Origin: a phage
Direction: 5' to 3' (one strand)
Assembly (NCBI GenBank): GCA_029337695.3
Contig: GCA_029337695.3_4851.1
Length of the DNA: 46,785 nucleotides
Part shown: in pieces, positions 1 to 46,785 of the stretch
How the letters are laid out: the number at the start of each line of letters is the position of its first letter
Position numbering within the stretch: position 1 is the stretch's first letter
Made by a program: the position numbers and the translations under genes
The notes under the pieces: model-generated
Seen by the model: only the letters and a program-made list of their open reading frames with translations
Database searches by the model: none
Told to the model about the DNA's origin: nothing

Positions 1-7
1 AAAAAAA

Positions 8-400
8 ATGGCAGCACCAACACCTGAAGAATTAGTAAGCCAGATGGCATCCCGTGGAATGACTATCACCACAACGGATGCGTCCGGTATTTTGTGCCTC
101 GTGGCATCAATCAGTGAATGCCTTGAGCTGAACTATCCAAATGATGAATGCCGACAAAATGCGATCATGCTGTGGGCTTCCATCCTGATTAGCGCAAATA
201 CTGCTGGTCGCTACGTTACCAGCCAGAGCGCACCTTCTGGCGCATCACAATCATTCGCGTATGGCAGTAAGCCGTGGGTGGCGCTGTACAATCAGATGAA
301 GCTACTGGATACAGCCGGATGCACTGGCGATTTGGTGGAAGACCCTGACGGAAGCGGTAAACCGTGGTTTGCGGTTGTGCGTGGGAGTAAGTGCAAATGA
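8..400 (+). CDS. putative head-tail connector/adaptor protein
   Basis: 130-aa ORF first in a run of co-oriented small structural genes upstream of the tail module; ATG at 8 follows a poly-A tract. Function is by position only. Confidence 0.4.
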   Translation: MAAPTPEELVSQMASRGMTITTTDASGILCLVASISECLELNYPNDECRQNAIMLWASILISANTAGRYVTSQSAPSGASQSFAYGSKPWVALYNQMKLLDTAGCTGDLVEDPDGSGKPWFAVVRGSKCK

Positions 401-738
401 CTTCGCTGGCTAACTGGAGCTACACGCAACCATGCACCATCTGGCATAAGAGCGGCACTGACAAGTACGGCAAGCCGACTTTTGACGCACCAGTAAGCAT
501 CATGTGCGATTATGGTTTTAATGATGATGTATCGACTGACGCGAAAGGCAATGAGATTGTGCAGAAGAATACTTTCTGGACAGAATACACTGGCGCGAAG
601 GTTGGTGATTACATCATGATTGGCACGGTGACAGAAGTTGACCCGCTGGCGGCTGGTGCAAATCAGATTCTGAATGTGATTAATTATGGCAACACCCTGA
701 ATAGGGCAGAGCCACCAGACTTTGCACTGGTGACATAA
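391..738 (+). CDS. putative head-tail joining/head closure protein
   Basis: 115-aa ORF overlapping the previous stop (coupled), in the position of a lambda W/FII-like gene. Confidence 0.4.
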   Translation: MQMTSLANWSYTQPCTIWHKSGTDKYGKPTFDAPVSIMCDYGFNDDVSTDAKGNEIVQKNTFWTEYTGAKVGDYIMIGTVTEVDPLAAGANQILNVINYGNTLNRAEPPDFALVT

Positions 739-1136
739 TGCCAGCAAAATTAAGAGGTGTCAGGCAGGCCGTAGAGAGAACTTCGCAAATTGTGGATGAA
801 ATAATCGCCACGAAAGCTGTGCGTGCTCTGAAGTCAGCGACATACATCATCCGCACTGAGTCAGCCACGTTGACGCCGATTGATACATCGACGCTGATTA
901 ACAGTCAGTTTGATACTGTGGAAGTTAGCGGAACTCGAATCACTGGCAAGGTTGGCTATTCTGCAAAATATGCGCTGTACGTCCACAATGCCAGCGGTAA
1001 ACTTTCAGGTAAGCCGCGCAGCAATGGTAACGGCACGTATTGGTCGCCGAATGCTGAACCTAGATTCTTAACAAAGGCTGCCGATAAAACTCGCAGCCTC
1101 GTTGATTCAGTGATAAAAAAAGAAATGAATATTTAG
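738..1136 (+). CDS. putative neck/tail component (HK97 gp10-like)
   Basis: 132-aa ORF whose start overlaps the upstream stop; synteny with head-tail joining genes. Confidence 0.4.
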   Translation: MPAKLRGVRQAVERTSQIVDEIIATKAVRALKSATYIIRTESATLTPIDTSTLINSQFDTVEVSGTRITGKVGYSAKYALYVHNASGKLSGKPRSNGNGTYWSPNAEPRFLTKAADKTRSLVDSVIKKEMNI

Positions 1137-1624
1137 CCGTGGTTTGCGAACTCCAAAAACAGTTCATCTACTTTTTTGCAATAGGCTTTATGGGCGGCTT
1201 CTTTGTCTGAAAACCTACCAAGATGATAGCTTTTCCCATGCATCTTTACCGTGGCTCTCCATTTTCCCGTGTACTTGCAAAAATGAACTCCTTTATATCC
1301 AGGCGTGTTTGATTTAGATATCTTTGTGTTCCTTGCGTTCTCGCAGTCACTGGCCTCCCTCAGATTTGAAATTCTATTGTCATCACGAATATTGTTTATG
1401 TGATCAATTTCATGCTCAGGGACATATCCATAATGGATAAACCAAGCCACTCGGTGCGCCCTTAATCTTTTCTTCCCAAGCGTTATGTATCCTGCGTCGT
1501 TGTGATAATTTGCAATATCACCTTTTGATATTTTCCCGCAACTTACAGCCCAGGTGAACAATCCGGTAATATGGTCGTATTTAACTCTTGACGCGATTGC
1601 TATGTAATCCCGCTCTGAAATCAT
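1133..1624 (-). CDS. HNH homing endonuclease with AP2 DNA-binding domain
   Basis: HNH motif HEIDHINNIRDDNRISNL plus C-terminal AP2-like YKGVHFCKYTGKWRATVKMHGKSYHLGRFSDKEAAHKAY; opposite strand to the flanking structural genes. Confidence 0.8.
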   Translation of the reverse strand: MISERDYIAIASRVKYDHITGLFTWAVSCGKISKGDIANYHNDAGYITLGKKRLRAHRVAWFIHYGYVPEHEIDHINNIRDDNRISNLREASDCENARNTKISKSNTPGYKGVHFCKYTGKWRATVKMHGKSYHLGRFSDKEAAHKAYCKKVDELFLEFANHG

Positions 1625-1643
1625 TTACTCACTCCAAAAGGGA

Positions 1644-1698
1644 AACGCCCCTGTCAGGTGGAACATGGTTGCAACAAAACCATACTGACAAGGGCGTT
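1644..1698 (-). other. 14-bp stem / 27-nt loop hairpin in the HNH 5' leader
   Basis: AACGCCCCTGTCAG (1644-1657) pairs with CTGACAAGGGCGTT (1685-1698); perfect with one G-U on the minus-strand transcript, 20 nt upstream of the HNH start. Confidence 0.5.
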
Positions 1699-1753
1699 AA
1701 ATTCATTGTTGCCTGTGTGTCGTTTCGGGTTCCACGCCTACGTGACATAGGTA

Positions 1754-2170
1754 GTGTATGATATGTGCATCGATATTGCAATATTGGGGTTTAATATGAA
1801 CATGCTTGAGCTTGTTGATGCATATCTTCAGGATGCCGGATTGTATGATGGCTGGACTTCACAGTTGCAGTTCTGGAATGACACCGGAGACGGCAATGAG
1901 CAATTTATTGTTCTGCAATCCAATGGTGGCACGCAGGTGATGAATGGCCTCGGCGGTGACTTTTATTTCTCGCTGTATGTTGTCGGCAAACATGGACAGT
2001 ATAACGTGTCGGATGTTGATGCTAAAGCCAATGAGATTATCGAATACATCAAGACGCACCCGATTGATTCATGCGTTAACTACATCCAGTTGCAAGCGCC
2101 ACTCGGTAGACCAATGCTGACGGAAGAGAAAAGACCAGTACATGAGTTGCTTTTGCGGGTTGTGAAATAA
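1754..2170 (+). CDS. putative tail completion/terminator protein
   Basis: 138-aa ORF (alternative starts at about 1795 or 1801) between the neck genes and the major tail protein; followed by a terminator. Confidence 0.4.
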   Translation: MYDMCIDIAILGFNMNMLELVDAYLQDAGLYDGWTSQLQFWNDTGDGNEQFIVLQSNGGTQVMNGLGGDFYFSLYVVGKHGQYNVSDVDAKANEIIEYIKTHPIDSCVNYIQLQAPLGRPMLTEEKRPVHELLLRVVK

Positions 2171-2173
2171 ATA

Positions 2174-2194
2174 AAGCCGCATGAAGCGGCTTTT
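2174..2194. terminator. bidirectional rho-independent terminator
   Basis: AAGCCGC-atgaa-GCGGCTT stem with T-run on the plus strand and T-rich tract on the minus strand; sits between the + tail gene and the 3' end of the minus tRNA. Confidence 0.7.
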
Positions 2195-2198
2195 AATA

Positions 2199-2275
2199 TG
2201 GTGGACACGGAGGGATTTGAACCTTCAATCAGCCGATTATGAGTCGGTTGCTTTAACCAATTAAGCTACGCGTCC
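2199..2275 (-). tRNA. tRNA with CAU anticodon (Met or Ile2), CCA encoded
   Basis: Hand-folded 77 nt: acceptor GGACGCG/CGTGTCC (one G-U), D-stem GCTT/AAGC, anticodon loop CTCATAA, T-loop TTCAAAT, discriminator A, CCA. One mismatch each in the anticodon and T stems. Confidence 0.7.
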
Positions 2276-2382
2276 ATAAGTGCTGGTTTAAGCATTGCCA
2301 GCGTGCTTTCTTAACATCCAGCCCCGTAACCCATACATACCCCTACATATGATTGCGATAATGCTGGATGTTAAGTGTTGTG

Positions 2383-2476
2383 GCGACAGGAATCGAACCT
2401 GCTTCCATCGGTGCGCTGCCGATTACAGTACGCGCGGCGGTCAGCTACATGACTAGTATTTTCACTGTCGCCTATC
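2383..2476 (-). ncRNA. tRNA-like element (GGTTCGATTCC T-arm-like motif), non-canonical
   Basis: Minus strand reads GGCGACA...GCAGGTTCGATTCCTGTCGCCA with complementary ends, but I could not fold a canonical cloverleaf; possibly a degenerate or type II tRNA or a processing structure. Confidence 0.3.
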
Positions 2477-2756
2477 TGCTAGCTCGCCATTGAGCTTCAC
2501 CACAACGGAAAGAGCACTGAAACACACGTCTGTGTCGCCTGCGCAATGGGTTCGAGTTCCACTGATATGCGCCAATGCTCTTACCTGTTGTGTGCCGGTT
2601 ACGCGTCCGGCGTCTCTCGACCGCTAATTATTTTTGACTTCTTCAAATTGAGATTTCATTCATTTTGGTCACCTTCCTTTCAGAAAGTTGAAAACTCACG
2701 CATAAATCAATTCATATCTTAAGTAGACTTTAATCTACACCACAAAAATAGTAACT

Positions 2757-2776
2757 GTCAACACCTGTGATATAAT
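2757..2776 (+). promoter_or_regulatory. putative promoter with extended -10 (TGATATAAT) for the major tail operon
   Basis: TGTCAACACC...TGATATAAT about 40 bp upstream of the 2813 start; the same block recurs at 4150-4175; preceded by the AATCTACACCAC motif at 2732-2743. Confidence 0.5.
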
Positions 2777-2812
2777 CACCACGTTAGCAGCTAACACAAT
2801 TCGGAGATCGAA

Positions 2813-3529
2813 ATGGCTATTTGTGCAAATGATAAAGGCGTTCTGGTTGGTCGAATGACCAGACTGTTCCTTGCTGAAGGGTGCGGTGACGCAGTTCCGG
2901 ATGCAGAAGATTGGAAGTATTTAGGCTCAACCACCAGTAAAGGTGTTGACTACTCGCCACAGACCACTACGTCGGAAGCGGATACCGCTGGCGGTTTTGT
3001 TTCCACTCTCGTTACCAGTTCTGACATGACCATCAGTGCAGAGGTAGAAATCCGCAAGAACGACCCAAGCGATGAGTTTGGCTTCCACCGACTGGTTGAG
3101 ATTTACGCCACTGAACTGAAAGCTCGTCGCCAGCCTTCCTTGTGGGTGCGTCAGGTGACTGGTGCAACTATCGTTACCGCGTACTGCAACATTACCAGCA
3201 TCAGTTACGAAGGTGGCACCAACGACATCGTAACAGGCAGCCTTGAATTCAAGGTTTACGATTCTGACAGTGTCACCGTTGAAAGCCTTGAACCTCTGAA
3301 GTTCACTACAGACTTGCCATCAACTGACACGGCTGGCAGCCCGTTAACCGTTGCTGTTGAGGGTGGCGTCTCTCCTTACACCTACGTGTGGCGCAAAGAT
3401 GGCGTGGTTGTTGGTAGTGAATCTGGCGCAACGCTGACAAGTCCTACTGCTGGTGTATATACCGTTACGGTCACGGATTCGTCCACTGACCCGGAAATTA
3501 TTATCAGCACGGCGTGCACCGTATCCTGA
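2813..3529 (+). CDS. major tail protein with C-terminal Ig-like domain
   Basis: 238-aa ORF upstream of chaperone and tape measure; Thr/Ser/Val-rich C-terminus typical of Ig-like decoration domains; own promoter and terminator. Confidence 0.7.
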   Translation: MAICANDKGVLVGRMTRLFLAEGCGDAVPDAEDWKYLGSTTSKGVDYSPQTTTSEADTAGGFVSTLVTSSDMTISAEVEIRKNDPSDEFGFHRLVEIYATELKARRQPSLWVRQVTGATIVTAYCNITSISYEGGTNDIVTGSLEFKVYDSDSVTVESLEPLKFTTDLPSTDTAGSPLTVAVEGGVSPYTYVWRKDGVVVGSESGATLTSPTAGVYTVTVTDSSTDPEIIISTACTVS

Positions 3530-3535
3530 TAAAGA

Positions 3536-3563
3536 AAAAGCCCCGAAAGGGGCTTTGTTTTAT
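3536..3563. terminator. bidirectional rho-independent terminator
   Basis: AGCCCC-gaaa-GGGGCT hairpin flanked by A-run and T-run, between convergent genes. Confidence 0.75.
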
Positions 3564-3760
3564 TCTTGCGGTGGTTCTGGTGATTTAGCCCAATGGGTGG
3601 CTGGAATTCCGTGACAGCGGTCTAATTCACTAACAAATATCTTGCTGCCAATGTTGTCGACAACTTTACATACCGCAGTTCTAACGGCACCGCGAAATGA
3701 TGTAAGAACCATCTCTCCATCTTCAGGCATCTTCTCACTACACTTAATCCACTGGCTCAT
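3560..3760 (-). CDS. DUF551 domain protein
   Basis: MSQWIKCSEKMPEDGE...ATHWAKSPEPP matches the DUF551 pattern (WI...LPE...THW.PLPEPP). Confidence 0.65.
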   Translation of the reverse strand: MSQWIKCSEKMPEDGEMVLTSFRGAVRTAVCKVVDNIGSKIFVSELDRCHGIPATHWAKSPEPPQE

Positions 3761-3900
3761 ATCACCTTATCCTCATCAAAAATCACACCAATCACACGAA
3801 GCAAGTCTTTCGCCATGCGCTCAGCTTCTTCATATTCATAACCTGCATCGACATACAAGTCAGTGTAGGAAATCAGGTCTGCTTTTGTTTGCTCGTTCAT
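3757..3900 (-). CDS. small hypothetical protein (47 aa)
   Basis: MNEQTKADLISYTDLYVDAGYEYEEAERMAKDLLRVIGVIFDEDKVI; ATGA overlaps with both neighbours indicate translational coupling. Confidence 0.4.
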   Translation of the reverse strand: MNEQTKADLISYTDLYVDAGYEYEEAERMAKDLLRVIGVIFDEDKVI

Positions 3901-4091
3901 TTCTTGTCGCCACTTTTAACCAATGCCCAAACAAGTGCTGCAACCCACCCAATAAAGCTCCATCCGACAAGAATATTCAATACACAGATTGCGGTCGTAT
4001 TTGTGTGCTTTCTTTGCAATGCCACAAATGACGGGAGAAGATAAACAAATACAACCAATCCAGCAAAAAGCAACAAAATAACAACATCCAT
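3897..4091 (-). CDS. superinfection immunity (Imm-like) small membrane protein
   Basis: 64 aa with two hydrophobic segments; LLPSFVALQRKHTNTTAICVLNILVGWSFIGWVAALVWAL resembles the Imm superinfection-immunity family signature. Confidence 0.6.
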   Translation of the reverse strand: MDVVILLLFAGLVVFVYLLPSFVALQRKHTNTTAICVLNILVGWSFIGWVAALVWALVKSGDKK

Positions 4092-4149
4092 AATTCACCT
4101 CAGTCATATCTCGTTTAGATGACTTGAATCTACATCACCACCTCGCAGG

Positions 4150-4175
4150 TGTCAACACCACTGAGATGATATAAT
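4150..4175 (+). promoter_or_regulatory. putative promoter with extended -10 (TGATATAAT)
   Basis: TGTCAACACC...TGATATAAT block identical to 2757-2776, preceded by AATCTACATCACC at 4128-4140. Confidence 0.5.
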
Positions 4176-4195
4176 CAACATCAGTCAAATTCAGG

Positions 4196-4912
4196 ATGCA
4201 AAACATGAGCAATCGCACGCCACTAACAGAAATCGGGGAGATGCGCATCTCACTGGCTGATAAGAGTTTTTTCTTTAAGCCATCATTCCGTGCCATGAAT
4301 GAAATCGGCACACCAAAAGAAATTGTCGAGGTGTACGCCAGACTCAATGGCATTGATTATGTTGCGCCATTGCAGCACGTCGAATACCTGCCATTTGGCG
4401 CGCAGATGCAGGTCATGAAGACCATCAGTAAACCTGTGTATGGTCGCCATGTGCTGAGCGCGGCCTATATTGTCATGCAGTCATGCTGTGAAGATGATAT
4501 TTCTGTGCTGATTGGTGGGTGGAAGCCAACACCGCGCGGCGTGCGATACGTACCGGGCATCATGCCAGTGAGCGACATTATTATTATTGCGCGCAATCTG
4601 ATGCAGCACGGCATCATCGGCAAGTCACCACTCAAAGTGCCTGAGCGCCTGGAAGAGCAAGGCAAGAAAACCACAAACGAGTTTCATGCGTCGCAATACA
4701 TCATCTCAGCACGCACGCATTTCGACATGACGCGAGATGAGGCCGAAAACCTGTCCATGACAGAGTTTCAGATGATGATTAAGAATAAATATCCAGAGCC
4801 GAAAGGGTTAACGAAAGAAGAGCGCGCGGCAGAGTACGATCAGGCTAAAGCAGACCGTGAGCGCATGAAGGCACTGGCTGAACGCAAAGCGAAAAAAGCG
4901 AGGAATACATAA
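4196..4912 (+). CDS. putative tail assembly chaperone
   Basis: 238-aa ORF between major tail protein and tape measure; basic C-terminus; no separate frameshift ORF apparent. Confidence 0.45.
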   Translation: MQNMSNRTPLTEIGEMRISLADKSFFFKPSFRAMNEIGTPKEIVEVYARLNGIDYVAPLQHVEYLPFGAQMQVMKTISKPVYGRHVLSAAYIVMQSCCEDDISVLIGGWKPTPRGVRYVPGIMPVSDIIIIARNLMQHGIIGKSPLKVPERLEEQGKKTTNEFHASQYIISARTHFDMTRDEAENLSMTEFQMMIKNKYPEPKGLTKEERAAEYDQAKADRERMKALAERKAKKARNT

Positions 4913-7289
4913 TGGCTGAAGAAGTCGGCGGAATTGTCTATGAAGTCGGGATGGATGTTAAAGGCCTGAAAGCTGGCGCGACAACAGCCAATAAGACTTT
5001 AGATGACCTTGAATCATCAACCAACAAAACCACAAGCGCCCTTGGCAAGCTGGATAAAAACGCCAGAAATGCTGGCAGCGGAATGAAAAATGCTGGCGGC
5101 GCAGCTTCAGGGCTAAAAACCAGCCTGTCGATGCTGGCTGGCGCAATATCCGTGTCACTGATTATCGAATGGGGAAAGCGATTCCTTGAGGTTGCAGATA
5201 ACATGACGCAGCTTCAGGCAAGGATTGCTCGCCTGTCAACTGACGCAAAAACCGCGAACGAAACATTCAGCTCACTGGCAAATATCGCCTCAACCACTGG
5301 CGCAAGTCTCAGCGACACCACGAAGCTGTGGGAAACATTGACGTCATCACTGAAAGAGGCTGGCGCGACAAATGCGCAGATTCTTAACCTTACAGATACC
5401 CTGCAAAAAATAGGTCGAATTGGCGGGTCATCAACCGAAGAAATGGCGAATGCATTACGTCAGTTCGGTCAGTCAATAGCATCTGGCACAATCCGCGCAG
5501 AAGAGTTCAACTCCATCCTTGAGCAGATGCCTGAACTTGCACGCCAGATAGCCGCTGGGCTTGGCATTTCAATGGGTGAACTTCGGGCCAGAATGCTTGA
5601 CGGAAAATTGACGGCAGAAGATGCACTAAATGCCATTCAGGACAGGACAAGCGTCGTTAATGCTGAGTTCGCAAAGCTACCGCGCTCTATATCTCAGGCG
5701 ACTGGCAGTCTTGAAACATCATTTGCAAAAATGATAGCAAGCATAAACGAAGCAACTGGAGCCAGTTCTACCTTTGTTTCAGTTATTGACTCTATTACCT
5801 CAGCAATCAACAGGCTAACTGGTCAGACCATAGGTGCGGCAGAGGTTATTTCTGATTTGACGTCAACTGCCGAAATGTTCAGTCGCAGAGCGAGAACTTG
5901 GTCATGGGTCGGCATTGACGGATGGGCGGCACAAAATCAGGCAATAGCGGCGGTAGCAAATCAGGCTGCAACTTTGGTATCAGACATGGATGCTGTCACC
6001 AAATCGACAGGGGAGGCAGCAAAGGCGCAAGCGCACTTGACAGTGCCAAAAGCAGCAGAGAAAGAGAAAAAGAAAAAAGCAACAGGCAAAAGCGCCGAAG
6101 AACGACAGGCTGAGTCAGTTGCTGAAAAGCTGGAGAAATTACGCCAGCAAACCATGCTCAATGCCACATCTACCAGCGAACTATCCCGCGAGCAAGCAAT
6201 TCTCAACGCGCAGCAATCGCTTGGCAAAGCTGCCACTCAGGAGCAAATAAAACTTGCTGGCGAGTACGCTGCGAAGATTTGGGACCAGAAGAATGCACTG
6301 AAGGAGCAGGCAGAAGCGGAGAAGGAAAAGCAGCGCATAGAAAAATCATATCAGGGGTTGCGCGCTATTGCGTCACCAACGACTGGCATTGACAGTGAAT
6401 ACCAGCAACGCATGGCTGACCTTGATGCCTACGCCGCAGCATATCCGCAGAAAATTACGGAGATTGAGCAGACTCGCGCAGCAATTGAAGCACAATACCG
6501 CCAGCAGCGAATGGACGCCATGTGGGCTGAGTGGCAGCAACAAAGCCTAGGTGCGCAACTGTTCGGTACCGCTCTTGATTCAGCAATGAGTACGGCATCA
6601 AACAGCATCACCGGATTGCTGACAGGCACAATGAGCGTTCAGGATGCCATGCGCAGTCTCGGCTCTACGGTGCTGAACTCTCTGGTAAACAGTTTCGTCG
6701 AGATGGGCGTGCAGTGGGTAAAATCTGCCGTTATGGGACAGACTGCACAGGTTGCGGCTACGGCAACCACAACGGCTGCGCAAACGGCAGGGCTGGCAAC
6801 AACAACAGCAGCATCGACGGCGGCAGCAGCCACCACCACGGCGGCATGGACTCCAGCGGCAATCGTGGCATCAATCGGTTCATTCGGTGGTGCGGCCGCA
6901 ATTGGTGTAGGCGCTGTTCTCGGGGCGCTGGCAATGGGTGTCGCTGGAAAGCGAAAAAATGGCGGCTCAGTTAGTGCCGGAAGTATGTACGAAGTTGGCG
7001 AGGGAAACGCACCAGAAATATTCCAGGCCAGCACAGGCAGGCAATATATGATACCTGGCAATTCAGGTAAGGTTATCAGCAACAAAGACATTACCGGAAG
7101 TGGCAGTGGCTTGATTATAAATAATAATGTTTATAATAGTTCAAGCGGAGCAACAGCAACTACCAGCGCCAGAGATAATGGTGACGGCAGCGTGACAATT
7201 GAGACGATTGTGAGTGATATTTCGGAAAATGGCCCAATAGGGCAAGCCATTTCAAGAAACTACAATACCAACAGGAGAGCAACCGAATA

Positions 7290-7290
<1 letters not shown>
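4912..7290 (+). CDS. tail tape measure protein
   Basis: 792 aa, long helical/coiled-coil N-terminal region, Ala/Thr-rich low-complexity tract and hydrophobic Gly/Ala-rich segment; canonical position. Confidence 0.85.
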
Positions 7291-11091
<3,801 letters not shown>

Positions 11092-11130
11092 TACAATATA
11101 CATCAAATTCACAAAGGAGCATTCATTATA

Positions 11131-12966
11131 ATGGCTACCATACCAACCAATAAACCAATTCCGTCAGAAGACCCGCGCGACCTGAAATTTAACGCCGGTA
11201 AAATTGACGAAGTTGTCAACTCTGATGCACACTACTACACCGACCGCTTCGGGGTGCGCAGATGGACGATTGCAGGATTTCAGTATACGGCAGAAGAAGC
11301 TATCCGTAATTATGGCTACATCACAATGGACAGTTTTGAAGATGGAGCGACACTGACGCTTCCCAATCAGACACTGCGTTATGAAGCAAATGGAGAATAT
11401 TATCGCTGGGATGGTGTGTTCCCGAAGGTTGTTCCAGCCGATTCCACTCCAGGAACAACTGGAGGAATTGGAAGTGGTGCGTGGGTAAGTGTGGGTGATG
11501 CGGCATTAAGAACACAGCTAAATACATTGGGATTAAATTCCTCTCTCGGCTCGAATGGAAATGCTATCTGGGGAAAGGGAGCGTTCGTTAGTAACAGTTA
11601 TGCAAAAAATAATGCCTTTTTCGGTGTTGATGCTGGTTCCTCAATAACCGGAAGCTCATCTGACGAAGCCATCGGAGCCGAGAATACGGGGTTGGGCCGC
11701 CGCGCTGGCGTTAACCTAACGTCTGGGCAGCGCAATGTACTGGTTGGTCATGAAGCGGGCGCATTGCTAACCACAGGTAGCTATAACGTTTATATTTATG
11801 CGCAAAGCTCTTCTTATGCCAATTATAAGACCGGTAGCTATAACGTAGTAATTGGATATAACGCAGGAAAGCTCCTTACATCTGGCGATCGCAACGTATC
11901 AGTGGGTACGGACGCAGGTTCGGCTACGACGACTGGTCGTGACAACGTCGCCGTAGGGCATGCTGCAATGCAAAACAACTCATCGGGTGGCGGAAATACT
12001 TATCTTGGCGCATTCGCAGGAACTGAAACTGGCTCTGGCGGAAACAACCTTGCGGCAGGTCGATCTGCTTTATTCCGTAATACTGACGGCGCTGGCAACG
12101 TTGCGTTAGGACGAGAGGCTGCATTAGGTGTATCGGGTACAGGTGCCTCTCCAAATAATATTGTTGCCATTGGTTATCAGGCTGGCTGGTCGCAGAACGG
12201 GTTAAATGGTGTTGTATTTTGCGGCATGCAGTCTGGCTATAAAGCAACAGTAATGAACGATACCGTGCTGCTCGGCAGGGCGTCAGGCTTTAATCTTACA
12301 ACTGGCAGTAATAACGTGTTTGTAGGCGCAGCAACGGGCGACAGCGAAACGACAGGCAGTCAGCTTGTTTATCTCGGCCACCAGTCGGGGCGATTCCTTA
12401 TAGACGGAACACCCGCCACGGGGAAATTAAACTGTGTATCCATTGGATATCAATCCCGTGTTGGTGGTAACCATGAAGTACAACTGGGCAACTCATCACA
12501 AACAGTTTACGTATATGGAACCGTACAGACTCGCTCTGATGAGCGAGACAAGGCAGACAAGCGAGAAATTGACGCTAATCTCGCTGTTTCTTTTGTTCGC
12601 GGAATTACGCCATATTTATATAAATGGGATTATCGTGACGATTATATTGAAGAATATGATGTAAAAGTCGGAGACGATGAAAATGGCAATCCTGTTTATG
12701 AAACCAGAGTTCGACATCTCGATAAGGATGGAAGCAAAAAAAGAACGCGTGACCACGCAGGATTCCTGGCTCAGCAGGTAAAAGAATTACTGGACCGACT
12801 TGGAATTGACTGCGGTATATATCAGGACCATTTAGTTAACGATGGTTGTGATGTGAAGACCCTTGCCTATGAGCAGGCGATACCTTTCATCACAAAAGCT
12901 ATGGACGTTGCTTTTTCTCGCCTCGACAACATTGAAGAACGACTTGGGAAACTTGAGAATCAATAA
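11131..12966 (+). CDS. tail fibre with C-terminal S74 intramolecular chaperone (autoproteolytic) domain
   Basis: 611 aa; central Gly/Ala-rich beta-helix-like repeats; C-terminal TRSDERDKADKREID has the Ser...Lys dyad spacing of peptidase S74 chaperone domains. Confidence 0.8.
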   Translation: MATIPTNKPIPSEDPRDLKFNAGKIDEVVNSDAHYYTDRFGVRRWTIAGFQYTAEEAIRNYGYITMDSFEDGATLTLPNQTLRYEANGEYYRWDGVFPKVVPADSTPGTTGGIGSGAWVSVGDAALRTQLNTLGLNSSLGSNGNAIWGKGAFVSNSYAKNNAFFGVDAGSSITGSSSDEAIGAENTGLGRRAGVNLTSGQRNVLVGHEAGALLTTGSYNVYIYAQSSSYANYKTGSYNVVIGYNAGKLLTSGDRNVSVGTDAGSATTTGRDNVAVGHAAMQNNSSGGGNTYLGAFAGTETGSGGNNLAAGRSALFRNTDGAGNVALGREAALGVSGTGASPNNIVAIGYQAGWSQNGLNGVVFCGMQSGYKATVMNDTVLLGRASGFNLTTGSNNVFVGAATGDSETTGSQLVYLGHQSGRFLIDGTPATGKLNCVSIGYQSRVGGNHEVQLGNSSQTVYVYGTVQTRSDERDKADKREIDANLAVSFVRGITPYLYKWDYRDDYIEEYDVKVGDDENGNPVYETRVRHLDKDGSKKRTRDHAGFLAQQVKELLDRLGIDCGIYQDHLVNDGCDVKTLAYEQAIPFITKAMDVAFSRLDNIEERLGKLENQ

Positions 12967-13058
12967 TCATCCTCAGCATCTTTCAACGCTGACCACATAA
13001 CGACAGAAATAAGTGCAATGGCGGCAAGGATGCCGGCTATCAACAGTGCTGTAAACAT
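12960..13058 (-). CDS. small hydrophobic membrane peptide (32 aa), candidate SOS-regulated toxin-like peptide
   Basis: MFTALLIAGILAAIALISVVMWSALKDAEDDY: single TM helix with acidic tail; AGGAGA Shine-Dalgarno 5 nt upstream; convergent with the tail fibre; near-consensus LexA box about 90 bp upstream. Confidence 0.45.
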   Translation of the reverse strand: MFTALLIAGILAAIALISVVMWSALKDAEDDY

Positions 13059-13146
13059 ACGCTCTCCTGATGCTAACCTTATCAATTAAAGGTAGTGCAT
13101 GGATATGACAGTTGCATTGCACCTTGATCTGCATCGCCTTTAAAAC

Positions 13147-13166
13147 TACTGTATATAAAAACAGTA
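13147..13166. promoter_or_regulatory. near-consensus LexA (SOS) box
   Basis: TACTGTATATAAAAACAGTA matches the E. coli LexA consensus TACTGTATATATATACAGTA at 18 of 20 positions with intact CTGT-N8-ACAG. Confidence 0.65.
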
Positions 13167-13228
13167 AAAAGGAGTGCAGATCATGCTATGCTTTGGCGGG
13201 ATAGCTTACTTCTACAGAGGGTATTAAT

Positions 13229-13453
13229 ATGTTACTGACTACAAATGAAAAAGCTTTTCTCAAGATGCTGACTGTTTCCGAAGGAACCAGCACTAGCAAG
13301 TACACCAAAAATAACGGTTACGATGTAATTGTTAATGGCATTGGTGGTGAACCAAAGACCTTTACTGACTACAGCAAGCACCCCAATGTGCTGGTTACTG
13401 TAAACAACAAAGGTCTTAAGTCTACCGCTGCTGGGGCATACCAGATTTTGTAG
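13229..13453 (+). pseudogene. truncated lambda R-like lytic transglycosylase (N-terminal ~70 aa only)
   Basis: KAFLKMLTVSEGT...GYDVIVNG...FTDYSKHP...LKSTAAGAYQIL parallels the lambda R N-terminus block by block and then hits TAG where R continues about 90 more residues. Confidence 0.55.
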
Positions 13454-13461
13454 CCCATGAC

Positions 13462-14049
13462 GTGTATTTAAACGGAAGTTCTGGAAAGGACGTTATTGTG
13501 GAGTCCGTCGCATCGCAATCTGCAACGATAGCTACCACAAACTTATCTCTGAGTGGCAACTTAACAAGAGGGAGGGTATTTAATACGCCGACAGGGAATA
13601 AATTAATGGCTATCACATTTGACTCAGGTAGCCATGATTTTTCTGGTAGCGGCACCGTTAACGGTTCGACTGTATCTGACGGACTTCACGCCGCTACATG
13701 TACCGAATTTTCATTCCCTGGCGCTGGTTTGTTCGAGATGGTAGCTTCAAGAACGACAATAACATCATGGAGATGGTACGTGTGGGGAGTTAACTCACGC
13801 CTACAATCTGGCTCGGCGGACATTAGTATAACGTCAGGTATTACCATGGGTAGTGTTTACACAAAGCCGGGGGAGTGGATTAGCACTTTCGGTGTAGGAA
13901 AGGCATCTGCCACTGGCACTGTAGCGCTATACGTTTCCACAGGAGGAGGTTCGGGAGCTACGGTTAGATTCAGTGACTTTTTCATCGCTGAGTTTACGAC
14001 GCAAGCTCAGGCTTTAGCTTTCGCCAATTCAAGGATGTCGTTATCATAA
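13462..14049 (+). CDS. hypothetical Ser/Gly/Thr-rich protein
   Basis: 195-aa ORF with GTG start and no clear RBS, different frame from the R fragment; could be a domain remnant. Confidence 0.3.
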   Translation: MYLNGSSGKDVIVESVASQSATIATTNLSLSGNLTRGRVFNTPTGNKLMAITFDSGSHDFSGSGTVNGSTVSDGLHAATCTEFSFPGAGLFEMVASRTTITSWRWYVWGVNSRLQSGSADISITSGITMGSVYTKPGEWISTFGVGKASATGTVALYVSTGGGSGATVRFSDFFIAEFTTQAQALAFANSRMSLS

Positions 14050-14080
14050 AAAACAACCCCGCTTCGGCGGGGTTAGTTTC
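14048..14080. terminator. bidirectional rho-independent terminator
   Basis: AACCCCGC-ttcg-GCGGGGTT hairpin flanked by A and T runs between convergent genes. Confidence 0.75.
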
Positions 14081-14084
14081 ATCA

Positions 14085-14594
14085 TCAGAAGGGAATATCG
14101 TCTTCGAAGTCCATCGGCGGCTCATTTACTCCTTGTGTGCTTTGCTGTTTTGGTGGCTGCTGCTGTTGTTGATTTGTTACACATCCGCCTTGAGGTTGTT
14201 GGCCTGATTGCTGGCGTGGTTGTTGCTGACCAGAATCATCACGCTTACCACCAAGCATCTGCATGACTCCGCCCATCTGTGGGATAACAATCTCAGTGGT
14301 ATATCTGTCTACGCCGTTGCTGTCAGTCCACTTACGAGTGCGTAGCTGGCCTTCTATATAAACCTGAGAACCTTTGCGAAGGTATTCTCCTGCAACTTCC
14401 GCAAGTTTCCCGAATATTACCACGCGATGCCATTCAGTCTGTTCTTTCTTTTCTCCTGTTTGCTTGTCTTTCCACTGCTCAGATGTTGCAACAGAAAGGT
14501 TGGCAATTGAAGAGCCTGATGCTGAATATTTAACTTCAGGGTCGTTACCAACTCGACCAAGGATTATGCACTTATTAATACCAATCGAAGACAT
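14085..14594 (-). CDS. ssb: single-stranded DNA-binding protein
   Basis: OB-fold-like N-terminus, Gln/Pro/Gly-rich linker and acidic C-terminal tail ending DDIPF. Confidence 0.85.
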
Positions 14595-15112
14595 TACTTG
14601 AATCTCCCGTTTTTATCTCTTAATCTGCCATTATGATTCTCTGTGGCGTGTAATGATGCGTGCTCTGACTTCGTCATAAGCATTAGGTTACTTGGATGGT
14701 TGTTTGTTTTATCATGGTCTATATGATGAACGCATTCATTGTGAAACAACCTCCTCCCAATAATGCCTTCCATAACTACGACATGCTCTCCTCTTCCTTT
14801 GTTTTCACCCATAGTTATCTCGACATAACCATTCGGTTTTACAGAGCGACCCTTGCCAACTCCTTTCTTTGATTTTGATATATTTTGCTTCCATTCTTCA
14901 GTAAACTTTCGTTTTTTACCCCTAAGTCCTGAACCAAGTCTTCCCTCTGCGGCAGCAATTCTTATTGCATCTCCTCTGCTTCTCAATATTCCGGCTTTCT
15001 TAAATCTAAACCTCAATGTTGACATGGCTATTCCTGTTTCATTGGAGATTTGAGGGATGCTCATGCCAGACAAATACATATCAAACTCATTCATATGCAC
15101 CTCCTTGTGCAA
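14594..15112 (-). CDS. HNH homing endonuclease with N-terminal HTH
   Basis: C-terminal [27 protein letters not shown]; inserted between ssb and erf. Confidence 0.75.
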
Positions 15113-15174
15113 TATAGTAATTTACAACCATTAAGTCAACTTTTAATTACTTTATTTACGCCGCGTGCCATTTA

Positions 15175-15834
15175 TCAAAATCCTTCAATTGGAGTTGGTT
15201 TATGTTCTGGTTTTTCTTCCTGCGGTTCTGGCTGCTGTGGTTGCGGTTTAGCCAGTTTGGCAGGGTTGAATGATTCGCCTGATACCATGAATTTAGCCTT
15301 CATCTCCTGATAAGCGCCAACAATAACGCGAGTTGCTGCATCATCACCACGAAATGCCTTGTATTCTTCGCCATAGATTGAAGCTAATTCTTCCATGCTG
15401 GATGCGTTGCGAATCAATGCAACTGCGTCTTTTGGTGATTTGCGAGCGGCATTACCGTCATCATCAGCCTGAGCAATACCAAACATTGCCGCGATGGAAT
15501 ATCTGCGTGCATACGTCATTGCGGAGCCATACCCCTGCGCATCCTTCTTAGCTACTGGCATTGGCATCACTGATGACATGTACTCGCCAGATTCATGCAT
15601 TATCGTTGTTTCAAGTTTAAGCACATCCATTGAATCACCATCAATGGCATTCTGGATGATTATAAGACCGTTAGCCTCAAGCGCTGGACGTATTGCATCA
15701 AGGAATGACTCAAGGTTTGCGTAATTGCTTTTCAGGTGTGGGTTTTTGGCGTTTTTCTTTGCACCACTACTCATCACCTTGCGAGCCTCAACCAGAGCCT
15801 TAATCAGGTTAGCTTTCTGTTCAGAGAAAATCAT
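15175..15834 (-). CDS. erf: Erf-family single-strand annealing protein
   Basis: 219 aa in a recombination module next to SSB and exonuclease; Pro/Gln-rich C-terminal tail. Confidence 0.6.
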   Translation of the reverse strand: MIFSEQKANLIKALVEARKVMSSGAKKNAKNPHLKSNYANLESFLDAIRPALEANGLIIIQNAIDGDSMDVLKLETTIMHESGEYMSSVMPMPVAKKDAQGYGSAMTYARRYSIAAMFGIAQADDDGNAARKSPKDAVALIRNASSMEELASIYGEEYKAFRGDDAATRVIVGAYQEMKAKFMVSGESFNPAKLAKPQPQQPEPQEEKPEHKPTPIEGF

Positions 15835-15850
15835 TTCATCACCTCACTAA

Positions 15851-16807
15851 TTATAAATTAAACTGTTTCTTGAACCATTCAGGCGTTTCCATTTCGATGA
15901 CAGGATTACCCATTGAATAACCAGGCCATGAATTGGCTTTTTTGCACGCCTTGTAAATTTCCATTGCACCATTCAACTGAATGCGACCGATTCGTAATTG
16001 CTCTTCAGTCAGGCGAATTAACGCAGGAATAAACGGCGCTTTCTTTTCCTGAACTAAAAGGTTTACCGAACGCGGTGCATGACCATATGCCGCAACAAAC
16101 ATGTCGTGCTGCATCGCCATTTTCATAAAGTAGCCAAGTCGCGCAGCATGACGGAAAAACTCATCAGGCTTGGCACTAACTGCTGTTTTGTAGTCTATGA
16201 TGTCACCACCTTTTGTCAGGCAGTCAAAACGAACCTTTGCTTTTTCTCCGTTAAGTTCGCCTAGGATTGATACTTCAGCATAAGCACCGGCAAGAAGACT
16301 GCTGTAATAGCTGTTTGCATGGATTACAGCACGCATTTGCTGAATTGCATCATAATCACCACCTTCAAGCATTTGCTTTCCAGCCGCAGCTTTTTCAGCT
16401 TCTTCGCGGATAACATCGTAAATCTTCACTGGCTCGCCAGTTGCACGAATGATTTTGATCACCTCAGATTTCGACTTCCCTGATAGTCCTTTTATTCCTC
16501 GTTCTTTCGCCCATGAGTTCATATCGGCAGTAGTTACAAGCACCGTTGGTTTCCCATCTTTGTCTTTTGGAAAATCACCTACAACCGGCATTCGTGCATA
16601 TTCCGCTTCGAAACGTTCAGGTTCAAGCAGAGCTGTATGGCTTCCCGTGCCGAAGATAAGAGCTTTTGATTGCTCATCTTCTTCGTCTTTGTAGCGCCAT
16701 GCTGCGGGGCATCTGTCATATATGTTCCACAAACCAGAACCATTAATATGCTCTGTGTCTGCGTGGTATTGCTCATTGGTTAATTCATTATTGAAATAGA
16801 CTTTCAT
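15851..16807 (-). CDS. PD-(D/E)XK family recombination exonuclease
   Basis: Candidate D...(I)DYK nuclease motif (RFDCLTKGGDIIDYKT); adjacent to erf. Start taken at MKVYF with a GAGG RBS. Confidence 0.55.
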   Translation of the reverse strand: MKVYFNNELTNEQYHADTEHINGSGLWNIYDRCPAAWRYKDEEDEQSKALIFGTGSHTALLEPERFEAEYARMPVVGDFPKDKDGKPTVLVTTADMNSWAKERGIKGLSGKSKSEVIKIIRATGEPVKIYDVIREEAEKAAAGKQMLEGGDYDAIQQMRAVIHANSYYSSLLAGAYAEVSILGELNGEKAKVRFDCLTKGGDIIDYKTAVSAKPDEFFRHAARLGYFMKMAMQHDMFVAAYGHAPRSVNLLVQEKKAPFIPALIRLTEEQLRIGRIQLNGAMEIYKACKKANSWPGYSMGNPVIEMETPEWFKKQFNL

Positions 16808-16844
16808 TGTTAACCTCACTCATCATCACGTAAATGAATCTACA

Positions 16845-17270
16845 TCAATCCACATCAAAAGGCAAGCCAAAATAGAAAAGTGTGGCTTTTTTTAGTTCAT
16901 CAAGACCGTAAGCGATGGCGGCATAATGACCAAGTCTGCACATCTCAGTTAACACAGAAGATTGCTCTTTACTTACTCTGCTTTTGCTTTTATCGCGACG
17001 CTTTGACTCAATCATCCCGCAACTGTGATTTACCCCAGGAGTCATTATCACGTTGTCGCCTATTCCAGTCTTAACTCCCATCTTCTGGCGCTTCAGCACA
17101 AACTGCACCATGCTTGATGTTCCAGTTTCGTTTGGTACATGAAACCACAGAACATCAGGAAAGCGGTGTTGCATCCATGTGCCGTAACCAATCTGTTCAG
17201 TCTCCTCTTTCGGACATTCTCCGCGATAACCGCTATCAAATACCCATATACCGCTATCAAGCTGCTTCAC
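16845..17270 (-). CDS. VRR-NUC domain nuclease
   Basis: 141 aa with HVPNETG...KRQKMGVKTGIGDNVIM fitting the VRR-NUC pattern; coupled to the helicase. Confidence 0.55.
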   Translation of the reverse strand: MKQLDSGIWVFDSGYRGECPKEETEQIGYGTWMQHRFPDVLWFHVPNETGTSSMVQFVLKRQKMGVKTGIGDNVIMTPGVNHSCGMIESKRRDKSKSRVSKEQSSVLTEMCRLGHYAAIAYGLDELKKATLFYFGLPFDVD

Positions 17271-19194
17271 TTTGTTCTCCTGTAAAATCTTTTCTGTGGA
17301 TTATGTCTCGACCTTTATCATTGATACGATGCGTGATGCGTTTTGGCGATTTAATCAATCCCGCATACATCATGAATTGCTTGGCGTTCTGGCATTTCAG
17401 AATTTTCCCAGCTATTGATTTATCATCAAGGTGAGGGAAGATGGCCTTTACCTTGAACATGTTTTTCATGTGGGTTGCTCCGCCGTAAGGGTAGAAAACC
17501 TCGTTAGCCCAGCCTTCTTTGCCATCACAACGATTAATCCAGTAGCGATATAAAATTCCCTCTCCGTCCTTCGTCAACTGGACCTTGAAGTCCATAACAT
17601 CAGCCCATTCGTTGTCGGTATACGCACGCTCATTCAGTGCCGCATTCGGGTCGCGCAAAACGTGATCGCAATGTCGGCAATAGCGCGCCGTTGGGTCGTT
17701 TTTAGTACCACATCCATCATCAAAAATGCGGATTCCGTGCTTATCAAAACCGCAACGGATGTAACTGAAAAACTCTTCGCAGCGACCATCTGGAGATAGT
17801 GCATCTTTGCCAATACAGCGTCGCGCATATGGGCTGTTCATTGTTCCGCACTTAGGACACGGAACCTGTTCGCCACTGCGTTTTGAACGTTGCGCTTCAG
17901 CCTCTTCCAGTATTGGGTCTTCATACAGCTGACCAAGCTCAAACATCGTTCCTGAGAAATCCAGAACCAAATGGTCTTCTTTATGATACCCGGCATCAAT
18001 TTGCTCTTTCTTCAGCAAGCGCATTCCGCGACCAAGCAACTGAACAAGAAGAGTGAGTGACATTATTTTTCGCAATATCACGCTTGTATCCCAAAGCGGG
18101 ATGTTGACGCCAGTCGTCAAACAACCAATCTGGAATACATACTTAATCTTGCCAGTGTATGCGTCTTTTAACGCCTTGCGTCTGGCTTTCTGTCCCATAT
18201 CCTCGGTGACGATAGCATAACTTCCTTCGGGTAAATATTTAGCCGCTTCCTGACAGTGTTTTTTGCCAGCGCATGTAATCAATACGCCGTTCCTGTTTTT
18301 AGTCAACTCCATAACCTTGAGCATAATTTTCTGCGTCAGCGTACCTTGCTCAAGGATTTCTTTTTGCATCTGCTTGAGCTGCTCGGCAGTGAAGTCCTGC
18401 GTGCCATCGCTTCCTGACGCTTCAAATGCTGACAGGTCGTAATGCAAATCATCAATATCATGCAGGCCAAAAATCGTAGGCACAAGAAACCCAATATCAA
18501 CAAGATATTTGGTGTCAATGTTTACTATTTCATGCTTCCAGTAAGCACCCTTAATCGAGTCTGTGCCACGAAACGGGCTGCCTGTGTATCCAATAACAAT
18601 GACATCGTGACCGTACTTATCCTTACATCTGCGGTTAAGTTCAGTCATGATGACGCCATATTGCGTTTCAGGACTTTCGCTTACCACGTCCTCCCAGTTC
18701 ATCTGGTGGCATTCGTCAATAAGGATATAGCGAGGGCAAAAATCTGAAAGTGCACCTTTAGAAAGAATATTACCTGAGTCATCCTTCTTATCGAAAAGGC
18801 CATTTATTATTGTTCCCTCAGTGCCAGCAATAAGAGGGTATGCCGTTGACTTTCTGCCAAGAGACGCGCTGAATAGTGAGTTTTTAACACTCAGATTCCA
18901 CAGCTCTTCCGCATCCTGCTCAATAATCTCTCCCTGACGTGCAATAACAAGCCCTTCCCAACCCATATCCTGAAAGCGCCGCGCAATCATGGCAATCATG
19001 ATCGTCTTACCAGCACCTACCGATGCCGTCACAAAACTTGGTTTCGGGTCTCTGCCAAACTTGCGGATAACTTCAGCCGTCTTTTCATAAACCAGCCATT
19101 GATATGGTCGCGGCTCAATTTCCCCTGTATGAACAACCGACCGCAATTTATCTATGTCAAGTTCCGCAATCATTGCGTCTATTTTATGCGTCAT
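17257..19194 (-). CDS. SF2 DEAD/DEAH-box helicase with C-terminal zinc ribbons
   Basis: Walker A VGAGKT, DECH box ILIDECHQM, C-terminal CxxC clusters. Confidence 0.8.
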   Translation of the reverse strand: MTHKIDAMIAELDIDKLRSVVHTGEIEPRPYQWLVYEKTAEVIRKFGRDPKPSFVTASVGAGKTIMIAMIARRFQDMGWEGLVIARQGEIIEQDAEELWNLSVKNSLFSASLGRKSTAYPLIAGTEGTIINGLFDKKDDSGNILSKGALSDFCPRYILIDECHQMNWEDVVSESPETQYGVIMTELNRRCKDKYGHDVIVIGYTGSPFRGTDSIKGAYWKHEIVNIDTKYLVDIGFLVPTIFGLHDIDDLHYDLSAFEASGSDGTQDFTAEQLKQMQKEILEQGTLTQKIMLKVMELTKNRNGVLITCAGKKHCQEAAKYLPEGSYAIVTEDMGQKARRKALKDAYTGKIKYVFQIGCLTTGVNIPLWDTSVILRKIMSLTLLVQLLGRGMRLLKKEQIDAGYHKEDHLVLDFSGTMFELGQLYEDPILEEAEAQRSKRSGEQVPCPKCGTMNSPYARRCIGKDALSPDGRCEEFFSYIRCGFDKHGIRIFDDGCGTKNDPTARYCRHCDHVLRDPNAALNERAYTDNEWADVMDFKVQLTKDGEGILYRYWINRCDGKEGWANEVFYPYGGATHMKNMFKVKAIFPHLDDKSIAGKILKCQNAKQFMMYAGLIKSPKRITHRINDKGRDIIHRKDFTGEQSEAA

Positions 19195-19269
19195 AGCAAC
19201 TAACCTTTGTTGATGTTTCTACGTCAGTTAGCTTATACTCAATCTACACCAACAATCAAGGGCCAATTT

Positions 19270-20223
19270 ATGAGATACGACTGGAAAGACATTGAGCCAA
19301 AAATGCTCGGCAACTGGCAGGCCGCCATCATGTCTATCGTCAATGTGGATAGCAGAGTTTTCAATGGCAAGCACCAGCCGTGCCCGTCATGCTCAGGCAA
19401 AGACAGATATCGCTTTGATGACAACTTCGAAAAAAAAGGCGATGGCGGTGCAATATGCAGTCAGTGCGGTTCCGGTAGCGGTATGAACTGGCTGATGAAA
19501 CTCTCCGGCATGAGCTTTCCTGAAGCACTTGAGGCGCTGGGAGGATTCCTGAACATGCACCCTCGTGAAAAACTTGAGGCAATCAGGAAGGAGATACCGA
19601 AGATAAATTACAACGATGACTTCATCACCGAGCAGGAAGTCGCCGCAATCATGGCTAAAACGACGCGTGTCGCGATGAATGAGTGGACTTTGATAAATGG
19701 TATTGGTTGCGACGTTAATGTCGTCAGAGGGAAATCTGGAGAGCTTATTGCGGTTGAGATGATGCGCGCTGACACAATGAAGCCGTGCAACGTGGCATTC
19801 ATTGGCGTGGATGGTGATGCATTCAGAACATTCTACAAAGCAGGGTACAACAAAGACTCAGCCATCAACGGTAAACTCACTCGCGGCGCGATAAGCACAA
19901 TAGGTGAAGACAACGGAAAGTTCATTTATCTTGTTTCTGATTATGCCGATGCGTGGAAATGCCATTACTTCACTGGCGCTCATGTCTGGTGCTGCTGGTC
20001 GCCGGAAAACATGTGGGAAGTGGTGCGTTCTGTTAGCGATGAGACGAAAGCACGGTTACGCTGCATAGTTAATTATAAATTTGACGAACTTTGCGCCGCA
20101 GAAAATGCAGGACTACCGGTGATGCTGCCTGATGATGCGGACACTATCAGGATGGCGAAGAGAATCAGGAGAAAGATTTATGACGCTGGCGAGTTGATAG
20201 AAAAAATGTCAGTCATCAGATAA
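19270..20223 (+). CDS. DNA primase (zinc-ribbon type)
   Basis: N-terminal CPSCSGKDRYRF...CSQCG zinc-binding motif; divergent from the helicase. Start set at MRYDWKD downstream of the promoter motifs. Confidence 0.6.
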   Translation: MRYDWKDIEPKMLGNWQAAIMSIVNVDSRVFNGKHQPCPSCSGKDRYRFDDNFEKKGDGGAICSQCGSGSGMNWLMKLSGMSFPEALEALGGFLNMHPREKLEAIRKEIPKINYNDDFITEQEVAAIMAKTTRVAMNEWTLINGIGCDVNVVRGKSGELIAVEMMRADTMKPCNVAFIGVDGDAFRTFYKAGYNKDSAINGKLTRGAISTIGEDNGKFIYLVSDYADAWKCHYFTGAHVWCCWSPENMWEVVRSVSDETKARLRCIVNYKFDELCAAENAGLPVMLPDDADTIRMAKRIRRKIYDAGELIEKMSVIR

Positions 20224-20252
20224 AAGAAACCCTCCAATCGGAGGGTTTTGTT
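20224..20252. terminator. bidirectional rho-independent terminator
   Basis: AAACCCTCC-aatc-GGAGGGTTT hairpin with T-run between convergent genes. Confidence 0.75.
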
Positions 20253-20667
20253 ATTCCTTGAACTCTGGCGCTTCAGGCCAGAAGGCTATATTTCGCAGCG
20301 ACTTACCTGTGTGATTGCACCAGTATATTCCTGAGTCATCATACTTGGCAGTAACCTTGACGCGATCAGCATCAATAATAACAACCTCCTGTCCATCTTT
20401 AGGATCGAAAAGACGCGCATCTTTCCAGTTAGCAATCTCATTAAGGGAAAGAAGGACATAACCAGGAAGATAAGCGCCGACATCAGCGATGTGAACTATA
20501 GTTCTCTCTGTTCTCTCTCCTGTGTAGTCTCCATTCCACTCATAAAGAATGATCGCGTCTCCAATCTTAAAGTCACGGTCATTCTTTCTTAGTTCCGCCT
20601 TCTTGTGTCCGGTAACTACAGGCCAGAAGTGTTCAGGTAATATTTTAAGTTCGTGTGTTTTGCTCAT
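20251..20667 (-). CDS. DUF3850 (ASCH/PUA-like) domain protein
   Basis: N-terminus THELKILPEHFWPVVTGHKKAELRKNDRDFKIGD matches the DUF3850 signature; coupled to the upstream 530-aa gene. Confidence 0.6.
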   Translation of the reverse strand: MSKTHELKILPEHFWPVVTGHKKAELRKNDRDFKIGDAIILYEWNGDYTGERTERTIVHIADVGAYLPGYVLLSLNEIANWKDARLFDPKDGQEVVIIDADRVKVTAKYDDSGIYWCNHTGKSLRNIAFWPEAPEFKE

Positions 20668-22259
20668 TACAACCCCCTCATAAATCTCATGCGCTTAACG
20701 GCAGCGGAAAGATAATTTCTAACAGTTGAGTTCATCCGCAGACCATCCCATGAACCATCACTACACATCTTAATTGCTCTTGGATTATCCCTGTCCAGCA
20801 TTAGTGGTGAATGTTTGTTCTCCTCAATAGCAAGGAGAACTTCATAAACAAATTTATCCGGCGTTAATGTGATGTTGTTCGAGTCAGCAGAATTGATTAT
20901 CTTCTCAACTCTGTCACGGCACAGCTTGTTCTTTATAACAGACAAGTAAGGCGTTTTAATGAATGCCTGTGATTCACAAATTCGCTTTATTTTTTCAACA
21001 ATATTCGACCACTCAGTATTCTCAAGCCCATCAAATGCCTGTTCACCCTCAAGGAATCTTTTCAGCCCCGAGAGGTGTTCAAGAACAGTGAGATAACCCC
21101 ACTCGATATGCTCCGTCGTAACTGATGGTGTCATTCCCTGACGACTTGACAGATCGGTATACGCCGCCAGAGTTGCAAGATCGACAATCATTAGACCCAT
21201 GCGAGGGATAACATCACCAACAACACCATCGCAATCACCAAGCTCACTTTCCAGTTTCATGGACAGAGATCTGTGCAGTTTTTTCGCATTATCATCAGCC
21301 CATACAACGTTAGTTTTCGCGGTAAGAACCCTACCTTTCCACTCATTGATTATTTTTCTTGAAAGCGTACCACTCACTTCCACATCCTTCATCGCTGGCA
21401 TTTCCTCACCAGCAAGATGCCCAAGCTGGAACAGTACGCGCCCCATACCGCCATCTTTCTGCCATGAACGCGCAGCATCTATTCCCTGCTCTGGCGTGAC
21501 AGTAATCAGCGGAACAAATTTTGCGTTTTCAATTCCACCGTCTTTTGTTGCAATTTCGTACTCATTCATTGCCGACTTTAGCGCTCTCCCAACGCTGTGG
21601 TCCATCATCGCAAGGCGCTTATAATCTATGACTCCTTTCCCATCATCGCCACCAGTAAGTGGCACTATCCATCCCTCAGCACTTGCTGCAGCCATGATGC
21701 GTTTTGGGTTTTGTTCCCACGTAAGGTTTTCAAGCAACTCCTTGATTATTGGTCTGTTAGGAACCCACACGCCGCCATCAGTTAGGCCTCTATACCACGC
21801 CATAGTACCGCCAAGATATGCATTGCGCGGGTTGTTCCAGTCTTCAAGATGTTGCTTGTCATCGTTAACAACGTAGAGCAAAGACCCGCCTCCAGCAATC
21901 AGGTCCAACTGCATCTGTTTCGTCGAGGTTGATTTGGATGCGCAAACTCTGGACCCTATTCCCAGTGCATTGGCATATGCCCTGACGAAACTCACCGGGG
22001 CGCCCTTACCTGCACCAGAGCGAGCTACCAGAAATATGCCAGTATTGCAGATACTACCTGTTGGACCAATCAAGTATCGTCCAGCCATCGCCTGAGCAAG
22101 ACCCAAAGCGCCAGTTAAACGATATCTTCCCCCGCCCTCACGGCGCTCAAACCCCCTTGCGATCTCATCCATAAACTCACCAAGTGCACCGGGAGCCTCC
22201 CGCTTTATGCCCATAGCCAGAGACTCAAAATCAATTGAACTCATCAATACACCCTCCAT
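20667..22259 (-). CDS. large hypothetical protein with degenerate P-loop-like motif
   Basis: 530 aa; VARSGAGKGAP (Walker A-like but Gly at the S/T position) and LLYVVNDDKQ (Walker B-like); no family recognised. Confidence 0.5.
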   Translation of the reverse strand: MEGVLMSSIDFESLAMGIKREAPGALGEFMDEIARGFERREGGGRYRLTGALGLAQAMAGRYLIGPTGSICNTGIFLVARSGAGKGAPVSFVRAYANALGIGSRVCASKSTSTKQMQLDLIAGGGSLLYVVNDDKQHLEDWNNPRNAYLGGTMAWYRGLTDGGVWVPNRPIIKELLENLTWEQNPKRIMAAASAEGWIVPLTGGDDGKGVIDYKRLAMMDHSVGRALKSAMNEYEIATKDGGIENAKFVPLITVTPEQGIDAARSWQKDGGMGRVLFQLGHLAGEEMPAMKDVEVSGTLSRKIINEWKGRVLTAKTNVVWADDNAKKLHRSLSMKLESELGDCDGVVGDVIPRMGLMIVDLATLAAYTDLSSRQGMTPSVTTEHIEWGYLTVLEHLSGLKRFLEGEQAFDGLENTEWSNIVEKIKRICESQAFIKTPYLSVIKNKLCRDRVEKIINSADSNNITLTPDKFVYEVLLAIEENKHSPLMLDRDNPRAIKMCSDGSWDGLRMNSTVRNYLSAAVKRMRFMRGL

Positions 22260-22573
22260 ACGCGCAAGAATTTACCCTGGATAACACCATGTTTCACCGT
22301 TAACACAGCACCCACCCTGTCAGCCTCAAATTTTAGCGCCTTCTGAAGTGACGTCATTGTCATCTGAAAACCTCGCTCTATATCGTATGCGTAGCACCCA
22401 TCTCTTCCACCAATCAAAATTGAAGTTGAATACCCGTTCTCAAAGTAAAACTGACACCCATCAGGAGCGGTAAGATTATTTATCACGTCGTGAGCAAGCG
22501 ATGTCGTAACAGGGAATATCGGCGCGCAACTCATACTCACCTCACTCAACTCGCTTAATATGCAAAACTTCAT
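22244..22573 (-). CDS. hypothetical protein
   Basis: 109-aa ORF (possibly starting at an internal Met) overlapping its neighbours. Confidence 0.4.
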   Translation of the reverse strand: MKFCILSELSEVSMSCAPIFPVTTSLAHDVINNLTAPDGCQFYFENGYSTSILIGGRDGCYAYDIERGFQMTMTSLQKALKFEADRVGAVLTVKHGVIQGKFLRVWRVY

Positions 22574-22790
22574 CGAAATATGAGCACGTTCTGAATTTCA
22601 TCCCGAAATCCTCACCAACCCTTCCGAGACACGCGCGAAATCTTTCAACAGACAGCCCTTTATCTGCAATATCCTCATAAGAAATCGAATTAACCTGACC
22701 AACATCAATATGTTTTGCAACGCGATACACGAACTCCATCTTTGAACCGTCACGATACATTTTGTTTCTCATAGTAACCTCCATCCGCAT
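22542..22790 (-). CDS. hypothetical protein
   Basis: 82-aa ORF, first gene downstream of the iteron region on the minus strand. Confidence 0.4.
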   Translation of the reverse strand: MRMEVTMRNKMYRDGSKMEFVYRVAKHIDVGQVNSISYEDIADKGLSVERFRACLGRVGEDFGMKFRTCSYFDEVLHIKRVE

Positions 22791-22940
22791 CCTGTTAGCA
22801 ACTATAGATAAAAAATAAAATTAACGCAACACAAAACAGGGCTAACCAGCAACAACAGCTACCACACCTAACAACTGGTCAGACCACCATCTCGTATCTG
22901 ATGTATGTGGATGGTTCCCGTCGTTCAATTTGCACTCGAT

Positions 22941-23299
22941 TTTTACCTAATTTACCGTATATTTATTGGTCAGTTTTTTGCGTAACTAATTGATTTATAT
23001 GGTTTTACCGGTTTTACCGGAGCTCTAAGGAGTATTTTCATCATTGAGAGTAGTAGTATATTAATTGGTCTAATTTTTAAATAACCCTAATAAAATCAAT
23101 ATATTAATATAAGAAAGTAACTTACTTACTTATATAGGATTTACCGGGTAAAACCGGTAACTCCTCCGCAGCCCGCGTCATTACTGGATTGATTTTTACC
23201 ACCTGTAGGTAAATACAGTAGTTTTTAAGTCAGGATTGTTTTTGTAAGATGTTGATTACCGGTACTTTATTTGAAAAACCGGGATTTACCGGGTTTTTG
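22941..23299. repeat. AT-rich iteron array (TTTACCGG-type), candidate origin or regulatory region
   Basis: About 600 bp without ORFs; copies at 22941-22960, tandem GTTTTACCGG x2 at 23001-23020, inverted TTACCGG/CCGGTAA at 23141-23160, palindrome 23195-23215, TTACCGGTA at 23255-23264, ACCGGG repeats at 23275-23299. Confidence 0.6.
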
Positions 23300-23370
23300 T
23301 GGTGTGATTGATAATCGCGCAATTAGTCATGTTTCACCAGAGCTCACTGATGCGACACCTGAAAATCATA

Positions 23371-23400
23371 TTGACGTAGAATCACAACTGATGTAGATTG
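23371..23400 (+). promoter_or_regulatory. putative early promoter with two inverted copies of the AATCTAC motif
   Basis: TTGACGTAGAAT (23371-23382) and TGATGTAGATTG (23389-23400) upstream of the first + early gene. Confidence 0.45.
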
Positions 23401-23429
23401 AACTCATCGAAACAAACGAGGGTGAAGAG

Positions 23430-23615
23430 ATGAAAGAGGAAAGCACGTACGACATCGACCAGATGAAGTTGTTCAGCGATATATGCATGGCATTGTCACA
23501 ACAGGTTCCAAGCCTTCCTGCTGACACGCGTTCAAATGCCATCATTGATGCAGCAAACATGATTTGCGAGGCTTATGCGATGAGTGAAGATGAATACAAG
23601 GCTTTGAAGAAATGA
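23430..23615 (+). CDS. hypothetical early protein
   Basis: 61-aa ORF, first of a coupled series of small ORFs. Confidence 0.4.
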   Translation: MKEESTYDIDQMKLFSDICMALSQQVPSLPADTRSNAIIDAANMICEAYAMSEDEYKALKK

Positions 23616-23707
23616 CAGGCGCAACACTCGAACTTATCGCCAGTCTGGTTATCGTGGCATTCATCATTATCGCAGTGGCAGTTTCCAAGTCGGGGTATAA
23701 GGAGTAA
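23612..23707 (+). CDS. small hydrophobic peptide (31 aa)
   Basis: MTGATLELIASLVIVAFIIIAVAVSKSGYKE; ATGA overlap with the upstream stop. Confidence 0.35.
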   Translation: MTGATLELIASLVIVAFIIIAVAVSKSGYKE

Positions 23708-23795
23708 CAAAATGAGCAACTGGCATAACGAACACATCATGCAGTGGTATCGCCGTCGCATTAAGGCAATCATTAACTCTTATGAGGTTTAACAA

Positions 23796-23978
23796 ATGGC
23801 AAAGACAATCTATCGCCGCGAGAAACTGGAACCAGAACTCGGTCACGTTGGCGCGCAGCACTTTATGAGCAAGCAGGCACGCAATGCAATGGAATCTACC
23901 CGCGTGAATCGCGTTGTGCGCGTGTTTAATGGCGAAGGTAAGCGCAGAGTAATGGATGAGCTGATTATCGTGTTCTGA
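23796..23978 (+). CDS. hypothetical protein
   Basis: 60-aa basic ORF. Confidence 0.4.
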   Translation: MAKTIYRREKLEPELGHVGAQHFMSKQARNAMESTRVNRVVRVFNGEGKRRVMDELIIVF

Positions 23979-24014
23979 CCTCGATTCAGCTACCTTATTT
24001 TTAATGGTGATGAT

Positions 24015-24248
24015 ATGGCAAAAGTAAAAACATACGAGTTCTGGATAGTGCAGAACAAAATGTATGACAGCAAAACAATCAATCGAGCGCGCTGGTGGAA
24101 TAAGTGGTTAATCCTGTACAACTGCATTGTGCTGGCAAAGTGCAAATTCAAAGCGATTGACATCACTGATGAGGATGCACTCACAATCGCAAAGATTGAG
24201 TTTGAAGAAGATGGTCATTACGAAGAAATTATGGGGGTTAGGGTATGA
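24015..24248 (+). CDS. hypothetical protein
   Basis: 77-aa ORF. Confidence 0.4.
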   Translation: MAKVKTYEFWIVQNKMYDSKTINRARWWNKWLILYNCIVLAKCKFKAIDITDEDALTIAKIEFEEDGHYEEIMGVRV

Positions 24249-24580
24249 GTGAAGTTAAGATATACACATTGGTTATGGGCGAAAAAGAGATTCTTAATTT
24301 TAAGCATGGAGAAGAGCTGAGGGTCGGAGAGTTCGTTAAATACAAGGACTATGCAGCGCTCGAAGCTAAATGCGATGAGCTACTTAAAGAAATTAAAAAC
24401 ATGCGGGACCAAGCCCTTGATGATGGATGTCGAATTGCAGAACTTGAAGAGGCGTTGCGAGATAAACAGGCGCTTATTCCTGATGGGCACGACACGACCG
24501 CACAGCAATTCGAAAGTCTAAGCAACCACAAGCATCACTTCATCAATGGCACTTGCGTAGAGTGCCTGAAAAGTGAATAG
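24245..24580 (+). CDS. hypothetical coiled-coil protein with C-terminal Cys/His cluster
   Basis: 111 aa; stop/start overlap with the previous gene; HKHHFINGTCVEC at the C-terminus. Confidence 0.45.
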   Translation: MSEVKIYTLVMGEKEILNFKHGEELRVGEFVKYKDYAALEAKCDELLKEIKNMRDQALDDGCRIAELEEALRDKQALIPDGHDTTAQQFESLSNHKHHFINGTCVECLKSE

Positions 24581-24643
24581 CTACCCGTTCATATTAATTA
24601 TCAGTGCGCTCTATGTGGCGCACGATTTAGTGGAGATATATCA

Positions 24644-24751
24644 ATGAAGAACCACAAAAGACGCCGATACACCACTGGCGCTAAAATATTCCTTGCTGTT
24701 TATCTGATGGCGTTGGTAGCAGCTATCGCAGGAGTTGTGCATTATGTTTAA
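24644..24751 (+). CDS. small membrane peptide (35 aa)
   Basis: MKNHKRRRYTTGAKIFLAVYLMALVAAIAGVVHYV: basic N-terminus plus one TM segment. Confidence 0.3.
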   Translation: MKNHKRRRYTTGAKIFLAVYLMALVAAIAGVVHYV

Positions 24752-24903
24752 CGATATTAGTGATGCAATGCAAAACATGTGGGAACGCTACTGGGACGGT
24801 ATGATGACCTGTCATTACATGATGGTGCAGCTCGGCAATCGCATTGAGGTTGTGCCTGATAATGGCGTGCATGACATTAAGTGCATGTGCTCAACGAGGG
24901 ATT

Positions 24904-25083
24904 ATGCTAATGCAAACCACTAAGCAGAAGGTCTGGCAACTCGCAAAGCAGCACGAATTGGACGACTTCATTGCGAAGGTCGCAAAAACATTCCCCGATG
25001 CGCTTGAAATCGTTCATGTGCAGACTCGCAATGAAAATGCGTGGTGCTATGCTGGCAAGCGCGATAATGATGGTGTACAATAA
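24904..25083 (+). CDS. hypothetical protein
   Basis: 59-aa ORF from internal Met (MLMQTTKQ...), followed by a terminator. Confidence 0.35.
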   Translation: MLMQTTKQKVWQLAKQHELDDFIAKVAKTFPDALEIVHVQTRNENAWCYAGKRDNDGVQ

Positions 25084-25127
25084 GCGCATAACCACCATTG
25101 CTTCACTCATATCATCACCCAACATTT

Positions 25128-25153
25128 AACCCGCCTTGTGCGGGTTCTTTTTT
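25128..25153 (+). terminator. rho-independent terminator
   Basis: AACCCGC-cttgt-GCGGGTT followed by TCTTTTTT. Confidence 0.75.
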
Positions 25154-25200
25154 ATCTGTGTTAAACTAACGATATCGAAATACGAAAAGACGAAAACAGA

Positions 25201-25647
25201 ATGGCTAATCCAAACCCTGTCATGAAATTTTCCTCTGAATACCAGCCTGCTGGCAGAGGATTAAGCTACAGAAACAGGCTTATTGAAGCATTAAAGCGAT
25301 GCGGGCTTGGCGAGGAGGAATTCCTTGATGCATTCATCAGGACGTCAATCAGGATGACGGAGGAAAACCCGACTCAGGGCGTGCAAATGCTGAAGGAAAT
25401 ATTCCTGCGTATCAGCCCGGTACAAAAGAGTATGGCACCTCCGGTTAATTTTAAATACCGCAAAGATGCCACGCCAGTTGAGCAGATAGAGGACGTCATT
25501 CAATCTGTTTCCAGTGGGGAACTCCCAATTGATGTGGCGTCGCAGGTTGTGTCTATGATTAAGGTTGGTCTTGACGTGAAAGAATTAACCGAACTCGCCG
25601 CGCGCCTTGAGCGACTGGAGAAATTGCTGGAGCAGCAGAGTGCGTGA
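25201..25647 (+). CDS. terS: putative terminase small subunit
   Basis: 148-aa ORF directly upstream of the large terminase, with C-terminal coiled-coil; assignment by position. Confidence 0.45.
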   Translation: MANPNPVMKFSSEYQPAGRGLSYRNRLIEALKRCGLGEEEFLDAFIRTSIRMTEENPTQGVQMLKEIFLRISPVQKSMAPPVNFKYRKDATPVEQIEDVIQSVSSGELPIDVASQVVSMIKVGLDVKELTELAARLERLEKLLEQQSA

Positions 25648-25776
25648 TTTCATTTACTTTGTTTGTGGATGTGTATGGATGCCAGTCTATGCAAATGCCG
25701 ATACATTAATTAAACAAGCTGCCTGCTGGCTTGTGGTGTTGATTCTTGCTATTTATTCAGTATTCAGGAGTCGTTA

Positions 25777-27201
25777 ATGGCTCGTAAACGCCTCTCCGCA
25801 CTGGCAATCGAAAAACTGGAAGCGCAGATTGATGACGCGATGACTGATGTTGCAGAGTCCGCCATCTTCGGCATCTGCGACATGCAGAAGAACGTCATTA
25901 AGCGGTTAAGGATGACAGCTACTGGCGTTGATGATGTGACTAATGCAACCACTCATGCCGATCACCTGATTCCCGCAAAACTTGAACGCCTGCTTTATCC
26001 GAAGCGTTTTAAGTTTGTCTACGGTGGTCGCGGGTCAGGGAAAACGAGAACTATTATCACTATCCTTACTGAAAGGGCAAGATTTCGACCTGACCGCTTC
26101 GCCTGCTTTCGTGAGATTCAGCAATCCATTGAGGATTCAAGCTATCAGGAGCTGGTGGATGAGATAGCCCGCAAGGGAGAGTCGGCAGAGTTTCGCGTTG
26201 TCAACAACGAGATAACACACAAGAAGACCAAAGCGAAGTTTCGCTTCAAAGGGCTGTATCGCAATCAGACAACAGTTAAGGGTTTTGCTGGCATTACCGT
26301 CGGTTGGGTAGAGGAAGCAGAGAACGTCAGCCAGACAAGCTGGGATATTCTTGTACCTACCATCCGCGCCGCTAATTCCGAGCTGTGGTGCTCATTCAAC
26401 CCCAACAAGGAAACAGACCCGACATGGAAGAACTGGATTGCTCCATATCACTCACGGATGGTTGATGGCATATTCGAAAATGATGAAATTCTGATTATCG
26501 AATGTAACTATTCCGACAATCCGTGGTTCTGGGATACGCCGCTGCCATCAGCCATGGAGCAAATGAAGCGAACTGATTACGACCGTTATCGCTGGATTTG
26601 GATGGGAGCATTCAACAAGCGCAGCGACGAGCAGGTTTTTGGTGGCAAGTGGCGCATTGATAACTTCGAGGTCAAACCTGAATGGCACGGGCCATACTTC
26701 GGGATGGACTTCGGGTTTTCCACCGATCCTACCGCAATGGTTGAAGTGTACATCGAAGAGTTACCAGGTGGACGGCGTAACATTTATATTAATCGCGAGT
26801 ACGGCAAAGTTGGCCTTGAAATTACCGATACGCCAGCTGCGATGGAGCAATCATTTCCGATGGCTAAGCGCGCACGATGGTATGCCGACTGTGCGCGACC
26901 AGAAACCATCAGCCACATCAAGCGTTCTGGATTCGATATTCACCCGTGCACAAAATGGCCCGGGAGTGTTGATGATGGCGTAACGTGGCTGCGCGGTTGT
27001 GACAGCATCATCATTCACGAGAGATGCAAGGAAATGCAGAATGAGGCGGCGATGTACAGCTATAAGGTTGATAAGCTGACCGGGAATGTACTGACTGATA
27101 TTGTTGATGCATTTAACCACTTCTGGGATGCGGTTCGTTACGCCCTCAATGACCACATCGTTCAGCGCGGAAGCGGAATGCTAATCCGCCGCAGGCGATA
27201 A
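25777..27201 (+). CDS. terL: terminase large subunit
   Basis: Walker A YGGRGSGKTRT, Walker B-like VGWVEEAE, C-terminal nuclease-like region. Confidence 0.85.
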   Translation: MARKRLSALAIEKLEAQIDDAMTDVAESAIFGICDMQKNVIKRLRMTATGVDDVTNATTHADHLIPAKLERLLYPKRFKFVYGGRGSGKTRTIITILTERARFRPDRFACFREIQQSIEDSSYQELVDEIARKGESAEFRVVNNEITHKKTKAKFRFKGLYRNQTTVKGFAGITVGWVEEAENVSQTSWDILVPTIRAANSELWCSFNPNKETDPTWKNWIAPYHSRMVDGIFENDEILIIECNYSDNPWFWDTPLPSAMEQMKRTDYDRYRWIWMGAFNKRSDEQVFGGKWRIDNFEVKPEWHGPYFGMDFGFSTDPTAMVEVYIEELPGGRRNIYINREYGKVGLEITDTPAAMEQSFPMAKRARWYADCARPETISHIKRSGFDIHPCTKWPGSVDDGVTWLRGCDSIIIHERCKEMQNEAAMYSYKVDKLTGNVLTDIVDAFNHFWDAVRYALNDHIVQRGSGMLIRRRR

Positions 27202-27217
27202 ATCTTCATCACCACAC

Positions 27218-27257
27218 TTGACCAATCTACACCGAGCGCATAGTATAATCTACATCA
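27218..27257 (+). promoter_or_regulatory. putative promoter (TTGACC ... TATAAT) with two direct AATCTACA motif copies
   Basis: TTGACC 27218-27223, AATCTACACC 27224-27233, TATAAT 27244-27249, AATCTACATCA 27247-27257. Confidence 0.5.
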
Positions 27258-27278
27258 GGCTTACCGGAGATATCACTA

Positions 27279-27485
27279 TGCGCAGCTATGCAGGATTCAC
27301 ACAGGAGGAAAAAGAACAGGTTTATTCACTGGCGCGGGCTGGCGTGCCTGACGAGGTGATTTGCCGTCGGTATGACATCGACGAGGATTTTCTGCTGCGC
27401 GTTCTGGATGATGTTTTCGTCAACCTGCAAGAAAAGCGAGGGTATAAGGGTATCTGCTGCAAGAATGATTTTTTGAGAGGGTGAT
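27279..27485 (+). CDS. hypothetical protein
   Basis: 68-aa ORF (MRSYAGFTQEEKEQ...) downstream of the promoter. Confidence 0.4.
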
Positions 27486-27676
27486 TATGAGAGGGTTTGC
27501 AAGTGATTTTCTGTTTATTGGTATTAAGTACACCATTGCACTGGCGATTGCTTTCCCACTTATCTGGTTGATTAGATGGTAGGCACCAAGTATTGGTGAC
27601 ATTCTAAACTGGCAGGTTTTCAGGCTTTTTATCGGATTGTTGGTTATTTCAGCCATTGCCGCTTGGTGGATTAATC

Positions 27677-28084
27677 ATGTTCAGAAATAAATTAAAGAAA
27701 ATAATCCGCGACGCTGCGGATAAGAAATACACCAAAAAGATTGATATATCATTCATTGATGGTGCTGGCCTGTACAACCATGCCTGTCATCTGAACGCAG
27801 TGAACAAGTCTCGCGATGGTAGCTCGTGCGCAGTGGTTGAGGTTGTGGTGATTGATGATAAGTCAGTGACTGCACATTACATCAATATGCAGTCAGATGG
27901 TGCTTATGTTGACTACACACTCGGCTGGCACTGGTCTGGTGCTGATTACCGGTTTGTGCGATTTGTTCCGTTTACCGAGTGGCCTGATATCACAGGCTCG
28001 TTAAGCAGACTGAAGGCCGAACTGTGCAGGCCGGTGGCTAAATGGCAGAAGTTGTTGATGATAACTGATGGTGAACTTTGTTGA
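27677..28084 (+). CDS. hypothetical protein
   Basis: 135-aa ORF from in-frame ATG at 27677. Confidence 0.45.
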   Translation: MFRNKLKKIIRDAADKKYTKKIDISFIDGAGLYNHACHLNAVNKSRDGSSCAVVEVVVIDDKSVTAHYINMQSDGAYVDYTLGWHWSGADYRFVRFVPFTEWPDITGSLSRLKAELCRPVAKWQKLLMITDGELC

Positions 28085-28091
28085 GGTGGGT

Positions 28092-28287
28092 AATGATTAT
28101 TGAAGAAACAGAAAACGCATATGACATGCACGTAACTGAGCAAGAGCTTGAGGATGGAACTCTTGTTGTGGAGTTGTATCAAGAGAATGGCTCAGGCATT
28201 GAGCAATTTATTGGTATTGACAAGCAACAGGCTGCGCAGCTAATAGAAGTCCTGCAACGCTGGGTTAACGGTGAGGAGATTGAGTGA
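28092..28287 (+). CDS. hypothetical acidic protein
   Basis: 65 aa, highly acidic. Confidence 0.4.
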
Positions 28288-28517
28288 TGATGAATACCAA
28301 GCAAAGATACAGGATGGGGTATCTCGGCTGGCTGAAAGAGACTGTTGGTGATTTTCTTGATAAGAAGATGCTGGCAGACATGGTTTATGGCTTATTGTGC
28401 CTACTGCTGCTCATCTCTTTTCCTGTTTCAATGCCGATGATTGCTGCAATAAGAATGGTAGTAACCAAGCGAAATATGAGAAAACAGTATGGTCGCGATG
28501 AACTGATGGGAGATTGA
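28284..28517 (+). CDS. hypothetical membrane protein
   Basis: 77 aa with a central hydrophobic segment; ATGA-type overlap with the upstream gene. Confidence 0.4.
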   Translation: MMMNTKQRYRMGYLGWLKETVGDFLDKKMLADMVYGLLCLLLLISFPVSMPMIAAIRMVVTKRNMRKQYGRDELMGD

Positions 28518-28706
28518 GTGATGAGCGTTTATTTCATTCATGCTGAGGTGCTTGGTGGTGGTGAAGTTGCCGCAAAAATGTCTATGGTGATAGCTGCGTC
28601 AAACTCAGTTCATGCTTTCGAAGTGTTTATGGCGGACGAGAATGCCGCCAGATTCCAATCCCAAGGGTTCGATGTTGTTATTGATAAACTGGAAAAGGTG
28701 GAGTGA
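28518..28706 (+). CDS. hypothetical protein
   Basis: 62-aa ORF in a coupled series. Confidence 0.35.
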   Translation: MMSVYFIHAEVLGGGEVAAKMSMVIAASNSVHAFEVFMADENAARFQSQGFDVVIDKLEKVE

Positions 28707-28936
28707 TGGATAACTGCGAAACGCCGATTCAATACCTTGAAGAATTGTCTCTTTGCGATACTATGGCAAGGAAAATAATAACCTTGTTTAAGCAAGGAAT
28801 TGTCACTGAACAGGAAGCCATCTTGATTTACATGAAAGGGCAAAATGAAATTACAGAACATTACAAGGGTGAGCTATTATCTATCATGCAAAGACAAACG
28901 CAACCGATGATTGCAATGCCATCACGGAGAGAATAA
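28703..28936 (+). CDS. hypothetical protein
   Basis: 77-aa ORF, last of the series, followed by a terminator. Confidence 0.4.
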   Translation: MMDNCETPIQYLEELSLCDTMARKIITLFKQGIVTEQEAILIYMKGQNEITEHYKGELLSIMQRQTQPMIAMPSRRE

Positions 28937-28970
28937 GCCATCAACCATAGCCACTGCAAGCTCGTGTTAT

Positions 28971-29000
28971 AATCCCATCCAACGTGATGGGATTTTTTAT
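28971..29000 (+). terminator. rho-independent terminator
   Basis: AATCCCATC-caacgt-GATGGGATT followed by TTTTTAT. Confidence 0.75.
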
Positions 29001-29006
29001 TGGTGA

Positions 29007-30431
<1,425 letters not shown>

Positions 30432-30525
30432 TATAATAACAAATGCAGCTAGTCCGGCCAGATGAAAAGGTGAACGTAGACACCCTGCTGCATCCTCAAT
30501 CTACGAACCTACTACGGGGTTACTC

Positions 30526-31425
30526 ATGGCAAAAAGACTCACCACGGAAGAATTCATTTCTCGCGCCAGACAAAAACATGGCGACAAGTACATTTATCAT
30601 AAATGTGAATACGTCAACGCAAAAACAAAAATCGTCATAACATGCAAAGAGCATGGCGACTTCACGCAATCACCAAGCGACCACCTGCAAGGAAAGGGAT
30701 GTAAGAGGTGTGCAGATATCTCAGGGTGGGATAAGAGAAAGATAACAACCTCCGAATTTGTCTTGAAGGCAAACGCGATACACTCCAACAAGTACACATA
30801 TGAAAAGGCCAAGTATAAGCAAGGTCATTTAAAGGTGTGCATAACATGCAGAAGGCATGGTGATTTTTATCAATCACCAAGTAGTCATTTAAGGGGCTTT
30901 GGTTGTCCATCGTGCAAGTTTGAATTAAATGCAGAAAGATGCAGAATGACAAAATCAGAGTTCATATCAAGGTCAAAGGAACTGCACGGTGACTCATATG
31001 ACTACTCAATGGTGGAGTATAAAAACAATAACACCAAAGTTGCTATATTGTGCAAGGAGCACGGATTGTTCATGATGTCACCTGGCAATCATCTTGCTGG
31101 CAAGGGATGCAGTGGGTGTGCAAAGTACGGATTTGATTATAAAAGGGAGGGGTTTGTATATTTCCTTATGGGCGATGGTGTAATAAAAGTTGGCATAACA
31201 AATGACATAAGACAAAGAATTGCAAGATTATCAAGGAGGACACCTTTTGAATTTTCCTTGATTGCAAAAATAAAAACAACCGGGGAAGAAGCTGCGGCGA
31301 TTGAAAAGTATTATCATAACAAATATGAATCAGCCGGTCTTTATGGTTTTGATGGTGCAACAGAGTGGTTGAAATATTCGACAGAACTTATGAATGAGAT
31401 CATGAATGAAAATACTCCGGTTTAA
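30526..31425 (+). CDS. T5orf172 (GIY-YIG-like) domain endonuclease with three N-terminal zinc-ribbon repeats
   Basis: Three roughly 45-aa repeats of ...HG(D)...Y...C..HG.F.QSP..HL.G.GC..C, then a C-terminal GFVYFLMGDGVIKVGITNDIRQRIARL...GATEWLK T5orf172-type domain. Confidence 0.65.
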   Translation: MAKRLTTEEFISRARQKHGDKYIYHKCEYVNAKTKIVITCKEHGDFTQSPSDHLQGKGCKRCADISGWDKRKITTSEFVLKANAIHSNKYTYEKAKYKQGHLKVCITCRRHGDFYQSPSSHLRGFGCPSCKFELNAERCRMTKSEFISRSKELHGDSYDYSMVEYKNNNTKVAILCKEHGLFMMSPGNHLAGKGCSGCAKYGFDYKREGFVYFLMGDGVIKVGITNDIRQRIARLSRRTPFEFSLIAKIKTTGEEAAAIEKYYHNKYESAGLYGFDGATEWLKYSTELMNEIMNENTPV

Positions 31426-32356
31426 CGCAAGGCTACCCCAACCGCGCATATCGCAGAGCCTGACCGACCCGTTAGGTGCTGCGGCTCGCCTGTCGAAGAT
31501 GGATAAGGTGATAACGCACAAATATAAGCAACTCAGGACTAGTGCTCTTGAGTTGTTTCGCACCATTCCTGGTAGTCAGACCAATGCAGAATCAAGCGGC
31601 CTGTATTTCTACGATTTCAGTAGTGCACGAGCTGCTACTTTCATGGATGAGTTGCAGGAGCTGATTGACGAGATTCTGCTTGAAGGCGACGATTTCGGTC
31701 ACAGCAGGATGTGGGCTAACGTGTTCATCGGTGATGCGTATCAGGCCGGAACGCAGAAGGCAAATTCAGAGCTATCAAGTCTGTCTCCGGTTTATTCTGA
31801 GCAGAGGTCAATTGCCGCAATACTCTACAGTGAGCCTTACCTGAATCGGCTGCAACTTGCTTATACACAAGGCTATTCAGACTGGCGCGGACTGAGTGAT
31901 TACTCCCGGCAGCAACTGACGTCTGTCATTATGGAAGGTATTGCTCGTGGCGATAATCCTCGCAATGTTGAAGCTGATATCGTTAAGCGCGTTGATGTGT
32001 CTCACAGTTACGCGAAACAGATAGCGCAGACTGAAATCACCGGGACGCTGCGACAGGCAAACAGGCGGGAAGTCATTGAGGCGCGCGAAGAATTGGGCGT
32101 TGAGACGGTGATGCTGTGGCAATCGGCACTGATGAAATCAACGAGGGCTTGGCATGCGTCACGGCATGGCAAGTTCTATACGCCGGAAGAGATTGACACG
32201 TTCTATAGCGAAGTAGCGAACCGCAGGAATTGCCACTGCGCACAAACCCCGGCATTACTAATGGATGGCAAGCCAGTCATTCTTGAATCGTCGCAGGAGA
32301 GACTAGATAAGCAGCGAGAGTCATGGCAATCAGCCAACAAAAAGCCCTCTAAGTGA
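31406..32356 (+). CDS. head morphogenesis protein (Mu F / SPP1 gp7-like)
   Basis: 316-aa ORF after the portal; C-terminal ...WHASRHGKFYTP...NCHC motif typical of this family. True start may be an internal Met. Confidence 0.55.
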   Translation: MKILRFNARLPQPRISQSLTDPLGAAARLSKMDKVITHKYKQLRTSALELFRTIPGSQTNAESSGLYFYDFSSARAATFMDELQELIDEILLEGDDFGHSRMWANVFIGDAYQAGTQKANSELSSLSPVYSEQRSIAAILYSEPYLNRLQLAYTQGYSDWRGLSDYSRQQLTSVIMEGIARGDNPRNVEADIVKRVDVSHSYAKQIAQTEITGTLRQANRREVIEAREELGVETVMLWQSALMKSTRAWHASRHGKFYTPEEIDTFYSEVANRRNCHCAQTPALLMDGKPVILESSQERLDKQRESWQSANKKPSK

Positions 32357-32370
32357 GGGCTTTGATTTAT
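32341..32370. terminator. bidirectional rho-independent terminator
   Basis: AGCCCTC-taagt-GAGGGCT hairpin with T-rich tail between convergent genes. Confidence 0.7.
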
Positions 32371-32439
32371 CTCATCAGCATGCACAGAACAAATATTATT
32401 ATCGCATAGCACAATATCTCTACGACGCTGAATATTGTT

Positions 32440-33048
32440 TTAATCATCAAGTTTCACGCCGGGAATCTTGCCTGCCGCAATGGCTTCATAAATTAGCTTA
32501 GCCTCATCCTCGCGCTTGTAATCTTGCGCTACCATTTCTAATACCGCGCAGATAGATTCAAGTACAGCCTCATGCTTCCTTTCTGCTTCTGTGCGAAATG
32601 GGATGAAAACATCCTTATTGGATGGGGTTATTGCGTAGTAAATTTCACCAGATGGTCTGATAACTATTTTTTCGCCATCAAGACCAATAACCTTGACTTT
32701 TCCCCATGACGTTCCGTTGCTGATATACTCACATTCACACCCAACTGGCGGGACTCCTTCGCCGTTCCATGCTGGCTTTTGCGATGCTGCGAGCGATGCT
32801 TTGTATTGCCAATAGGTTACTATCGACTCCTTGTGGTCGGAAGATAATGGCGTAGCCCATTTTTCTCCATACCAGAAATGCATAAGGCTATTTCCTGTGT
32901 GATGTTCCCATGAGAACCCCTCATAGTGTGGGTCATTTGTGTCCCATGCGCACAGCGAACCGTCATTATCTTGGGTGATTGATAGTGCACCCTCAGGCCA
33001 CCCACCACGCTTAGGCAATTCTTGAACTAACAGGTCGATAAGTTTCAT
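32440..33048 (-). CDS. hypothetical protein
   Basis: 202-aa ORF, Trp-rich N-terminal half. Confidence 0.45.
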   Translation of the reverse strand: MKLIDLLVQELPKRGGWPEGALSITQDNDGSLCAWDTNDPHYEGFSWEHHTGNSLMHFWYGEKWATPLSSDHKESIVTYWQYKASLAASQKPAWNGEGVPPVGCECEYISNGTSWGKVKVIGLDGEKIVIRPSGEIYYAITPSNKDVFIPFRTEAERKHEAVLESICAVLEMVAQDYKREDEAKLIYEAIAAGKIPGVKLDD

Positions 33049-33060
33049 TTTGTTTCTCCA

Positions 33061-33276
33061 TTAATAATTTGGCTTTACGTCCTTCATTGTTAGTGGCTTC
33101 CACCCACTTGCGATTGCAATATCAATACAATCCTCAAGCGTTTTAGCTTTTATTGGCTCACCAACTTCACTATCATCAAACATTCTCTGTATTTGATAGC
33201 CATCAACGACATAAAGGATTTCCACGGAGCCATGTAGCGTGTGCATAGACTCAAGCCATTGCAGGTGGTAGCTCAT
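33061..33276 (-). CDS. hypothetical protein
   Basis: 71-aa ORF coupled to the downstream gene. Confidence 0.4.
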   Translation of the reverse strand: MSYHLQWLESMHTLHGSVEILYVVDGYQIQRMFDDSEVGEPIKAKTLEDCIDIAIASGWKPLTMKDVKPNY

Positions 33277-33587
33277 TTTGCTTCTCCCAATGCCTTATTA
33301 ACCGCCGCACGCGCATTATCAAGAGCGCGACGCTTGCTTGATGTTGTCCAGACTTTTCCTGAGTGGTCGTCGTGGATTTCCAGTAGTTGCTGGAGTGCTG
33401 AGAGCAGTTCCGGTGATGCCGCGATTAATTTGGCGTTATGCCATTGCTCTGTTTTGTCGCCGTTATATGTTGGAGTGAACGCAATCTCAACTCCAGTATC
33501 CGAGATAACATCCGGGGCATTATCATCACCAATAACAACCTCCCATTTTCCTTGCGTGCCTTTGAACTCTTTCATCACCAGCCTCAC
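33273..33587 (-). CDS. conserved phage protein, paralog of 45453-45815
   Basis: Shares MKEFKGT.G.W ... AA(S/A)PELL.ALQ ... KALG blocks with the 120-aa protein at 45453-45815. Confidence 0.5.
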   Translation of the reverse strand: MRLVMKEFKGTQGKWEVVIGDDNAPDVISDTGVEIAFTPTYNGDKTEQWHNAKLIAASPELLSALQQLLEIHDDHSGKVWTTSSKRRALDNARAAVNKALGEAK

Positions 33588-33726
33588 TTAATATATTCAA
33601 CAATCTCAACTTCACGCATCTGCACCAGGCCAAATGGTGCAACCACTTTACCGCACGGACGGATTTTGATTTGCTCAAGTCCGAACACCCCGCAGCGTCC
33701 GTTTTCTTTGAATTTGACCATTACCA

Positions 33727-33927
33727 TCATGACCACACCCCAACAATAACGAAGAACAGCACCACAATCATGCTCACAGCACAGAATGGACCGTAAATTA
33801 TGGCGAAGTAGTTTTTTCTTTGTCGCACCCATGGCGTATAGGGAGCGCACAACATAAAAGCAAAAGAAAGAACCCACAGTGTAATTATCGAGCGAGCAAC
33901 AAATTCAAGCGTACTCATGTTTACCAC
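33727..33927 (-). CDS. small membrane protein
   Basis: 66 aa with two hydrophobic segments. Confidence 0.4.
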   Translation of the reverse strand: MVNMSTLEFVARSIITLWVLSFAFMLCAPYTPWVRQRKNYFAIIYGPFCAVSMIVVLFFVIVGVWS

Positions 33928-33936
33928 CTCTCTATT

Positions 33937-33991
33937 TGATGTAGATACTATGCACCACCACTCAATCTACGTCAATACCTGTTGTGATAGA
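33937..33991 (+). promoter_or_regulatory. divergent promoter region with inverted AATCTAC motifs and extended -10 (TGTGATAGAAT)
   Basis: TGATGTAGATA (33937-33947) and AATCTACGTCAA (33963-33974), then TGTTGTGATAGAAT upstream of the endolysin. Confidence 0.5.
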
Positions 33992-34019
33992 ATTAATCAT
34001 TATTTGAACAGGAGGCAGA

Positions 34020-34460
34020 ATGAAACTATCGCAACGCGGCAAAGAGCTAATCAAGTCGTTTGAAGGGCTGGAGCTACGCGCTTATCCTGACCCCGCTACA
34101 GGTGGCGCTCCGTGGACAGCTGGATATGGTCACACTGGTGCAGACGTGAAGCCCGGAATGACGGTAACACAGGAAATGGCTAACGCATGGCTGGATAGTG
34201 ACGTGAAGAAGTTTGAGGATGGCGTATCGGCGCTGTTAACCGCGCCAACCACTCAGTCGCAATTCGATGCAATGGTGTCACTGGCATACAATATTGGTCT
34301 TGGCAATTTCCGCAAATCAACCCTGCTACGTAAGCATAACGAGAAATGCTACACCTGTGCCGCCAGCCAGTTCCTCGCATGGAATCGCGCTGCTGGTAAA
34401 GTTATGAATGGCCTGACACGGAGGCGTAACGCAGAGCGCGCTATGTATATGGGGCAATGA
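34020..34460 (+). CDS. endolysin (lysozyme-like, GH24-type)
   Basis: 146 aa; N-terminal LSQRGKELIKSFEGLELRAYPDPATGG...TAGYGHTG pattern of phage lysozymes. Confidence 0.75.
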   Translation: MKLSQRGKELIKSFEGLELRAYPDPATGGAPWTAGYGHTGADVKPGMTVTQEMANAWLDSDVKKFEDGVSALLTAPTTQSQFDAMVSLAYNIGLGNFRKSTLLRKHNEKCYTCAASQFLAWNRAAGKVMNGLTRRRNAERAMYMGQ

Positions 34461-34687
34461 AAAAGCTAAGCAACTGGCTGCTCGGCGCGTGGATTTCGTT
34501 TTGTTCTCTGCTGCAGCTATGGCCTGATGCAATGATGCATGTATGGGTAATGATGCCGGACGACCTGAAAGCGGCACTACCGCCAATCGTGGTTAAAGGG
34601 GTGAGTTATTCAATCATGCTGGTTGGTATCCTCGGCAAAATGCACGGCATGAGGAAGGAAAACCGGAGGCTGCGCAATGGTGAGTAA
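34457..34687 (+). CDS. putative holin (two TM segments, charged C-terminus)
   Basis: 76 aa, coupled to the endolysin stop; C-terminal KMHGMRKENRRLRNGE. Confidence 0.45.
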   Translation: MKKLSNWLLGAWISFCSLLQLWPDAMMHVWVMMPDDLKAALPPIVVKGVSYSIMLVGILGKMHGMRKENRRLRNGE

Positions 34688-34827
34688 GCAAAGAGATGTA
34701 TTGGTGCTGGAATGGATGCACATAACCAGCAAGGAAGACAATATTGAGTCGGCGTGGCGCGCACTTAAAAAGCGCTCACAATTGGTGCAGTTTGCAACTC
34801 ACCGGTGTTTTATATGGAGGCTGCGCA

Positions 34828-35316
34828 ATGATGACGATTCTCGCTAAATACTGGAGGCCACTGGCAATTATTATAATTGTTGCTGCTGGCGCGTTGTGGG
34901 TGCGTAGTGAAGTCATCAACTACGGCGACCAGCGATACGCAGAAGGCAAAGCTCAGGCAATCGCAGAACAGAAGGCCGCAGACGAACAAGAGGAGCAAAG
35001 ACGCAATGCAGAACTGCAAAAGATTCAGGCCGACGCGCAGCAAAGGATTGATGCTGCGCGTAATGATGCTGTTAATGCTGCCGCTAAGTCTGGCAGGTTG
35101 CAGCAACAACTCGCAAACATCCGCAAGCAGCTTGTCGGATATTCCACCGCTGAGTCCATTGGCAACCCAGCCGCAGAAACCGGAGTTTTGCTTTCCCAGC
35201 TGCTCTCAGAATCTGTCGAAAGAAATCGACAACTGGCAGATTACGCTGACAGGGCAAGAGAGGCAGGACTAGCGTGCCAGAAGCAATACGAATCACTGAC
35301 AAGGAGACAGAAATAA
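34828..35316 (+). CDS. i-spanin (Rz-like)
   Basis: N-terminal TM (LAIIIIVAAGALWV) then coiled-coil periplasmic domain; GGAGG RBS before the ATG at 34828. Confidence 0.7.
   Translation: MMTILAKYWRPLAIIIIVAAGALWVRSEVINYGDQRYAEGKAQAIAEQKAADEQEEQRRNAELQKIQADAQQRIDAARNDAVNAAAKSGRLQQQLANIRKQLVGYSTAESIGNPAAETGVLLSQLLSESVERNRQLADYADRAREAGLACQKQYESLTRRQK
35051..35272 (+). CDS. o-spanin (Rz1-like lipoprotein) embedded in the +1 frame of Rz
   Basis: MLRVMMLLMLPLSLAGC lipobox followed by a Pro/Ser-rich short mature domain, entirely inside the Rz gene. Confidence 0.65.
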   Translation: MLRVMMLLMLPLSLAGCSNNSQTSASSLSDIPPLSPLATQPQKPEFCFPSCSQNLSKEIDNWQITLTGQERQD

Positions 35317-35658
35317 ATGTTCAAATCCGACCTTATCGTCAAGCTGAACAAAAAATCAACGTGGACGCTAATGGAGCCATTAATCTATGAGTTCAGGCAT
35401 CAGGAAATAAAAGTTCCAGCAGGATTTCGCACTGATTTTGCCAGTGTCCCGAGGCTTCCTTACCTGTTCGCTTTCATTGGTGATGTGGGTCAGAAAGCAG
35501 CAGCCGTTCATGATTATCTGTACGCCACCCATTCGGACAGGAATTTCGCTGATGATTGCTTCAGGCAGGCGCTGAAGGATAGCGGAGTGTCATCGCTGAG
35601 GGCTGGCGTTATGTGGCTTGGTGTCAGGATGTTCGGCTGGATAAAGTTTAAGGGATGA
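35317..35658 (+). CDS. DUF1353 domain protein
   Basis: 113 aa with FRTDFASVP resembling the DUF1353 F.TDGAS.P signature; coupled to the Rz stop. Confidence 0.45.
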   Translation: MFKSDLIVKLNKKSTWTLMEPLIYEFRHQEIKVPAGFRTDFASVPRLPYLFAFIGDVGQKAAAVHDYLYATHSDRNFADDCFRQALKDSGVSSLRAGVMWLGVRMFGWIKFKG

Positions 35659-35660
35659 AG

Positions 35661-35688
35661 AAAGCCCCCGTAATGGGGCTTGTGTTTA
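35661..35688. terminator. bidirectional rho-independent terminator
   Basis: AGCCCC-cgtaat-GGGGCT hairpin followed by TGTGTTT. Confidence 0.65.
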
Positions 35689-35812
35689 ATTGGTTTGTTC
35701 AGATTCTTCCCGCTGCTTCCACATCTGCTTCAGCTGAAAATAAGCATACGCCTCATCACCATCTTTCGCATTGCGCTCCATTTGTTCACACCATGCAGAT
35801 GGTTTTGGTGGC

Positions 35813-36121
35813 TCACTCTGCTGGCAATGTTGCTGGCTCATCAACAGATTCCTCAGTCGCAGTTTCAACGATGCGCACCAACGAACACTCAAGGTTCGGC
35901 GCATTGTAATTGCCAGCCAGAAACAGCACGCTACCAGTGCTAATCAGCACCTGCTTTGCGTTCGATTGCGACAGATTCTGCACGATGAATTGCGCTGTTT
36001 CCGTGCCGATTTTCAGCACTGCGCTGCCGTCGCTATTCAGTGATACCAGCTGCGCGGAAGTGTCAGTAATGTTGGTGAAGTTCGCGTTTCGCTGCGCGAT
36101 TGTGATGTCGCAAAAAGACAT
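35813..36121 (-). CDS. hypothetical protein
   Basis: 102-aa ORF coupled to the upstream gene. Confidence 0.4.
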   Translation of the reverse strand: MSFCDITIAQRNANFTNITDTSAQLVSLNSDGSAVLKIGTETAQFIVQNLSQSNAKQVLISTGSVLFLAGNYNAPNLECSLVRIVETATEESVDEPATLPAE

Positions 36122-36759
36122 TATTTAATCTCCAGTTCTTTTGCGCGAATTGCGCTGTCAATGATGTCCTGTAAATCTTGTTCGCGTGATTTGTGTCCGC
36201 GCTCGCCAGCTTGCAACGCCTTCTTGATCAAATGCTGCAATGCTGGGTTGGTGACATTCCACGCCATGAGCACGTCATACACGTCAACAAAAATACCAGG
36301 CCTAATTTCGTGCAGGTATTTGTTTCCAAGTTGCGCCTCATGCCATTTCCCGTCGATGTGGGCCTCGCCAACTTTAACTGGCTTGCATCGGCAATTGGTG
36401 TGACCAAAGGTTGGATATCCTTCAGGCAAGAAATCACCAACAAATGATTTGGTGCTTGCAATGAACCCGCCTCGCTTCACATCCGCTTCCGGTGCGCCAA
36501 TGCATTCATTGAGATCTTGTTCGTCGTCTGCTACTGGCTCACGAATGCCAACTAAAAACCAATTCTCATTATTGCCTATGAAATATGTGTTCTTTTTGTT
36601 TGGCTCCCACATGGTTGCATGAGTTTCCAGTTTTTCGCACCACGCTAAGCGACCATCCATTTTGTGTCGTATTGCTAAGCGCACATTTGCTGGCGCTCCA
36701 ACAAAATCGCAGGCGCTACCTTTAAGCAATCTGTATCTTGTTGTCATTTCTCTCTCCAC
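36121..36759 (-). CDS. hypothetical protein with DUF3310-like C-terminal region
   Basis: 212 aa; C-terminal FVDVYDVLMAWNVTNPALQHLIKKALQAGERGHKSREQDLQDIIDSAIR resembles DUF3310; N-terminal half unassigned. Confidence 0.4.
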   Translation of the reverse strand: MEREMTTRYRLLKGSACDFVGAPANVRLAIRHKMDGRLAWCEKLETHATMWEPNKKNTYFIGNNENWFLVGIREPVADDEQDLNECIGAPEADVKRGGFIASTKSFVGDFLPEGYPTFGHTNCRCKPVKVGEAHIDGKWHEAQLGNKYLHEIRPGIFVDVYDVLMAWNVTNPALQHLIKKALQAGERGHKSREQDLQDIIDSAIRAKELEIK

Positions 36760-37004
36760 TTAATCATCTCGTGTCGCGGCATTGTGACGCGGTTGTATTC
36801 ATCAACATTAAAATTCGCCCGAATCAAATCATACATATCATCTTTAGGCATATCAGCCAGCGCCACATAGCAACGGGCAAAGTAGCGAACATCACGGAGT
36901 GTCAGCGGCTGCCGCTTCTCCACAATGCTGGTGATAATGTCCATCGGCTCTCGTCGTGGTCTTGGCATATTTACTACTCCTTTTCGAAAATTATTGTTGA
37001 CCAA
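36744..37004 (-). CDS. hypothetical protein
   Basis: 86-aa ORF, first gene of the minus operon next to the divergent promoter. Confidence 0.4.
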   Translation of the reverse strand: MVNNNFRKGVVNMPRPRREPMDIITSIVEKRQPLTLRDVRYFARCYVALADMPKDDMYDLIRANFNVDEYNRVTMPRHEMIKWREK

Positions 37005-37041
37005 TCTACATCATTTAGTCAATACTTATTGACGTAGATTG
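36998..37041 (+). promoter_or_regulatory. promoter (TTGACC-17 bp-AATACT) with motif in the spacer and an inverted copy downstream
   Basis: TTGACCAATCTACATCA (36998-37014), -10 AATACT (37021-37026), inverted TTGACGTAGATTG (37029-37041). Confidence 0.55.
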
Positions 37042-37067
37042 TACCACAACGGAAAAGGTGATGTGGA

Positions 37068-37271
37068 ATGAGTGCAGAAAAAGTAATAACAGAAAGATGT
37101 GAGTATTTACGCTCCATGCTTGAAGCTCGCGGAGTTAGCGCTGAAGACATTGACCTATGTCTTACGCACCTCACAAACGCGGTCCTTGAGGGATATCATC
37201 AGGGGCAGGTAGATTACTCGACTGGGGTGCTTCCTGAACTACTGAGAATGGCAACGGTTGGTAAATTTTGA
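37068..37271 (+). CDS. hypothetical protein
   Basis: 67-aa ORF, first of a series of small early-type genes. Confidence 0.4.
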   Translation: MSAEKVITERCEYLRSMLEARGVSAEDIDLCLTHLTNAVLEGYHQGQVDYSTGVLPELLRMATVGKF

Positions 37272-37476
37272 GGAATACACAATGACAACTGACGAATTGT
37301 ACGAAAAATCATTAATTCAGCGACTGAATGAAGTCGAGCGTACTCGCGAATGGCTGGAATGCGAGCTGCGTGAGGTGCGTAACCGTCTGCAACGCAAACG
37401 CAGTCAGCAGAAAGATGTTATCGACTGGTCAGGTGATACGCCGAAATTTAATAATCTTGGGGAGTGGATAAAATGA
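37258..37476 (+). CDS. hypothetical coiled-coil protein
   Basis: 72-aa ORF. Confidence 0.4.
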   Translation: MVNFEEYTMTTDELYEKSLIQRLNEVERTREWLECELREVRNRLQRKRSQQKDVIDWSGDTPKFNNLGEWIK

Positions 37477-37724
37477 CAACGCCACATATGCCGATGATGA
37501 ATGAACATGGATTCTTGAGCTGCCCATTCTGTGGTTGTGATGATGTTGGTATTGCCATAGATGAGGATGGGTGGGAATACATAGAATGCGGGGATTGTTA
37601 TTGCCGTACAGACGCATTCCGTAACAGAGAACTAATGACTAAGTCATGGAATACTCGCAACGGACACCTATACACCACAGAAGACTTCAATCAGGCAGCA
37701 GAGGAACGCGATCATGGACTATAA
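37464..37724 (+). CDS. Lar-family restriction alleviation protein (zinc-ribbon)
   Basis: LSCPFCGCDDVGIAIDEDGWEYIECGDCYC...WNTRNG fits the Lar pattern (CPFCG...C..C...WN.R). Confidence 0.55.
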   Translation: MDKMTTPHMPMMNEHGFLSCPFCGCDDVGIAIDEDGWEYIECGDCYCRTDAFRNRELMTKSWNTRNGHLYTTEDFNQAAEERDHGL

Positions 37725-38202
37725 ATCACAAATTATGCGCGTGATTATGATGCATCCCGGCGCAACGCGTGCATATATTGAAAAGCATTGCGGAGGAAAG
37801 CATTCAAGCACCACGACGCATCGTTTGCATGAGATGCTTGCGCTTGGCTTTATTCGTCGCGAGAAGTCAGTGATTCGTGGCGGTAAGTGGCAGTATAAAT
37901 ATTTCATCTCTGAGGACGCGGCAGGTATTGATGATGCGATTAAGTGTCATTTGCTTGGTAACGCTGGCGCAGAGGTGAAAGAAATCATCGCGGCCACTGG
38001 CATTGACTACAGAATCGCGAAAAGCCGCATTCGCATTATGTTTCATAACGGCGATGTGACGCGAAGCTATGACCACCACAAGAAATTGTGGCGTTACTCA
38101 TGGCATGAAAAGGAAATTAACGTCAGCAACCTGTTCAATTCACTTCTTCGCAACGCAAGAGGTCGTCATGGGAAAAGCGAAACGCAAGAAGAAAGAGTAT
38201 GA
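37714..38202 (+). CDS. putative winged-helix DNA-binding protein
   Basis: 162 aa with two helix-turn-helix-like segments and a basic C-terminus. Confidence 0.4.
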   Translation: MDYKSQIMRVIMMHPGATRAYIEKHCGGKHSSTTTHRLHEMLALGFIRREKSVIRGGKWQYKYFISEDAAGIDDAIKCHLLGNAGAEVKEIIAATGIDYRIAKSRIRIMFHNGDVTRSYDHHKKLWRYSWHEKEINVSNLFNSLLRNARGRHGKSETQEERV

Positions 38203-38327
38203 GCCATTGCCACCATGCGAAATGTCAGGAATGCCGCAGCAGGAGGATGTGATTCTCACCGAAGCTGAGTGGCGAAAGGTGGCAAGAGTGCAAATCATGT
38301 TCCGCAAACTTGCTTAGGATGTACTAA

Positions 38328-38750
38328 ATGAGATGGGCTATTAAGCATAAATCCGGCAGAACTCTGTTTATAACATCAGATGAGTTTATTGCCAATAACC
38401 GTAGAAAGATGGGCTGGATAGTGGAGGGAGTGAAAATGACGAGTAGAGAGCAGTTTGAGGTAAGCTGGTTGCGACGAGGAGGTGAGGAATCAGACCTTGT
38501 TCGTCACGCTGAAAATCACCACGAGGCTGGTAGTGGTAATGTTGGTGGTCAGTACGTAATTGATGATGTCCAAGGGCACTGGCAAACGTGGCAGGCATCA
38601 CGCGAAGCAATTGAGATTGAATTGCTACCAACAACAGAGGTTCACCCATTCGGCCCGAGCGCAGCAAAAATGTTTTGTGAGCTGCATAAAAACACCGTCG
38701 CAGAATGCGCAAAGTCCATCCTCGCCGCAGGTCTGAAAGTTAAAAGTTAA
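38328..38750 (+). CDS. hypothetical protein
   Basis: 140-aa ORF. Confidence 0.4.
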   Translation: MRWAIKHKSGRTLFITSDEFIANNRRKMGWIVEGVKMTSREQFEVSWLRRGGEESDLVRHAENHHEAGSGNVGGQYVIDDVQGHWQTWQASREAIEIELLPTTEVHPFGPSAAKMFCELHKNTVAECAKSILAAGLKVKS

Positions 38751-39083
38751 AGGTGAAAAAATGATTATCCAACTAAACGACATTATGAAAGCAGATATTA
38801 TTCAGCTTGAAGATTATGACATGCAACTGGCGTTTGAAATCGAAACTGTTGAACGCCAACTGCAATATGCGGATAAGAAGAATGACCGCGTCTGACATGA
38901 GAAAGCGCTTAAGGCACGCGACCACATGAAGCGCACACGAGCACTAATCAAAACTAGATTGGATAAGCTGTATTTTGGCGAGGAAAGGATGATTCACGGA
39001 GCTATTCTGGCGCAAATCCGTAAGGAAATGCCTATTGGCAAGTTCATGTCTTACGTTCACCGCGCAAAACAGGAGGCTGGGTT

Positions 39084-39272
39084 ATGAGCGAACCAAAATT
39101 TCCAGAATTGCCAGTGGAGGTTCAGGTTGCATTGATTAATGCAGCAAGTGCAATGGCGACAAAGAAGATTGAGGCAATAGGCAGTGATTACAACAGGAAC
39201 ATAGACTGGTTTCAGAGGGAGTATCAAAAAATCTGCGACGCACTCTACAAAGAAAACAGGGGTAGACCATGA
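39084..39272 (+). CDS. hypothetical protein
   Basis: 62-aa ORF with a GGAGG RBS. Confidence 0.4.
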   Translation: MSEPKFPELPVEVQVALINAASAMATKKIEAIGSDYNRNIDWFQREYQKICDALYKENRGRP

Positions 39273-39609
39273 TTCCATTGCTTTGGATATTATCAGCCTA
39301 CGCATTCGCGCGGGTATTTGAGGCTGATACTCTGTACCAGATGATTTGCTATGGCGCTCTGTTCTGCCTGTCAGGTGCTGCGCTTGCATTTATGGATGAT
39401 GTGATTTCAGACTAACTCCGTATATCTTTTGTTCATCATGGGCTGCTATCATTTAATCAGGAGGTAGCCCATGAATATAATCCCTATCACTTACTTTCTC
39501 ACGCTATACGCACTCACCAATTCGCCATTGTTTGCACTGGCTACCGCCTCATGGTGCTATATCTCCCTGTGTTATAATTCGACCACAAACTAACCGTGGA
39601 GAGTTAACC

Positions 39610-41489
<1,880 letters not shown>

Positions 41490-41491
41490 TA

Positions 41492-42562
41492 ATGGAAAAG
41501 ATTATTTTTACCAAAGATTTGGTAGCCAACTCCGCAGTAGTGGCTGACCAGTGGAAACATCTGACCATCGACCGCAAGGTATTCTGCAATGCAGAAGCTG
41601 AACTGGCGAAAACATACGGCGTTAACGCCACCGCACTGGTAACGAAAGATTACTGGCGCGACGTGGACAACGTCACCACCCGCGTTTTCCGCAACGAGGC
41701 TGGTCAGGACATGATGGCTGACCTGATGGGTATCGCGGCAAACATCAATATCGGTAAGACTGTGGCAATCAGCCGCATTGCTTCCGATGCTGGTAAGGTT
41801 GTTCGCACCCTGTCTGGTCAGGAACCGGAAGATTTGGATAAAACTCGCTACGATTACACTGGCGATGTGATCCCAATCTTCAAGACTGGCTACAGCCGCG
41901 AATGGCGTGAACTGCTGGGCATGCAGTCTGAAGGTTTCGACCCGCTGCTGGACGATCAGGCTAACGTCACCTTCAATCTGCGTTCCGATATGGCGCAGTA
42001 CCTGCTGACTGGCGACCAGACTCTGAACGTGAATGGCGTTTACACTGGTTACGGTATCACCAACCACCCGAACACCATTCAGGTTAACCTGAATGCTTCC
42101 GGCGGTCTGAATATCGACCTGCAAACCGCAACACCAGACGAAATCGTGACCTTCTTCAATCAGGATTTCCAGGCTATTCTGGATGCGCAGAACGTATTTG
42201 AGCAGGTGACTCTGTGGGTTTCCCCGGCAGTGCGTCGCAGCTTCATGCGTCCGTATTCTAATGCAGCCGGCTTCAAAGGCGGCACTGTTGAGCAGTACAT
42301 CACGCAGTTCGGCAATGGTCGCATCGGTAAGATTGGCACCAACTTCCTGCTGACTGGTAACCATTTCGTTGGCTACGTTCGCAACGACATGTACATCCGT
42401 CCGCGTGTTGCTCAGCCAGTTTCCACCTACGCGGCAGCTCGTGCCAACCCGCACGATAACTTTAACTTCCTCGTGTGGTCTGCTTTTGGTTTGCAGATTC
42501 GCAAGGACGCCACTGGCAAGTCCAGAGTGTTCAACGGCTACGGTACGCAAACTCCGGTGTAA
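41492..42562 (+). CDS. major capsid protein
   Basis: 356 aa, coupled to upstream head genes and followed by a strong terminator; codon usage typical of a highly expressed structural gene. Confidence 0.75.
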   Translation: MEKIIFTKDLVANSAVVADQWKHLTIDRKVFCNAEAELAKTYGVNATALVTKDYWRDVDNVTTRVFRNEAGQDMMADLMGIAANINIGKTVAISRIASDAGKVVRTLSGQEPEDLDKTRYDYTGDVIPIFKTGYSREWRELLGMQSEGFDPLLDDQANVTFNLRSDMAQYLLTGDQTLNVNGVYTGYGITNHPNTIQVNLNASGGLNIDLQTATPDEIVTFFNQDFQAILDAQNVFEQVTLWVSPAVRRSFMRPYSNAAGFKGGTVEQYITQFGNGRIGKIGTNFLLTGNHFVGYVRNDMYIRPRVAQPVSTYAAARANPHDNFNFLVWSAFGLQIRKDATGKSRVFNGYGTQTPV

Positions 42563-42563
42563 T

Positions 42564-42590
42564 AAAAAAAGGGGCGAAAGCCCCTTTATG
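42564..42590 (+). terminator. rho-independent terminator
   Basis: AAAGGGGC-gaaa-GCCCCTTT flanked by A-run and T-rich tail. Confidence 0.8.
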
Positions 42591-42605
42591 AATTTGAGGT
42601 GAATA

Positions 42606-42803
42606 ATGGCTAAATACGAAGTGATCGCTCGCGGAATCTTTGTTAAAGAGAAGGGAAAGATTCGTGAATTGCAGCTTGGCGAGGTGATTACCGAGCCAGA
42701 CGAGCATCTGCTACCAAAACTGCGCGTTATGCCAGAACTGGAAAAGACTTTCGAAGTCGCAACCCCGCAACAAAAGACGACAAAGAAAAAGAAAGCAGAG
42801 TAA
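42606..42803 (+). CDS. hypothetical small protein
   Basis: 65-aa ORF with lysine-rich C-terminus, bracketed by two terminators. Confidence 0.4.
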   Translation: MAKYEVIARGIFVKEKGKIRELQLGEVITEPDEHLLPKLRVMPELEKTFEVATPQQKTTKKKKAE

Positions 42804-42804
42804 A

Positions 42805-42832
42805 CAAAACCCGCATCATGCGGGTTTTTTAT
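42805..42832 (+). terminator. rho-independent terminator
   Basis: AACCCGCAT-c-ATGCGGGTT followed by TTTTTAT. Confidence 0.8.
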
Positions 42833-42843
42833 TGGGGGTTTCT

Positions 42844-43692
42844 ATGGCTGTAAGATACGACATATTCACCACGCGGGATGACGGCGAGGTGACGCTTGAC
42901 GAGCTGATGTCCGCTGACTGGACTGCGCTACAGGTTAACGTGATGCCACTTGATTCATCTGGTGCATACACGCCACTGGTTAGCGGAACCGTGTCCGTGA
43001 AGGTGTCGCCATTTGAATATGGCAACTACTGGATTGACGTCAACAATAATAATTATTACGGCGTGGCATTGCGCCTGAAGATAATCAAAACTGAATTGCC
43101 AGCAGCAGTAAGCTCGCTGCGCGTTTCGGTCTGGCGAGCTGGTGTGTCTCCGCAATCGGTAGTAAACCTTCAGCCTGATGTGGCACTAAGCGACATCACC
43201 ACGCAATCATATATTGAGCGCGCTAACAAGCAAGGCAAGCTGTTCACTGCGTCGCGCAGAGTAACTGATGTCGCTGGCAGCTCAAGCCTTGACAGTATCT
43301 TTATCACCGGAACAAAGCAGGTGATATTCAATCAGCGCATTATTGGTTACACAGGGAAAGGTGTTGTTGCATCAATCTATCGCGGCGCAGTTGCCACTGG
43401 CGGCACTGCTGCGGAGATTAATAATCCCAACGACATAACGCCACAAGCAGCTACGGCGCAGTTAATCACTGGCGCTACCGTGACAAACGTCGGGCAGCTG
43501 ACGGTAGCAGCGACATATAGTGAGGGTAACGCATCGAATCAGGGACAGGGTAACTCTCAGGCTCGATTGGGTGAGCAAATTATCATGGCACCAAACACAA
43601 CGTATCTGCTCCGCATAACATCACTGGATACTGCGGTGCAGAATATCAATGCTTACGTTTCATGGTTTGAGGATGATACTTATCTGGCGTGA
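42844..43692 (+). CDS. putative virion structural protein
   Basis: About 283 aa from MAVRYD..., Ser/Thr/Gly/Val-rich beta-type composition, near the capsid genes. Confidence 0.4.
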   Translation: MAVRYDIFTTRDDGEVTLDELMSADWTALQVNVMPLDSSGAYTPLVSGTVSVKVSPFEYGNYWIDVNNNNYYGVALRLKIIKTELPAAVSSLRVSVWRAGVSPQSVVNLQPDVALSDITTQSYIERANKQGKLFTASRRVTDVAGSSSLDSIFITGTKQVIFNQRIIGYTGKGVVASIYRGAVATGGTAAEINNPNDITPQAATAQLITGATVTNVGQLTVAATYSEGNASNQGQGNSQARLGEQIIMAPNTTYLLRITSLDTAVQNINAYVSWFEDDTYLA

Positions 43693-43695
43693 TAA

Positions 43696-43722
43696 AATAA
43701 AAGCCCCTTCCGGGGCTTTTGA
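43696..43722. terminator. bidirectional rho-independent terminator
   Basis: AAGCCCC-ttcc-GGGGCTT flanked by A-run and T-run between convergent genes. Confidence 0.8.
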
Positions 43723-43725
43723 TTG

Positions 43726-44262
43726 CTACAGACGCATAGGCATAACAACAATCTTCGCAGTCTCGCCAGTTGGCGCACTAAGACAGCAAACTGCGGCATT
43801 TGTGTTTCCATTCAATTCAAACTTAACGACACAGAATTTAGGGTTAAACAGCTTGGCCACTTTCTCAACATCAACAAGATAGCCAGCATTGAAGCCGATT
43901 TCCTCTGTTGGCGAGGTCTGCTTCGGAATGATGCGGTCAATATCCGGGAATCGTCCGTCAATCTCTTCGCAGATACCAGTGCCAACCATCACGCCAGCTT
44001 CATCATGATACGTTGCAATTTTCGACTTTGTATCAATAATGGCGTAGTCATAGCGTTTTGTCGGAGACTTGCCAATCTTGATAATCACATTTTCTGTCAG
44101 CTTATTGTCATGACTGCCACCAATGAATGCGCGACGACCGTCAGTTGATGCAATACGACCATCAGGCATAAAGCAGATGCCGTTCAGGTAGTAACGCACA
44201 TCATTGCGCGCCTGAAATATTAATGCTGACTCAAGTAATAATTTGCTGATTTTTAGTTTCAT
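43726..44262 (-). CDS. truncated beta sliding clamp (DnaN) homolog: domain II plus C-terminal part of domain III
   Basis: 178 aa from the ATG. ARNDVRYYLNGICFM, ASTDGRRAF, IDGRFPDIDRIIPKQ, EIGFNAGYLVDV and C-terminal KIVVMPMRL parallel E. coli DnaN blocks QDVRYYLNGMLFE, ATDGHRLA, DGRFPDYRRVLPKN, EIGFNVSYVLDV and YVVMPMRL (from memory); no domain I. Confidence 0.7.
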   Translation of the reverse strand: MKLKISKLLLESALIFQARNDVRYYLNGICFMPDGRIASTDGRRAFIGGSHDNKLTENVIIKIGKSPTKRYDYAIIDTKSKIATYHDEAGVMVGTGICEEIDGRFPDIDRIIPKQTSPTEEIGFNAGYLVDVEKVAKLFNPKFCVVKFELNGNTNAAVCCLSAPTGETAKIVVMPMRL

Positions 44263-44434
44263 CACTTCACCTTAATCATGTGTTGTTTTGCAACCTTCAG
44301 GCATTCCTCAAAAATGCCTCCCTTCTTTGCGCTCTGATTGCGCTTGTAATACTGAATTGCCGCATCAATTGCCATCTGGTCGATATCTGGTAGCTTAGCG
44401 CGCAGTTGTTTTTCGATGAATTGTTCTGGTGTCA
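44262..44434 (-). CDS. small hypothetical protein (57 aa)
   Basis: MTPEQFIEKQLRAKLPDIDQ...; ATGA overlap with the clamp-like gene. Confidence 0.35.
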
Positions 44435-44650
44435 TTGAGTTATCCTTGTGTCTAATTGAGATTTGTAAAACAAATCAATACTTCCAAATGCTTTGTATTC
44501 AAATTTACCATTTTCGCGGCAAACCCGCTTTTCAAACCCATAATTGTCATTATTTGCCGTCCATGTTGTCACAGATAAGAAACCACTAGCCTGGACTATT
44601 GCGCCATTACCATCCCTGTCGCCGAACTTTATAATTTTGTAACGCATCAC
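44432..44650 (-). CDS. hypothetical protein
   Basis: 72-aa ORF coupled between the ParB-like and downstream genes. Confidence 0.4.
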   Translation of the reverse strand: MMRYKIIKFGDRDGNGAIVQASGFLSVTTWTANNDNYGFEKRVCRENGKFEYKAFGSIDLFYKSQLDTRITQ

Positions 44651-45456
44651 ATCTTCTCCAGAATTGCCATAACCTCGTGAATGTCAGCAACAGGAATCTG
44701 GATAAACTCCTCATCCTCAGCCACCACATGACCAGCAGGAAGAATCACGTGATCTGCTTGCTTCAACAGCTCAATCAGGCGGTCTACTGGCTTAATCTTT
44801 TTGGACTTCAGCACTTTGGCTGTGACCTTATCCTTGCCTTGCGCCTTCGCTTCCTCGACTGCCTCGTCGATAACTTTAACCGCATCATCGCCATGTTCGC
44901 GCGTTACCGCTACGGCGTTTGCATAGCTGATTTGCCCTGCACTGATTCGTGCCTTCACTTCCGCTGGCAAATCACCCAATGACAGGTGCATTTGCACGTC
45001 AGATACTGAGCGACCTACCTTCTTAGCGATTTCCTCATTAGTCCAGCCAAAGCCTTTCAGTCGCGTGTAAGCCTTTGCACGTTCAAACGGGTCGAGCTGC
45101 TTGCCCTGGCTGGATGACACCATGAAGGCAATTTTATCCGCCTCATCGCCAGTGAAATCTTTGCACTCAATGCGAACGATTGGTGCGCCACGCTCAATGG
45201 CACGCAATGCGCCGAGATAGCGGTGCTGACCATCAAGAATGCGAATTCCCTTCTCGTCTGGAATAACTGTTAATGCTGGTAGTGGCTGGCCTGATTCCCA
45301 GCACTGCGCAAAATATTCAACGTGTTGCTCATCTGCTTCACGGATGTTGTATCCCGGCTCCAGATAAATTTGCTCCACTGGTACGAGATAGGTTTTGTTT
45401 ACCGCAATGCCGTTGCGCGTCTCTTTGTCTGAATAGATTTTGCTGAGTGTTTTCAT
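44647..45456 (-). CDS. ParB-like N-terminal domain protein with HTH
   Basis: ParB-box-like IRILDGQHRY and HTH segment WTNEEIAKKVGRSVSDVQMHLSL. Confidence 0.7.
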   Translation of the reverse strand: MKTLSKIYSDKETRNGIAVNKTYLVPVEQIYLEPGYNIREADEQHVEYFAQCWESGQPLPALTVIPDEKGIRILDGQHRYLGALRAIERGAPIVRIECKDFTGDEADKIAFMVSSSQGKQLDPFERAKAYTRLKGFGWTNEEIAKKVGRSVSDVQMHLSLGDLPAEVKARISAGQISYANAVAVTREHGDDAVKVIDEAVEEAKAQGKDKVTAKVLKSKKIKPVDRLIELLKQADHVILPAGHVVAEDEEFIQIPVADIHEVMAILEKM

Positions 45457-45815
45457 TGTTTCTTTCCTAATGCTTTATTGATAGATTCTTCAGCTAACAG
45501 CAATTCTTCTGGGTATTGTTCATTCCAGTTTTGTTTGTATGCTTTGTTAAGCATTTTTTGCAGAGCTTCAAGCAACTCAGGTGCCGCCGCCATTAAATTA
45601 AAATCATGCTCAACACTGCCATCAATCTCCCAATGCATCCCGTTGTATTTGGCACCCTTACTAGAGAAGGCGATGTTTCTGTCATCGTCATAGTGACAAC
45701 CAGGCGTGTCATCAGCTCTACAAGACGGGTAAACCGCTGCGCAACCACCGCGAATATCTGCAACCCACGGACCGGGCGTGCCTTTAAATTCTTTCATCTC
45801 CATCACCTCTAACAT
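45453..45815 (-). CDS. conserved phage protein, paralog of 33273-33587
   Basis: Shares MKEFKGTPGPW ... AAAPELLEALQ ... KALG blocks with the 104-aa protein at 33273-33587. Confidence 0.5.
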   Translation of the reverse strand: MLEVMEMKEFKGTPGPWVADIRGGCAAVYPSCRADDTPGCHYDDDRNIAFSSKGAKYNGMHWEIDGSVEHDFNLMAAAPELLEALQKMLNKAYKQNWNEQYPEELLLAEESINKALGKKQ

Positions 45816-45821
45816 TTATTG

Positions 45822-45867
45822 TTGCTTCTACGTCACTAACTATAAACGCCACATCAATCTACGTCAA
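45822..45867 (+). promoter_or_regulatory. divergent promoter region with two AATCTACGTCA motif copies
   Basis: TTCTACGTCAC (45822-45836) and CAATCTACGTCAA (45855-45867) between divergent operons. Confidence 0.45.
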
Positions 45868-45915
45868 CAGGAATATGCTAAAATCATGCTAATCAAACAA
45901 CAGGAGATTTAAGCA

Positions 45916-46056
45916 TGGTTAAGTGCATCAAGAAAAATGGGTCGACGAATGGCCCTTCTCGTTCTCGCGCTACTGGCAATACCAAAACTGGCGGCAAAAC
46001 TGGCGCAGTGAAGCCAAACGGCTCCACCCGCTCACCATCGCGCGGTAAGAAATAAT
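45916..46056 (+). CDS. small basic low-complexity protein (46 aa)
   Basis: MVKCIKKNGSTNGPSRSRATGNTKTGGKTGAVKPNGSTRSPSRGKK, with a GGAG RBS. Confidence 0.35.
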
Positions 46057-46495
46057 GTTCGGCGCAGACGTTGCCATCATGATCATGTATGCGCTTGGTT
46101 TTGCCTGCACGGGCATGGTCGCGTTTCTGGTGTTCATTCCGGCAATGGTGATGTCTGTGTATCTTGGATGGGTGCTTGTTGATTCATTTCCCGCCGAATA
46201 TCTGTATTACCTTGCGCAGTCTATGGTCTGGTTGTTCCCGGCTATCGCACTGCGCAAAAGTACAAAGATGGCGCTCTGCGCGCTGACGATGAGCCTTTAC
46301 GAATGGCTGGTAGCGATAGAGTCATTCGTATGGGAATTTATCACGCCTGTAGAAACGCCGCTTCATGCGCAGTACGCATTTATTATTATCGGCATCCATC
46401 TGTTCATCCTTTCCATCACTTTTAAATGGGGCGGCGAAATTGGACATTATTCTTGGCGTGGTCGCCATTGTTTTTTCGCTGATTCAAATCTATAA
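46055..46495 (+). CDS. polytopic membrane protein
   Basis: 146 aa with about four hydrophobic helices; ATGA overlap with the previous ORF. Confidence 0.45.
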   Translation: MFGADVAIMIMYALGFACTGMVAFLVFIPAMVMSVYLGWVLVDSFPAEYLYYLAQSMVWLFPAIALRKSTKMALCALTMSLYEWLVAIESFVWEFITPVETPLHAQYAFIIIGIHLFILSITFKWGGEIGHYSWRGRHCFFADSNL

Positions 46496-46527
46496 GTGCT
46501 GGAAACATATCATCAGCGAGACACGCA

Positions 46528-46785
46528 ATGAACGGGACACTAAGGCAAGTCGCAGAGCAGATTATAAGCGGAACGACAGGACAGGTGATTGATAAAGCTG
46601 GGTATGCTTCTATTGGAACCGGCATCGGCATGAAAGTTGCAGAGCAAACACCTGTCACGCAATCTTATTTTGAGACTATGATTCCACACTCATTAACAGA
46701 GTGGGCGGCGGTTGCATCAATACTTGGTGCGCTATCTCTGGTAATAAAAAACCTCTTTGAAATGTGGTGGAAGGTACGGGAGTCG
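46528..46785 (+). CDS. holin-like small membrane protein, 3'-partial at window edge
   Basis: ATG at 46528; Gly-rich segment GYASIGTGIG then TM-like EWAAVASILGALSLVI and basic WWKVRES; the second segment loosely resembles S21-type pinholins. Runs off the window. Confidence 0.3.
   Translation, partial: MNGTLRQVAEQIISGTTGQVIDKAGYASIGTGIGMKVAEQTPVTQSYFETMIPHSLTEWAAVASILGALSLVIKNLFEMWWKVRES

Follow-up and report, generated by a model that had tools for sequence, protein, structure and literature searches.

The hairpin upstream of the HNH-AP2 gene in this phage contig (46,785 nt, hereafter the window) is part of a promoter-plus-leader module common to three diverged endonuclease genes, a point that an earlier reading of the letters without database searches (the sequence-only reading) had missed. 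Comparison with related phages reveals, for this antisense gene and its shared leader, an insertion polymorphism, the boundaries of a cassette, and a structural constraint on the leader. Based on the sequence features described below, we propose, with a probability of roughly 45%, that the region ∼1049-1795 of the window is a mobile cassette with a self-contained expression module, in which the hairpin and an interrupted U-tract would act as a leaky terminator or attenuator.

The ORF at 1133..1624 on the minus strand (163 aa, start ATG at 1624) matches the Pfam family HNH_3 (PF13392; E=8.5e-16, 57.8 bits versus a cut-off of 24.8 bits), and residues D74, H75, N77, N87, N96, and N99 of this domain are invariant across the three HNH-AP2 paralogs. 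Its C-terminal part is probably a true AP2 domain: the Pfam AP2 score (E=6e-6, 26.9 bits) lies under the curated cut-off of 33.3 bits, and a profile built from the three paralogs matches solved plant AP2/ERF domains (WRI1, E=2.2e-9). From the Pfam and profile matches, and from its absence in relatives, we assign it as a free-standing homing-endonuclease-type gene of HNH_3 + AP2 composition. As the sequence-only reading had stated, the gene is opposed to the neck genes, lying inside a co-directional late run on the plus strand that comprises a DUF7370 gene (8-400), a 115-aa ORF (391-738), the Neck1/tail-completion gene on the 5' flank of the insertion (738..1136; PHROG 5 'tail completion or Neck1', E=1.9e-13; annotated as HK97 gp10 family in RefSeq relatives), the tail terminator gene on the 3' flank (1796..2170; Pfam Phage_tail_terminator_3, E=1.8e-41), and the major tail protein gene (2813-3529). 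Its stop codon overlaps that of the convergent Neck1 gene. The ORF has been deleted in laboratory mutants of seszw that remain viable, and is thus dispensable.

The HNH-AP2 gene is an insertion, polymorphic in presence and absence among close relatives, and not ancestral in all of them. In Skate the site is empty and the Neck1 and tail-terminator genes meet in a 4-nt GTGA overlap; an uninterrupted junction of the two genes is found in at least 42 related phage records, Skate included. Relative to the empty site of Skate, the insert measures ∼660 bp plus a replaced tract of ∼85 nt. The 3' end of Neck1 (1049..1136, plus strand) is recoded by dense synonymous differences and inherited with the endonuclease gene, as the recoded version is found in 9/9 endonuclease-carrying alleles and the other version, ending in the GTGA overlap, in 5/5 empty-site alleles. 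The recoded end probably replaces or destroys the presumed target of the enzyme. Empty-site alleles all start the tail-terminator gene with a GTG overlapping the upstream stop, and alignment with Skate places a site-specific junction at 1782..1798 (plus strand), with a new RBS and ATG for this gene that, judging from the alignment, supplant the ancestral GTGA translational coupling. Cassette identity reaches 96-99% between phage backbones that differ by 5-14%.

One and the same leader lies directly 5' of the three HNH-AP2 paralogs, at three genomic sites, all antisense to late genes, and the hairpin is conserved in its copies at all three. Spanning ∼115 nt with the hairpin, it extends from the predicted +1, where homology between the paralog cassettes starts, to the Shine-Dalgarno GGAG (1632..1635, minus strand), where this homology ends and which is therefore its 3' limit. 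Between sites the leaders are 88.5-98.2% identical, versus ∼41-45% (amino acids), 49-53% (nucleotides), and 34-44% (third positions) for the ORFs. Within each site, too, leader divergence is lower than that of the ORF third positions (P = 2e-4, 5e-8, and 1e-4). Exact-pattern scans from three independent anchors agreed on one set of 15 viral and 8 metagenome contigs, which brought no further diversity for covariation. There is never more than one copy per genome, and where these genomes carry co-oriented HNH genes, those are without this leader. A leader covariance model found no diverged copies in the window, the whole Skate genome, or 76 loci of other HNH-AP2 relatives. Nor is an upstream hairpin a trait of the HNH-AP2 family as a whole: a folding z below -3 was reached at only 9 of the 76 loci, two of which represent this leader, and the other hairpins are non-homologous and may be ordinary terminators. 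From the shared boundaries and identities, the promoter and leader appear as an integral part of the mobile cassette, common to three diverged endonuclease genes.

The predicted +1 on one side and the end of the terminator-like hairpin with the SD on the other are the exact limits of the conserved block, whose conservation greatly exceeds that of the ORFs. It could hence be read as the gene of a trans-acting small RNA (promoter, ∼105-nt RNA, terminator), with the ORFs riding on read-through. Its A/C-rich single-stranded stretch followed by a 3' hairpin and U-tail, a layout common in sRNAs, would agree with this. Yet every leader copy found in natural sequences has an HNH-AP2 ORF next to it, the potential targets of the leader within the window are short matches at chance level, and seszw mutants survive the loss of the hairpin's 3' arm. 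There is also no homolog in 185,579 species genomes of bacteria and archaea (exact-pattern scan) or in 5,426 E. coli genomes (blastn), and the covariance models of Rfam 15, run on positions 1-4500 of the window, gave nothing at 1625-1745 even at E<=5. We thus regard an independent sRNA gene as unlikely.

A similarly low probability attaches to the idea that the leader only carries a promoter and RBS, its identity stemming from recent recombination or gene conversion (shuffling as in the PeSL elements discussed below), with the hairpin as a passenger. Leader variants are indeed not tied to the insertion site: Akira and 64795_sal3, both site 1, carry the site-2 type promoter, Akira in addition has site-2 type leader SNPs, and some cross-site identities (98.2%) exceed within-site ones (89.5%). 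Conversion of one cassette by another could account for part of the high identity of the leaders even if their RNA had no function. But the substitutions are unevenly distributed: changes in the stem preserve pairing, and the loop, the bulge, and the 7-nt segments complementary to them further 5' in the leader are poor in variable columns (P=0.018). Furthermore, the leader evolves slower than the third positions of its own ORF even where the flanks are only 71-73% identical.

The hairpin itself (1644..1698, minus strand) is bipartite. Its arms, 1644-1657 and 1685-1698, form the 14-bp lower stem of the sequence-only reading (one pair being G·U on the minus-strand RNA), and the stem base is GC-rich (CGCCC/GGGCG). 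In the enclosed 27 nt (1658-1684), taken there for a plain loop, positions 1678-1684 pair with 1664-1670 as an upper stem of 7 bp, which is capped by an apical loop of 7 nt (1671-1677), and six bases (1658-1663) bulge out on the 3' side. It does lie upstream of the start codon, the base of the stem being 19 nt, not 20, from the ATG at 1624. RNA structure prediction gives it an energy of -28.9 kcal/mol versus -14.1 +/- 2.9 in shuffled sequences (z = -5.16; equalled by 0/200 shuffles). Among the leader variants, the stem shows five kinds of substitution, and pairing survives in four of them (U·G/C-G/U-A, G-C to G·U, U-A to U·G, and a U-A to C-G double change), the exception being one U·U. In the leader alignment (19 distinct variants, 93% mean column identity), 32-41 of 500 shuffles reach the observed covariation values; covariation support is thin, with one double change, owing to the low sequence diversity of the leader. 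The G·U wobbles occur exclusively on the endonuclease-sense strand, and the plus strand folds less well.

The strand bias of these changes also bears on whether the inverted repeat acts as double-stranded DNA, as a cruciform or as a protein operator, for example in autorepression by the AP2 domain. The arms hold GCC-rich half-sites (AACGCCC / GGGCGTT), and I-TevI is known to repress its own promoter (PMC2988022). However, three stem positions vary to G·U, which breaks the symmetry of the DNA and leaves the RNA paired on just one of the strands; rather than covering the promoter, the repeat is found 47-100 nt past the predicted start; and a single operator would have to serve three paralogs of ∼41-45% identity. 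A role as DNA therefore seems very improbable.

The putative promoter upstream of the leader is sigma-70-like (1753..1781, minus strand), with a -35 box TTGCAA (1781-1776), a 17-bp spacer, and a -10 box TACACT (1758-1753), and would place the transcription start at ∼1745-1746. It agrees with the consensus at 8 of 12 positions and is absent from the list of our promoter scan, which picked up the Skate version, TTGAAA-17-TACACT. The candidate promoter of the site-3 cassette, TTGCAA-17-TACCAT, is unrelated in sequence, although the spacing of its boxes is identical and it, too, lies 7 nt from the conserved block. A plus-strand promoter in the leader that could drive the downstream late gene was sought by eye and by scan, and no convincing boxes were found.

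Directly 3' of the hairpin lies an interrupted U-rich tract, UCCCUUUU (1636..1643, minus strand), which reads UUACCUUUUU in site-2 copies. Its consensus, UU(U/A)CC(C/U)UUU(U), is interrupted by CCC or ACC and remains U-rich in all variants. The succession of a GC-rich stem base and UUUCCCUUUU is overlapped by a minus-strand terminator-like prediction, for which the scan uses a sub-optimal sub-hairpin and not the full hairpin. The GGAG, 7 nt before the ATG, is invariant in all leader variants. The proposal of the sequence-only reading that the hairpin could restrict translation finds partial support: the main hairpin ends 8 nt 5' of the GGAG and leaves the SD free, and a weaker second helix, which pairs the U-tract and SD with the first codons, is predicted at sites 1 and 2 and not at site 3, i.e. 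in two of the three paralog contexts. A possible leader peptide (AUG at 1706-1704, 25 codons, stop overlapping the SD) was discarded, since two lineages have AUA in place of the AUG and in others the frame is shifted by a 1-nt indel located in the upper stem.

Two invariant segments in the 5' part of the leader are perfect complements of the hairpin's unpaired elements: GCAACAA (1706..1712, minus strand) matches the apical loop UUGUUGC, and GUGGAAC (1729..1735, minus strand) matches GUUCCAC (1658-1664), i.e. the six bulge bases and the adjoining G of the upper stem. The chance of two such 7-nt complements is p ∼2.4e-5, for a pattern noticed post hoc. In the minimum-energy folds of the growing transcript, the GUGGAAC/GUUCCAC helix is present at 88 and 95 nt. 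Since all four segments are invariant, these complementarities are beyond the reach of covariation. A small hairpin predicted at the very 5' end of the transcript (CACG-UAGG-CGUG, 1733..1744, minus strand) is weakly conserved, one lineage breaking a pair, with a possible register shift.

The sequence-only reading had also suggested that the hairpin could serve as a termination or processing site for a tRNA unit upstream on the minus strand. The hairpin does lie downstream of a tRNA-Met (2199-2275), on the same strand, and is terminator-like; but the tRNA-Met has its own canonical terminator directly downstream (2193-2173), the 375-nt tail-terminator gene intervenes on the other strand, and relatives with the tRNA and without the endonuclease gene, e.g., Skate, lack the hairpin. 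Moreover, it moves with the endonuclease gene to two other sites with no tRNA nearby. We thus give this role hardly any credence. A tRNA-like fragment at 2375-2460 was recognized neither by ARAGORN with relaxed thresholds nor by Rfam. A second HNH gene (14594..15112, minus strand) is inserted, as first read, between ssb (14085-14594) and erf (15175-15834) and co-oriented with them; it is absent from LPST10, seszw, DS8, Segz_1, and Vi II-E1. It is unrelated to the HNH-AP2 gene, with an HNH_3 domain only, and is without the shared leader.

In the mechanism that we favor, the cassette would consist of the recoded Neck1 3' end, the HNH-AP2 ORF, an expression module of ∼165 bp, and the junction with the new RBS and ATG, sitting antisense between two translationally coupled late genes. 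The module would combine the sigma-70-like promoter with a ∼115-nt 5' UTR (holding the 55-nt bipartite hairpin and the interrupted U-tract) and the SD. As the gene faces against the late operon, the phage's own transcription would be unusable, and expression would be supplied by the module. Its promoter activity, termination, and read-through, as well as the cleavage target, we infer. Host RNA polymerase would start near 1745, most transcripts would halt at the hairpin and U-tract (∼1636-1643), and a minority reading through would yield little endonuclease, keeping the enzyme level low. Termination at this point would also curb antisense transcription into the essential neck genes, given that our scan of the minus strand from the ORF down to position 1 found no further terminator-like site. 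The two 5' 7-nt segments, by pairing with the loop and bulge region, may delay folding of the terminator and set the fraction of read-through. The enzyme would presumably cut the uninterrupted Neck1/tail-terminator junction of co-infecting relatives, whose repair would copy the cassette and recoded tract together. No transcript maps were found in the literature for phages of the Skatevirus group.

The canonical terminators of the phage (2173-2193 and 3537-3556) have 8-bp stems and loops of 4-5 nt. The 55-nt bipartite hairpin, with its invariant bulge and loop, is unlike these simple structures, and its U-tract is interrupted, so that it might instead be an RNA processing site (of RNase III type) or a stability element or exonuclease barrier, and so determine where the endonuclease mRNA begins or how long it lasts. 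A helix of ∼21 bp with an asymmetric internal loop would resemble the RNase III processing sites of T7. On the other hand, a U-rich tract right after the stem is unnecessary for processing, and is nevertheless kept U-rich in all variants. Processing by RNase E does lower the segB, segG, and mobE transcripts in T4-type phages (PMC2988022). Overall, we consider such a role conceivable, though rather doubtful.

Somewhat better placed, if still tentative, is the idea that the leader is a portable riboregulator swapped among homing endonuclease genes, namely a promoter-proximal terminator whose folding would be tuned, or switched by a factor, via the 5' segments pairing with the loop and bulge. Like known leader attenuators, it has a terminator-like 5' UTR hairpin with complementary upstream segments, and one alternative helix is predicted for the growing chain at a stage too early for the terminator; in contrast to them, it shows no leader peptide and no recognizable aptamer or known family. 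The alternative helices meet the loop and bulge region and only one base of the terminator stem (the G closing the upper stem), and may therefore be tertiary contacts rather than competitors.

The leaky terminator that we favor has parallels among the T4 family, where weak terminators and hairpins keep the expression of endonuclease genes low (I-TevI/II/III, segB, mobE, segF), with ∼30% of mobE transcripts ending at a weak terminator (PMC2988022). Our gene resembles the free-standing HNH homing endonuclease genes of phages (the T4-family mobE and seg genes, phage HNH-AP2 genes) in being a small ORF between conserved genes, present or absent among close relatives, in its co-inherited flanks (co-conversion) and its dispensability for growth, and in the HNH_3 catalytic residues, which all three paralogs retain. 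Whereas most T4 examples rely on neighboring promoters, the antisense segD being the nearest parallel (PMC2988022), it lies antisense within a late structural operon with its own putative promoter and leader. Stable hairpins just 5' of an endonuclease start are also a shared trait. The closest case is seg43(25) of Aeromonas phage 25, where a very stable hairpin without known function lies just upstream of an unsequestered RBS (PMC2988022). Unlike the T4-family hairpins, with which it has no sequence similarity, the one described here lies downstream of the element's own predicted promoter, contains no late promoter, spares the RBS with its main stem, is bipartite (21 bp) with loop and bulge matched in the 5' leader, and belongs to three diverged genes.

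The PeSLs (promoter-early stem-loops) of T4-type phages are also related in layout, as they combine a sigma-70-like promoter, a stem-loop terminator or attenuator, and an SD abutting the start codon of a non-essential mobile ORF, are common to unrelated ORFs, and are implicated in modular shuffling (PMC2839356). The cassettes described here share with them the promoter, stem-loop, and SD adjoining a mobile ORF, and the exchange between cassettes. However, PeSLs occur in ∼50 copies per genome in hyperplastic regions, with the stem-loop overlapping or abutting the promoter boxes (PMC2839356), whereas this leader, found in small siphoviruses (Skatevirus group), is present in a single copy per genome and associated exclusively with HNH-AP2 genes of the late operon, and its stem-loop starts 47 nt into the predicted transcript.

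Homing endonuclease genes need enough expression to spread and too little to harm the phage that carries them. Three endonuclease genes that are near saturation at silent sites and nevertheless have one leader point to a reusable module, under selection of its own and handed from one selfish gene to another, at three places in an essential operon. The system is tractable, since seszw has already been edited by CRISPR, viable mutants without the ORF or half of the hairpin exist, and natural donor phages and recipients with empty sites are at hand. Practical use would be modest, in the form of a compact, self-insulated cassette for antisense insertion into phage genomes. If the riboregulator reading is true, an antisense selfish gene would be expressed at a low, timed level with the essential operon unharmed, and the leader would represent a cis-regulatory RNA of a new class, confined to endonuclease genes that are mobile.

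The phage studied here is a small siphovirus of about 47 kb from the Skatevirus group, and its nearest relatives, 91-95% identical to it over the first 3 kb, are the Salmonella phages Seszw, LPST10, BS5, VSt472, Akira and 64795_sal3 and the Escherichia phage swi2. Its plus strand encodes a DUF7370 protein (8-400), a 115-aa ORF (391-738), the Neck1/tail-completion protein (738-1136, PHROG 5), the tail terminator (1796-2170, Pfam Phage_tail_terminator_3) and the major tail protein (2813-3529). The sequence-only reading held that an HNH-AP2 gene interrupts this co-directional run, and comparison with Skate and with 42 phage records in which the Neck1/tail-terminator junction is uninterrupted bears this out. 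In Skate the two genes share a GTGA overlap; the window carries about 660 extra bases (about 1131-1795), and homology restarts exactly at the tail-terminator gene, whose start, a coupled GTG in Skate, is here an ATG served by an RBS of its own. Over its final ~85 nt (1049-1136), Neck1 is densely recoded, and most of the changes are synonymous; 9/9 carrier alleles examined have this version and 5/5 empty-site alleles the other. Such an insertion with a recoded flank is the usual signature of a free-standing homing-endonuclease gene (HEG), one whose flank would be co-converted and whose target would be lost in carriers, a reading that draws on the established knowledge reviewed in PMC2988022. 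The same cassette is present in GenBank OR544125.1, a record that shares ~94% identity with this group of Salmonella and Escherichia phages yet is labelled Acinetobacter phage vB_AbaM_AB4P2, a host or morphotype label that looks doubtful.

The minus-strand ORF (1133-1624) encodes a 163-aa protein with matches to HNH_3 (E=8.5e-16, over the Pfam cut-off) and to AP2 (E=6e-6, 26.9 bits, not reaching the Pfam cut-off of 33.3 bits). The AP2 assignment is reasonable, because a profile built from the protein together with two of its paralogs matches solved plant AP2/ERF domains (WRI1, E=2.2e-9). The gene is an ordinary phage HNH(-AP2) free-standing endonuclease, as the annotation of its relatives already states. 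It is dispensable, since the CiPGr study (PMC9825161) yielded viable seszw mutants with reduced genomes that lack it. Two of these have also lost part of the leader, the ~115-nt region 5' of the ORF: the seszw_200S deletion (1160-1661) takes the U-tract, the Shine-Dalgarno (SD) sequence and the 3' arm of the leader hairpin, which is therefore unnecessary for plaque formation, as expected of the regulatory part of a selfish element. In the laboratory deletion mutant seszw_200L (L018, MZ375333.1, 1106-1621), also viable, the Neck1 ORF continues into the leader as a 516-nt fusion CDS, which crosses the hairpin on the plus strand and stops just short of the tail-terminator gene. In the metagenome contig CYGL01008786.1 (L102), the HNH-AP2 gene at this junction matches as two pieces in different frames, either a decaying frameshifted copy or an assembly error.

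The arms of the hairpin lie at 1644-1657 and 1685-1698 on the minus strand. The 14-bp stem enclosing 27 nt described earlier is confirmed, with one U·G pair on the minus-strand RNA and 19 rather than 20 nt between its base and the ATG. The enclosed 27 nt are not a plain loop, as they fold into an upper stem of 7 bp capped by a 7-nt apical loop (1671-1677), with 6 nt bulging out on the 3' side (1658-1663). The folding energy (-28.9 kcal/mol, z=-5.16) is equalled by 0/200 shuffles, and the plus-strand version is weaker (-25.4 kcal/mol) and loses the upper stem.

The suggestion that this hairpin serves the upstream minus-strand tRNA unit did not hold: tRNA-Met(CAT) (2199-2275, minus strand) directly owns a canonical terminator (2193-2173), and Skate has the same tRNA yet no hairpin at the neck site. 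The tRNA belongs to a minus-strand island within the late operon (2173-2761) that also contains a promoter-like TTGACA-18-TAGATT (2761-2732) and ~350 nt with no assigned feature; the tRNA at the equivalent Skate position is annotated as tRNA-Ile. On the minus strand of the island, 2375-2460 ends like a tRNA acceptor/T-arm (GGTTCGATTCCTGTCGCCA) and may be a decayed or unusual tRNA; ARAGORN did not recognise it even at relaxed thresholds, and Rfam gave only a weak tmRNA match (E=0.36). The major tail gene is separated from the tape-measure chaperone genes by a further small antisense cluster of three short ORFs (3560-4091), one of them a 64-aa membrane-like protein; the Skate equivalents of the cluster include an 'immunity to superinfection' protein.

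When the insert was used as a blastn query, Skate, LPSTLL, IME207 and ECO95 matched only the region upstream of the ORF (1632-1781, about 91-93%), which in these phages precedes a different 163-aa HNH-AP2 gene with 41% amino acid identity to ours. This paralog is inserted antisense at a second site, between the post-tape-measure gene and a minor tail gene, a junction uninterrupted in the window (7763). To the right of the leader in Skate (L004, 29500-29539, versus window 7740-7765), a ~20-nt duplicate of the upstream gene's original end (CTGCCGGAGTACCCATAATG) keeps the RBS of the minor tail gene; the copy of this end that functions in the upstream gene lies left of the insert and has been recoded. 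A third paralog (166 aa), found in metagenomic phages antisense between the 115-aa ORF and Neck1 (site 3), has the same leader. Exact-pattern scans with three independent anchors, a leader covariance model and 95 phage-collection records place the leader in this phage group only, in a single copy per genome and, in natural sequences, always directly 5' of one of the three paralogs and antisense to the late operon. It was absent from the bacterial genomes searched, from the upstream regions of 76 other HNH-AP2 relatives (covariance model search) and from those of co-oriented HNH genes in the same phages; it matched no Rfam family, and we came across no account of it in the searchable literature. 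Very stable but non-homologous hairpins occur within ~130 nt upstream of some other HNH-AP2 genes from IMG/VR (L052, L072, L059, L062, L046), including an 18-bp perfect stem adjoining the RBS (L072) and a -39 kcal/mol hairpin followed by TTTTTT (L052). Such structures, with z<-3 in 9/76 loci, may be ordinary terminators of upstream genes. The window's second HNH gene (14594-15112, minus strand; HNH_3 only, no AP2) is co-oriented with its neighbours and has no leader copy. It is indeed inserted between ssb and erf, as had been proposed: these are adjacent in most relatives, which lack the gene (LPST10, seszw, DS8, Segz_1 and Vi II-E1 among them), and only 3 records match it at >=80% coverage, e.g. 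Klebsiella phage KlebP_265.

On the HEG-sense strand, homology across the three contexts runs from TCACGTAGG (1745) to GGAG (1632-1635). Upstream of this block, sites 1 (the Neck1/tail-terminator junction) and 2 have a common TTG(C/A)AA-17 bp-TACACT; the upstream sequence at site 3 is unrelated, yet carries TTGCAA-17 bp-TACCAT in the same register, 7 nt before the block. A promoter scan reports the Skate version, while that of the window scores 8/12 and is unlisted. We infer from this arrangement that the block is a transcribed 5' UTR starting at about 1745-1746. It comprises, in order, a small 5'-terminal hairpin, an A/C-rich linker, the bipartite hairpin, an interrupted U-rich tract (UUUCCCUUUU; UUACCUUUUU in site-2 copies) and the SD; a short upstream ORF was discounted as not conserved. 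Like the PeSL cassettes known from T4-type phages, the leader combines a promoter, a stem-loop and an SD, and it is common to several mobile ORFs (PMC2839356). It differs from them in the phage group that hosts it, in copy number (one versus about 50 per genome), in having its stem-loop well inside the transcript and in being tied exclusively to HNH-AP2 genes. Less probably than the attenuator role proposed below, the leader could be an independent small RNA.

Between sites, leaders are 88.5-98.2% identical, against 49-53% for the ORFs and 34-44% at third positions (flanks not applicable). Within site 2, Skate and UViG_082659 share 89.5% in the leader, 88.8% in the ORF, 76% at third positions and 71-73% in the flanks; the corresponding values for two site-3 copies are 94.7, 87.4, 75 and 92%. 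In the three within-site pairs tested (these two and Skate versus CYGL), leader differences fall below the third-position-rate expectation (P = 2e-4, 5e-8, 1e-4). Leader variants do not track the insertion site, Akira and 64795_sal3 (site 1) having a promoter of site-2 type and Akira site-2 type leader SNPs too, which indicates that leaders are exchanged between cassettes. A less probable alternative to the attenuator is that the leader is a largely neutral module which recombination has homogenised. Within the hairpin, only four adjacent lower-stem pairs vary: one is U·G, C-G or U-A with a single U·U exception, and the others change from U-A to U·G, from G-C to G·U and, by a double change, from U-A to C-G. 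All wobbles are G·U on the HEG-sense strand and would be A·C mismatches on the plus strand, which argues for a structure formed by the minus-strand RNA and against a DNA palindrome or plus-strand element. Formal covariation support is weak (observed values matched in 32-41 of 500 shuffles) because sequence diversity is low. Instead of terminating transcription, such an RNA structure might serve as a processing or stability site.

The hairpin had also been suggested to restrict translation. At sites 1 and 2 a further, weaker helix is predicted between the U-tract/SD and the first codons, formed with different coding sequences at the two sites; it is not predicted at site 3, so that translational occlusion is possible but inconsistent across contexts. 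For both the bulge region and the apical loop, the 5' part of the leader contains a perfect 7-nt Watson-Crick complement, and the two pairings are nested: GUUCCAC (1658-1664, six bulge bases and the adjoining upper-stem G) with GUGGAAC (1729-1735), and UUGUUGC (1671-1677) with GCAACAA (1706-1712). When the 47-nt 5' part was shuffled 10^6 times, both arose together 24 times (a post hoc test); all four segments are invariant, and none of the ten variable columns of the 5' part falls in either 5' segment (P=0.018). Minimum-energy folds of the nascent transcript contain the helix 1729-1735/1658-1664 at lengths 88 and 95, and the full hairpin instead at 102. These complementarities could represent a kinetic anti-terminator, a tertiary contact or the remnant of an internal duplication.

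Several T4-family endonuclease genes have expression controls comparable to the attenuation that we propose for the leader (PMC2988022): a weak internal terminator stops about 30% of mobE transcripts, the antisense gene segD undergoes heavy termination, and seg43(25) is preceded by a very stable hairpin with no known role, which lies close to the RBS on its upstream side and does not sequester it. The leader is best read as a self-contained module for the expression of genes that lie antisense in the late operon. An antisense HEG would be barred from the transcription of that operon, and the module would supply its expression. The hairpin and U-tract would then act as a leaky terminator (attenuator) that keeps the endonuclease level low and lessens antisense transcription into the neck genes; the latter role is suggested by a terminator scan, which from the ORF to the start of the window reported no further terminator-like site on the minus strand.

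Follow-up and report, generated by a model that had tools for sequence, protein, structure and literature searches.

What does a phage keep in a gap between two of its tail genes? In the window, by which we mean the whole 46,785-nucleotide stretch of phage DNA analyzed here, about 640 bp (positions 2171-2812) separate a plus-strand tail-terminator gene from a plus-strand major-tail gene. A sequence-only reading had noticed in this gap one tRNA on the minus strand, inside an otherwise plus-strand structural block, along with tRNA-like and hairpin elements, for which it considered decayed tRNAs, an unusually long tRNA or signals for processing. The placement was right, since the two tail genes do flank the tRNA. 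Our answer to the rest is that the gap reads as a self-contained non-coding RNA unit of about 550 nt on the minus strand, spanning a promoter-like site (2761-2732) to a terminator (2193-2173). At its center lies a 127-nt RNA that is a member of a large lambda-like-phage family, one we found neither in Rfam nor in the literature searched. That the unit carries a processed, non-decoding, possibly dimerizing mimic of tRNA-Arg acting in trans is the reading we favor, with roughly the confidence of a coin toss.

A putative minus-strand RNA unit between tail genes

Read along the minus strand, the unit would run from the promoter-like site through a leader with two hairpins, an X helix with its cargo, the 127-nt RNA, a 13-bp hairpin and the tRNA to the terminator. 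Its parts, and the two genes around it, are these:

2813-3529, plus strand: gene for the major tail protein
2732-2761, minus strand: sigma-70-like promoter-like site, TTGACA / 18 nt / TAGATT (consensus scan, 10 of 12 matches)
2643-2679, minus strand: leader with a strong Shine-Dalgarno sequence, AAGGAAGG (2679-2672), and a 6-codon mini-ORF, MNEISI (2663-2643), both from reading the sequence
2593-2632, minus strand: module 0, two small hairpins including GCCGG-ACGCGUAA-CCGGC, abutting the X helix upstream
2501-2592, minus strand: X helix of about 19 bp, 5' strand CACAAC-A-GG-UAAGAGCAUUG (2592-2573), 3' strand CAGUGCUCUUUCCGUUGUG (2519-2501) (inverted repeat I2)
2521-2572, minus strand: module of two hairpins enclosed by the X helix as its cargo (homologues and covariation)
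2378-2504, minus strand: 127-nt tRNA-Arg-like RNA with a five-way junction (covariance model)
2310-2375, minus strand: hairpin of 13 perfect base pairs, CUUAACAUCCAGC / GCUGGAUGUUAAG, its conserved 40-nt loop containing UAGGGGUAUGU (inverted-repeat search)
2199/2202-2275, minus strand: CAU-anticodon tRNA whose gene encodes the CCA end
2173-2193, minus strand: intrinsic terminator hairpin AAAGCCGC-UUCAU-GCGGCUUU, then AUUUAUUU (terminator scan and inverted repeat I3)
1754-2170, plus strand: gene for the tail terminator protein

The promoter-like site, GTGTTGACAGT..TTTTGTGGTGTAGATT, is kept in Skate, gmqsjt-1, Bas80, LPSTLL and IME207. The leader beyond it diverges; the Shine-Dalgarno sequence and MNEISI mini-ORF are common to IME207 only and differ in the remaining relatives. 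Module 0 is more widely shared: the segment 2573-2631 matches CF-SP1, Solent, Kpn BU9 and PDP46, and the arrangement recurs in Solent (L007) and the Skate-like relatives. At the far end, the terminator hairpin is kept in relatives and closes the unit. It had been described as bidirectional; the scan calls it on the minus strand and makes no call on the plus strand, where the same stem is followed only by TTTT, which leaves plus-strand termination plausible. The region is mosaic, and the number of tRNAs here differs among relatives. Small plus-strand ORFs annotated in some of these (Skate 053-055, Bas80 0055/0056) are unlikely, because the conservation is explained by covariation at the RNA level. 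An HNH endonuclease gene lies 0.6 kb from the 127-nt element.

The tRNA itself is as well formed as had been claimed. ARAGORN calls it on the minus strand, as tRNA-Met(cat), and the Rfam tRNA model (RF00005, gathering cut-off 29 bits) gives 2199-2275 a score of 66.2 bits with a canonical cloverleaf. By its sequence it is probably of the Ile2 type. Skate, gmqsjt-1 and PhAPEC5 have the same tRNA body with an AAU (Ile) anticodon, the nearest E. coli matches are annotated as tRNA-Ile, and, read against the tRNA-Ile2 type that TilS provides with lysidine, C4-G69 is present and 5:68 is G.U.

A tRNA-Arg-like RNA with a fifth arm

Next to this ordinary tRNA, the sequence-only reading had marked a tRNA-like element at 2383-2476 that it could not fold canonically. 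The element exists, and its T-arm motif, GGTTCGATTCC, is found at 2399-2389 of the minus strand. It was the borders and the fold that had to be redrawn. The conserved element is 2504-2378; the closing helix implied by the old borders (GGCGACAG/CTGTCGCC) pairs in 68.2% of cells across 72 relatives versus 67.0% in shuffles, and we discarded a fold of 2383-2476 closed by GGCGACAG/CUGUCGCC on the same figures. A covariance model that we built from 32 relatives gives minus-strand 2369-2515 a score of 157.1 bits (E 2.6e-43) and the following architecture, all on the minus strand:

2504-2498 with 2385-2379: acceptor stem, 7 bp
2497-2481: D arm, with G18 G19
2479-2476 with 2428-2425: stem P
2472-2465 with 2444-2436: helix of the extra arm
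2464-2445: 20-nt loop, with the palindrome ACUAGU at 2457-2452
2423-2407: anticodon-type arm of 5 bp and 7 nt, loop CAGCGCA, with the "anticodon" GCG at 2416-2414
2406-2403: variable loop GGAA, 4 nt
2402-2386: T arm, canonical
2378: discriminator A

All four arms of a cloverleaf, acceptor, D, anticodon and T, are present and covary. The fifth, of 57 nt, which is no part of a tRNA as defined, is inserted at the D/anticodon junction, where nucleotide 26 would be. ARAGORN finds a tRNA-Arg(gcg) cloverleaf only after this arm is deleted in silico; it makes no call on the intact RNA, intron and pseudogene modes included. RF00005 has no match at 2378-2504, the best match in its clan being a local one to tmRNA at 10.4 bits. 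One homologue has been annotated by the NCBI pipeline (PGAP) as a 127-nt tRNA-Arg. Against Rfam, no covariance-model hit turned up beyond the CAU tRNA, an outcome that the earlier reading had named, together with a lack of small RNA, as evidence against further RNAs in the region. Taken at face value it misleads, because the family is absent from Rfam; our own model gives 157 bits.

Of the identities on offer, an unusual long tRNA comes closest, although the cloverleaf requires removal of the arm and the RNA departs from a tRNA at decoding positions. Might it nevertheless be a working tRNA-Arg, reading CGC/CGU (CGA/CGG in U34 variants), with the arm tolerated much as in class II tRNAs or spliced out? 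The likeness to canonical tRNA-Arg is close: a 7-bp acceptor, a D arm with G18 and G19, equivalents of T54-Psi55-C56 in a GGUUCGAUUCC T arm, an anticodon-type arm of 5 bp and 7 nt with NCG at 34-36 and a 4-nt variable loop. Without the arm the cloverleaf is perfect. Variation of the anticodon-type loop is limited to [C/U]A[G/U]CGCA, that is, G/U34 varies at the wobble position and C35 and G36 are fixed, and genuine rare-codon tRNAs (Ile CAU/AAU, Arg UCU) adjoin the element in relatives, to which may be added the PGAP label. Against this stand the core nucleotides. Where a tRNA has U8, A21, a near-universal U33 and a purine at 37, the family alignments have A8, C for A21, A33 and C37, invariant or nearly so. 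The D loop, AAYGGC, is without A20/A21, and A20 is the main determinant for ArgRS in E. coli. A CCA end is not consistently encoded. The arm is itself under selection, no bulge-helix-bulge marks the junction, the insertion is far below the size of known bacterial tRNA group I introns, and the Rfam tRNA model stays under 10.4 bits on the intact element. We regard a working tRNA-Arg as very unlikely.

Several other ways of fitting the RNA to a known mold also failed. An intron finds no match in ARAGORN's intron mode and, besides the missing bulge-helix-bulge, 57 nt is too short for group I, bacterial tRNA group I introns being 200 nt or more. A class II tRNA, with the extra arm serving as anticodon arm and the 5-bp/7-nt hairpin as variable arm, is at odds with the hairpin's exact anticodon-arm dimensions, the 4-nt variable loop that follows it and ARAGORN's choice of it as the anticodon arm. 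The "Tyr-like" loop CUGUAAU is not conserved, being CUGCAAU or UUGUAAU in relatives. A pseudoknot between GCGC of the junction strand and GCGC of the anticodon-type loop shows no covariation in the variants seen.

Covariation and the spread of the family

We count at least 72 distinct members of the family, of 74-96% identity, and it occurs in more than 120 IMG/VR contigs. It is present in 175 of 5426 E. coli genomes (about 3% of complete genomes), in genomes of Klebsiella, Enterobacter and Superficieibacter, and in phages HK75, 683R2 and PhiR5_2 as well as the Skate-like phages, temperate and virulent alike. Its contexts are equally varied. It lies between Q/tR' and holin, where it is oriented with the late transcript, in the N leader, in the leader of an early-left operon and in the cassette of the Skate-like phages. 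Rfam scans by gathering threshold and by E-value gave no relevant family at the window, HK75, EC28 or lambda loci, and full-text literature searches found no description of the element. Pas, StxS and STnc100, prophage sRNAs from near Q/holin, are different, Hfq-type RNAs. A genome-reduction study (seszw) targeted genes and not the region of the element, so it is silent on whether the element is dispensable.

In a MAFFT alignment, 95.1% of cells pair and 15 pairs show double changes, a result reached by none of 500 shuffles, with slid controls at 30-44%. Among the 72 distinct sequences the paired share is 95.6% of cells, compensatory changes occur at 20 pairs and again 0 of 500 shuffles match, with the provisos that many members are closely related, so that cell counts overstate independent events, and that alignment A6 was fitted to the structure of the covariance model. 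The anticodon-type stem covaries (AUCAG/CUGAU, AUUGG/CCAAU, AUAGG/CCUAU) in members picked up by an independent pattern for the D arm. The junction strands AUA and GCGCGUA are invariant. In the 20-nt loop the palindromic hexamer comes in seven types (ACUAGU, UCGCGA, UCUAGA, GCUAGC, UCUGGA, UCCGGA and ACCGGU), all of them self-complementary, its positions being 100% "paired" among the distinct members.

These data bear directly on the suggestion of degenerate tRNAs, which does not survive for the 127-nt RNA: every helix, the extra arm included, covaries across the 72 distinct relatives. The broader version, that the locus is a scatter of tRNA remnants and chance hairpins left by a decaying tRNA cluster, without function, could draw on the single tRNA called by standard finders, the variable tRNA number and the mosaic region. 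It would have to explain away the 20 compensatory pairs at 95.6% pairing, a family spread over temperate and virulent phages and three contexts, and an inverted repeat and both cargo modules that covary with strand-specific G.U pairs; identity classes as low as 74% also speak against a few recent clonal copies. We find it hardly credible.

What if selection acted on the DNA? The element could be an attP-like or other recombination site, or a homing-endonuclease target on a tRNA gene, its palindrome a protein-binding site. Integration and homing often target tRNA genes, the HNH gene is close at hand, and the swapping of cargos at fixed flanks suggests recombination. The pairing pattern is that of RNA, however: the helices allow G.U but not A.C, and on one strand only. 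The palindrome shifts in sequence yet stays self-complementary, which fits base pairing and not a fixed protein site, and in lambdoid phages the element is far from the int/att regions. A DNA-level element strikes us as improbable in the extreme.

A scaffold shared with lambda

Judged from its sequence surroundings, the 127-nt RNA is cargo in a conserved helix scaffold, the X/Y scaffold of lambda, and in the N leader hairpin. The X helix, which encloses variable cargo, is a lambda-type leader hairpin in that it measures 19-20 bp, covaries and is homologous to lambda hairpins (helices of about 20 bp). Across loci its apical pair is G-C, C-G, U-A or A-U, whole stems are swapped, and in L144 it is a perfect 20 bp. 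Downstream of tR', lambda itself shares both this X helix and the Y stem, there with a different cargo. The Y stem covaries too (UGUGCUG/CAGCACA) and holds unrelated cargos in lambda, Bas80, IME207, LPSTLL and Solent. In the N leader, the element replaces the top of the lambda hairpin and has an extended stem; the flanks are identical to lambda, on the 5' side up to GGGGUGUG and on the 3' side from CACACCACCAAAGCUAACUGACAGGAGA. The difference lies in what is enclosed: the lambda stems hold unrelated sequence, and those of this family a tRNA-like fold.

It is here that the strongest competing explanation belongs. Because the Y stem carries unrelated cargos, the stem, and not the cargo, could be the functional part. 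On this account X helix, Y stem and tRNA-like fold act only in cis, as signals for processing or stability of the leader, with tRNA punctuation or RNase III-like sites splitting leader parts (nutL, 6S/tR') from the genes or tRNAs that follow; once cut out, the RNA would do nothing by itself. The element's constant leader position, its exact substitution for lambda's hairpin in the N leader and the retention of the Y stem around other cargos all agree with this. So does the alternative partner available to the acceptor 5' strand: the 3' strand of the X helix overlaps it, and in the minimum-energy fold of the whole unit the X helix forms and the acceptor stem is lost. A mere processing signal, though, has no need of an invariant anticodon-type loop, invariant AUA and GCGCGUA strands, or a covarying arm and palindrome, features that persist over three genomic contexts and 74-96% identity. 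We think a role purely in cis improbable, but it is an explanation to be taken seriously.

A proposed path from leader to tRNA mimic

We return to the reading we prefer, a tRNA-Arg mimic acting in trans. The analysis establishes the family together with its architecture, covariation, strand and genomic contexts. Its transcription, the enzymes that would process it, its dimerization and its function in trans are what we infer, and they can be arranged in a series of steps. The primary transcript would be cut within the X helix or, in the N-leader copies, within the extended acceptor helix. The cut would release GUUGUGGUG to pair with CGCCACAAC as the acceptor stem. The lambda N leader is cut by RNase III, which by analogy would be the enzyme here. 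The title of Daniels et al. 1988, as cited in PMC7547250, refers to RNase III processing sites in the lambda late transcript. It is plausible, given their homology to lambda leader hairpins, that the flanking helices serve as processing signals. Enzymes of tRNA end maturation (RNase P, 3' trimming) might then complete the ends, although maturation by RNase P and CCA addition is uncertain because of the U at +1, the paired -1 and the inconsistent CCA. The stable product would not decode but act in trans as a tRNA-Arg mimic, pairing with a second copy through its palindromic loop; the covarying self-complementarity of that loop indicates that it may form kissing dimers. Most likely it would occupy or titrate a host factor recognizing the tRNA elbow and acceptor stem, or an Arg-type anticodon loop.

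One can go further and suppose that temperate and virulent enterobacterial phages alike make a homodimerizing tRNA-Arg mimic, freed from RNase III-type leader helices at an early or late stage of infection, that works as a decoy for or inhibitor of a host factor recognizing tRNA-Arg or the elbow. Such a factor might be an anticodon nuclease that is dimeric, or some other defense directed at tRNA. We offer this as a tentative and rather doubtful extension. Were it true, it would add a new class of RNA-based counter-defense and give a function to lambda-like leader RNAs that have long been unexplained.

If our reading is correct, annotation has so far missed a large conserved RNA family, present in more than 120 viral contigs and some 3% of complete E. 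coli genomes, and it occupies two heavily studied regulatory regions, the N-gene and lambda-type late-operon leaders. It would provide a testable case of a tRNA scaffold rebuilt as a five-armed RNA that probably pairs with itself, and would make the lambda X/Y leader helices a general carrier of exchangeable RNA cargos in unrelated phage groups. It would also account for the disagreement between tRNA finders at these loci, and annotators gain a covariance model with which to find the family.

Comparison with known RNAs

The species 1 and 2 RNAs of T4 (rnaC and rnaD), whose record calls them small, stable RNAs, measure 139 and 119 nt. They are likewise longer than tRNA and adjoin a tRNA-Arg in the phage tRNA cluster; we know of no function for them. 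The rnaC sequence ends with a T-arm-like CCGGGUUCGAAUCCCGG. The resemblance goes little further. Homology is not detectable, the 15.2 bits that our model gives on rnaC coming only from its T arm, and we saw in rnaC neither a cloverleaf with an added arm to match nor a palindromic loop.

Non-decoding RNAs that keep an acceptor/T-arm elbow are familiar from the tRNA-like domain of tmRNA and from the bacterial Y RNA YrlA. The tmRNA model (RF00023) finds weak local matches on T arm and acceptor, scoring 10.4 bits in the window and 20.2 in HK75 where at least 47 is required. We set aside both tmRNA and a mini-tmRNA because the 127-nt RNA lacks G3.U70 (3:70 is U-A) and its insert is full of stops. 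A tag reading frame and pseudoknots are missing as well, and ARAGORN makes no tmRNA call in the window. Unlike YrlA, the 127-nt RNA builds its acceptor stem from its own 5' and 3' ends, and the Rfam scans gave no match to a Y RNA family.

ROOL and GOLLD come from phages or prophages and are often found beside tRNA genes. A cryo-EM study (PMC12286853) reports that they and OLE form homo-oligomeric complexes and discusses kissing interactions; they are a precedent for the self-association that the 127-nt RNA may undergo. With lengths of several hundred nucleotides, they do not resemble tRNA, and they have no sequence or model match in the window.

Neighboring modules

Two smaller hairpin elements accompany the 127-nt RNA. 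The first is the cargo of the X helix, with two hairpins on the minus strand:

2572-2541, minus strand: hairpin a, GCGCA / 22-nt loop UAUCAGUGGAACUCGAACCCAU / UGCGC
2535-2522, minus strand: hairpin b, ACACA-GACG-UGUGU

Homologues of this module occur in the tRNA-array spacer of Cronobacter phage CR8, in N4-like phages (PhAPEC5, L177) and in L172, in the same sense as the neighboring tRNAs. All three helices at the locus covary, and the U.G pairs suit a minus-sense RNA only. A second, plus-strand T-arm had been suspected at 2548-2560. The sequence, GGGTTCGAGTTCC, is there, but it is the antisense of the hairpin a loop and not a T arm, and neither ARAGORN nor Rfam makes a tRNA call on it.

The second element had been described as a 12-bp inverted repeat. 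The repeat is real, though longer, 13 bp and perfect, at 2310-2322 and 2363-2375, the earlier coordinates being off by one. It is kept in all Skate-like relatives, with C-G, U.G or U-A at one pair and a U.G in LPSTLL, pairings that hold on the minus-sense RNA only. The motif in the hairpin loop is seen again in Solent and, in PhAPEC5, upstream of the tRNA-Ile.

A five-armed relative of tRNA-Arg

The phage is a Salmonella siphophage of Skatevirus type that shares about 91-92% identity with phages Skate, gmqsjt-1 and seszw, and a 640-bp gap flanked by plus-strand tail genes holds the RNAs described here. What the sequence-only reading observed in this gap was partly confirmed and its interpretation partly supported; the locus is more organised than that reading supposed, being a modular non-coding RNA unit with a five-armed relative of tRNA-Arg as its centrepiece. 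The main features are as follows.

1754-2170, plus strand: tail terminator protein (Pfam Phage_tail_terminator_3)
2375-2310, minus strand: 13-bp hairpin, kept in all Skate-like relatives
2504-2378, minus strand: 127-nt tRNA-like element
2521-2572, minus strand: two-hairpin module with invariant loop UAUCAGUGGAACUCGAACCCAU, inside a closing helix (the X helix) as its cargo
2761-2732, minus strand: promoter-like site TTGACA-18-TAGATT, kept among relatives; the leader 3' of it is not
2813-3529, plus strand: major tail protein

Folding of the minus strand gives the tRNA-like element an acceptor stem (UGUGGUG/CGCCACA), a D arm, a 5-bp/7-nt hairpin (AUCGG-CAGCGCA-CCGAU) and a T arm, with about 57 nt between the D arm and the 5-bp/7-nt hairpin. 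The borders first proposed for it, 2383-2476, imply a helix that found no support. When 32 diverse members are aligned with MAFFT, 95.1% of cells are paired and 15 pairs change on both sides; none of 500 shuffles reaches these values, slid controls give 30-44%, and the covariance model built from this alignment scores 157.1 bits on the element in the window. With 72 distinct members, 95.6% of cells are paired, 20 pairs change on both sides and 0/500 shuffles reach this, in an alignment that was fitted to the model and is thus biased toward the structure tested. The anticodon-type hairpin also shows compensatory changes in members retrieved by a D-arm pattern, which were picked without selection on that hairpin; in their loop, variation is confined to the form [C/U]A[G/U]CGCA. 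Both the structure and the family membership are well supported.

The 57-nt extra arm occupies the site of the would-be nucleotide 26. With the arm deleted in silico, ARAGORN calls a tRNA-Arg(gcg) of 71-72 nt; the intact RNA is not recognised by ARAGORN, intron and pseudogene modes included. The arm consists of a 4-bp stem P, the invariant junction strands AUA and GCGCGUA, an 8-9-bp helix and a 20-nt loop, at the centre of which lies a hexamer in seven forms (ACUAGU, UCGCGA, UCUAGA, GCUAGC, UCUGGA, UCCGGA and ACCGGU), all of them self-complementary. Since adjacent bases are unable to pair inside one loop, the simplest reading is that the loops of two RNA copies would pair as a kissing dimer.

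Should such an RNA be considered a working tRNA-Arg? Read from the sequence, it departs from decoding tRNAs at A8, A33 and C37 and lacks A20/A21, for which reason we regard it as a probable tRNA mimic. As a tRNA it falls short both on score and on core nucleotides, nor does it class as a tmRNA. T4 species 1 RNA, which is long and stable and lies beside tRNA-Arg within a tRNA cluster, is similar in concept and shows no homology to it. Against Rfam, up to E = 10, the only addition was a local tmRNA match of 10.4 bits at the T arm. By the test set in the sequence-only reading this would refute the extra elements, a test that fails only because the relevant family is absent from Rfam. The family, undescribed in Rfam 15 and in the full-text literature searched, is widespread among enterobacterial phages and represents a new relative of tRNA-Arg, one with five arms.

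Genomic contexts and the lambda leaders

A BLAST search with window 2276-2700 matched 2377-2519, at 92-96% identity, to a segment of the lambdoid phages HK75, vB_EcoP-683R2, PDP110P1 and PhiR5_2, in which the element lies between Q/tR' and the holin gene in late-transcript sense. It is present in 175 of 5426 complete Escherichia coli genomes, chromosomal in every case, and exactly one of these copies is annotated by PGAP, as a 127-nt tRNA-Arg. Genomes of Klebsiella pneumoniae, Enterobacter and Superficieibacter carry it too, and two independent pattern scans of IMG/VR each returned at least 120 matches.

Some prophages have the element between nutL boxB and the N start codon. Aligned with lambda, the flanks of these copies are identical, the tRNA-like body replaces only the inside of the lambda N-leader hairpin, and the acceptor stem continues into the long lambda stem. 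This lambda hairpin is a known RNase III site, and by homology the flanks of the element belong to the lambda leader-hairpin kind. Further copies lie upstream of recT in the leader of an early-left operon. The RNA may be processed by RNase III and RNase P, may dimerise and may serve as a decoy or mimic.

In the late-leader and Skate-like copies, the X helix of about 19 bp (CACAAC-A-GG-UAAGAGCAUUG ... CAGUGCUCUUUCCGUUGUG) precedes the tRNA-like element, itself the cargo of a Y stem (UUGUGGUG ... CRCCACAAC). Covariation of the X helix is strong, and one contig has a perfect 20-bp duplex here. The 3' strand of the X helix overlaps the 5' strand of the acceptor stem, which puts the two structures in competition; in the predicted minimum-energy fold of the whole unit, it is the X helix that forms. 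Both helices occur with other cargos in Bas80, LPSTLL, IME207 and Solent. Lambda itself (NC_001416, 44450-45300, at about 355-540 of that segment) has, just downstream of tR', the same X helix (CACAACAGGTAAGAGCATTG ... CAGTGCTCTTTCCGTTGTG) and Y stem (TTGTGCTG ... CAGCACAA, covarying to UGUGCUG/CAGCACA), with its own cargos, which suggests that the lambda late leader holds a conserved RNA scaffold, apparently unannotated. According to its title, a 1988 paper cited in PMC7547250 reports sites of RNase III processing in the lambda late transcript.

The Y-stem cargo of Bas80 (~994-1140 of its locus, minus strand) and IME207 (~791-942, minus strand) is 110-130 nt long, starts AAUGCGCAGGCUGAUGCGC and ends in a hairpin GCCGG...CCGGC; it has no Shine-Dalgarno but could code for a short peptide, MNAQADA.... 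One IMG/VR contig (L132, ~780-1360, minus strand) seemingly has two tandem X-helix units upstream of the tRNA-like element, plus weak extra model matches.

Other hairpins of the interval

Both T-arm-like strings were found where the sequence-only reading had put them; the plus-strand one (2548-2560), noted there as a second T-arm-like string, is the complement of the conserved minus-sense loop UAUCAGUGGAACUCGAACCCAU of the two-hairpin module, a loop complementary to a tRNA T arm. This module recurs in Cronobacter phage CR8 (1501-1563 of its locus), PhAPEC5 (~1490-1550) and loci L172 and L177, and is common to Skate-like siphophages, an rV5-like myophage tRNA array (the CR8 spacer) and N4-like podophages. 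It always lies in the sense of the tRNAs in the CR8 spacer and the N4-like phages, and covariation extends to all of its helices.

The inverted repeat is real and perfect, with 13 bp at 2310-2322 / 2363-2375 in place of the 12 bp claimed at 2312-2323 / 2362-2373. One of its pairs runs C-G, U.G, U-A, with a further U.G in LPSTLL, a series that fits minus-sense RNA only. Its loop motif UAGGGGUAUGU (2332-2345, minus strand) recurs in N4-like PhAPEC5 (~1205-1225) and the Sashavirus Solent (~1255-1270) as well as in Skate-like phages, upstream of tRNA-Ile (PhAPEC5) or in leader RNAs of unrelated phages.

The CAU tRNA and the variable end of the cassette

The minus-strand CAU tRNA noticed at the outset is the sole ARAGORN tRNA in the whole window (Rfam, 66.2 bits), and the hairpin at 2173-2193, read as a terminator, scored as one for the minus strand. 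Relatives share the tRNA body, at the following positions of the window and of the relatives' loci.

2199-2275: window
1898-1974: Skate (locus L001)
2169-2245: gmqsjt-1
824-900: Bas80
1075-1153: PhAPEC5

The anticodon is CAU in the window and Bas80 and AAU in Skate, gmqsjt-1 and PhAPEC5, differing at position 34 (window 2241; C34 vs A34). A single base thus decides whether the gene has a lysidine-dependent anticodon of Ile2/Met type or an A34 Ile anticodon, which is unusual. Because same-body relatives carry AAU and the closest E. coli matches are annotated tRNA-Ile, the CAU tRNA is more likely of Ile2 type (lysidine) than a Met tRNA.

At the same spot, gmqsjt-1 (1865-2170 of its locus) and IME207 (300-700) have an extra tRNA-Arg(UCU) gene, and IME207 a tRNA-Ser(GCU) as well. 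These relatives also have about 270 nt with another T-arm-like string (GGAAGGTTCGAGTCATTTG), uncalled by any tool, so this end of the cassette is variable too.

Promoters and neighbouring genes

A plus-strand extended -10 for the major tail gene (TGATATAAT, 2756-2790), read off the sequence by eye and given no call by the promoter scan, shares bases with the -35 of the promoter-like site on the minus strand; together they would be divergent promoters placed back to back. The leader of the RNA unit has a strong Shine-Dalgarno (AAGGAAGG) followed by a six-codon ORF, MNEISI (2643-2679, minus strand), common to IME207 only. Between two plus-strand tail-region genes lies a minus-strand gene (1133-1624) for an HNH endonuclease with an AP2-like domain (Pfam HNH_3, E 8.5e-16), which looks like a homing-endonuclease insertion, since Skate and gmqsjt-1 have the flanking genes back to back.

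What the first reader, a model, noticed from the sequence alone, without database searches (positions are those of the whole stretch)
3560..4091. Opposite-strand moron inside the tail module: superinfection immunity protein plus DUF551
Between the major tail protein terminator and the chaperone promoter, three coupled minus-strand genes are inserted against the structural transcription direction. One is an Imm-like two-TM protein of the type that blocks DNA entry of superinfecting phages; another is a DUF551 protein. This is a classic moron layout, unusual inside a tail operon, and may confer exclusion of competing phages.
Basis: partly seen in the sequence, partly recalled or inferred. Interest (0 to 1): 0.5.

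Follow-up and report, generated by a model that had tools for sequence, protein, structure and literature searches.

The report
Antisense Imm gene island in tail module
A virulent Salmonella/E. coli-type siphophage carries, between its tail-tube and tail-chaperone genes, a small backwards-facing three-gene cassette whose first gene is a real homologue of phage T4's Imm protein, which blocks DNA entry of competing phages. The feature is real but is already annotated in well over a hundred related genomes, so it is ordinary.

Summary
Three translationally coupled minus-strand genes lie at 3560-4091. They are bounded by a bidirectional terminator (3537-3556) and a conserved sigma-70-like promoter (4155-4127). 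This promoter sits back-to-back with an extended -10 promoter for the chaperone/tape-measure operon.

The promoter-proximal gene is a bona fide Imm_superinfect (PF14373) protein. It is 32% identical to T4 Imm, has two hydrophobic segments, and keeps the two residues (R27, W44) whose T4 equivalents are needed for exclusion. The last gene is DUF551.

Distant relatives have the two flanking tail genes directly adjacent, so the cassette is an insertion. Its content varies among Skatevirus genomes. All three genes are under purifying selection.

The layout is not unusual. The original moron, HK97 gene 15, sits by the tape-measure gene and also blocks DNA entry, and Jerseyviruses place Imm at the same junction. 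The phage is virulent, so Imm probably acts during lytic infection as in T4, most likely by binding incoming tape-measure protein. No exclusion phenotype has been tested. Near-identical loci are already annotated publicly, so interest is low.

The parts
3537..3556 (.). Bidirectional intrinsic terminator (AAAGCCCC-GAAA-GGGGCTTT). It is flanked by an A-run and a T-run. It ends both the major tail protein transcript (+) and the island transcript (-).
   Evidence: One search finds it on both strands. The relatives Skate and ASO78B annotate terminators at the same place.
3560..3760 (-). DUF551 protein, 66 aa; third and last gene of the cassette.
   Evidence: PF04448 E 6.6e-11; dN/dS 0.18. Relatives carry one of two allele types, 79-86% or 33-44% identical. 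The gene is deleted in a viable genome-reduced seszw mutant.
3757..3900 (-). 47-aa acidic protein (pI 4.1, net charge about -7.5), function unknown; conserved core of the island.
   Evidence: phrog_17424 E 3e-34 with no Pfam hit; dN/dS 0.052. Its hits have the same organism counts as all 153 Skatevirus-like records, plus about 50 Klebsiella, Vibrio and Aeromonas phage records. Charge.
3897..4091 (-). Imm-like superinfection immunity protein, 64 aa, two hydrophobic segments (about residues 1-27 and 32-59); first gene after the promoter.
   Evidence: PF14373 E 1.2e-18 and phrog_1039 E 5e-24. BLASTP against T4 Imm gives 32% identity, E 3e-12. R27 and W44 (T4 R33 and W50) are invariant. Hydropathy. 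dN/dS 0.067.
4096..4101 (-). Shine-Dalgarno GAGGTG, 4 nt upstream of the Imm ATG.
   Evidence: Read from the sequence. Skate annotates a ribosome binding site at the equivalent place.
4127..4155 (-). Sigma-70-like promoter TTGACA-17-TAGATT that drives the cassette.
   Evidence: Both hexamers are largely conserved in the 41 distinct upstream sequences from relatives, with spacing kept as two versions. ASO78B annotates a promoter here.
4167..4175 (+). Extended -10 promoter element TGaTATAAT for the chaperone-position gene and the tape measure operon. It lies back-to-back with, and overlaps, the minus-strand promoter region.
   Evidence: Sequence; conserved in 41 relatives, with TGGTATAAT in two distant ones. 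A plus-strand promoter is annotated here in ASO78B.

Best explanation
This is a transcriptionally autonomous three-gene accessory cassette (Imm, then the 47-aa protein, then DUF551). It is inserted antisense between the major tail protein gene and the chaperone/tape-measure operon of a virulent Skatevirus-like siphophage.

Proposed mechanism:
1. Host RNA polymerase reads the cassette from a near-consensus sigma-70 promoter, probably early in infection (inferred).
2. The bidirectional terminator behind the tail-tube gene stops the transcript (sequence-level evidence).
3. The first product, a 64-aa homologue of T4 Imm with two hydrophobic segments, inserts into the inner membrane (inferred).
4. 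There it prevents genome translocation by later-arriving virions of the same or related phages. By analogy with T4 Imm, it most likely does this by binding the membrane-inserting part of the incoming tape measure protein, so that no conduit forms (inferred from homology and conserved residues).

The other two genes are co-translated passengers of unknown function. DUF551 is dispensable in the laboratory. The 47-aa acidic protein is retained in every genome examined.
For: - Homology to Imm: PF14373 at 67 bits; T4 Imm itself scores 58 bits on the same model; pairwise E 3e-12.
- R27 and W44 correspond to T4 R33 and W50, whose alanine mutants weaken exclusion. T4 Imm co-purifies with and binds the tape measure protein (bioRxiv 10.64898/2026.03.06.709160). 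Both residues are invariant across Imm homologues from myo-, sipho- and N4-like phages.
- Two hydrophobic segments.
- Conserved promoter, ribosome binding site, overlapping stop/start codons and terminator.
- Insertion relative to distant relatives, and variable content of the island.
- Purifying selection on all three genes.
- No integrase or repressor found; the genus is described as lytic (PMC12965234, PMC8185280).
- An analogous TMP-dependent inner-membrane exclusion protein, HK97 gp15, is encoded next to the tape measure gene.
- Every Imm-less island in relatives carries another envelope-directed small protein.
Against: - No exclusion phenotype, localisation or transcription data exist for any Skatevirus or Jerseyvirus Imm. 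Literature searches found only annotations.
- The T4 tape measure protein and this siphophage's tape measure protein were not shown to be homologous in the region Imm binds.
- Imm presence and Imm sequence show no covariation with tape-measure variants.
- About a fifth to a third of close relatives lack Imm, so it is not essential.
- Promoter and terminator are consensus matches only.
Confidence: 0.6

Rival explanations
1. The Imm-like protein mainly protects the already infected cell envelope from damage by secondary adsorptions, or tunes lysis timing as a holin-like small membrane protein. On this reading it does not block entry of competitor DNA.
For: For T4, Imm is also implicated in resistance to lysis from without, in 'secondary traumatization' and in premature collapse of lysis inhibition, and has been said to resemble a holin (PMC6832632). 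The protein is a small two-segment membrane protein.
Against: The direct evidence in T4 is for blocked genome translocation and binding to the tape measure protein. The residues needed for that activity are conserved here. Relatives have a separate holin/endolysin/Rz cassette elsewhere.
Confidence: 0.15
2. The cassette is primarily a host-takeover or anti-defence unit. Its key product would be the universally retained 47-aa acidic protein, perhaps acting with DUF551, with Imm as an exchangeable accessory in one slot.
For: - The 47-aa protein's hits have the same organism counts as all 153 Skatevirus-like records, and it extends to Klebsiella, Vibrio and Aeromonas phages.
- Imm at 60% identity or more is in only about 51 records.
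- The 47-aa gene has the lowest dN/dS of the three (0.052) and is strongly acidic.
- It is kept in the smallest genome-reduced seszw mutant.
- DUF551 is a portable domain in early-region lambdoid proteins.
Against: No family, structure or motif links the 47-aa protein or DUF551 to any activity. DUF551 is dispensable. This reading does not conflict with Imm acting in exclusion.
Confidence: 0.2
3. The ORFs are chance or decaying reading frames in a non-coding spacer between tail genes.
For: The ORFs are very short (47-66 aa). An antisense plus-strand ORF of 129 aa overlaps them.
Against: The profile hits are strong. dN/dS is 0.05-0.18 in the minus frames but about 2 in the frame of the plus-strand ORF. 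Ribosome binding sites and coupled start codons are conserved.
Confidence: 0.02

Closest known systems
Bacteriophage T4 Imm (immunity to superinfection; Pfam PF14373, phrog_1039)
   Same: Both belong to the same Pfam and PHROG family. The proteins are 32% identical over 62 residues, with the same two hydrophobic segments and conserved R and W residues needed for T4 exclusion. Both are encoded by virulent phages.
   Different: This protein is 64 aa against 83 aa in T4 and lacks the polar C-terminal tail. It is encoded in the tail module of a siphophage, not in an early-gene cluster of a myophage. Its target tape measure protein is unrelated in length and architecture. No Spackle partner is present in this window. 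Function is untested.
HK97 gene 15 moron (gp15, YebO-like inner-membrane superinfection exclusion protein)
   Same: Both are small inner-membrane proteins encoded by an autonomous insert in the tail operon, beside the chaperone and tape measure genes. HK97 gp15 blocks genome entry in a way that depends on the phage tail (PMC3594210; also cited).
   Different: No sequence relationship: no YebO-type hit appeared. HK97 is temperate and gp15 is expressed from the prophage. The HK97 insert lies between the chaperone and the tape measure gene, whereas here it lies between the tail tube and the chaperone, antisense, with three genes.
Annotated islands of Skatevirus, Macdonaldcampvirus and related Klebsiella phages (for example BS5 gp31-33, Skate 057-059, Sf11, KFS-SE2, BUCT610)
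   Same: These are the orthologous locus, with 82-97% identical Imm, 91-96% identical 47-aa protein, and the same promoter and terminator.
   Different: This window has the minimal three-gene version. Relatives add NinX/DUF2591, a 97-aa exported protein (phrog_2315) and/or a 91-aa tail-anchored protein, or replace Imm with the exported protein.
Jerseyvirus (Guernseyvirinae) Imm-like gene, for example phage dunkel gp37 and SeF1 Gp_027
   Same: A PF14373 protein, 41% identical, is the first gene of an antisense island between the major tail protein gene and the chaperone/tape-measure genes (PMC9409062).
   Different: The flanking tail genes show no detectable similarity to those of the window. 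The rest of the island differs: a phosphoesterase and a DNA-binding protein, with no 47-aa or DUF551 gene.

Membership tests
Imm_superinfect (PF14373) / T4 Imm family | Profile HMM match above the curated threshold | tested here: met
   67.1 bits against a cutoff of 27.9, covering the full model 1-42. T4 Imm scores 58.2 bits on the same model. phrog_1039 E 5e-24.
Imm_superinfect (PF14373) / T4 Imm family | Small protein with two hydrophobic membrane segments | tested here: met
   64 aa. Kyte-Doolittle 19-residue windows above 1.6 cover residues 1-27 and 32-59, parallel to T4 Imm.
Imm_superinfect (PF14373) / T4 Imm family | Residues required for exclusion in T4 (R33, W50) | tested here: met
   They align to R27 and W44, and are invariant in 7 diverse homologues. 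Mutant data come from bioRxiv 10.64898/2026.03.06.709160.
Imm_superinfect (PF14373) / T4 Imm family | Inner-membrane location, binding of the tape measure protein, block of genome translocation | not testable with these tools
   Needs expression, fractionation, pull-down and plating assays. Sequence covariation with the tape measure protein was looked for and not found.
DUF551 (PF04448) | Profile HMM match above the curated threshold over the whole domain | tested here: met
   43.3 bits against a cutoff of 22, model positions 1-68 of 68.
Moron (Juhala/Hendrix sense) | Extra DNA between genes that are adjacent in related phages | tested here: met
   Thirteen relatives (L047-L059) with 43-50% identical major tail protein have a 49-83 bp gap, against 669 bp here and up to 1373 bp in close relatives.
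Moron (Juhala/Hendrix sense) | Own promoter and terminator | tested here: met
   Tested at sequence level only. TTGACA-17-TAGATT hexamers are largely conserved in the 41 relatives' upstream sequences, and the stem-loop is bidirectional. No transcript data.
Moron (Juhala/Hendrix sense) | Base composition differs from the surrounding genes | tested here: inconclusive
   GC is 42.7% against 49.5-51.5% in the flanking tail genes, and GC3 is 0.37-0.44 against 0.48-0.57. However, 11% of same-size windows in the genome are as low.
Moron (Juhala/Hendrix sense) | Expressed from a repressed prophage to benefit the lysogen | tested here: not met
   No integrase or repressor in the RefSeq relative or among the window's mid-size ORFs. 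Members of the genus are reported as lytic (PMC12965234, PMC8185280). The cassette works like a moron but in a virulent phage.
HK97 gp15 / YebO family | Sequence similarity to YebO-like proteins | tested here: not met
   The Pfam scan of all three proteins at E up to 0.1 gave only PF14373, DUF3302 and DUF551.

The most novel reading that the evidence does not exclude
Genes for small inner-membrane proteins that block genome entry by acting on the incoming tape measure protein may be placed repeatedly, and independently, next to the tape-measure operon of siphophages. Examples are HK97 gp15, Skatevirus Imm, and Jerseyvirus Imm in a non-homologous tail module. In the Skatevirus case the gene is read from a promoter that overlaps back-to-back with the chaperone/tape-measure promoter. 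The same 50 bp would then act as an early-exclusion versus late-tail switch. The slot would serve as a swap site for alternative envelope-directed exclusion proteins (Imm, the phrog_2315 exported protein, a tail-anchored protein).
Probability: 0.2. Interest if true: 0.5.

Novelty: already known. Interest (0 to 1): 0.22.

Why it matters
If the Imm homologue works as in T4, cells infected by this phage become closed to related phages. This matters for designing Salmonella and E. coli phage cocktails, since many Skatevirus and Jerseyvirus isolates are proposed for biocontrol. It also matters for competition between Imm-carrying and Imm-less relatives that share the same tape-measure variants. A siphophage Imm would be a second, simpler system for testing the recent claim that Imm acts by binding the tape measure protein. 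As a genome feature, however, it is a routine and already annotated accessory island.

Tried and rejected
1. DUF551 fold. Homologue search found only relatives at 74% identity or more. The AlphaFold2 model built from that alignment had mean pLDDT 48.6, so no fold search was run.
2. PDB sequence search for all three proteins found nothing, even at E up to 1-10. NCBIfam gave no hit above cutoff.
3. Imm-tape measure linkage. An apparent association between Imm presence and short tape measure proteins dissolved. The length variants differ only in the central region. Imm-plus and Imm-minus genomes share tape measure C-terminal clusters with no discriminating column. Mantel correlations of Imm with tape measure segments are -0.09 to 0.11 and not significant, whereas Imm correlates with the adjacent DUF6246 gene at r = 0.50.
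4. The relatives' 97-aa exported protein as a Spackle homologue. It has the same length and a signal peptide, but no BLASTP or Pfam similarity to T4 Spackle.
5. The plus-strand ORF at 3642-4031 as a real gene is rejected.
6. An Rfam scan of 1600-4400 found only the tRNA.
7. Literature searches for experiments on Skatevirus or PF14373 proteins found annotations only. The supplementary gene-removability table of the seszw genome-reduction paper is not held.

Full report
**What is there.** The window is essentially a complete genome of a Skatevirus-like siphophage. A 2.3-kb stretch around the finding matches 153 public phage records, nearly all at 90-95% identity. They are mostly Salmonella, Escherichia and Shigella phages of the genus Skatevirus.

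At the stated coordinates there are three minus-strand ORFs: 3560-3760 (66 aa), 3757-3900 (47 aa) and 3897-4091 (64 aa). They are joined by ATGA stop/start overlaps. They lie between the major tail protein gene (2813-3529, phrog_853) and a DUF6246 gene in the tail-chaperone position (4196-4912). The 792-aa tape measure gene follows.

**Identity of the genes.**
- The 64-aa product matches Pfam PF14373 Imm_superinfect (E 1.2e-18, 67 bits against a cutoff of 27.9) and phrog_1039 'immunity to superinfection'.
- I fetched T4 imm itself. It scores 58 bits on the same model and aligns with the window protein at 32% identity over 62 residues (E 3e-12).
- Hydropathy shows two hydrophobic segments in the same places as in T4 Imm.
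- The 66-aa product matches DUF551 over the whole domain (E 6.6e-11).
- The 47-aa product has no Pfam or NCBIfam family. It matches only phrog_17424, of unknown function. It is strongly acidic, with pI 4.1.

**Are they real genes?** Across 10-32 distinct orthologous sequences, dN/dS is 0.067 for Imm, 0.052 for the 47-aa gene and 0.18 for DUF551. The major tail protein gives 0.053. The overlapping 129-aa plus-strand ORF shows dN/dS of about 2 in its frame, so it is an antisense artefact.

**Transcription signals.**
- A G+C-rich stem-loop at 3537-3556, with an A-run on one side and a T-run on the other, is called as a terminator on both strands. The DUF551 stop codon lies 3 nt from it.
- Upstream of Imm there is a GAGGTG ribosome binding site and a TTGACA-17-TAGATT promoter at 4155-4127.
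- That exact pattern occurs only twice in 46.8 kb, against 0.05 expected. The other copy heads a second antisense unit containing a tRNA-Met.
- A plus-strand extended -10 (TGaTATAAT, 4167-4175) points into the chaperone/tape-measure genes.
- In an alignment of 41 distinct upstream sequences from relatives, these elements are largely conserved. Where an extra gene is present, a second version of the spacer still gives TTGACA-18-TAGATT.
- Curators of ASO78B and Skate annotated promoters and terminators at the same places.
- All of this is sequence-level evidence. I found no transcript data.

**It is an insertion, and a variable one.** I fetched 55 loci through the DUF6246 protein and mapped the interval between the two tail genes.
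- Thirteen distant relatives (major tail protein 43-50% identical) have the two genes 49-83 bp apart.
- Close relatives have 668-1373 bp there.
- The content is combinatorial. It comprises DUF551 in two allele types (79-86% or 33-44% identical), an optional NinX/DUF2591 gene, the 47-aa gene, Imm, a 97-112-aa exported protein with a signal peptide (phrog_2315), and a 91-aa protein with a C-terminal anchor.
- Of 36 non-redundant close loci, 28 have Imm. All 8 without it have the exported protein instead.
- In the phage database, Imm at 60% identity or more is in about 51 records. The 47-aa gene's hits have the same organism counts as all 153 records, plus about 50 Klebsiella, Vibrio and Aeromonas phage records.
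- The island is lower in G+C than its tail-gene flanks (42.7% against 49.5-51.5%), but 11% of same-size windows in the genome are as low.

**Lifestyle.** A RefSeq relative has no integrase or repressor. The window's mid-size non-structural ORFs are recombination, replication, ParB-like and head proteins. Members of the genus are published as lytic (PMC12965234; PMC8185280). The cassette is therefore 'more DNA' with its own signals, but it cannot serve a lysogen. The better parallel is T4, where imm is an early gene of a virulent phage.

**Mechanism.** A 2026 preprint reports three things about T4 Imm. It co-purifies with a membrane fragment of the T4 tape measure protein. It binds that protein's helix-bundle domain. 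It loses activity with W50A or R33A (bioRxiv 10.64898/2026.03.06.709160). Those residues align with W44 and R27 of the window protein. They are invariant in an alignment of Imm homologues from T4, a Jerseyvirus, a Klebsiella siphophage, an N4-like phage and an Acinetobacter myophage.

I therefore propose that the window Imm sits in the inner membrane of the infected cell. There it stops later-arriving related virions from opening a tape-measure-dependent conduit. Homology and residue conservation are shown. Localisation, timing and phenotype are inferred.

I looked for a genomic signature of an Imm-tape measure relationship and found none. Imm presence is independent of tape-measure architecture and of C-terminal variant. 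Imm distances correlate only with the adjacent DUF6246 gene.

**Comparison with what is known.**
- The layout is not unusual. [quoted passage not shown] Its inner-membrane protein blocks genome entry in a tail-dependent way (PMC3594210).
- In Jerseyvirus phage dunkel, a 41% identical Imm is likewise the first gene of an antisense island between the major tail protein and the chaperone/tape-measure genes. Yet the flanking tail genes show no similarity to the window's.
- In N4-like and Acinetobacter phages, Imm sits among early genes, as in T4.
- Orthologous genes are already labelled 'immunity to superinfection' and 'DUF551 domain-containing protein' in RefSeq and in published tables.
- No experiment on them was found.

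**Other evidence.** Genome-reduced derivatives of the Skatevirus seszw (PMC9825161) include viable clones lacking the DUF551 gene but keeping the 47-aa gene and the exported-protein gene. DUF551 is described only as a portable domain in lambdoid early proteins such as an Ea22 variant and YfdS. A structure prediction for it was too poor to use. None of the three proteins has a relative in the PDB.

**Verdict.** The observation and the gene identifications are correct, and the moron-like reading is largely right. The feature is common, already annotated and mechanistically unsurprising. The remaining open point is experimental: whether a siphophage Imm excludes related phages, and whether it does so through the tape measure protein.

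Noticed in passing
window 2199-2761 (minus strand): A second antisense unit lies in the tail module. The only other TTGACA-N-TAGATT promoter match in the window (2761-2732) lies upstream of a tRNA-Met (2275-2199). A weak tRNA-like remnant lies around 2375-2433. The relative ASO78B carries tRNA-Arg and tRNA-Ser at this spot.
   Followed up: partly
window 1133-1624 (minus strand): An HNH endonuclease with an AP2 domain (PF13392 E 8.5e-16, phrog_99) is inserted antisense between a tail-completion-type gene (738-1136) and the tail terminator gene (1754-2170). It is probably a homing endonuclease.
   Followed up: no
window 4912-7290 and loci L011-L046: The tape measure protein is 792 aa here but ranges from 778 to 1097 aa in close relatives, through indels in the central part. 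Its first 100 and last 260 residues differ by 38% and 24% on average. The neighbouring genes differ by 2-4%. This implies unusual diversification and possibly different tail lengths within one genus.
   Followed up: partly
loci L004 2233-2526, L007 1584-1877, L009 1424-1762: Many relatives carry a 97-112-aa protein with a signal peptide (phrog_2315) next to Imm or in place of it. Every Imm-less island has one. It has the same size and export signal as T4 Spackle but no detectable sequence similarity.
   Followed up: partly
locus L068 (MZ375352.1, seszw_290S): In a viable 36-kb genome-reduced Skatevirus the DUF551 gene is deleted, while the 47-aa gene and the exported-protein gene are kept. The 47-aa gene's hits have the same organism counts as all 153 Skatevirus-like records, which include such mutants.
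   Followed up: partly
locus L067 (Salmonella phage dunkel, Jerseyvirus) 2992-5859: An unrelated siphophage genus places a PF14373 Imm as the first gene of an antisense island at the same junction, between the major tail protein and the chaperone/tape-measure genes. The other cargo differs (a phosphoesterase and a DNA-binding protein).
   Followed up: partly
window 4193-4207: The chaperone-position DUF6246 gene more likely starts at ATG 4205 than at 4196. The AGGA ribosome binding site overlaps the first ATG, and relatives annotate a 708-nt gene.
   Followed up: no
locus L009 (Vi II-E1) 1238-1417: The annotated plus-strand 'membrane protein' VIP0030 of phage E1 lies antisense to an 87% identical copy of the 47-aa gene, so it is probably a mis-call.
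   Followed up: partly

Follow-up and report, generated by a model that had tools for sequence, protein, structure and literature searches.

An umuDC-type SOS promoter among gene fragments behind the tail-fibre gene of a virulent siphophage: a probable trailing scar of RBP cassette exchange

The stretch of DNA analysed here (the window, 46,785 nucleotides) belongs to a virulent siphophage whose relatives include IME207 (classified in Shuimuvirus), ASO78B, ZCEC08 and HC6. These relatives share the order tail fibre, terminator, ssb and have no counterpart of an extra 1.1 kb that the window carries at this place, and homology to all four picks up again at 14046-14055. The extra segment is built from four foreign pieces (Table 1) and is, on these alignments, a horizontally acquired insertion, as the original prediction had supposed. 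The tail-fibre gene in front of it has just its first ~400 nt in common with the phage's relatives, and the phage collection contains nothing close to its distal part, the best match there reaching 37% amino acid identity. Phage EK8 was considered as the direct fibre donor and rejected, since the tail fibre and the EK8 tailspike share only Tail_spike_N.

Table 1. Coordinates in the window of the tail-fibre gene, the inserted pieces and the adjoining terminator.
Feature	Position	Strand	Basis
RBP cassette in common with SU10-like podophages	11401-14051	+	Contains the distal 521 tail-fibre codons and all features of the finding
Tail-fibre gene, 611 aa	11131-12966	+	Pfam: Tail_spike_N and C-terminal S74 chaperone domain
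32-aa membrane peptide gene, intact	12960-13058	-	ORF, Shine-Dalgarno, 12 distinct homologues
Conserved 65-bp spacer, peptide ATG to SOS-promoter -35	13059-13123	.	Homologous in prophage-like contigs
umuDC-type SOS promoter/operator	13124-13185	+	Aligned to E. coli prophages, phage LAU1 and phiSD1
Stub ORF, 14 codons, MLCFGGIAYFYRGY	13183-13227	+	Read off the sequence
Lambda-R-type endolysin 5' fragment, 73 codons	13229-13453	+	Cbunavirus nucleotide identity, phrog_90
Tailspike 3' remnant, last 200 codons	13449-14049	+	LM33_P1 gp17 / phiEc3 homology
Terminator hairpin, native to the phage group	14054-14075	.	Terminator scan, minus strand; ssb (minus strand) next

The LexA box TACTGTATATAAAAACAGTA lies at 13147-13166 and, as first noticed, matches the consensus TACTGTATATATATACAGTA (a CTGT-N8-ACAG palindrome) at 18 of 20 positions. 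In a scan with the 20-bp consensus that allowed up to 3 mismatches, it was the sole match in 46.8 kb, and the control of shuffled sequence gave none (0 of 100 shuffles). The box agrees at every position with the umuD operator of E. coli K-12, and the same 20-mer is listed upstream of umuD and sbmC in a UV-induction study (PMC3009722). On the plus strand, a -35 element TTGATC (13124-13129), a 17-bp spacer and a -10 element TACTGT (13147-13152), the latter overlapping the left half of the box, are followed by a Shine-Dalgarno sequence AGGAG (13170-13174) and an orphan ATG (13183-13185). This -35, spacer length and -10 are kept across homologues in the layout of umuDC; a consensus promoter scan misses the promoter because its -10 fits only 3 of 6 consensus positions. 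The likeness to umuDC covers the box, both promoter elements, their spacing and the overlap of the -10 with the half-box, whereas the two promoters differ in the sequence of the spacer and in the Shine-Dalgarno further downstream, and the window has neither umuD nor umuC, only the orphan ATG and its stub of 14 codons. Because operator and promoter layout are identical to those of umuDC, the box is very probably a site where LexA binds to repress the rightward promoter, which is predicted to read away from the peptide gene and into gene fragments. Homology to the corresponding prophage element stops just past the ATG; the ~40 nt between this ATG and that of the endolysin fragment gave no BLAST match at "distant" sensitivity, and an exact search of viral contigs with a 26-mer spanning 13213-13238 gave none either.

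On the other side of the box, a previously unannotated ORF encodes the 32-aa peptide MFTALLIAGILAAIALISVVMWSALKDAEDDY, which has one hydrophobic helix. Its Shine-Dalgarno sequence (AGGAGA, 13063-13068) and its distance from the box (88 bp to the ATG) agree with the strongly preceded membrane peptide about 90 bp away that had been described originally. The gene is convergent with the tail-fibre gene and overlaps the 3' end of the latter by 7 nt. Its homologues are 30-32 aa long and end in DDY or NDY; M1, G9, S23, A24, D27, D31 and Y32 are invariant in the 12-sequence alignment, every copy read has a Shine-Dalgarno-like sequence 5' of its ATG, and close pairs, with very few substitutions, give pN/pS values of 0-0.41. 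We define these sequences here as the DDY/NDY membrane peptide family, to which the window peptide conforms in length, single hydrophobic helix, invariant residues, terminus and its tail-fibre-gene neighbour. Searches of Pfam, PHROG and NCBIfam returned no toxin or other family reaching threshold, tblastn against the phage collection matched EK8 only, and the peptide motifs had no match in literature searches; with a degenerate DNA pattern for the C-terminus, 3 viral contigs were recovered but no sequence from the genome and metagenome collections, and a looser pattern gave the same 3. The peptide gene is the sole intact gene of the inserted segment. Its product is probably a real small membrane protein, and the homologues bring an unannotated family of such proteins to light.

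In prophage-like contigs, the peptide, the spacer and the box form one unit, with a homologous spacer of 63-65 bp in L029, L049, L075 and L077. The adjacency of peptide and promoter in the window is therefore, by comparison with these conserved divergent neighbours, inherited rather than accidental. EK8 keeps the peptide and lacks the LexA box; the L012-type cassette went unmatched in complete E. coli genomes, and EK8 is its only match among phages.

The 74-aa ORF that follows the stub belongs to endolysin family phrog_90 (E 2.4e-19) and shares 89-91% nucleotide identity with the start of the endolysin gene in the N4-like Cbunavirus phages Nepra, CB1, Kc283 and EK8, where that gene lies directly 3' of the tailspike gene. 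Its first 73 codons match this lambda R-type endolysin, with 5-6 of 73 aligned residues differing from the Nepra and Kc283 proteins, and the N-terminal catalytic region with the SEGT motif is kept; unlike in the Cbunavirus gene, however, recombination has cut the window copy short at codon 73, so that the full fold of ~158 aa is absent and the ORF stops after 74 codons at the junction. The lambda R-like N-terminal fragment is thus a remnant, as had been proposed. The in-frame TAG that ends it is likewise present, although it does not reflect decay within a lysozyme gene but is created by the blunt junction with tailspike sequence at 13448/13449. The fragment has a pN/pS of 0.10-0.12. An intact endolysin elsewhere, also predicted, is confirmed as the ORF at 34020-34460, which is followed by two ORFs; this working endolysin is unrelated to the Cbunavirus-type fragment. 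Comparable scars are found elsewhere: the same endolysin is truncated in P0002, 3' of another large tail-protein gene, with a second truncated copy in P0003.

Beyond the junction, the tailspike remnant is 96% identical in amino acids to residues 527-726 of LM33_P1 gp17 (a 726-residue protein) and 91% identical to the phiEc3 tailspike, and it corresponds to positions 542-736 of the 736-position phrog_27367 profile (E 9e-108). The GTG-initiated ORF of 195 aa (13462-14049) that had been listed here exists, but not as an ORF of its own: it is the open part of the remnant, that is, the last 195-200 tailspike codons, and no Shine-Dalgarno sequence lies 5' of its GTG. LM33_P1 gp17 and the phiEc3 tailspike are homologous for ~300 residues further upstream of the break, and in the window the N-terminal virion anchor and the central domain are missing, with endolysin-derived DNA in their place. 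The pN/pS of the remnant is 0.14. No relative of the phage with a full-length LM33_P1-type tailspike was found, and HC6 carries a different RBP. LM33_P1 has a scar of a comparable kind 3' of gp17, where a degraded terminator and the final ssb codons from the window's phage group are found.

Over its 2651 bp, the block 11401-14051 shares 99.5-99.6% identity with three contigs of 72-74 kb (L019, L021 and L022) that have SU10_portal Pfam matches, and SU10_adaptor as well in one of them, and it is 98% identical to two further contigs (L023 and L024); the stretch from peptide to endolysin fragment shows at most one difference across all five. Its left edge lies at a YRWDG motif in the Tail_spike_N domain, and the right crossover maps to 13966-14033 within the tailspike remnant, near whose end the SU10-like identity gives way to LM33_P1-like sequence. 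Since the identity of 99.5-99.6% extends over the whole block, it moves, by this evidence, as one RBP cassette, and the switch near the end of the remnant suggests that the remnant was the right-hand homology arm in the last transfer between siphophage and SU10-like podophage. Tail-fibre and tailspike exchange between families is a known process (LM33_P1 gp17, Kagunavirus tailspikes), with podophages and siphophages sharing one tailspike C-terminus. The window resembles it in having boundaries at a conserved Tail_spike_N motif and in the flanking DNA dragged along, but differs in that several scars are stacked here, including a regulatory element and a lysis-gene fragment, and in that the whole stack then moved as a 2.65-kb unit.

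Comparison of the segment with prophages, as the original prediction had advised, found the LexA element in E. coli prophages and in phages: it aligns with copies in E. coli prophages, LAU1 and phiSD1. A search of 5426 complete E. coli genomes found it in 40, several phages have it too, and in IMG/VR it occurs in at least 120 contigs, for the most part ahead of a 79-aa phrog_3893-type gene. In prophages it drives the gene for the 79-aa protein and then one for a short UmuD'-like protein. The element lay at the phage's distal end in all seven contexts inspected and directly 3' of the last tail gene in four of them (LAU1, phiSD1, 536P12 and a Klebsiella prophage). A very common LexA-controlled prophage operon adjoins tail-fibre genes in most inspected contexts. 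With this SOS moron, made up of the 79-aa gene (phrog_3893) and a "UmuD-like" gene (phrog_3469; cf. P1 HumD), the window shares homologous promoter, operator, Shine-Dalgarno and start, and a site just 3' of the tail-fibre gene, but it has neither cargo gene, and the phage is virulent and so forms no lysogen that a moron could benefit. What are evidently decayed copies of the box occur in two other virulent phages. In phiSD1, the ATG is directly followed by TAA, where cargo homology likewise ends, and the box reads CTGT-N9-ACAG, which breaks the half-site spacing; in Sashavirus 536P12, the element occupies the same site as in the window, between tail fibre and terminator, and both its right half-site and its Shine-Dalgarno are broken.

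In our view the segment is probably (about 0.8) a scar trailing behind a mobile RBP cassette, and not an SOS-controlled function of the phage. The provenance of the pieces, their junctions and the shared block can be read directly from the alignments; the history that would connect them we infer. Each fibre or tailspike swap would have brought in donor DNA from just downstream, leaving the pieces in a row. The peptide gene and the divergent umuDC-type promoter would be the left half of a moron that temperate phages usually carry directly 3' of the tail-fibre gene, its operon (the 79-aa and UmuD'-like genes) having been cut off immediately past the ATG; the endolysin 5' end would come from the gene 3' of the tailspike in N4-like Cbunavirus, and the tailspike 3' end would be left over from a replaced tailspike gene. 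When derepressed, the promoter would transcribe only the 14-codon stub and two gene fragments, and no SOS-dependent function would therefore be expected. It had been proposed that host SOS status could control an accessory function of the phage; with a plus-strand cargo of one stub and two fragments, SOS has nothing obvious to control, and control of a phage function is unlikely because the promoter's own genes are gone and the promoter points away from the peptide.

Against the scar reading we counted the perfectly intact box, the near-identity of the stretch from peptide to endolysin fragment in the other contigs, the endolysin and tailspike fragments free of internal stops and frameshifts, the failure to find a relative with the full-length tailspike, and the consistent adjacency of peptide and LexA promoter in prophages, which makes co-regulation possible. 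At 98-99.6% identity, the copies in the five contigs that share the block diverged too recently for selection to be told apart from lack of time. If the segment is a scar, a regulatory site may be perfect in a virulent phage and yet be a hitchhiker, not a control element, and the locus would be an uncommonly clear record of RBP gene movement among siphophages, T7-like, N4-like and SU10-like podophages and prophages. Flanking DNA dragged along in this way points to likely donors, which bears on host-range evolution and on host-range engineering.

The best-surviving alternative, though an unlikely one, is that the peptide itself is SOS-inducible, with LexA at 13147-13166 also repressing a divergent peptide promoter and the product either acting like TisB or DinQ or serving in exclusion or lysis timing. 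The conserved divergent unit in prophage-like contigs, the ORF and Shine-Dalgarno-like sequence in all copies read with their low pN/pS, and a perfect TATAAT on the peptide strand abutting the box in L012 and L013 speak for it. In the window, however, this TATAAT is absent, consensus and relaxed scans of the peptide strand from box to ATG found no sigma-70-like promoter, and the conserved -35 and -10 belong to the opposite strand, which the box serves; EK8, moreover, has the peptide without the box. Likeness to TisB and DinQ, as originally suggested, ends with a hydrophobic peptide of ~30 aa near a LexA box: the window peptide has no sequence similarity to either and no toxin-family resemblance, and its box belongs to a divergent promoter. 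The acidic DDY tail of the peptide is unlike TisB or DinQ. The antisense sRNA that had been suggested as a partner was not found among Rfam families in the region, where the only match was a weak one to the terminator hairpin. The prophage association itself is partly ascertainment, since 8 of its 11 examples came from searching beside the box. A broader form of the idea, in which peptide and LexA promoter make up a portable, functional SOS module travelling with RBP genes between temperate and virulent phages, seems to us marginally more doubtful still; if true, the box would stay intact in this phage because the amount or timing of the peptide depends on LexA, and the peptide might serve in superinfection exclusion or lysis timing. 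In a variant of this broader reading, the stacked fragments would persist as homology arms for cross-family exchange of RBP cassettes.

Far less probable is a functional SOS-controlled product made from the endolysin and tailspike fragments, either as a frameshift fusion or as an O-antigen-binding C-terminal domain reinitiated at GTG 13462. Both fragments are open with low pN/pS (0.10-0.14), their reading frames overlap over 13420-13453, and they are kept in the SU10-like L019, L021 and L022 and in L023. Yet genes that were functional until they were truncated not long ago are expected to show such low pN/pS, the endolysin piece does not reach half the length of the ~158-aa enzyme, and of the tailspike nothing N-terminal to LM33_P1 residue 527 is left, the virion-attachment part being among what is lost. 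The junction is blunt and illegitimate and falls well inside a region conserved between the LM33_P1 and phiEc3 tailspikes, not at a domain boundary, and neither a slippery site nor a Shine-Dalgarno sequence is visible; the frameshift fusion was rejected. A chance LexA-like palindrome with no SOS ancestry, for which only the AT-rich intergenic composition speaks, can be dismissed, as zero matches are expected by chance and the ~65 bp of flanking promoter sequence, in umuDC layout, are homologous to a widespread prophage element.

Most of the window aligns at ~90% identity with virulent siphophages such as ZCEC08, ASO78B, Bas77-81 and IME207, the last of the genus Shuimuvirus. In these phages a terminator comes immediately after the tail-fibre gene, and ssb, on the opposite strand, is next. 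The homology between these relatives and the window is lost ~400 nt into the tail-fibre gene and returns at 14046-14055, which places the segment with the LexA box, the peptide gene and the gene fragments within a region that, by alignment, has been replaced. We explain this segment, with a probability of about 0.8, as an orphan promoter among the scars of receptor-binding-protein (RBP) gene swaps, which left a peptide gene, an SOS promoter, an endolysin 5' end and a tailspike 3' end; the provenance of the pieces, their junctions, the promoter orientation, the loss of cargo and a shared cassette are each borne out by sequence comparison. The distal tail fibre (window 11520-12966) matched an Aeromonas phage protein best (37% aa identity), followed by SPO1-like Bacillus phage proteins (~34%), and no close relative of it was found in the phage collection. 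The window also holds an HNH endonuclease gene (14594-15112, minus strand), flanked by ssb and the Erf-type recombinase gene, that looks like a mobile homing endonuclease; a gene at the equivalent place is present in ZCEC08 and absent from the ASO78B annotation.

Features of the segment and examples of the related prophage operon
Feature	Location	Strand	Description
LexA box	13147-13166		TACTGTATATAAAAACAGTA, read from the window sequence
LexA element	~13105-13186		Homologous to an element in prophages and phages
32-aa peptide ORF	13058 to 12960	minus	AGGAGA Shine-Dalgarno; start 88 bp from the LexA box
Endolysin 5' fragment	13228-13447	plus	89-91% nt identity to the first 73 codons of Cbunavirus endolysin
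Tailspike 3' remnant	13449-14049	plus	Last 200 codons of an LM33_P1 gp17-type tailspike
SOS operon examples	L007 3060-3616; L002 5060-5616; L012 557-880; at least 120 IMG/VR contigs (L025-L144)		

The near-consensus LexA box of the original prediction is present and is the sole site in the 46.8-kb window that departs from the LexA consensus at three positions or fewer (0 of 100 shuffles gave one). In E. coli K-12 the identical 20-mer precedes umuD, and it is given as a motif upstream of umuD and sbmC in a UV-induction study (PMC3009722). A second, bare CTGT-N8-ACAG motif, CTGTAGGTAAATACAG, lies at 23203-23218; two such motifs per window are not unusual (at least two in 9 of 100 shuffles). Of 5426 complete E. 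coli genomes, 40 have a homologue of the LexA element, as do several phages, and at least 120 IMG/VR contigs were found by pattern scan to contain it, the majority upstream of a 79-aa gene. In all seven contexts inspected, the element occupied the distal phage end (three P22-like or related E. coli prophages, Enterobacter phage LAU1, a Klebsiella prophage, Shigella phage phiSD1 and Sashavirus 536P12), directly 3' of the last tail gene in LAU1, phiSD1, 536P12 and the Klebsiella prophage; in the E. coli prophages, small ORFs or a glycosyltransferase gene intervened between it and the tailspike. In temperate contexts it is followed by the 79-aa gene (phrog_3893) and a 105-aa 'UmuD-like' gene (phrog_3469). 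With its invariant TTGATC, 17-bp spacing and a TACTGT that overlaps the box, it has the same layout as the umuDC promoter of K-12, which indicates a promoter firing rightward on the plus strand. The window's homology to the element stops just after the ATG at 13183-13185, where a 14-codon stub follows that gave no BLAST match and, for a 26-mer at 13213-13238, no exact match in viral contigs; both moron cargo genes have evidently been lost. Operator and promoter are like umuDC and belong to a prophage SOS moron family whose defining cargo genes the window lacks. LexA, which is predicted to bind the box, would repress the rightward promoter, and SOS induction would yield transcripts of nothing but the stub and both fragments, up to a hairpin at 14054-14075. 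The proposed SOS control of a phage accessory function is largely explained away by these missing cargo genes and by a promoter that would feed a stub and fragments. Since a terminator scan of the plus strand over 12966-14050 gave a single weak terminator-like hairpin, transcripts of the tail-fibre gene probably run across the whole segment, antisense to the peptide gene. The LexA-controlled operon of the 79-aa phrog_3893 gene and the ~105-aa phrog_3469 'UmuD-like' gene is itself very common at the tail-fibre end of prophages. Significant matches of the 'UmuD-like' protein to UmuD'/HumD models are limited to its first ~21 residues (GFPSPAxDYVE), no S24 peptidase domain was detected in it, and it is perhaps not a subunit of polymerase V.

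The minus-strand ORF with its Shine-Dalgarno near the box likewise exists as predicted. A homologue in the Cbunavirus phage EK8 (L001 2289-2384, minus strand) has the tailspike region on one side and the endolysin gene on the other. The annotated EK8 'lysozyme R' (L001 2323-2889) begins ~90 nt before position 2413, at which the conserved start of other Cbunavirus phages lies, with an extension that overlaps the peptide gene in antisense, and its start is therefore probably misannotated. Three prophage-like IMG/VR contigs (L011-L013), retrieved via the C-terminal motif of the peptide, share the order tail fibre, opposite-strand peptide, LexA-type box and SOS-moron genes; the gene 3' of the box is UmuD'-like in two of the three, and L011 has a degenerate box followed by a truncated gene of the 79-aa type. 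Searching beside the LexA element in 120 contigs yielded eight further peptides (L029, L049, L071, L075, L077, L087, L123 and L141), in four of which the 63-65 bp spacer from the peptide ATG to the -35 is homologous to that of the window. The family comprises 12 distinct sequences of 30-32 aa with a single helix, the consensus MxxALLIxGILAV...SAMQDxxDDY and invariant M1, G9, S23, A24, D27, D31 and Y32, and its genes are usually convergent with the tail-fibre gene and divergent from the LexA-controlled promoter. Given these homologues, the invariant residues and a pN/pS of 0-0.41 in close pairs, in which substitutions are very few, we regard 12960-13058 as a genuine small membrane-protein gene that lacks annotation. 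No match to the family was found in Pfam, PHROG or NCBIfam, and a literature search gave no paper with its motifs; the suggested likeness to type I toxins is not supported, the peptide belonging to no known type I toxin family. That LexA controls the peptide is unlikely, as no promoter for the gene was found in the window, although L012 and L013 have a perfect TATAAT directly beside the box on the strand of the peptide, so that co-regulation is conceivable in prophages.

Probable leftovers of RBP gene swaps also lie on the plus strand, where the 74-aa and 195-aa ORFs both exist as claimed. The endolysin fragment matches the N4-like Cbunavirus phages Nepra, CB1, Kc283 and EK8, in which the tailspike gene and its terminator are directly followed by the endolysin gene; its join to the tailspike at 13448/13449 is blunt, and the TAG closing the 74-aa ORF consists of tailspike-derived bases. 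The window's separate endolysin ORF (34020-34460) is, as had been proposed, intact; it is unrelated to this fragment. The tailspike remnant is 94% identical in nucleotides and 96% in amino acids to tail fibre gp17 of LM33_P1 (Kayfunavirus) and 91% in amino acids to the phiEc3 (Kagunavirus) tailspike, and spans positions 542-736 of the 736-position phrog_27367 profile. The mutual homology of LM33_P1 and phiEc3 extends ~300 residues upstream of where that of the window begins, which marks the break as a truncation rather than the edge of a domain. Both fragments fall short of full length for their respective families, and their low pN/pS of 0.10-0.14 and zero internal stops fit recent truncation of previously functional genes; that they yield a functional product is highly improbable.

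The exact 32-aa peptide was found in seven assembled contigs. L020, at 46.8 kb equal to the window in length, matches it at 100% identity throughout the 5.5 kb compared, and is therefore the same phage. Three contigs of 72-74 kb from unrelated samples (L019, L021 and L022) have SU10-type portal matches, with an adaptor match in one, and are 99.5-99.6% identical to window 11401-14051 over 2651 bp (4008-6658 of L019). On the left the cassette begins at the Tail_spike_N motif YRWDG. Against the SU10-like copy, the window has one difference up to 14033, after which 5 of 13 positions differ (14034-14046), and there it equals LM33_P1 exactly; this switch from SU10-like to LM33_P1-like sequence places the right crossover at 13966-14033, within the tailspike remnant, and we infer that the latest exchange used this remnant as its right homology arm. 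Over the stretch that starts with the peptide gene and ends with the endolysin fragment, the copies differ by one change at most, an identity too high to inform on selection.

Comparable scars were observed in other phages. In the virulent phages phiSD1 and 536P12 both copies of the LexA element have decayed: that of phiSD1 (L010 3001-3078), immediately behind the tailspike gene, has a CTGT-N9-ACAG spacing and an ATG followed immediately by TAA, and that of 536P12 (L017 2501-2563), between the tail fibre and a terminator, has a broken right half-site and Shine-Dalgarno. Other truncated copies of the Cbunavirus-type endolysin N-terminus comprise 83 aa (L145/L146 4001-4252) and 97 aa (P0003), and as the former lies downstream of a different, unrelated 1054-aa tail-protein gene, the endolysin-type scar recurs. 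The window's stacked scars fit the known pattern of tail-fibre gene mosaicism, which, like the umuDC-like operator/promoter and the prophage SOS moron family, is of a kind already known; new are the readable multi-step record, a cassette of 2.65 kb that SU10-like podophages have in common with a siphophage, and a peptide family without annotation. Finally, T7-like LM33_P1 carries, just after gp17 (L005 3103-3150), a decayed terminator of the window's siphophage group and the last ssb codons, which suggests that its tailspike was derived from a phage of this group.

Follow-up and report, generated by a model that had tools for sequence, protein, structure and literature searches.

The 530-aa open reading frame of the minus-strand operon described here, probably translated as a protein of 525 aa, most likely encodes a hexameric replicative helicase, a diverged member of the DUF3987/SF6 group, that resides in an exchangeable cassette together with small paralogous proteins and a set of repeats, the DUF3850/ASCH gene of the same operon being independent of it. 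We assign this reading a probability of about 0.75. The locus is mostly ordinary in the sense that it constitutes a Pfam-negative addition to an already described helicase family. The features of the window, i.e. of the whole 46,785-nucleotide stretch of phage DNA that was analyzed, are the following:

19207–20223, plus strand: gene for a Zn-ribbon (P4-alpha/T7 type) DNA primase, convergent with the operon (Pfam Zn_Ribbon_Prim, E 1.3e-11)
20226–20249, unstranded: intrinsic terminator acting in both directions, located where the primase gene and the minus-strand operon converge, also annotated in ASO78B
20251–20667, minus strand: DUF3850/ASCH gene, 138 aa, TAATG overlap, last gene in the transcription unit
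20667–22259, minus strand: putative helicase gene, longest frame 530 aa, likely product 525 aa from a start at 22244 with TGATG overlap
22244–22573, minus strand: gene for a small, putative partner protein, longest frame 109 aa, likely product 96 aa from 22534 with a Shine-Dalgarno sequence
22542–22790, minus strand: gene for a second small protein, longest frame 82 aa, likely product 76 aa from 22772 with GGAGG upstream
22942–23292, unstranded: cluster of about ten (A/T)TTTACC(GG) repeats, candidate origin (iterons) and possibly also operators
23071–23110, unstranded: core of 90% A+T (A+T per 40-nt block) between two repeat clusters, candidate DNA-unwinding element

The four-gene minus-strand operon at 20251–22790 with overlapping stop and start codons, as proposed in the initial annotation, is fully recovered. 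The longest frames overlap by 32, 16 and 1 nt, and Shine-Dalgarno sequences together with the annotation of relatives favor internal starts that lead to products of 76, 96, 525 and 138 aa. Since the refined starts overlap or nearly abut the preceding genes (the start of the 96-aa protein at 22534 follows the preceding stop after a gap of 7 nt), the four genes appear tightly packed and are plausibly translationally coupled. The primase gene is located 444 nt from the helicase gene with the ASCH gene alone in between, and a helicase-primase neighborhood is likewise present in all relatives. Its product matches the PHROG_510 DNA primase with an E value of 2e-80 over profile positions 8–347 of 667, that is the first half only. 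Such a Zn-ribbon protein would be the expected primase partner for a DUF3987 helicase, a type of enzyme that phages and mobile elements use in combination with a primase. An Rfam search of positions 19,800–24,000 gave nothing above threshold.

The initial annotation could not assign the 530-aa protein to any known family, and as far as direct sequence searches are concerned this statement holds. The protein matches Pfam DUF3987 with 12.7 bits (E 0.073) over residues 265–386 only and thus stays below the gathering score of 27 bits, its N-terminal half with the Walker A and B motifs being too diverged for the Pfam model. NCBIfam gave no match, a sequence search of the PDB returned noise only (e.g. 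subtilisin at E 0.18), and nothing was retrieved from the PDB when the 25-sequence alignment of the helicase family served as a profile. Word-indexed homolog searches found only 6–10 proteins, even with the alignment as query. For profile and structure searches, on the other hand, the statement does not hold. When 1.84 billion proteins were searched exhaustively with the family profile, the Pfam-positive DUF3987 proteins P0023, P0024 and P0048 were retrieved at E values of 2.8e-8, 9e-8 and 5e-4. These three proteins score 40.5, 35.3 and 43.8 bits, respectively, with Pfam DUF3987 and 105, 81 and 44 bits with the family profile run locally. Furthermore, 12 of the 25 aligned relatives match DUF3987 in Pfam at E≤1, and PHROG_3022 (“DNA primase”) matches the 530-aa protein with its C-terminal part at E 3.6e-11. 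The family is small: it forms about ten clusters at 50% identity (E<1e-30) among the 1.84 billion representatives and is carried by 11 phage genomes, in all of which the protein is annotated as hypothetical. We conclude that the 530-aa protein belongs to the phage replicative helicases of the DUF3987/SF6 (MCM-like AAA+) family as a very diverged, Pfam-negative member that has escaped annotation so far. Profiles and structure thus lead to a known family, with DUF3850 as an unrelated passenger, which is essentially the outcome named in the initial annotation as speaking against its own view. Direct homology to the DS8-type sub-branch is not claimed: when the core family was compared by hhalign with an independent profile for that branch, the alignment was weak and covered the C-terminal half only (E 0.0096, probability 4%). 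The core family HMM does not detect the DS8-type branch, and pairwise BLASTP of the 530-aa protein with DS8 gp30 and the KE12 helicase produced no match.

Structure prediction, which had been suggested as a check, yielded an MCM-like AAA+ core followed by a lid and a small C-terminal domain. The AlphaFold model was confident only with the 25-sequence alignment; an alignment of seq­uences from seven proteins gave a pLDDT of 46.7. At its C-terminus the model contains helices at residues 439–446, 450–459 and 467–479 and then a hairpin at 486–498, so that the region of about 436–505 may form a winged helix, as judged solely from the topology of these secondary-structure elements. Archaeal and eukaryotic MCM proteins possess 3'-5' polarity. 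Their sequences (PDB 3f8t, MCM2-7) are 8–14% identical to that of the phage protein, which lacks the MCM N-terminal OB/Zn domain and, unlike MCM, carries a mostly helical insert of about 100 residues between Walker B and sensor 1. Also unlike MCM, the polarity reported for a DUF3987 helicase is 5'-3' (PMC11724360).

The 530-aa protein has several features in common with DUF3987/SF6 proteins (Shigella phage DS8 gp30, Salmonella phage Vi II-E1 VIP0048, AgaPH). They share the MCM-like AAA+ core, the lid and the small C-terminal domain, a length of about 520 aa, the primase neighbor, the preceding small open reading frame and the identical slot in sister phages, and they keep the lysine, the acidic residue, the arginine finger and sensor 2. 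DUF3987 has been described as an SF6 replicative helicase family that is encoded beside primases and has a C-terminal wHTH (PMC4889955), and the PriCT-DUF3987 protein AgaPH, for which alone ATP-dependent DNA unwinding has been demonstrated, is a 5'-3' helicase dependent on Walker A and B (PMC11724360). The same non-canonical branch as the 530-aa protein includes LPSTLL gp17, a “replicative DNA helicase” of a Salmonella phage, and primase-fused relatives, namely the primase/polymerases of Serratia phage Eta, Pantoea phage LIET2 and Brucella phage Pr. These proteins are structural matches over the full length (TM 0.75–0.80) at about 18% identity, and the family HMM gives LPSTLL gp17, which occupies the same slot behind an 88-aa open reading frame, a score of 81 bits. 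Their Walker A motif also lacks Ser/Thr, but they retain GK[D/E] and hhhhDE. Many of these proteins are fused to Prim-Pol, PriCT or TOPRIM domains, whereas the primase is encoded by a separate, convergent gene in the phage studied here.

The deviant Walker A (ARSGAGKG) and the Walker B-like hhhhNDD motif that had been noticed earlier are located at residues 79–86 (A79-RSGAG-K85-G86) and 129–134 (YVVN132-D133-D134), and the canonical GxxxxGK[S/T] is absent from the protein. The term “degenerate”, however, does not fit, as branch alignments identify a conserved lineage trait. While canonical DUF3987 proteins possess PPSxGK[S/T] and DE and the DS8 branch has GK[S/T], the 530-aa family exhibits GK[G/Q/S/N] and (N)DD, and in the non-canonical branch the Walker A lysine is followed by Glu (19 sequences), Asp (11), Gly (8), Gln (5), Ser (3), Asn (2) or Lys (1). 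Judged from these alignments, the lack of a Ser/Thr after the Walker A lysine characterizes the branch in its entirety (GK[E/D], with GK[G/Q/S/N] in this family) and is not a sign of decay; Mg2+ is therefore presumably held differently. In 25 diverse aligned sequences G84, K85, S112, G270, R274 and R353 are invariant. D133 is invariant as well and corresponds in the alignment to the catalytic Glu; the pair is DD in most of the family and DE in distant relatives, and in this phage Asn132 takes the position of the Walker B Asp. T255 (sensor 1) is nearly invariant, and R274 (in GxxGR before beta-5) and R353 would represent the arginine finger and sensor 2, these three roles being assigned by position in the predicted model. 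Because Lys85, Asp133, Arg274 and Arg353 are invariant the ATPase is probably active, although the missing Walker A Ser/Thr and Asn132 at the Walker B position mean that activity is not assured.

The genomic setting points to a module that moves as a unit. Similarity to phage DS8 ends at about 20,684 and restarts at about 23,371, and both flanks are more than 90% identical while the repeats differ. The helicase gene, the small open reading frames and the repeat-bearing intergenic region (window positions ~20,684–23,370) are exchanged as one cassette among Jersey-like siphoviruses. The same slot behind a small open reading frame is occupied by DS8 gp30, Vi II-E1 VIP0048 and the KE12 helicase (Pfam DUF3987, E about 1e-34). 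The slot in Jersey-like phages holds at least three mutually unrecognizable versions of one helicase fold, each with its own small open reading frame and repeats.

The two small proteins encoded at the beginning of the operon gave no Pfam or PDB match, singly or as a profile. According to alignments, the 96-aa protein is the ortholog of an open reading frame of about 90 aa that overlaps the helicase start in swi2 (gp22, BLASTP E 9e-12), BUCT541 and the P0005 contigs, and it ends with a KFLxxWRV motif. The 76-aa protein is a shorter paralog of the same family: it matches the N-terminus of swi2 gp22 (BLASTP E 6e-6) and PHROG_28700 (E 8e-5) and is about 40% identical to a 73-aa open reading frame preceding the canonical DUF3987 helicase of Salmonella phage KE12 (tblastn and context). 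The small-protein family is thus found with different helicase types. DS8 gp31 was considered as a further relative and rejected; it has a weak AP2 match but could not be convincingly aligned with the 76- and 96-aa proteins.

The repeats adjoining the operon, already addressed as iterons in the initial annotation, are real and clustered in a non-random fashion. TTACCGG occurs at 13 sites in the 46.8-kb window, with 2.45 expected for the whole window, and six of these 13 fall into the 288 bp between 23005 and 23292. TTTACC is found at nine sites within 22942–23290. Tandem pairs 9 bp apart are present at 22942/22951 and 23004/23013, inverted pairs at 23140/23152 and 23195/23213 and further copies at 23256 and 23285. 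Direct and inverted copies thereby flank the 90% AT core close to the helicase gene, a layout that recurs in swi2, BUCT541 and the P0005 contig. Within the helicase family the repeat motifs are TTTACCGG, GTTACCGG and GTTCCCG, and CTGCCCCACG- and ATGCCC-type motifs are found beside canonical DUF3987 helicases. Because each type of cassette has repeats of a different sequence, the comparison suggests that the repeat-rich region is the cognate candidate origin. GC skew was discarded as evidence for an origin, since its cumulative minimum at 22–23 kb is confounded by a switch in transcription direction.

A different role for the TTTACCGG repeats deserves consideration, namely that they are not iterons but operators of divergent early promoters, bound by the 76- and 96-aa proteins as regulators. 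The assignment of the helicase would not be affected. Indeed, the repeats lie between divergent transcription units in a region with promoter-like hexamers at 23035–23105 and 23371–23399, small proteins at the head of an operon frequently regulate their own expression, and the family accompanies more than one type of helicase. However, the arrangement of direct and inverted copies around a 90% AT core is typical of iteron origins, and in KLB16, which has no small open reading frame, the repeat pattern is less pronounced when the sequence is inspected by eye. Furthermore, when four lineages are compared, it is the identity of the helicase C-terminal domain that tracks the iteron type, whereas that of the small proteins does not. 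We consider an exclusive operator function unlikely, though it is the strongest of the alternatives; operator and iteron roles are compatible and do not exclude each other.

If the repeats are iterons, replication could be initiated in a manner reminiscent of P4 gp-alpha and SaPI Rep. There, the helicase of a mobile element binds, by means of a C-terminal DNA-binding domain, short iterons on either side of an AT-rich region near its own gene; a Zn-ribbon primase and the polymerase of the host take part, and a change of iterons is matched by a change of specificity. P4 alpha, however, belongs to SF3 and is fused to its primase, whereas SaPI Rep is a DUF927 protein; the phage locus also differs by two extra small proteins and in that iteron binding is something we infer here. 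The winged-helix-like C-terminal domain of the helicase and/or the small partner proteins would recognize the TTTACCGG repeats, and the bound protein or proteins would open the AT-rich core. The helicase would then unwind the DNA for the neighboring Zn-ribbon primase and presumably the host polymerase.

The initial annotation had envisaged an unrecognized initiator/loader set acting on the adjacent origin. Its direction was right, as a helicase homolog is encoded near a primase and the repeats co-vary with it; “unrecognized” was not, as profiles and structure lead to DUF3987/SF6. Alternatively, the 530-aa protein could be an AAA+ initiator or helicase loader with attenuated ATPase activity, whose task would be to mark or melt the origin or to bring in a host helicase such as DnaB, without being the translocating replicative helicase itself. 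We regard this possibility as improbable. The AAA+ initiator/loader clade (DnaA, DnaC, Orc/Cdc6) is not the closest fold.

The DUF3850/ASCH identity of the 138-aa protein is confirmed by Pfam (DUF3850: E 2.4e-19, 69.7 bits, cut-off 22.9; ASCH: E 2.7e-4, 22.0 bits, cut-off 21.2). DUF3850 has been described as PUA-like (bioRxiv 10.1101/2025.10.10.680097). The domain comprises residues 1–75, of which 4–75 align to PDB 3iuw (“activating signal cointegrator”) at E 3e-10. A rare C-terminal extension follows at residues 76–138; the ASCH domain is common to both proteins, and this extension of 60 residues is present only in the phage protein. The DUF3850 domain is widely distributed, with 536 phage records of diverse kinds (T7-like, P2-like and Gram-positive phages among them), of which only nine contain the full-length protein with the extension. 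The gene is located on the conserved flank of the cassette. In DS8, a 96% identical protein is encoded beside a different, canonical DUF3987 helicase after a gap of 82 nt, and no ASCH gene adjoins the members of the helicase family in swi2, BUCT541, KLB16 and the P0005 contigs. Because the 138-aa protein follows another helicase in DS8 and is absent beside several family members, its gene behaves as a co-transcribed but independent accessory passenger, and the coupling to the helicase assumed originally does not stand. The second proposal of the initial annotation, a nucleic-acid modification or recognition module formed by the four genes with the ATPase acting together with the ASCH/PUA-like protein, could draw on the TAATG overlap of helicase stop and ASCH start in this phage and on the ability of PUA-like domains to bind modified bases or RNA, but is largely refuted by the distribution of DUF3850/ASCH relative to the helicase, finds neither a modification enzyme in the operon nor a PADLOC defense model matching any of the four proteins at E≤1, and is given next to no credence by us.

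A function can now be proposed for a protein that is “hypothetical” even in the reference phages Bas77, Bas80 and Bas81 of the BASEL collection. The conserved non-canonical Walker A motif in a whole branch of DUF3987 is a modest, testable enzymological oddity, and the general understanding of phage replication remains unchanged by our findings. The helicase slot of Jersey-like phages offers a convenient natural system for the study of origin specificity and module exchange. More tentatively, and with rather less than even odds, we propose that this MCM-like branch employs a hydroxyl-free Walker A (GK[E/D], in this twig GK[G/Q/N]) with another way of holding Mg2+-ATP, and that the helicase C-terminal domain, perhaps together with the undescribed family of 75–96-aa partner proteins, reads the iterons of its own cassette. 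In that case the cassette would form a self-contained, exchangeable module of origin and initiator helicase by which the replication specificity of Jersey-like phages is set.

The region is 96% identical to that of Escherichia phage vB_EcoS_ASO78B and close to BASEL phages Bas77, Bas80 and Bas81 and to ZCEC08, all of them Jersey-like siphoviruses of ~46 kb. In the records of these five phages the four operon genes are labelled 'hypothetical protein', the ASCH gene occasionally 'RNA-binding protein'. ORF calling recovered the four minus-strand ORFs (20251-22790) where the initial annotation had placed them, and both motifs it had named are present in the 530-aa ORF (ARSGAGKG, residues 79-86; YVVNDD, residues 129-134). 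Shine-Dalgarno motifs, together with the way relatives are annotated, point to shorter products for the longest ORFs of 82, 109 and 530 aa, and the operon reads as follows:

start 22772, minus strand: 76-aa product
start 22534, minus strand: 96-aa product, 7 nt past the preceding stop
start 22244, minus strand: 525-aa product, TGATG overlap
start 20667, minus strand: 138-aa product (DUF3850/ASCH), TAATG overlap
20226-20249: bidirectional intrinsic terminator, closing the operon against the convergent primase gene

The 530-aa protein adds a new and strongly diverged member, below the Pfam threshold, to the known DUF3987 helicase family. That it could not be placed in any family holds for direct searches: Pfam gave only a sub-threshold DUF3987 match (12.7 bits against a cut-off of 27), and NCBIfam, PADLOC and PDB sequence searches gave none. 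It does not hold at the profile level, since the weaker profile matches of the core family, that is the protein and its close relatives, are 450-1150-aa proteins carrying Pfam DUF3987. Many of these are fused to Prim-Pol, PriCT-2, NrS-1-polymerase HBD or DnaB-N domains, the alignment lying in the helicase portion. A core-family HMM built from 14 sequences scored the Pfam-positive proteins P0023, P0024 and P0048 from this search at 105, 81 and 44 bits, and in PHROGs the protein matches the C-terminal part of a 'DNA primase' family (E 3.6e-11). The core family is rare, with six proteins in a word-indexed search, occurrence in 11 of 50,697 phage records and ten representatives at E < 1e-30 among 1.84 billion proteins. 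DUF3987 has been classified as a family of phage replicative helicases in superfamily 6, related to MCM; its members have a C-terminal wHTH and usually a primase next to or fused to them (PMC4889955). For one PriCT-DUF3987 protein, 5'-3' helicase activity that depends on Walker A and B has been demonstrated (PMC11724360).

The earlier suggestion of a role in replication is borne out in rough outline; the alternative of a nucleic-acid modification module found no support. The ORFs scanned near the replication region encode an SF2 helicase (645 aa), a Zn-ribbon primase, exonuclease VIII, an Erf-like annealing protein, SSB and an HNH endonuclease, and among them no other hexameric-type helicase and no polymerase was found. 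This set would suit a phage that supplies its own helicase and primase and relies on the polymerase of the host. The SF2 helicase (17257-19194, minus strand; ResIII and Helicase_C) bears two C-terminal zinc-ribbon motifs at residues about 446-461 and 495-513. In relatives an HNH endonuclease gene lies between it and the primase (loci L001 2688-3209 and L003 6966-7541, and DS8, L007 3122-4126); the corresponding position here (19194-19207) has none and an HNH endonuclease is encoded elsewhere (14594-15112), which is a homing-endonuclease presence/absence polymorphism. The window also holds a gene for a ParB-like protein (44647-45456, minus strand; PHROG_1033, E 3e-91) and a single tRNA-Met (CAT) gene (2199-2275, minus strand).

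The P-loop had been called degenerate. The deviation is real but lineage-wide, and the catalytic lysine is invariant in an alignment of 25 diverse sequences, as are G84, S112, G270, R274 and R353, with T255 nearly so. In the structure model these positions fall at the Walker A lysine (K85), sensor 1, an arginine finger before beta-5 and sensor 2; the arginine-finger motif, GxxGRxhF, may be compared with the SRF of MCM. Nowhere in the family's branch is a serine or threonine conserved after the Walker A lysine (E 19, D 11, G 8, Q 5, S 3, N 2, K 1), unlike in the DS8-type branch with its PPSxGK[S/T]. Walker B reads hhhhDE in distant relatives and DD in the core family, here N132-D133-D134 with D133 invariant. 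This pattern of invariant residues and Walker A/B variation indicates that the site is a conserved lineage-specific variant and not the product of decay. Proteins P0017-P0058 represent a large branch of DUF3987-like helicases, many of them Prim-Pol/PriCT fusions, with a Walker A [ST][GA]xGK[E/D] in which an acidic residue occupies the expected Ser/Thr position; the Pfam DUF3987 model covers only their C-terminal half.

Sister phages lacking the 530-aa protein have the same slot between the primase/ASCH side and the divergent intergenic region. In DS8 (gp30/gp31), Vi II-E1 (VIP0048/0049) and KE12 it is occupied by a canonical DUF3987 'DNA helicase' (Pfam E about 1e-34) behind a small ORF, and in LPSTLL by a third, Pfam-negative version that scores 81 bits against the core-family HMM. 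Nucleotide similarity to DS8 ends at ~20,684, the ASCH/helicase junction, and returns at ~23,371, a short way before the first early gene on the plus strand; helicase, small ORFs and the entire repeat-bearing intergenic region thus constitute one exchangeable cassette. Compared with DS8, Vi II-E1, KE12 and LPSTLL, the slot (20684-23370) is a replication-module exchange hot spot in Jersey-like phages, with at least three mutually unrecognisable versions of one helicase fold (canonical DUF3987, the GKD-type of LPSTLL and the present family), each accompanied by a small upstream ORF and intergenic repeats of its own, between flanks more than 90% identical. A promoter-like site (TTGACG-17-TAGATT, 23371-23399, plus strand) lies exactly where DS8 similarity returns, which suggests that the early promoter of the plus strand is part of the conserved flank, not of the cassette.

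In swi2, BUCT541 and three metagenomic contigs a ~90-aa ORF overlaps the start of the helicase, and the 96-aa protein is its ortholog (E 9e-12). The 76/82-aa protein is a shorter paralog of the 96-aa one, matching the N-terminus of swi2 gp22 (E 6e-6) and 40% identical to a 73-aa ORF of KE12; because the latter precedes a canonical helicase, the family occurs with different helicase branches. It matched no Pfam family or solved structure, and a role as specificity factor, loader or regulator is conceivable. The small partner may be dispensable in some lineages, because KLB16 lacks it upstream of the helicase (L005 3437-3835) and its counterpart in Vi II-E1, VIP0049 (L006 7448-7749), is annotated as a pseudogene.

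The DUF3850 call for the 138-aa protein was correct (Pfam E 2.4e-19; residues 1-75; PDB 3iuw, E 3e-10), a domain described only as PUA-like and phage-enriched (bioRxiv 10.1101/2025.10.10.680097). Phage records with this domain number 536 and span many unrelated types; only 9 have the full 138-aa form with its 60-residue C-terminal extension (residues 76-138, window 20251-20440), for which no family match was found. DS8 carries a 96% identical protein beside a different helicase, and swi2, BUCT541, KLB16 and the P0005 contigs have a core-family helicase and no ASCH gene. Though co-transcribed here, the gene is an accessory one independent of the helicase.

The repeats noted upstream of the operon are real: TTACCGG occurs 13 times in the window against 2.45 expected, a count reached in none of 100 shuffles, and 6 of the 13 sites fall within 288 bp. 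Their arrangement in this window is given first below, followed by related cassettes, which keep the same layout with related motifs:

22942-23292: ~10 (A/T)TTTACC(GG) copies, in tandem pairs 9 bp apart and inverted pairs either side of an AT core
23071-23110: core of 90% A+T between the repeat groups
swi2 cassette: AGTTACCGG, 11 of 11 copies in the locus intergenic
P0005 contig cassette: AGTTACCGG, 8 of 8 copies intergenic
BUCT541 cassette: (A/T)GTTCCCG, 11 of 12 copies intergenic

Canonical-helicase cassettes, in contrast, have unrelated repeats, of CTGCCCCACG-type in DS8 and Vi II-E1 and of ATGCCC-type in KE12. Because DS8 and this phage share flanks more than 90% identical on both sides and differ in their repeats, the determinant of repeat specificity should be encoded inside the cassette. 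Small-protein identities fail to discriminate between repeat types. Identity in the C-terminal domain of the helicase is 61% with the swi2-type protein, for 51% overall, but only 46% with the BUCT541-type, for 57% overall and 63% in the AAA+ core; with four lineages compared, this is only suggestive of that winged-helix-like domain as the determinant. The cumulative GC-skew of the whole window has its minimum at 22-23 kb, at the divergent intergenic region; this is consistent with an origin but confounded, because gene orientation changes from minus to plus strand at the same place. The repeats may serve the divergent promoters as operators, in addition to or in place of a role in replication. 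Within the assignment to the DUF3987 helicases, the mildly interesting features are the non-canonical Walker A common to the whole branch and the cassette-specific set of origin-like repeats.

Follow-up and report, generated by a model that had tools for sequence, protein, structure and literature searches.

The closest characterised design for the locus analysed here is, by analogy, the SaPI origin, in which 6-12 short iterons are split by an AT-rich centre and take opposite orientations on its two sides (PMC9371898). SaPI Rep is a loader-free hexameric AAA+ helicase of the MCM-related (pre-sensor II insert) clade that reads the iterons through its C-terminal winged helix; origin and Rep are mutually specific and vary between islands (PMC9371898). 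The SCCmec protein Cch2 is a self-loading helicase that binds iterons by its C-terminal domain (PMC7581432). Furthermore, in the lytic siphophage Abitsa of Enterococcus (Efquatrovirus), the predicted origin comprises seven 10-bp iterons that surround an AT-rich region beside a self-loading helicase, with support from GC skew (PMC13517437).

We analysed a window of 46,785 bp, the whole stretch of DNA considered in this work. A megablast search with positions 22000-24500 matched 154 phage records, the closest being the E. coli siphophages ASO78B, Bas81, ZCEC08, Bas77 and Bas80 with 87-95% identity. Given these closest relatives and the genome size of Bas77-81, which cluster around the genus Skatevirus and have genomes of 46-48 kb (PMC11990801), the window is probably the complete or nearly complete genome of a virulent phage of the Skatevirus cluster. 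To judge from its sequence and comparative features, the block 22942-23294 is likely to be the iteron-type origin of bidirectional replication of this phage. Its elements are the following.

22942..22959, plus strand: left outer iteron pair TTTACCTAA and TTTACCGTA, degenerate direct copies 9 bp apart, kept in the four closest relatives
22983..22995, minus strand: IHF-consensus site 1, AATCAATTAGTTA, a consensus match that fits WATCAANNNNTTR
23004..23020, plus strand: inner iteron pair on the left, TTTACCGG T TTTACCGG, with its copies 9 bp apart, supplying the left arm of the 14-bp inverted repeat and kept in all six phages of the alignment
23021..23139, unstranded: AT-rich centre of 119 bp, candidate DNA-unwinding element, with a run of three ACTT and short AT palindromes inside
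23094..23106, plus strand: IHF-consensus site 2, AATCAATATATTA, within the AT-rich centre, invariant in six relatives
23140..23160, unstranded: right inner iterons TTTACCGGGTAAAACCGGTAA, one plus and two minus copies, right arm of the 14-bp inverted repeat
23194..23212, unstranded: inverted iteron pair TTTACC-N7-GGTAAA, invariant in six relatives save one spacer base in ZCEC08
23245..23257, minus strand: IHF-consensus site 3, AATCAACATCTTA, a consensus match that abuts the next iteron
23255..23294, plus strand: right outer iterons ATTACCGGTA, AAAACCGG and TTTACCGGG

The block occupies a non-coding stretch between minus-strand genes that end at 22772 and plus-strand genes that start at 23430, in agreement with the divergent transcription units recognised by the earlier sequence-only reading. 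That reading had also found no ORF of 60 aa or more in 22790-23430, which holds for ORFs wholly inside this interval: a 64-aa ORF at 23366-23560 on the minus strand intrudes only at its right edge, and the ORFs of at least 30 aa wholly within 22791-23429 measure just 30, 30 and 41 aa. The description of the region as AT-rich is likewise accurate: the GC content of the window as a whole is about 0.47, compared to 0.40 for 22501-23000 and 0.37 for 23001-23500, and the AT content across 22935-23305 is 67%. In the cumulative GC-skew analysis proposed as a check, the minimum does fall within 22501-23000 but is confounded by the switch of transcription direction at the same place. The region heads a replication and recombination cluster that includes SSB, Erf, ExoVIII, an SNF2 helicase and primase genes. 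Neither DnaA boxes nor GATC sites or clusters occur in 22900-23330; for a self-loading system, missing DnaA boxes are neutral. A known non-coding RNA was also considered and rejected, as a scan of the region with Rfam covariance models returned only two sub-threshold matches (E ~0.8-0.95).

As in iteron origins generally, the repeats are clustered far above chance. The TTACC core occurs 11 times (both strands) in 22935-23305, compared to 2.2 times in local dinucleotide shuffles, and 11 copies were reached in none of 2000 shuffles; the "at least seven" copies reported from the sequence alone were thus an undercount. Four core starts lie on the left, all in direct orientation on the plus strand (22943, 22952, 23005 and 23014), while the seven on the right are mixed (23141+, 23147-, 23156-, 23196+, 23208-, 23256+ and 23286+). 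The longer TTACCGG is present 13 times in the window, six of them in 23005-23292, so that six copies fall in 371 bp and seven in the other 46.4 kb, with no second TTACCGG cluster in the window. Exact copies of TTTACCGG number six in the window, four of which are within 23004-23292, against 0.76 expected window-wide. The palindromes noted earlier are represented by a perfect 14-nt inverted repeat (23005-23018 and 23147-23160) that is made by the innermost iterons and brackets the AT-rich centre. At least two iterons are therefore found on each side of the centre in opposite orientation, the arrangement expected of a SaPI/SCCmec-type origin. In addition, AAAACCGG and TTTACCGGG of the right outer group form a weak A-tract/CCGG/T-tract hairpin. 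All 11 copies, the inverted repeat and the AT-rich centre are kept in five close relatives, including Bas77 and Bas80, whose intergenic DNA is unrelated over its left ~150 bp.

The repeats adjoin an easily melted stretch, another general property of iteron origins. Positions 23044-23143 are the AT-richest 100 bp of the 46,785-bp window (81% AT), and positions 23043-23142 are its least stable 100 bp by nearest-neighbour energy, with a dG of -102.7 compared to a mean of -138.7 (sd 6.9), or about 5 sd. An equivalent 80-bp stretch of 81-89% AT is present in every relative compared. Of five matches to the IHF consensus WATCAANNNNTTR in the window, three are located in 22983-23257, where local shuffles gave 0.04 on average and none of 2000 reached three. 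The regions of 13 out of 15 representative relatives contain an IHF-consensus site, and the IHF core AAAATCAAT is the 9-mer found in the largest number of repeat-type groups (five of the nine compared).

The resemblance to SaPI origins comprises the 11 iteron copies, the 119-bp AT-rich centre, the inverted inner pair, the adjacent MCM-like helicase and the lineage-specific repeats. However, the SaPI origin is immediately downstream of rep, whereas the putative origin of the window is upstream of the operon, between divergent promoters and separated from the helicase start by ~700 bp and two genes. Unlike SaPI, the window has IHF-consensus sites and one or two small proteins alongside the helicase, its helicase shows no detectable sequence similarity to Rep, and it represents a virulent phage of a Gram-negative host. 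The SCCmec Cch/Cch2 systems differ in having just three described iterons, located downstream of the gene and without a flanked AT-rich centre, and in their helicase families (DUF927 and Primase_Cterm). With Abitsa, the window shares both the architecture and the reasoning behind the origin prediction, but the Abitsa helicase is a recognisable homologue of SaPI5 PriRep5, which that of the window is not, and the Abitsa report mentions neither cassette exchange nor an IHF element.

The Rep proteins of plasmids, winged-helix dimers or monomers, bring in DnaA and DnaB of the host. Like pSC101 and R6K gamma (PMC4980987), the window has iterons, an IHF site and an AT-rich unwinding element close together in a compact enterobacterial origin candidate. 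In contrast to these plasmids, it lacks DnaA boxes and the phage encodes its own helicase and primase. In satellite phage P4, a single protein, alpha, is primase, helicase and origin-binding protein at once and recognises octamer iterons, and a further repeat cluster, crr, is needed in cis. An analogue of P4 alpha, a PrimPol-PriCT-helicase fusion, is encoded in two relatives (loci L025 and L030); unlike P4 with its ori and crr, the window has a single TTACCGG cluster and a separate DnaG-type primase gene. In lambdoid phages, the initiator genes O/P and ori-lambda are swapped together as a mosaic module, with the iterons inside O, and O is not a helicase. The initiator and origin of the window appear to be exchanged jointly as in the lambdoid modules, although its iterons are intergenic.

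The genes and promoters around the block are listed below.

19207..20223, plus strand: DnaG-type primase (zinc ribbon and Toprim), conserved across all cassette types
20667..22244, minus strand: 525-aa MCM-like AAA+ helicase with Walker A GAGKG and an MCM-like fold
22244..22534, minus strand: 96-aa paralogue of the same small-protein family as the 76-aa protein
22542..22772, minus strand: 76-aa protein, first gene of the leftward operon, with GGAGG 7 nt before the ATG at 22772
22801..22829, minus strand: candidate leftward promoter P_L, TTGCGT-17-TATAGT, position-weight scan score 10.1, called purely by consensus match and kept in the four closest relatives
23371..23399, plus strand: rightward early promoter P_R, TTGACG-17-TAGATT, the strongest sigma-70-like site, score 13.3

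The leftward operon encodes, in this order, the 76-aa, 96-aa and 525-aa proteins and an ASCH-domain protein. It is followed by the plus-strand primase gene and then by minus-strand genes for an SNF2-type helicase, exonuclease VIII, an Erf-like annealing protein, an HNH endonuclease and SSB. The proteins scanned, a part of those encoded in the window, included no phage DNA polymerase.

We propose the 525-aa protein as both initiator and replicative helicase. Pfam and NCBIfam returned no match for it, so it has no assignment to Pfam PF13148 (DUF3987), and searches of PDB sequences with the protein or its profile gave nothing significant and revealed no homology to SaPI Rep or Cch; the PHROG 'DNA primase' profile matches it via the helicase part. 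Its assignment is accordingly drawn from the two informative analyses, the fold search and a profile search of 1.84 billion representative proteins. The latter recovered only 51 relatives, and four of ten remote profile hits carry DUF3987, one of which is a Prim-Pol, PriCT_2 and DUF3987 protein. A PriCT-DUF3987 protein has been shown to be a 5'-3' helicase (PMC11724360). The counterpart in DS8-type phages is a clear DUF3987 protein (Pfam E 1.3e-34), and the large protein of Skate-type phages is a clear homologue of the window helicase family (hhalign probability 100%); a direct hhalign comparison of this family with the single DS8 protein was negative (probability 0.24%). Through these intermediates, the Walker A/B motifs and the MCM-like predicted fold, the window helicase can be linked to the DUF3987 (SF6, MCM-related) family. 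It also agrees with the AAA+ hexameric helicase of the MCM-related clade that is expected as initiator at a SaPI/SCCmec-type origin. Residues G79, K80 and R269 are invariant. In the structural model, the C-terminus forms a helix-helix-helix-strand-strand unit at ~434-493, which resembles a winged helix. A conserved basic helix comes after it, whereas the third helix of the unit, PDKFVYEVLLAIE, the predicted recognition helix, is not basic.

The DnaG-type primase is the presumed partner of the helicase. Compared to the window, its identity is 92-97% in most loci whatever the iteron type (~95% in DS8), 88% in L032 and 58-60% in L033, L036 and L037. On account of the 92-97% identity in most loci across different repeat types, the primase was rejected as the partner that sets repeat specificity.

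In distant relatives, the gene order and the layout of repeats, AT-rich centre and repeats are retained while the repeat sequence is different. The following repeat types were distinguished besides that of the window.

CCCCACG: DS8, Bas78, ST1UNAM and six IMG/VR contigs
GGGATAA: Skate and relatives
GGGAAGC: L025 and L015
AAATGCCA: L030
GGGCA: L032
GGGCGAA: L016 and L014
AGTTCCCG: L033, L039-43 and L047
AGTTACCGG: L034-36 and L044-46

The dyad layout is not universal, as the repeats of the Skate type all have the same orientation on both sides of the centre. Repeat type tracks the helicase cluster in 30 or more loci with one exception, L025/L030, so that a putative cognate initiator is encoded nearby and co-varies with the repeats, as is general for iteron origins. 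For instance, all nine CCCCACG loci encode a 99%-identical 517-aa DUF3987 helicase, the 525-aa protein is 93-99% identical within the window group, and the Skate group has its own large protein. Within the window helicase family, three sub-clades (100%, ~58% and ~50% identity) are associated with the iteron variants TTTACCGG, AGTTCCCG and AGTTACCGG, respectively, a match that looks like the co-divergence of a protein-DNA pair. The small proteins follow the repeats less closely in two comparisons. DS8 and Bas78 are alike in repeats and large proteins, whereas the small genes that separate helicase from repeats lack homology, and DS8 is devoid of the small-protein family found in the window. Similarly, Bas77 has the repeats of the window and a helicase of 94% identity, but identity drops to only 31% for the small protein nearest the promoter. 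The exceptional pair L025 and L030 encodes 777-aa PrimPol-helicase fusions with 93% identity (essentially 100% over 301-720), although the repeats differ and the small proteins are only 39% identical. Since the repeats differ despite near-identical helicases, the specificity determinant in this lineage must reside in the small proteins or the helicase termini. With regard to the iteron reader, the sub-clades, DS8/Bas78 and Bas77 lean to the helicase and L025/L030 leans the opposite way.

Comparison of the window with DS8 by blastn also delimits an exchanged segment, because an alignment of 92% identity runs up to 20683 at the 3' end of the helicase gene, breaks off there and starts again at 23371, where the -35 element of P_R begins. 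The junctions of L034 are the same as those of DS8. Consequently, the helicase and small genes are exchanged as one unit with P_L and the repeat block.

20684..23370, unstranded: exchangeable 'replicon cassette' with the helicase, two small genes, P_L, iterons and AT-rich centre, delimited by blastn against DS8

A search of PLSDB detected no plasmid carrying this cassette.

The sequence-only reading had favoured an origin and kept a regulator-binding array as the fallback. Our analysis, conducted on comparative and structural grounds, supports the origin over the array for four reasons: the repeats lie on either side of the genome's least stable DNA; they head the replication and recombination cluster, at the cumulative GC-skew minimum; they overlap neither promoter; and they are swapped together with the MCM-like helicase gene, while the promoter, terminase genes and primase stay constant. 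P_R is the promoter in question. Its exact pattern is present in 23 IMG/VR contigs, and homology starts at ~23366-23372, the start of P_R, in many of the 154 matching phage records. P_L is the candidate promoter of the small-protein and helicase operon. Both face outward from the iteron block. Further promoters inside the block were dismissed, given that sigma-70-like matches there are at chance level (4 compared to 4.0 expected).

The best-surviving alternative, which we nevertheless regard as unlikely, is that the repeats are operators bound by a phage transcription factor, e.g. the 76-aa or 96-aa protein, which would control the divergent early promoters with no role in replication initiation. 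The location of the region between divergent promoters is compatible with such control, and so are the small proteins themselves. Members of this family end in (K/W)R(V/I)x and are encoded beside the repeat block in nearly all relatives. The AlphaFold2 model of the 76-aa protein (pLDDT 92.8) has a helix-strand-helix-helix-strand-strand order that resembles a winged helix, a call made solely from the topology of the model. The comparison of L025 with L030 points in the same direction, since repeats and small proteins differ together there although the two helicase cores are identical. On the other hand, no repeat overlaps or abuts a -35 or -10 element as a repressor operator would, since gaps of ~77 bp (P_R) and 113 bp (P_L) separate the promoters from the nearest repeats, and P_R DNA is 80-94% identical from its first base onward in relatives with different repeats. 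Control by the small proteins also conflicts with DS8, where the repeats of Bas78 occur without the family, and with Bas77, where they are unchanged beside a strongly diverged proximal protein. The fold search for the 76-aa protein gave no significant match to a DNA-binding or any other fold, only a mix of winged-helix and unrelated small alpha/beta folds. Finally, an operator array leaves the extreme instability of the centre and the dyad of the inner repeats unexplained. Under the origin reading, the 76-aa protein is a candidate accessory or origin-binding factor.

Iterons with a dual function, acting as the origin and also as autoregulatory sites that limit the operon of their own initiator in the manner of iteron plasmids, seem unlikely. 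In such plasmids, it is established that initiators control their own genes at the iterons or at inverted repeats close by (PMC4980987), and in the window the repeats are upstream of the initiator operon with P_L inside the exchanged cassette. However, a gap of 113 bp separates the nearest iteron from the -35 element of P_L, a long distance for direct occlusion.

Repeats and IHF sites occur together at lambda cos and P1 pac, and the terminase genes of the window (25201-27201) are only 2-3 kb to the right of the block. A packaging site at which the small terminase recognises the repeats and IHF bends the DNA was therefore considered, and rejected as highly improbable. The putative small terminase (residues 1-126 of 148) and the large terminase are each 98% identical between the window and DS8, although the repeats are TTTACCGG in one and CCCCACG in the other, so that the repeats show no co-variation with the terminase, whose genes are also outside the cassette boundary. 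That the block is a functionless artefact of composition in an AT-rich spacer has a negligible probability: short repeats are common in AT-rich intergenic DNA and promoter-like matches within the centre are at chance level, but the observed counts were never reached in the 2000 local dinucleotide shuffles, the repeats are kept where the flanks are not, and at least eight lineages have the same architecture built from unrelated sets of repeats.

For the proposed origin, the following course of initiation can be envisaged. Host RNA polymerase would transcribe the leftward operon from P_L, yielding the two small proteins and the 525-aa MCM-like helicase. The helicase would recognise the (T)TTACCGG iterons flanking the 119-bp centre via its C-terminal winged-helix-like module, and the small proteins may aid or replace it in iteron recognition. 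By binding as many as three of the consensus sites, host IHF would bend the DNA; the AT-rich centre would melt, and helicase rings would load on the single strands. The phage DnaG-type primase would then prime synthesis and a host polymerase would elongate. We infer the binding, bending, melting and loading steps, as well as the identity of the repeat-reading protein.

A more far-reaching and doubtful version of the origin reading is a 'plug-and-play' replicon cassette, in which at least nine mutually exclusive specificities are swapped at fixed junctions with IHF as the sole common factor, and the proteins with the (K/W)R(V/I)x tail, not the helicase, act as origin-recognition subunits and deliver the MCM-like ring to DNA. 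Such a cassette would be made up of an MCM-like helicase, one or two small proteins and an iteron/AT-rich origin. If true, this split between small protein and helicase would give bacterial viruses a counterpart of the ORC/Cdc6-MCM division of labour.

No origin is annotated in the five phage records that carry the region, and none was described in the literature searched. The value of the finding lies in annotation and in an experimental system, whereas the origin design itself is standard and brings no new concepts. The locus would provide a defined minimal replicon for small, easily engineered siphophages of E. coli and Salmonella, such as BASEL Bas77-81 and seszw, which is used for genome reduction. 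It would also explain a hotspot of mosaic exchange in these phages. Moreover, the relatives would supply nine or more orthogonal helicase-origin pairs, a natural panel with which DNA recognition by MCM-like self-loading helicases can be tested.

The leftward gene cluster of the window was found to encode a complete replication and recombination module, including a single-stranded DNA-binding protein (SSB), an HNH protein, an Erf-like annealing protein, exonuclease VIII, a SNF2-type helicase, a DnaG-type primase, an ASCH protein and the MCM-like helicase. Among the window proteins scanned, none was a DNA polymerase, so the phage presumably relies on the replicase of its host.

Replication and recombination cluster of the window
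14085-22772, minus strand: leftward replication and recombination cluster
19207-20223, plus strand: plus-strand part of the cluster

Within the candidate origin block, a 30-nt direct repeat of 77% identity (GTATATTWATTGGTC...) occupies positions 22957-22986, immediately after the left outer iteron pair, and 23056-23085, approximately 35 bp past the inner pair. On the right edge of this block's AT-rich centre, a run of three ACTT units is kept in six of the six aligned phages, save for one base in Bas77/Bas80. Annotations of the relatives place hypothetical proteins of 30-47 aa over the iterons, the AT-rich centre or the rightward early promoter candidate P_R; these small ORFs are probably annotation artefacts.

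Features at the candidate origin of the window and of related loci
Window 23121-23133: ACTT x3 run (ACTTACTTACTTA), right edge of the AT-rich centre
Window 23271-23396, plus strand: small ORF overlapping iterons, AT-rich centre or P_R
L001 (a relative's locus) 7271-7396: small ORF, same overlap
L004 (a relative's locus) 2498-2608 and 2704-2820: small ORFs, same overlap
L006 (Shigella phage DS8) 3356-3490: small ORF, same overlap
L006 2823-3095: AP2-domain protein, 90 aa

The content of the exchangeable cassette differs between the relatives. In DS8 and four similar contigs, which share the CCCCACG repeats and the helicase, the 90-aa AP2-domain protein stands at the position where relatives have the small protein with the (K/W)R(V/I)x tail. 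In two IMG/VR contigs, L025 and L030, the leftward gene adjoining the repeats encodes a 777-aa PrimPol-PriCT-helicase fusion in place of the 525-aa helicase. The two fusions are 93% identical, with differences confined to the first 300 and the last 57 residues and essentially 100% identity over residues 301-720. Nevertheless, the repeats are GGGAAGC in L025 but AAATGCCA in L030, and identity between the small proteins is only 39%. The pair is an exception to the covariation of helicase and repeat. In L025, L030 and L015, the repeat cluster and the AT-rich block common to these cassette types are separated by a hairpin resembling a terminator, AACCAGC-TTAACC-GCTGGTT with TTCGTGTTT after it; no counterpart occurs in the window.

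In contrast to the dyad arrangement of the window, the candidate origin of Salmonella phage Skate (L007, 3120-3420) carries GGGATAA copies that flank the AT-rich centre on either side, all in a single orientation. Cassette types may vary in their loading geometry. The GGGATAA type is also found in a 45,881-bp IMG/VR contig (L010). The Skatevirus Salmonella phage seszw has been used for CRISPR genome reduction (PMC9825161).

The mosaic junctions at window positions 23371 (right) and 20683 (left) are very sharp. On the right, DNA homology starts at ~23366-23372, the -35 hexamer of P_R, in many of 154 related phage records; on the left, homology to DS8 stops at the helicase gene's 3' end (20683). 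This pattern suggests that recombination has been recurrent at fixed points.
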